Origin: a virus
Length of the DNA stretch: 6,045 bases
Direction: 5' to 3' (one strand)
IMG/VR virus record: IMGVR_UViG_3300020029_000274
Location: 1 to 6,045 of that record
The notes beneath the pieces were generated by a model. It made no database searches, was not told the DNA's origin, and worked only from the letters and a program-made list of their open reading frames with translations. Below, piece after piece: positions 1 to 6,045 of the stretch (position 1 is the stretch's first letter; each line of letters begins with the position of its first letter). A program made the position numbers and the translations under genes.

Positions 1-121
1 CATTAACCTTATGGCACTTGATTGGTTTCTTGAAGATACTCCCGCCTACGTTTCTCGCGGTCAGCGTATTCTTTCTGTTCTCGACGGTTCTGGCTCTGTT
101 GATGTTCTTCCTGGTCGTCCA
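1..121. repeat. Terminal direct repeat, copy 1 (identical to 5925..6045); circularisation overlap of a 5,924-nt circular genome
   Basis: Base-by-base reading shows that 1..121 (cattaaccttatggcacttgattgg...cttcctggtcgtcca) recurs without mismatch at 5925..6045, an offset of 5,924. The repeat starts 2 nt after the capsid stop codon and runs into the 5' part of the next ORF. That is the pattern of a circular contig written linearly, not of a biological terminal repeat. Confidence 0.9.
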
Positions 122-307
122 GATGTGGTAGTCGAACCTTCTGATTTTGATAAGGGTGAGAAGTTCAACCCCGAAATCGATTTCGATCCTAATTCGTTCT
201 CTCGTATGGATAAGTTCGATGGTCTCGAGGTTGGTCAGGAACTTATTGATTCAGAGATTGATAGATCGAGGGCTACCCCAAAGCCTTCTGATCCTAAAGA
301 AAAATAG
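11..307 (+). CDS. Small acidic protein (98 aa); possible internal scaffolding protein (VP3-like), function unproven
   Basis: ATG..TAG ORF with the same T-rich third-position codon usage as the hallmark genes (ggt tct ggc tct gtt gat gtt ctt cct ggt cgt). On the circle it starts 12 nt after the capsid stop. My hand count gives about 22 D/E versus 12 K/R, so it is strongly acidic, as microvirus scaffolding proteins are. I recognise no specific family motif. Confidence 0.75.
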   Translation: MALDWFLEDTPAYVSRGQRILSVLDGSGSVDVLPGRPDVVVEPSDFDKGEKFNPEIDFDPNSFSRMDKFDGLEVGQELIDSEIDRSRATPKPSDPKEK

Positions 308-337
308 TACATCCTTTACTTGACGATATATGCTACG

Positions 338-415
338 TGCGCGGACCCCTTCGGAAAGAGTCCGTGAATTGCCGAAGGTTATTGGTAACGACTGCCGGAG
401 AGGCCGCGCATTTTT
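338..415 (+). promoter_or_regulatory. GC-rich nested stem structure followed by a T5 run (candidate terminator or ssDNA origin/structural element)
   Basis: The outer helix pairs tgcgcgg (338..344) with ccgcgca (404..410), 7 bp. The nested inner helix pairs ccttcgg (348..354) with ccgaagg (372..378), 7 bp. An alternative, mutually exclusive helix pairs cggac (342..346) with gtccg (360..364). ttttt (411..415) follows immediately. The segment 331..410 is about 60% G+C by hand count, in an otherwise T-rich genome. Confidence 0.5.
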
Positions 416-440
416 CTATCGTTCTTTAAATTTTATTATC

Positions 441-632
441 ATGTCTGATACTAAACAACCGTTCTACAAGTCTAAAGCGTTTTGGACGCTTGTTTCTTCC
501 ATAGTTGCCGCTTTAGCTGCCTTTTTTCTTGCTTCGTGTTCTGCTCAGGCTAAGATGCATCGTAGTGGCGTTCATATCGATACCGTGCGTGTCGATTATA
601 TCATTCGTTCTAACAATTTAACCCATATGTAG
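441..632 (+). CDS. Predicted small lipoprotein (63-aa precursor, ~31-aa mature lipopeptide), unknown function
   Basis: From the ATG at 441 the product is MSDTKQPFYKSKAFWTLVSSIVAALAAFFLASC/SAQAKMHRSGVHIDTVRVDYIIRSNNLTHM. It has a Lys-containing n-region, a ~17-aa hydrophobic core and an L-A-S-C lipobox (nt 528..539, Cys33). The stop (630..632) lies 1 nt before the VP2 ATG (634). T-rich third-position bias resumes after 441, while 330..440 is GC-rich and structured. A signal peptide must be N-terminal, so 441 is preferred to the ATG at 330 used in the track. Confidence 0.7.
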   Translation: MSDTKQPFYKSKAFWTLVSSIVAALAAFFLASCSAQAKMHRSGVHIDTVRVDYIIRSNNLTHM

Positions 633-633
633 T

Positions 634-2010
634 ATGCCCGCTCCTGTTGCTGCCGCCGGTACCGCGGCTTCCTTTGGCCGTGCTCTCGGTGAATCTGTCG
701 CCTCCACTGGAGCCAACGGTCTCGTCAATGGCTTTTTGGGCCAGCTTTTTGGTGGCATGAACGCTCGTCGCCAGTGGCGTTTTCAGCAAAAACAGATGAA
801 GCTTCAACAGCAGTACGCGTTGGAGCAGATGCAAAAGCAATCTGAGCTTTCCTACGCTAATTGGCAAAGGCAGTTTGATTACGAGAATGCTTACAATGAT
901 CCTTCGAAGGTTTTCGATCGTTATTTGAAGGCAGGTGTTACCCCCGCTGCTGTGCTCGGCTCTTCTGGCGTTGGCGTAAATGCTACTATGTCAGGCGGCT
1001 CTGCGGGTATGCCCTACGCTTCCGGCCCTTCCGCCAGTGTTCCCCTTAGCCCCGGTTCTTTTGCCCCTGGAGATCCAACTGCTATTGCGCAGAATATGGT
1101 TGCGCAATCTACGGTTGATCGTAATTCTGCTGCTGCTAATCGTGATAATGCCGAAGCTAAGTCGATTACGGATCAGAATGTCGGCAATCAACTATACACT
1201 CTTATGGCCGAGACTCGCGTAGCTTTAGATCAGGAGATCGCTAAGCATAATTTAGCCGCCGCGGACGTTCTCAAGGTACAAGAGAGTATTGAAAAAAATG
1301 CGCTTTTTATTTCTGACGCTACTCTGTTGAGCTCTATTGATGAAAAAAAGAATCAAGCCGCTCTTGTTTCTGGAGAGGTTCGTCGTCTAAACATAGAGAA
1401 TGAGCACTTAGGTGCTGTCATGTCGGCGCAAGCTTTTATGATGAACACTCAGGCAGCTCTTAATCAGGTGCTTGGAGAGCAAGCTCGTGAGGTTATAGAG
1501 TCTTTGCGTCTAAACAATCTCGATACTGCTAATGAGCTTGTGCGCAATTGGGATAAACGCTTCGATGTTGATATCCCGAATCCTCAGTATTCGGAAAATC
1601 TTAGAAGCAATAATCCTATCGTTCGCGCAAATCCCGGCCCTCCGTCTTTCAAAGTTTCGATGTCTCTTAAGGATTTTTACGATAAGACTATTGTAAATGA
1701 AGCGAACGCTTCTGATTTTCTCCCTGAGCAGGCTCGCGTCGCTCTTCGTAATGCAAAGCTTGATCCGTATGTTGAAATTTCGAAGGCTCTCGTTGGTGCG
1801 GCCGCTAGTGTCGCTGGTGCAGGTATAATTCGTGGCGGCGTGTCGCGTGCGGCCACCTCTATTTCTGCCGGTGGATCTTCCAGCAACCTCGCAGGTTCTT
1901 CGATGACAACTCGTTATGATTCGAAAGGGCGCGTTGTTGGTTACGCGACAACAGAAATGAATCGTAGCGGTCATTCGAGTACATATAACAATACTCGTAG
2001 GTCTTGGTAA
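634..2010 (+). CDS. VP2: DNA pilot / minor capsid protein (VP2, phiX174 H analogue), 458 aa
   Basis: The N-terminus is Gly/Ala-rich and hydrophobic (MPAPVAAAGTAASFGRALGESVASTGANGLVNGFLGQLFGG). It is followed by a Q-rich segment and the block NWQRQFDYENAYNDPSKVFDRYLKAGVTPAAVLG (motif core nt 892..960). That block matches the conserved '...YN.P..Q..R...AG.NP' block I recall from microvirus VP2 proteins. The middle is long and helical or coiled-coil-like, and the C-terminus is Gly/Ala/Ser-rich (nt 1786..1884). Size and position, between the capsid and Rep genes, fit VP2. Confidence 0.85.
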   Translation: MPAPVAAAGTAASFGRALGESVASTGANGLVNGFLGQLFGGMNARRQWRFQQKQMKLQQQYALEQMQKQSELSYANWQRQFDYENAYNDPSKVFDRYLKAGVTPAAVLGSSGVGVNATMSGGSAGMPYASGPSASVPLSPGSFAPGDPTAIAQNMVAQSTVDRNSAAANRDNAEAKSITDQNVGNQLYTLMAETRVALDQEIAKHNLAAADVLKVQESIEKNALFISDATLLSSIDEKKNQAALVSGEVRRLNIENEHLGAVMSAQAFMMNTQAALNQVLGEQAREVIESLRLNNLDTANELVRNWDKRFDVDIPNPQYSENLRSNNPIVRANPGPPSFKVSMSLKDFYDKTIVNEANASDFLPEQARVALRNAKLDPYVEISKALVGAAASVAGAGIIRGGVSRAATSISAGGSSSNLAGSSMTTRYDSKGRVVGYATTEMNRSGHSSTYNNTRRSW

Positions 2011-2037
2011 AATTGTTATTTTTTTTTCTCTGTTTTT

Positions 2038-2068
2038 TTTGGATTTTCGATTTTTTGTTGTATATTTG
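2038..2068 (+). promoter_or_regulatory. Candidate Bacteroides-type promoter (-33 TTTG / -7 TAnnTTTG)
   Basis: TTTG at 2038..2041, a 19-nt spacer, then TATATTTG at 2061..2068, an exact match to TAnnTTTG. This sits in an 84-nt T-rich intergenic gap, 27 nt upstream of the ATG at 2095. Confidence 0.5.
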
Positions 2069-2094
2069 TATTGCAAACCAATAACCATATTACC

Positions 2095-2415
2095 ATGAGC
2101 ATTTTAAGTAAAGATTCTAGATTTGATGATCTGCAGATTGATTCTGTCGAGTACATGTTTATTGAATGGCTTATTCGTCGAGGGATTTATACTGCATATA
2201 AGTCGAATTACGAGCGTGCGTTTTCTCTTCGCACCGGCTTTCGTGAACGTTTGCGTGGCCATATTCGACGTACTCTTCGCTATCCCGATTATAGTCCAGG
2301 CGATCTCATCTCTTCTGCCTTCCTATTTGCTTCGACGCCCGAGGGTTTTAAATTTTGGAATAAGCACTCCACTGCTTGGAAACGTTTTTGTTCTAACTTT
2401 CAGTTGAAATTTTAA
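2095..2415 (+). CDS. Hypothetical protein (106 aa), lineage-specific accessory ORF
   Basis: ATG..TAA ORF with strong T3 codon bias (gat tct aga ttt gat gat ... cgt ttt tgt tct aac ttt). It is basic and aromatic-rich, with a C-terminal segment SAFLFASTPEGFKFWNKHSTAWKRF. I prefer the ATG at 2095 to the TTG at 2071 used in the track, because 2071 would fall immediately after the promoter-like -7 box. No family is recognised with certainty. Confidence 0.72.
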   Translation: MSILSKDSRFDDLQIDSVEYMFIEWLIRRGIYTAYKSNYERAFSLRTGFRERLRGHIRRTLRYPDYSPGDLISSAFLFASTPEGFKFWNKHSTAWKRFCSNFQLKF

Positions 2416-2426
2416 ATTGTATTATT

Positions 2427-2750
2427 ATGTCACAGGTTCACATTGTTATTCGTCGGATTAATCCGGCTTTGAAAATTGATCTCGCCCAGGTAGGTCGCCT
2501 CGAGGAAGGTCGATTTGAATCAGTTCCCTTGGAGGTTCTTGCAAATTCCGCTATTTCGAGTATCTTAAAGCGTTCTGAAATTAGCGATTCGCTTTATGTT
2601 GATCATTCAAGTATACCTAAACTTATTGCTATTTGTGAGGGTTTTCCTGATTTTCGTGTCGAGTTTTTCGACAATACACTTGTCCTTATGTTTTACCGTG
2701 ATCTAGATCGTAATGAAAGCGCGACGAAAGAAGAAGGGGAAGGGCACTAG
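2427..2750 (+). CDS. Hypothetical protein (107 aa) with an acidic C-terminal tail, lineage-specific accessory ORF
   Basis: ATG..TAG ORF starting 11 nt after the previous stop, in the same orientation and with the same codon style. No transmembrane segment or signal peptide is visible. It ends in ...DLDRNESATKEEGEGH. No family is recognised. Confidence 0.72.
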   Translation: MSQVHIVIRRINPALKIDLAQVGRLEEGRFESVPLEVLANSAISSILKRSEISDSLYVDHSSIPKLIAICEGFPDFRVEFFDNTLVLMFYRDLDRNESATKEEGEGH

Positions 2751-2797
2751 AGTAGTGACCCGCCCGCTTGGTGGAAGAGTTCTTTAACTCGTAGTAT

Positions 2798-2820
2798 CTG
2801 TGGGAGGCCTCCTCTCACAG
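2798..2820 (+). promoter_or_regulatory. GC-rich stem-loop (10-bp stem including one G-T pair, 3-nt loop); candidate terminator or ssDNA origin element
   Basis: In ctgtgggagg-cct-cctctcacag, positions 2798..2807 pair with 2811..2820 (c-g, t-a, g-c, t-a, g-c, g-t, g-c, a-t, g-c, g-c) and the loop is 2808..2810. It lies 48 nt after the stop of the 107-aa ORF, inside a 98-152 nt non-coding gap. Confidence 0.6.
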
Positions 2821-2831
2821 GTACTTTTACC

Positions 2832-2840
2832 TGATATAAT
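2832..2840 (+). promoter_or_regulatory. TGATATAAT box (extended -10-like; also resembles the phiX174 origin nick-site core)
   Basis: TG-a-TATAAT at 2832..2840, 12 nt after the hairpin. No good TTGACA sits at the expected -35 position (2812..2817 is ctctca). The context cctgatataatttttt shares TGATAT..AAT with the phiX174 origin core CTTGATATTAATAAC, as I recall that sequence. The function is undetermined. Confidence 0.35.
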
Positions 2841-2902
2841 TTTTTATTGTGGATAATTTTGATTTTAGGCCTAGGTTTTCTCCTAACGTTGGCGGCCTTT
2901 CT

Positions 2903-3049
2903 ATGCGTTATTCTATTGGCGCTTATCGCGGTAGGAAGCGAGTTATTATCGCTTGGTTTGCTGATGAGTTGTCCGCGAGCGATTATCTTGTTCGTTGTCG
3001 TCGCACTAATCCTTATATTCGATTTGATTGCCTTAAAAGCCTTTTTTAA
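2903..3049 (+). CDS. Small basic protein (48 aa from ATG 2903; 66 aa if GTG 2849 is used), translationally coupled to Rep; possible DNA-binding/packaging protein
   Basis: The frame has pronounced T3 bias (cgt tat tct att ggc gct tat cgc ggt ... ctt gtt cgt tgt cgt cgc act aat cct tat att). The product MRYSIGAYRGRKRVIIAWFADELSASDYLVRCRRTNPYIRFDCLKSLF has about 10 K/R and 4 D/E. Its stop TAA (3047..3049) overlaps the Rep ATG (3049..3051) as TAATG. The start codon is uncertain. Confidence 0.55.
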   Translation: MRYSIGAYRGRKRVIIAWFADELSASDYLVRCRRTNPYIRFDCLKSLF

Positions 3050-4119
3050 TGCCCTGTTCTTCTCCCATATGGATACGAAATCGTCGTTATTTCGATAAGA
3101 AAAACCCTTGTCGTAACGGTTCTGACGTTGCCAGGTCGGCTTTAGCCCTTCGTCCCTGGGATATCGCGCGACAGTGGTTGATGGTCCCGTGTGGAAAATG
3201 CGAAGATTGCTTGCGTCGCCAGCGTAATGATTGGTTTGTGCGTTTAGAGCGTGAGCTTGCTCATTGTAAGGCTAGTAATCAGCAGGCTATTTTTATTACT
3301 ATAACTATCGCTCCAAAGTATTATAATGAGGCATTGTTAAATCCTTCTTTATTTATTCGCCGATTTAATGAGCGTCTTCGTCATAAGCTTGGCCATTCTT
3401 TTAAGCACGCCTTTTTCCAGGAATTTGGCACTCACCCGCAAACGGGAGCCGAGCCTCGATTGCATTTTCACGGTTTTCTTTTTGCTACGAATACTCTCTA
3501 TAATACTATTCGCTCTGCGGTTCGGGACCTTGGTTTTGTTTGGCTAGCGAAAGCTACCCACAAACGCGCTCGTTACTGCGTTAAGTATGTCACTAAACAA
3601 ATTCAGTTCAATCCCGAAGAAATTTCGGGTAAATATGTTACCGTAAATGGAACAGTTACACCTTTATCTTGCCTCCTCCAACATCGCCGTTATACGCGAA
3701 AATTCGTATCTGCTGGCGTTGGTGATTTTCTTGGCTATATGCCTCGTCCTTCTACCCGTACTTCGTCGTGGTCTTATTTTGATTTTAAAAAACGAATCAA
3801 TTATAACTACTCGATTCCTCGCTATTACCTTAAATATCTTAAGCCAGAAGACGAGGTTGTGCGTTCGATTACCGCTGCTGATACTTATGCACGTTTTAGC
3901 AAGTCTTCTTTGGTTAAGCATATTGTGTCTTTGTGCATTAGACGGTTCGCCCTCAATTCCTCCGTATCCCGTAGAGAGACGTATACGTGGGAGCAGAAAC
4001 AAATGATGCGCTTTTCCGCTTCTTCTCGTAGGATGCCCGATTTTGATCCTCCCGCTTGGCTAGATTTAGATATTCTTCAGTTTTGGAAGAATCATTATAA
4101 ACTTCAACTAAATATTTAA
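3049..4119 (+). CDS. VP4: Rolling-circle replication initiation protein (HUH endonuclease; VP4, phiX174 A analogue), 356 aa
   Basis: All microvirus Rep landmarks are present. The N-terminus is MPCSSPIWIRN. There is a VPCGKCEDC cysteine cluster (3190..3210). Motif I is FITITI (3292..3309). Motif II, the HUH motif, is LHFHGFLF (HFH at 3463..3471). Motif III is YCVKYVTK (3574..3597), with two catalytic-type tyrosines in the Y-x-x-K-Y-x-x-K arrangement seen in phiX174 protein A. Confidence 0.93.
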   Translation: MPCSSPIWIRNRRYFDKKNPCRNGSDVARSALALRPWDIARQWLMVPCGKCEDCLRRQRNDWFVRLERELAHCKASNQQAIFITITIAPKYYNEALLNPSLFIRRFNERLRHKLGHSFKHAFFQEFGTHPQTGAEPRLHFHGFLFATNTLYNTIRSAVRDLGFVWLAKATHKRARYCVKYVTKQIQFNPEEISGKYVTVNGTVTPLSCLLQHRRYTRKFVSAGVGDFLGYMPRPSTRTSSWSYFDFKKRINYNYSIPRYYLKYLKPEDEVVRSITAADTYARFSKSSLVKHIVSLCIRRFALNSSVSRRETYTWEQKQMMRFSASSRRMPDFDPPAWLDLDILQFWKNHYKLQLNI

Positions 4120-4122
4120 TTT

Positions 4123-5922
4123 ATGGGAAAACAACCCTTTATTTCTCACGCTGTAAATGGTTACTCTCGGTACGATGTTCCCGAGAGTAAGGCCTTTACG
4201 TGTACACCGGGTATTTTGTATCCGGTGCGAATCGATTTTATTAATGCTCGCGACCGCGTATCTATCGAGCAAGGCGTTGATATTCGCAGTAACCCTCTTG
4301 CTGTTCCGACTTTCAATCCCTATACCATTCGACTTCATCGTTTTTGGGTGCCACTGCAGTTGTATCACCCTGAGTTGAGGACCAATAGTAGCAAGTTCGA
4401 TATGAATGATTTGAGCTTGAATTGGATTACAGCCCTTGTTGGCACTTCGGGTACCACTACTCCTAATTCTGCCCTTGGTGCTTCGCGTGCTTATCCTAAT
4501 TCGCTTATGGCTTGGCTTCGTGTTTCCAATAAGACGTCGTTGCAACTTTCTAATCAGCCTCCGTATACCGCTAGTCTCCCCTCTGGTGCTTCGGTCAATC
4601 AGTGGGCAAATGCTGATACGTATTTAGCTTATTGGGACATTGTTCGAAACTATTATAGTTACTCGCAGTGGGGCTTATTTTCGATTGCGTGGCCCGCTTC
4701 CTGGTCGATTCTGGATAACTCCTTTTCTTATGCTACCGAAGCTACGTTTTTTAAGCAGGAGTATTCTAACCTAGAATTTCTTGACGCTTATTTTGAGAGT
4801 CAGTTTTACCCGTCGGCCGTTTCGAGTACAAATAATACTTTTAATAGGGGTAATTTGTTCTTCCAAATAATCAATTCTCAACTCCCGTCGGGCGGCGACC
4901 AAGATGGCTACCCTGTTTCTACCACACTTCCCAGTGGCGCCAATATCGTTGTCGGAAAAGGTCCCTCTGGTCAATTTTCTACCTCTGAAGGCACCGCCTC
5001 TGTTTCTGCTATTTCTGCCTTCTTGTTTGCGCATCCTATGGCTGTTGTACCCTCGAACCCTGATCGATTTAGCCGGCTTATTCCCGTAGGTTCTTCGTCT
5101 GCGGTCTCTATGACCGGCGTAAGCACTATTCCGCAGTTGGCCATTGCTTCTCGCCTTCAGGAATACAAAGACCTTCTCGGTGCTGGAGGCAGCCGTTATA
5201 GCGATTGGTTGGAAACGTTTTTTGCGTCGAAGATTGAACATGTTGACCGTCCGAAGCTCCTTTTTAGTGCTTCGCAGACCGTCAATGTGCAGATTGTTAT
5301 GAATCAAGCCGGCCAAAATAATTTTGCCAACCAGGGCGTTAATGGTCCTCTAGGTCAACAAGGTGGTGCCATTGCTTTCAATGATCGCCTTGGTCGTCGG
5401 CAGTCTTACTATTTCCGTGAACCTGGTTATTTAATCGATATGCTGAGTATTCGCCCTGTTTACTTTTGGAGCGGTATTACACCCGATTATCTGAATTATC
5501 AAGGCTCGGATTACTTCAATCCTATTTACAACGATATTGGTTATCAGGATGTTCCTGCCGCACGGCTTTTTAGTAATGCTGCGGGTTCGGATCTTGGACT
5601 TGCTGTTGCTTACGAGCCTTGTTTTAACGAGTTTCGTTCGTCTTATGATGAAGCATTAGGCTCGTTGTCGTCGTACCCCGCTCCTTCATTAGGCATCCCC
5701 AGGCCTATTTATTCGTATTGGGTGCAGCAGCGCTCGCTTGGTTTTTCGTATGTAGGCTCTGCCGGCGCTAATTATTATCCCGCACTTTTCGTGGATATGG
5801 CGCAGGTTAATGCTCCTTTTGCCTCTAATGTAGAGGATAATTTTTTTGTAAATATGTCTTATTCAGTCCAGAAGAAGAATTTGGTGAATAAAACCTTTGC
5901 TACTCGTTTGTCTAATCGTTAA
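4123..5922 (+). CDS. VP1: Major capsid protein (VP1, phiX174 F analogue), 599 aa
   Basis: The conserved Microviridae capsid blocks are readable. The N-terminal block is SRYDVPESKAFTCTPGILYPV...PLAVPTFNPYTIRLHRFWVPLQL (about nt 4162..4362). The central block is IPQLAIASRLQEYKDLLGAGGSRYSDWLETFFASKIEHVDRPKLLF (5128..5274; compare the LR.A..LQ.W.E...R.G.RY.E....FGV...D.R..RP pattern). Further blocks are FREPGYLIDMLSIRPVYFWSGI and DYFNPIYNDIGYQDV. It is the largest ORF and starts 3 nt after the Rep stop. Confidence 0.95.
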   Translation: MGKQPFISHAVNGYSRYDVPESKAFTCTPGILYPVRIDFINARDRVSIEQGVDIRSNPLAVPTFNPYTIRLHRFWVPLQLYHPELRTNSSKFDMNDLSLNWITALVGTSGTTTPNSALGASRAYPNSLMAWLRVSNKTSLQLSNQPPYTASLPSGASVNQWANADTYLAYWDIVRNYYSYSQWGLFSIAWPASWSILDNSFSYATEATFFKQEYSNLEFLDAYFESQFYPSAVSSTNNTFNRGNLFFQIINSQLPSGGDQDGYPVSTTLPSGANIVVGKGPSGQFSTSEGTASVSAISAFLFAHPMAVVPSNPDRFSRLIPVGSSSAVSMTGVSTIPQLAIASRLQEYKDLLGAGGSRYSDWLETFFASKIEHVDRPKLLFSASQTVNVQIVMNQAGQNNFANQGVNGPLGQQGGAIAFNDRLGRRQSYYFREPGYLIDMLSIRPVYFWSGITPDYLNYQGSDYFNPIYNDIGYQDVPAARLFSNAAGSDLGLAVAYEPCFNEFRSSYDEALGSLSSYPAPSLGIPRPIYSYWVQQRSLGFSYVGSAGANYYPALFVDMAQVNAPFASNVEDNFFVNMSYSVQKKNLVNKTFATRLSNR

Positions 5923-5924
5923 TA

Positions 5925-6045
5925 CATTAACCTTATGGCACTTGATTGGTTTCTTGAAGATACTCCCGCCTACGTTTCTCGCGGTCAGCGTATTCTTTCT
6001 GTTCTCGACGGTTCTGGCTCTGTTGATGTTCTTCCTGGTCGTCCA
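5925..6045. repeat. Terminal direct repeat, copy 2 (identical to 1..121)
   Basis: Exact 121-nt copy of the window start; see the feature at 1..121. Confidence 0.9.
5935..6045 (+). CDS. Duplicate 5' fragment (first 37 codons, runs off the window) of the 98-aa acidic protein gene, created by the circular overlap
   Basis: The ATG at 5935 corresponds to the ATG at 11 and the sequence is identical to 11..121. It is the same gene seen a second time, not an additional gene. Confidence 0.6.
   Translation, partial: MALDWFLEDTPAYVSRGQRILSVLDGSGSVDVLPGRP

Follow-up and report, generated by a model that had tools for sequence, protein, structure and literature searches.

The colicin and bacteriocin release lipoproteins (pCloDF13 BRP, ColE1 Kil and ColA Cal; Pfam Lysis_col) are made as precursors of approximately 45–65 aa with mature peptides of approximately 28–35 aa, and serve very small replicons whose product must leave the cell with no muralytic enzyme. 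They bring about quasi-lysis or release with the help of outer-membrane phospholipase A, and their signal peptide is unusually constrained or functional; that of the pCloDF13 release protein is functional and stable according to two reports (van der Wal 1994, 1995) as listed in PMC5727409. The Llp protein of T5 and the Cor proteins of phi80, N15, HK022 and T1 are small lipoproteins of temperate and virulent phages, with mature parts of approximately 60–77 aa that fold into a domain. Llp and the Cor of phi80, N15 and T1 mask or inactivate FhuA, and Cor is common to unrelated FhuA-dependent phages. The o-spanins (lambda Rz1) and the unimolecular spanins (T1 gp11) are small outer-membrane lipoproteins of the last lysis step; the entericidin-type EcnA/B, encoded as chromosomal toxin/antidote pairs, are very small lipoproteins whose mature parts of approximately 25–30 aa may be amphipathic helices and whose action alters the integrity of the envelope; and E of phiX174 is an overprinted, non-lipidated N-out transmembrane (TM) protein that blocks MraY. 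How microviruses outside the phiX174 group leave their host is an open question, and few kinds of phage are commoner in the mammalian gut. An earlier, sequence-only reading of the locus described here held that no lysis gene is identified outside that group, which is too strong, since published proposals name M15 peptidases as endolysins of microviruses (PMC3394797, PMC9239249).

The window, the whole stretch of 6,045 nt that was analysed, is one complete circular microvirus genome of 5,924 nt, with bases 1–121 repeated at 5925–6045, and carries a gene for a small lipoprotein precursor. The predicted mature lipopeptide of 31 aa falls within the approximately 27–35 aa of Lysis_col mature peptides, and the very small replicon, the cargo that must leave the cell, the lack of a muralytic enzyme and the constrained signal peptide are further likenesses to that family. 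However, no Pfam, NCBIfam or PDB match places the protein in it, its hosts are Bacteroidales rather than Enterobacteriaceae, and the microvirus cargo is a virion of approximately 25–30 nm that must pass peptidoglycan. Llp and Cor resemble it in being shared by otherwise unrelated phages that use one host component, but their mature parts have about double the length, searches of Pfam, PHROG and PADLOC gave nothing above noise, and the microvirus gene behaves as a core gene that never occurs with a peptidase. The lipopeptide may be analogous to the spanins in size and location; however, no hydrolase or endolysin, holin or i-spanin family was matched in the eight window ORFs scanned, the mature peptide lacks Pro and contains no Cys other than the one predicted to be lipidated, and it lacks the C-terminal TM domain of unimolecular spanins. 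With E and other single-gene lysis proteins (Sgl) it shares a tiny phage without a muralytic enzyme, a small membrane-targeted product and a genomic position that varies among relatives, whereas the gene is free-standing and encodes a lipobox. Unlike EcnA/B, it has no antidote gene, and no similarity to them was found.

The lipoprotein precursor gene

All genes of the window lie on the plus strand, as do the further features listed here.

11–307, plus: ORF98
337–417, plus: long GC-rich hairpin followed by TTTTTC, directly upstream of the lipoprotein gene (fold −39.8 kcal/mol, z = −2.4)
441–632, plus: lipoprotein precursor gene, 63 codons and TAG (open reading frame, homologues, dN/dS)
441–476, plus: n-region MSDTKQPFYKSK with K5, K10 and K12 (K12 nearly invariant; KSKxFW kept across lineages)
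477–527, plus: hydrophobic core AFWTLVSSIVAALAAFF (cross-lineage alignment, AF2 helix, dN/dS 0.054)
528–539, plus: lipobox L30-A31-S32-C33, with Cys33 (537–539) the predicted site of acylation and cleavage
537–629, plus: predicted mature lipopeptide of 31 aa, type A, CSAQAKMHRSGVHIDTVRVDYIIRSNNLTHM (dN/dS 0.061)
630–636, plus: TAG, 1-nt spacer and VP2 ATG (from the sequence; translational coupling possible in the window lineage)
634–2010, plus: VP2 pilot protein
2095–2415, plus: ORF106
2427–2750, plus: ORF107
2849–3049, plus: ORF66
3049–4119, plus: VP4/Rep
3647–4006, plus: ORFx, an overprinted ORF of 119 aa with two hydrophobic segments inside VP4/Rep (open frame kept, synonymous constraint)
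4123–5922, plus: VP1 capsid protein

From ATG 441 to the TAG at 630–632 the gene encodes the 63-aa precursor MSDTKQPFYKSKAFWTLVSSIVAALAAFFLASCSAQAKMHRSGVHIDTVRVDYIIRSNNLTHM, laid out as MSDTKQPFYKSK-AFWTLVSSIVAALAAFF-LASC-SAQAKMHRSGVHIDTVRVDYIIRSNNLTHM, and none of the sequence features of a bacterial lipoprotein precursor is missing from the predicted product. The sequence-only reading had called it a signal-peptidase-II precursor, and conservation of the basic n-region, the hydrophobic core, the lipobox and Cys33 supports that call well; its further points, an L-A-S-C lipobox at 528–539, a mature peptide of about 31 aa (31 aa as predicted here) and a gene end 1 nt before the VP2 start (ATG at 634), are confirmed. 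The h-region, A13–F29, contains no charged residue and agrees with the 7–22 uncharged residues expected before a lipobox. The precursor follows the PROSITE PS51257-type rule, with K/R within the first seven residues, a Cys at 15–35, and six non-charged residues followed by [LIVMFWSTAG]2-[LIVMFYSTAGCQ]-[AGS]-C, and it matches [LVI][ASTVI][GAS]C with Cys33 in the same range of positions, which its homologues keep. The pattern on its own is weak evidence, because out-of-frame ORFs gave spurious lipobox matches in about half of the T-rich genomes scanned; it is conservation, not pattern, that raises this ORF above chance. The product is very probably a genuine substrate of signal peptidase II.

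Within the core, F14, W15, L17, A24 and F29 are invariant in a 14-sequence cross-lineage alignment, and within the mature part G43, H45, D47, T48, V49, V51 and D52 are invariant in 36 sequences. The mature peptide is mildly cationic (four K/R, two D/E and three H). Surface export of the Bacteroidota type is unlikely, because no acidic residues directly follow Cys33. Searches of Pfam, PHROGs, NCBIfam, PADLOC and PDB sequences with the protein or the family profile returned noise only; among these, residues 17–41 aligned below threshold (E = 0.07) with positions 3–27 of the NCBIfam YgdI/YgdR lipoprotein model. AF2, run with a 36-sequence alignment, gives one long helix with confidence for the TM segment only (mean pLDDT 70; block means of 87–89 for the helix at residues 11–30) and weakly predicts an amphipathic helix at 48–61. 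Structure prediction of the mature peptide alone, a check proposed earlier, yields a weak helix at residues 16–29 (pLDDT 72), and AF2 leaves the structure unresolved. A β-hairpin was considered and is unsupported, AF2 giving a helix.

An upstream ATG at 330, which would give a 100-aa form, was rejected as the start: the 37-codon extension is absent in about half of the relatives and in distant homologues, and the stretch is read in another frame in some relatives (P0091, P0092 and P0094). ATG 441 is taken as the start because many relatives lack the extension or have it in a shifted frame and because it coincides with the conserved hairpin, and it is the hairpin stretch that creates the false extension. 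The outer stem of the hairpin pairs in all 32 relatives counted (seven genomes with an extra insert of approximately 100 nt, which spoiled the RNAalifold consensus, were left out), with a G-C to A-T exchange at 344/404 and several pair types at 353/396. It may be either a terminator or a structure associated with single-stranded DNA or the origin; Rfam gave no match in the window.

Conservation, distribution and exchange of the lipoprotein

A single-sequence search found 396 homologous protein clusters and a profile search 822, with 71 representatives at the 50%-identity level among 1.84 billion proteins, nearly all of them short. The lipobox Cys is essentially invariant in approximately 250 homologues. 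A strict lipobox is present in 233 of 248 family members (LASC in 78, LSSC in 67, and LTSC, MSSC and TTSC in 12 each); the other 15 are mostly near-variants (LESC, CTSC, FPSC) and include five sequences frameshifted or truncated after the signal peptide, one match from outside the family (P0244) and one C-to-S change. Across 74 distinct nucleotide versions from the clade, synonymous sites vary freely, near saturation, and residues 7–59 are almost invariant: dN/dS is 0.069 overall, 0.054 for the h-region with the lipobox and 0.061 for the mature part, and the last four residues are the sole unconstrained stretch. Strong purifying selection acts on 441–632, a true protein-coding gene.

The gene was present in 95 of the first 108 loci retrieved, and the family HMM matched 92 of the first 95, the three misses being phage phiHBP1 and two contigs that end at the gene site. 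Apparent absences in three loci (L019, which begins inside VP2, the partial L077, and L111) were rejected, as these contigs are cut at the gene position; clade loci without the gene are only such contigs. Every complete genome of the window clade carries it. The lipoprotein gene is a core gene of the window's microvirus clade, a status assessed in lineages i and ii; IMG/VR scans for relatives of lineages iii–v returned little or nothing. Genomes related to the window come from the faeces of pig, rodent, lemur, tortoise and other animals. The lipoprotein is also the most conserved protein of the clade, with a median identity to the window of 89%, against 86% for VP4, 80% or lower for VP2 and 71% for VP1.

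Beyond the clade, at least five other deep lineages carry the gene. Their lipoproteins are 49–71% identical, while their VP1 proteins are 17–25% identical to that of the window and to each other; identity of the lipoprotein lies far above that of capsid or Rep. Kirchberger et al. set microvirus families at VP1 identities of at least 30% (PMC9239249); because the lineages fall below this value, they belong to different families. The same study describes families that rarely if ever exchange genes, with the lysis-associated peptidase as the noted exception (VP1 21% and peptidase 74% identical; PMC9239249). The sharing pattern of the lipoprotein matches that of the peptidase, and the lipoprotein is a clear counter-example to the view of rare or no exchange; whatever its function, the gene links microvirus groups whose VP1 identity is below 30%. 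No published description of the family in microviruses was found, only automatic 'lipoprotein' or 'hypothetical protein' labels, such as 'MAG TPA: lipoprotein [Microviridae sp.]' in nr (P0009, P0176).

Where the gene lies depends on the lineage: it precedes VP2, stands in the interval from VP2 to Rep, follows VP1 directly or, in a prophage, comes first beside attL. The window's arrangement of stop codon, 1-nt spacer and VP2 ATG recurs in three related loci (L005, L089 and L119). The proposed co-expression with virion genes therefore stands for the window lineage only; in other lineages the gene is placed elsewhere.

The precursor is modular. The signal peptide, KSKxFWTLxxxIVAALxAFF, stays constant, whereas the mature part of approximately 30 aa gives way to peptides that are unrelated to it but about as long (type B, ...GDT..T.I.YEQ.G..K; type C, FRGQGDVEF.YQG; type D, LTVRGAQVDSLDF), even among phages with capsids 72–73% identical; one capsid lineage holds type A (L002), type B (L108–110) and type D (L114). 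Conversely, unrelated signal peptides, at least three, lead into the type-A mature part, and the lipobox Cys is present in each case (P0217, P0223, P0226, L125 and L126). The mature peptides of short-form homologues measure 27–35 aa; a predicted long form of approximately 200 aa is a lipoprotein/J-like fusion. Because signal peptides and mature parts are swapped and the lipobox Cys stays, the constant features appear to be export and lipidation of a peptide of approximately 30 residues.

Hosts, peptidases and other small membrane proteins

An Alistipes sp. genome carries an annotated homologue, which opens a 5.87-kb microvirus prophage (L095) as its first gene; the dif-like direct repeat ATAATGTAAATATTATTTCATTT flanks this prophage. 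On another metagenomic contig, a second, different microvirus has similar neighbours (ZnuA, HTH_3, RelA/SpoT). The profile, run against single genomes of 185,579 species, returned three matches, all in Alistipes and including A. montrealensis kh20; dif-site prophages with the gene were found only in this genus. Where the host can be named, it is Alistipes (Bacteroidales). For the window's own clade we infer the host, as no prophage of that clade was found. The dif-like motif of the Alistipes prophage is absent from the window, and a search of genome contigs with VP1 gave no confirmed match. Contigs of 12 kb from the clade were considered as prophages and rejected, being head-to-tail dimers. 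A core lipopeptide that is common to many Alistipes microviruses and predicted to be exported offers a concrete candidate of 190 nt, and one carrier prophage, L124, resides in Alistipes montrealensis kh20 at approximately 131.4–136.3 kb of NZ_JAGYXY010000001.

No muralytic enzyme was found in any carrier genome, and no credible lipobox ORF in the peptidase-bearing microviruses. The loci comprise 95 that are positive for the lipoprotein, 11 for an M15 peptidase and none for both; none of the 42 lipoprotein-positive GenBank records is among the approximately 35 microvirus records listed in the peptidase searches. The interval between VP2 and Rep holds the peptidase in peptidase lineages and the lipoprotein in several others. 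Phage phiHBP1, the only cultured Bacteroides microvirus (PMC13064476), has the peptidase and lacks the lipoprotein. This complementary distribution amounts to approximately six against two to three deep lineages and carries small statistical weight, and the lineages were ascertained by carrying one gene or the other, so that a class with neither could not appear.

ORFx is a second candidate for an envelope-directed product. All 68 clade genomes scanned keep its frame open and retain an ATG, even where Rep is only 50–63% identical; its tail PPYPVERRIRG is conserved, and the synonymous diversity of VP4 drops from 0.46 to 0.17 precisely at codons 200–318 (Mann–Whitney p = 1e-28). Such a pattern marks a functional overprinted gene, one that resembles phiX174 E or K in form and is a closer formal analogue of them than the lipoprotein gene, and the signal shows that overprinted genes exist outside the Bullavirinae. 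Family searches matched ORFx to no known family, and an HMM search restricts it to one lineage, whereas the lipoprotein is found in several. ORFx may be a lysis protein or the partner of the lipoprotein; because it is a second such candidate, the case for the lipoprotein as the lysis gene by elimination is weakened. Putative small ORFs with a single TM domain (TMD) follow VP2 in other lineages, lipoprotein-bearing and peptidase-bearing alike. A generic scan for hydrophobic alternative-frame ORFs found them everywhere in T-rich frames, and a hydrophobic ORF with a TTG start at 2847–3098 was rejected, being unconserved between the window and L019 while ORF66, in another frame, is conserved.

Readings of the function

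The lipopeptide probably acts on the host cell envelope, either in bursting the cell or in blocking rival phages; release or lysis and exclusion, both offered by the sequence-only reading, remain the two leading readings. By analogy with the colicin systems, we tentatively regard the lipoprotein as a lysis or release effector, or one component of one, in microviruses without a peptidoglycan hydrolase, at somewhat less than an even chance. The precursor would be inserted by Sec, diacylated at Cys33 by Lgt and cleaved by LspA, and the outcome would be a mildly cationic lipopeptide of approximately 31 residues anchored on the periplasmic side of the envelope. It would work in the manner of the colicin and bacteriocin release lipoproteins, with an unusually stable signal peptide contributing, its target would be a conserved periplasmic or outer-membrane component of the host, and in the window clade it might act together with the two-TM ORFx (3647–4006).

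The lysis reading is favoured by the lack of a hydrolase in carriers, by the lipoprotein and the M15 peptidase never occurring together, by the peptidase-like sharing across families, by the size of the peptide and by the constrained signal peptide, which is as constrained as the mature part and brings to mind that of the pCloDF13 release protein, both functional and stable. Several points weigh against it. Lipopeptides of the release-protein type permeabilise membranes but leave peptidoglycan unopened, and a virion of approximately 25–30 nm must cross it. ORFx and the single-TMD ORFs mean that the lipoprotein is not the only envelope-directed product, and in prophage carriers the gene stands first beside attL, a typical place for a lysogenic-conversion gene. 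The swaps of the mature domain suggest a module for specificity or an arms race rather than an effector on a conserved essential target, the protein has no sequence similarity to any lysis protein family, and the complementary pattern rests on few deep lineages ascertained through either gene. A fuller version, which we consider doubtful, is that the lipid-anchored peptide of approximately 30 residues is a 'lipoprotein Sgl' replacing the endolysin in several Alistipes microvirus families, with a conserved periplasmic or outer-membrane target and a signal-peptide/effector cassette exchanged horizontally among microvirus families that otherwise are not considered to swap genes. If the lysis reading holds, it would point to a new vulnerable envelope target in Bacteroidales.

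The placement beside attL and the mature-domain swaps are also what a superinfection-exclusion or lysogenic-conversion lipoprotein would lead one to expect. Such an envelope lipopeptide would mask or inactivate a receptor or a DNA-entry route, shielding the lysogen and keeping progeny from adsorbing to debris. Its carriers include the Alistipes dif-site prophages with the gene at the edge; the unrelated mature types B, C and D behind one signal peptide in a single capsid lineage fit diversifying or specificity selection; one allele type is common to very different capsid lineages of one host genus, as with Cor; the gene abuts that of VP2, the pilot protein, in the window lineage; and ORFx is available as a separate lysis candidate. 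This reading is somewhat less probable than lysis. Against it, the gene is in every complete genome of a large, virome-abundant clade in which no prophage was found, and type A is held at a dN/dS of approximately 0.06 across lineages with almost unrelated capsid and pilot proteins, which are expected to differ in receptor. An exclusion gene also gives no reason for the lipoprotein never occurring with the peptidase, and searches showed no resemblance to Llp, Cor or PADLOC models. Were it true, no earlier superinfection-exclusion factor would be known from a microvirus other than phiX174, and the lipoprotein would give access to the receptor.

The coexistence of a small membrane protein with the lipoprotein in the window clade and in lineages ii and iii allows a further division of labour, in which ORFx or the single-TMD proteins would make the primary lesion and the lipopeptide would disrupt the outer membrane last, as a functional analogue of spanins or of cationic 'disruptin' peptides. 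The mildly cationic mature peptide and the weakly predicted amphipathic helix at 48–61 agree with such a role. We consider it improbable: an i-spanin partner was not found, the Pro-rich or Cys-containing sequence of Rz1 is missing, ORFx is confined to one lineage and the lipoprotein is not, and the small TMD ORFs are putative. To our knowledge, moreover, the known single-gene lysis systems need no outer-membrane factor.

Least probable is a non-lipidated protein, an uncleaved signal-anchor that would sit bitopically in the inner membrane and, like phiX174 E with its functional TM domain, would work by way of its conserved TM helix; the h-region is indeed conserved as strongly as the rest or more so and is retained when the C-terminal part is swapped, but the topology would be opposite to that of E, and a mere anchor has no need of the Cys and lipobox, which every mature-domain type retains and which also follow each of three unrelated signal peptides.

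Probable overprinting within Rep

The VP4/Rep gene carries a second open reading frame, ORFx:

3647–4006, + strand: ORFx, 119 aa with two hydrophobic segments, inside VP4/Rep (3049–4119) in the +1 frame

The ATG and open frame of ORFx are kept in all 68 clade genomes scanned, and over precisely the overlapping stretch the synonymous diversity of Rep falls from 0.46 to 0.17 (p = 1e-28). Comparison with known families gave no match for ORFx. ORFx is thus far best read as a probable genuine case of an overprinted gene for a membrane protein in a non-Bullavirinae microvirus, analogous to E or K of phiX174.

J-like peptide and long lipoprotein forms

Several small features lie across or beyond the end of ORF107 (2427–2750):

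2713–2787, + strand: 24-aa ORF MKARRKKKGKGTRVVTRPLGGRVL, overlapping the end of ORF107
2751–2848: intergenic region 3′ of ORF107, with the hairpin CTGTGGGAGGCCTCCTCTCACAG
2818–2833: terminator-like site in the same intergenic region

The 24-aa ORF, which resembles the basic DNA-packaging peptide J of phiX174, has its own ATG in many relatives, and its motif occurs in 84 of the 124 loci scanned (L001, L005, L008 and L089 among them). Ordinary ORF lists miss it because its length is below their reach.

Of the 71 cluster representatives, about 30 have a lipoprotein ORF that lacks a stop after the type-A domain, the mature lipopeptide domain as found in the window; the same holds for the prophage of Alistipes montrealensis kh20 (L124). 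These long forms comprise:

L013, 4688–5320: long-form lipoprotein ORF
L116, 1512–2114: long-form lipoprotein ORF
L117, 3262–3804: long-form lipoprotein ORF
L124, 7974–8582: long-form lipoprotein ORF
Protein clusters P0180–P0222: long-form lipoprotein ORFs

The extension runs for approximately 130 codons beyond the type-A domain, is rich in S, T and P, and overlaps a second ORF that is read in another frame. Directly 5′ of Rep the extension ends in a J-like tail, RRGGRRGK.RPK..K.IPLGGSHL, the same as in the 24-aa ORF. The long form may represent either a real fusion of lipoprotein and J-like peptide or an open frame combined with a non-ATG start.

Upstream element and possible allele exchange

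The intergenic region upstream of the lipoprotein gene contains two elements:

316–417: intergenic region with the conserved motif TTACTTGACGATATATGCTACG
337–411: long GC-rich hairpin, then TTTTTC, 3′ of the motif

The motif resembles the phiX174 origin core CAACTTGATATTAATAAC. All 32 of 32 relatives preserve the hairpin stem, and a few changes in it are compensatory. The element may serve as an origin, as a terminator or as both. In some genomes of the clade (L026, L036, L057, L059, L061, L064, L073 and L075), an additional stretch of approximately 100 nt is inserted after the hairpin and before the lipoprotein start. This insert, 125 nt upstream of the ATG, has a GC-rich hairpin of its own, GCGGTTCGGAGAACCGC.

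Five window-clade genomes (L018, L072, L082, L092 and L048), whose capsid proteins are 69–92% identical to that of the window, have a lipoprotein N-terminus, MNIKALLKSKKFWTL..., resembling the alleles of other lineages, which suggests that lipoprotein alleles have been exchanged between lineages.

Small ORFs in other lineages and Alistipes prophages

Several other lineages have ORFs of 36–50 aa, in lipoprotein-bearing and peptidase-bearing genomes alike, which are possible holin-like or Sgl-like genes:

L004, 3605–3712: N-terminal TM segment; directly 3′ of VP2; lipoprotein-bearing genome; ends ...LDRH
L006, 3543–3695: N-terminal TM segment; directly 3′ of VP2; lipoprotein-bearing genome; ends ...LDRH
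L109, 5356–5496: N-terminal TM segment
L106, 3245–3367: N-terminal TM segment; directly 3′ of VP2
L104, 5522–5644: small ORF
L105, 5615–5725: small ORF

Microvirus prophages are present in Alistipes loci L095 (9597–15510), L097, L121–L123 and L124–L126, among whose called genes there is no integrase. The L095 prophage is flanked on both sides by a dif-like direct repeat and adjoined by ZnuA and HTH_3 genes. Similar sites, in ZnuA/HTH_3/RelA or formate-nitrite-transporter neighbourhoods, hold different, unrelated microviruses.

Follow-up and report, generated by a model that had tools for sequence, protein, structure and literature searches.

Genome organization and gene content

The window, i.e. 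the whole stretch of 6,045 nt analyzed here, contains the entire circular genome of a microvirus (5924 nt) and a terminal (assembly) overlap of 121 nt. All genes of the genome are located on the + strand. The capsid gene VP1 (4123-5922, +) is followed on the circle by orfA (11-307, +), by orfB (330-632, +), whose product contains a membrane or lipoprotein-like segment, and by the gene of the DNA pilot protein VP2 (634-2010, +; phrog_8689, E = 1e-6). VP2 is the upstream neighbor of the gene pair under study, ORF1 (2095-2415, +) and ORF2 (2427-2750, +). Behind the pair, the conserved orfC (2849-3049, +) codes for a small basic protein (pI 10.0), occupies the position of gokushovirus ORF8/VP8 and ends at the start of VP4, the replication initiator gene (Rep; 3049-4119, +; PF23343, E = 3e-9; phrog_942, E = 2e-17), which is the downstream neighbor. 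The order VP4-VP1-orfA-orfB-VP2-ORF1-ORF2-orfC was found in 80/80 IMG/VR genomes of ~6 kb; these genomes were picked via ORF2 and give no measure of its prevalence.

The nearest GenBank relatives are faecal microviruses of pigs, rodents, lemurs, tortoises, and other animals. Since VP1 finds a match at E < 1e-20 in only 67 phage records, the virus represents a distinct microvirus lineage. A Shine-Dalgarno sequence is absent before every gene of the genome; together with the faecal sources and the type of promoter described below, this points to a host among the Bacteroidota. An Rfam search returned no match.

ORF1 extends from the ATG at 2095 to the TAA ending at 2415 (106 aa), ORF2 from the ATG at 2427 to the TAG ending at 2750 (107 aa), and 11 nt separate them, exactly as given in the first-pass annotation. 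An in-frame TTG upstream of ORF1 (2071) is not used by the homologues. Together the two genes take up 10.9% of the 5924-nt circle, in line with the earlier estimate of about 11% of the coding capacity. The assertion that neither protein spans the membrane agrees with the hydropathy values (Kyte-Doolittle maximum over a 19-residue window: 0.55 for ORF1 and 0.84 for ORF2, vs 2.12 for orfB), and the description of a basic first and an acidic-tailed second protein is borne out by pI values of 9.9 and 5.0, a difference that is maintained throughout the respective families, and by a disordered acidic tail in the model of ORF2.

Both ORFs are genuine genes under purifying selection, because they are conserved and show median pairwise dN/dS values of 0.33 (ORF1) and 0.27 (ORF2); the corresponding values are 0.28 for VP2 and 0.09 for VP1, VP4, and orfA. 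In GenBank faecal microviruses, the homologues of ORF1 and ORF2 adjoin each other. Close protein clusters number 22 for ORF1 and 163 for ORF2, nearly all of 101-108 aa, and the contigs that carry them are nearly all at most ~6 kb long, with a few near 12 kb. Fortuitous reading frames or artefacts of annotation would have nothing in their favor beyond the small size of the ORFs and the lack of database names; hundreds of conserved homologues, dN/dS ratios well below 1, fixed synteny, and confident AlphaFold2 models (pLDDT 82 for ORF1, 86.5 for ORF2) effectively refute such a reading. A different frame within ORF1 was rejected as a gene: just 47% of 83 relatives keep the overprinted +1-frame ORF at 2123-2407, which codes for a hydrophobic stretch of 94 aa, open over 80 aa or more, and the antisense frame does about as well, so that the ORF appears to be a by-product of codon usage.

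Signals bordering the gene pair

Promoters of Bacteroides fragilis follow a consensus with TTTG at -33 and TAnnTTTG at -7. A candidate of this type lies at 2038-2068 (+), with TTTG at 2038-2041, a spacer of 19 nt and the -7 element TATATTTG at 2061-2068, and its end is 26 nt away from the ATG of ORF1. We take the arrangement TTTG-N19-TATATTTG to be a fit to this -33/-7 (sigma-AB-type) consensus. It is the sole match to TTTG-N19-21-TAnnTTTG in the genome; since 24 of 200 shuffled sequences (12%) also contain at least one match, the consensus by itself is weak evidence. Of 89 relatives, 45 repeat the motif ahead of the gene that follows VP2, 42 of these at exactly 26 nt from the ATG; the remaining relatives retain its columns with 80-90% conservation. 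A scan for sigma-70 promoters gave no enrichment (11 observed vs 9.3 expected). The promoter-like element previously noted at 2038-2068 thus holds up, both as a unique consensus match and by the distance kept in 42 relatives.

Two further elements follow ORF2. A block of 28 nt at 2758-2785 (+; ACCCGCCCGCTTGGTGGAAGAGTTCTTT), situated between the ORF2 stop codon and the hairpin, is near-invariant: 24 relatives share it without a single change, and most of their ORF2 proteins show only 52-62% identity to that of the window (96% in one of them, L010). This block is probably a cis-acting DNA or RNA element, e.g. an origin or a packaging signal. It is followed by a GC-rich hairpin at 2793-2825 (+) of 15 pairs with a loop of 3 nt (z = -4.2) and then by a pyrimidine/T-rich stretch; the strong hairpin reported before at 2798-2820 is real and conserved in position and pairing. 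It lies 44-51 nt past the ORF2 stop codon in most relatives. A per-genome hairpin search yielded 67 distinct sequences in 93 genomes; in 55 of these, 8 or more pairs form a stem without mismatch, and in 41 of the 55 the next 10 nt include at least 5 T. Pairing is preserved despite sequence change, e.g. CTGTGGGAGG/CCTCTCACAG, TCCCAGGGGA/TCCCCTGGGA, and CCCGGGAGAG/CTCTCCTGGG. The T run of the window is short (TTTT, 3 nt beyond the stem), and several relatives possess the classic T7-9. The hairpin is a candidate terminator or attenuator that would close the ORF1-ORF2 unit; alternatively, it may serve as a single-strand DNA signal.

With a conserved promoter before and a conserved terminator-like hairpin after the pair, ORF1 and ORF2 look like one transcription unit, which supports the self-contained unit postulated in the first-pass annotation. 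Both genes would then be transcribed together from a Bacteroidota-type promoter, with the hairpin closing the transcript.

ORF2, a conserved gene in the slot of VP3

By means of an iterated HMM, ORF2 was found in all 12 GenBank relatives whose VP1 is at least 57% identical, always behind VP2 (or ORF1) and before orfC and VP4. In two more distant viruses (L099 and L100), the ORF following VP2 is the top-ranked match of the ORF2 HMM, at a score below significance; both of these ORFs end in an EKEED-type acidic tail like that of ORF2, and the one of L100 additionally contains the DGQ hairpin motif. AlphaFold2, run on 121 sequences, predicted an alpha/beta structure with confidence (pLDDT 86.5): the N-terminus forms a long beta-hairpin, and the charged acidic tail, conserved but disordered, covers residues 97-107. 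In Foldseek searches against BFVD, this fold matched other microvirus proteins only (E from 1.5e-13 to 7e-4, TM 0.65-0.85); they include proteins of 174 and 101 aa as well as one of 127 aa from Microvirus mar42. The presence in 12/12 relatives, the slot equivalent to that of VP3, and a fold recurring in more distant microviruses indicate that ORF2 has the standing of a core gene in this lineage. Conservation of at least 90% across the clade is limited to six residues (R9, G23, G28, Q29, F30, and N83), and since none of them looks catalytic, this argues for a non-enzymatic binding or structural protein.

Comparison with known proteins was negative for both genes: Pfam, PHROGs, NCBIfam, PADLOC, and PDB sequences contain no credible match of ORF1 or ORF2 to a known protein, and Foldseek on the AlphaFold models, as had been suggested in the first-pass annotation, gave no significant PDB match for either, with nothing below E = 0.05 for ORF2. 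Several candidates for ORF2 were dismissed. A similarity to GFRP in Foldseek (E = 0.05-0.2, TM 0.33-0.45; TM 0.34-0.38 at the best E of 0.05) is insignificant. HTH_25 (E = 0.008) stays below the Pfam cut-off, appears in 13 of 121 members, and is contradicted by the AlphaFold2 model, in which the respective region adopts a beta-hairpin and short helices. The PDB sequence match 8fje 'E8' (E = 8e-5) concerns a de novo hallucinated repeat protein, sums the scores of four weak repeats and is spurious. A scan of 185,579 GTDB species genomes with two peptide patterns did not detect ORF2, so that within the reach of these patterns there appears to be no lysogeny signal for this lineage.

Located between VP2 upstream and a small basic ORF plus Rep downstream, ORF2 takes the slot that VP3 has in gokushoviruses (PF09675; Chp2, phiMH2K). 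The gene order of Chp2 is VP1-VP2-VP3-ORF8-VP4-VP5, and the arrangement VP2-ORF2-orfC-VP4 of those relatives that lack ORF1 is collinear with its VP2-VP3-ORF8-VP4 segment. GenBank entry MG945680 even labels its own ORF2 homologue 'similar to VP3'. Gokushovirus VP3, however, comprises about 150 aa, compared with the 107 aa and the predicted compact alpha/beta fold of ORF2. PF09675 matched neither the ORF2 of the window nor any of 121 family members at E <= 1. Profile comparison by hhalign gave a probability of 0.2% for VP3, whose profile consists of two sequences (Chp2 and phiMH2K), and of 0.7% for VP5 of the same two phages, the latter confined to 15 columns of the hairpin motif and unaccompanied by a Pfam match. 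No homology of ORF2 to VP3 or VP5 is thus detectable, the probabilities being below 1%. Accordingly, the earlier remark that the pair resembles no known microvirus protein stands, as far as the databases and gokushovirus VP3 and VP5 are concerned. Neither a kinship with these structural proteins nor a disruption or loss of conservation in relatives, which the first-pass annotation had regarded as possible counter-evidence, was found; both genes are conserved.

In Bacteroidetes microviruses, the ORF after VP1 has been predicted to encode a VP3-like scaffold (PMC3091885; PMC3394797). Its equivalent here, orfA, is even better conserved than ORF2 and showed no homology to VP3 in hhalign. As orfA is conserved and found in the position that is VP3-like according to the literature (PMC3091885), the role of a scaffold may already be filled. 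The folded alpha/beta structure of ORF2 differs from typical extended scaffolds, an observation that counts against a scaffolding role of ORF2 itself.

ORF1, a member of a family expanded in large phages

Unlike ORF2, ORF1 is absent from six of the 12 GenBank relatives with at least 57% VP1 identity (L089, L093, and L095-L098) and therefore dispensable. The gap between VP2 and ORF2 measures only 40-90 nt in L089, L093, L095, L097, and L098, and L096 harbors an unrelated ORF of 83 aa in the ORF1 slot. On trees of VP1 and VP4, the presence of ORF1 is patchy. ORF1 would hence be an optional insertion between VP2 and ORF2.

AlphaFold2 predicted five helices (pLDDT 82). Foldseek against the PDB gave a best E of 5.8, with no fold match, solved anti-defence proteins included, and PADLOC returned 0 matches for ORF1 and ORF2. 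The core motif of ORF1 spans residues 71-98 (LISSAFLFASTPEGFKFWNKHSTAWKRF) and contains the signature F-x-W-x-x-TPEG-x-x-FW, after which the uncharacterized helical domain family is provisionally called TPEG-FW. A fuller pattern, to which ORF1 conforms, reads F-x-x-(W/F)-L...N in the N-terminal helix, followed by (A/S)-F-x-(W/F)-x-x-T-P-E-G-x-x-F-W-(7 residues)-W. Across 22 orthologues, the residues F76-x4-T81-P82-E83-G84-x2-F87-W88-x3-S92-x2-W95-x2-F98 are invariant, as is a second cluster in the N-terminal helix (F22-x2-W25-L26). An Arg-rich helix at residues 49-62 (FRERLRGHIRRTLR) is specific to the microviral copies and renders them basic.

An ORF1 profile searched against 1.84 billion protein representatives retrieved 100 relatives; outside the microviral orthologues, E values reached as low as 1e-15. 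They fall into proteins of the microviral type (~105 aa), many single-domain proteins of 65-100 aa, and proteins with 3-11 repeats. None of them possesses a credible Pfam family, and neither Pfam nor NCBIfam contains a model for TPEG-FW. Three PHROG families devoid of annotation (16354, 30073, and 10949) match ORF1 residues 69-93 weakly (E = 0.005-0.02) and probably belong to this domain family; the matches cover the TPEG-FW motif only, to which the microviral copies add an N-terminal extension and the basic helix.

A search of IMG/VR with the back-translated motif yielded 112 stretches, and 79 of 80 fetched loci were confirmed by a broad profile. The confirmed viral contigs range from 4 to 401 kb, most of them being at least 18 kb long; a few are small fragments of 4-12 kb. 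The small IMG/VR contigs L110, L139, and L175, which carry the motif, turned out not to be microviruses. GTDB genomes contain 51 motif stretches, 49 of which the profile confirmed, mostly in Tidjanibacter, Alistipes, other Rikenellaceae, and MAGs of Bacteroidales from the guts of herbivores; some of the contigs exceed 100 kb. In some phage-like genomes of 150-270 kb, the family forms tandem arrays of up to ~40 paralogues, and it is represented by single copies in the Rikenellaceae and further Bacteroidales. Consecutive genes of the family number 13 on a contig of 266 kb and 8 on one of 230 kb, and on a contig of 147.7 kb nearly all of ~35-40 consecutive small ORFs are TPEG-FW members. The latter array adjoins a DNA methyltransferase and a PARG-like gene. 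Neighbors of the chromosomal copies are uninformative (DSPc, DUF3841, HIRAN), and among fusion partners of the domain there is one informative case only, a QueC-like C-terminus.

The microviral proteins score 32-41 bits against phage copies and 22-27 bits against bacterial copies. Their median pI is 9.6, that of the bacterial copies 5.5, and 92% of the 49 microviral copies analyzed have a pI above 8. The small, aromatic core domain may have been captured from the gene pool of dsDNA phages; it is the match scores that suggest a transfer from dsDNA phage to microvirus.

Two probably co-expressed genes with presumably different functions

We consider it somewhat more probable than not (roughly 55%) that ORF1 and ORF2, both real genes, are co-expressed by means of the promoter at 2038-2068 and the hairpin at 2793-2825 and differ in their evolutionary standing and probably in their jobs. 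The first-pass annotation had described them as a two-gene accessory cassette. This description is appropriate for ORF1, missing from half of the 12 relatives, but not for ORF2, present in all of them, so the pair is not one cassette; the comparison of presence and synteny that the annotation had proposed thus separates the two genes within a fixed order. A single accessory module directed at the host, in which the basic and the acidic protein form a complex and which might act in anti-defence, takeover, or carrier-state control, would account for the adjoining genes with their common promoter and terminator, for the opposite charges in all family members, and for evolutionary rates about three times higher than those of VP1, VP4, and orfA. 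The pairwise divergence of ORF1 also tracks that of ORF2 best (r = 0.75), but this correlation is confounded by physical linkage, which alone would give it. Such a module is nevertheless improbable: ORF2 exists without ORF1 in six of the 12 relatives and its fold reaches more distant microviruses; no ORF2 accompanies the ORF1 relatives of dsDNA phages and bacteria, its profile having matched microvirus loci only; and the two-pattern scan of the GTDB genomes did not detect it either. An obligate complex of ORF1 and ORF2 is unlikely, though the two proteins may interact, and the notion of a basic and an acidic protein as obligate partners is weakened by the relatives that possess ORF2 alone. If the genes are regarded separately, ORF2 would exert a stoichiometric binding role in the cycle of the virus itself. 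An action in procapsid assembly or ssDNA packaging, as a non-homologous functional counterpart of VP3-type proteins, is the most likely one, although its probability stays slightly short of even. Ranked second, and clearly less probable, is a lineage-wide early protein directed at the host instead of at morphogenesis, possibly in host shut-off, as a soluble lysis effector, or through recruitment of a host replication factor by the acidic tail. Acidic C-terminal tails are classic handles for protein recruitment in SSB-type proteins, and the tail of ORF2 might be employed by analogy. ORF2 is moreover a conserved promoter-proximal gene upstream of the terminator before Rep, it has the same dN/dS as the pilot protein, which contacts the host, and a candidate for the scaffold already exists in orfA (PMC3091885). 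On the other hand, ORF2 bears no resemblance to a host-targeting protein, an SSB, or an OB fold, given the lack of PDB matches in Foldseek below the threshold named above, and it is strictly positioned beside the structural gene VP2, in the gokushovirus VP3 slot. That ORF2 evolves at the pace of the VP2 pilot protein is an observation that would also suit a host-facing role.

Of the two genes, only ORF1 is a plausible participant in host interaction. Its capture from the dsDNA-phage pool and its function as a non-essential binding protein directed at the host, for takeover or counter-defence, are proposed tentatively, with the odds somewhat against the full combination. The missing matches in PDB folds and PADLOC speak against counter-defence. 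Kirchberger et al. (2022, PMC9239249) conclude that microviruses stand largely apart from the gene pool at large, and list as rare genes of outside origin methyltransferases, peptidases, and a protein of ~200 aa common to dsDNA phages and bacteria. ORF1 resembles these genes in being optional, in having dsDNA-phage and bacterial kin of low identity, and in its fixed insertion point, but it belongs to a different family and has no annotated function. In the account given in PMC9239249, gokushovirus prophages of enterobacteria carry defensive genes in a hypervariable region, and these genes confer superinfection exclusion (Kirchberger et al. 2021); they provide a precedent for small, non-essential microvirus genes directed at the host or at competitors, yet they stem from prophages of Enterobacteriaceae and share no sequence kinship with ORF1, and the pattern-limited scan detected no prophage copies here. 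Alternatively, ORF1 could bind nucleic acids for the virus itself, either in condensation, like J/VP8, or in the control of transcripts or replication, and the Arg-rich helix would be its working part. The pI above 8 of nearly all microviral copies and the restriction of the basic helix FRERLRGHIRRTLR to them are consistent with such a function, which is nonetheless doubtful. ORF1 is missing from six close relatives, and bacterial members of the family are acidic; J/VP8 are essential Arg/Lys-rich peptides of 25-45 aa that are packaged with the DNA, whereas ORF1 comprises 106 aa and is folded, and orfC already suits that role by size, charge, and position. A host-directed binding role of ORF1 is therefore preferred over nucleic acid binding on behalf of the virus. 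A more far-reaching and speculative view, which we regard as rather unlikely, is that TPEG-FW constitutes a large undescribed family of phage proteins, a diversifying binder that neutralizes host defence or takeover targets, one copy of which was captured by the microvirus and furnished with an Arg-rich helix.

Implications for microvirus biology

Microviruses rank with the most abundant phages of the gut, and most lineages outside the gokushoviruses are understood only with regard to capsid, pilot protein, and Rep. The separation of a core ORF2, located in the VP3 slot and unrelated to VP3, from an optional ORF1 indicates where the missing assembly or packaging functions of such phages might be sought. 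The earlier reading is thereby supported in part, and the genome would be that of a microvirus with one lineage-specific core gene and one imported accessory gene. With ORF1, gene flow between dsDNA phages and an ssDNA phage of 6 kb, which is reported to be rare (PMC9239249), becomes tractable; if true, its capture would represent an exception to the reported genetic isolation of microviruses (PMC9239249). The TPEG-FW family is large, lacks annotation, and has undergone a striking expansion in big phages, and a microvirus with a single copy provides the simplest background for learning how this domain acts.

Small conserved genes of the microvirus genome

Directly 3' of the capsid gene VP1 lies orfA (window 11-307), which encodes an acidic protein of 98 aa and is the best conserved of the small genes (dN/dS of 0.09). 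It is still found in relatives whose VP1 is just 38% identical, and the motif R-x-DKFD-x-x-E-x-G (R65, D67-D70, E73, G75) is invariant. By position it corresponds to the gene put forward as a scaffold candidate in Bacteroidetes microviruses; hhalign comparison with the gokushovirus internal scaffolding protein VP3 found no similarity. The small conserved orfB (330-632), located 5' of the pilot gene VP2, has a hydrophobic stretch (maximum hydropathy 2.12) terminating in a lipobox-like L-A-S-C and matches a lipoprotein family faintly. The orfB product may be a small protein of the lipoprotein or membrane type, which makes it a candidate lysis or exclusion factor. The third gene, orfC (2849-3049), is small, conserved, and basic (pI 10.0). 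Its 3' end coincides precisely with the start codon of Rep, and it occupies the slot of gokushovirus ORF8/VP8, a DNA-binding peptide; its true start may be an internal ATG (MRYSIG...).

Within ORF1, the optional gene with a TPEG-FW domain, a hydrophobic 94-aa ORF is present in the +1 frame (2123-2407), an arrangement that recalls gene E within gene D of phiX174. This is probably not a conserved gene, because just 47% of 83 relatives keep an uninterrupted stretch of 80 aa or more in this frame.

The TPEG-FW family outside microviruses

Paralogues of the helical ORF1 domain form huge tandem arrays of small genes (70-160 aa), all on the same strand. On a 147.7-kb contig (ENA k141_1776293; L003/L004), approximately 35-40 successive members lie in the range 118841-135134, adjoining an N6/N4 methyltransferase and a PARG-like gene. 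Two IMG/VR contigs of 266 and 230 kb carry 13 genes (L115, 2956-6616) and eight genes (L116, 1684-7565), respectively, and arrays were also found at two further loci (L006, L007). The family is without a model in Pfam, NCBIfam, or PADLOC.

On a 90-kb IMG/VR contig, an 858-aa protein (L182, 2962-5535) fuses two TPEG-FW repeats to a QueC-like domain (PF06508, E = 4e-13), an architecture that hints at a link to the 7-deazaguanine DNA-modification pathways of some phages. Chromosomal copies occur in Rikenellaceae, on Alistipes and Tidjanibacter MAG contigs (L250, 6380-7348; L264, 93-977; L223, 790-1874; L239, 3371-3718), among mixed small genes. One neighbor is a conserved protein of about 300 aa whose HDxxED motif is HD-like; DUF3841, a protein resembling dual-specificity phosphatases, and one with a HIRAN domain are among the others. 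No obvious prophage genes lie within the 8-kb windows.

A conserved 28-nt block and possible gene exchange

A 28-nt block, ACCCGCCCGCTTGGTGGAAGAGTTCTTT (2758-2785), is identical in 24 relatives, in most of which the adjoining proteins are just ~55% identical. Candidate roles for this block, which includes a small CCGCC/GGTGG stem, are those of a replication origin, a site recognized by Rep, or a packaging signal.

Across the whole genomes of 27 relatives, pairwise divergence of VP1 correlates poorly with that of all other genes (r = 0.14-0.31), as does that of VP2 to a lesser extent. Divergence is correlated among VP4, orfA, orfB, ORF2, and orfC (r = 0.58-0.79). The overall pattern suggests that the capsid and pilot genes are often swapped by recombination.
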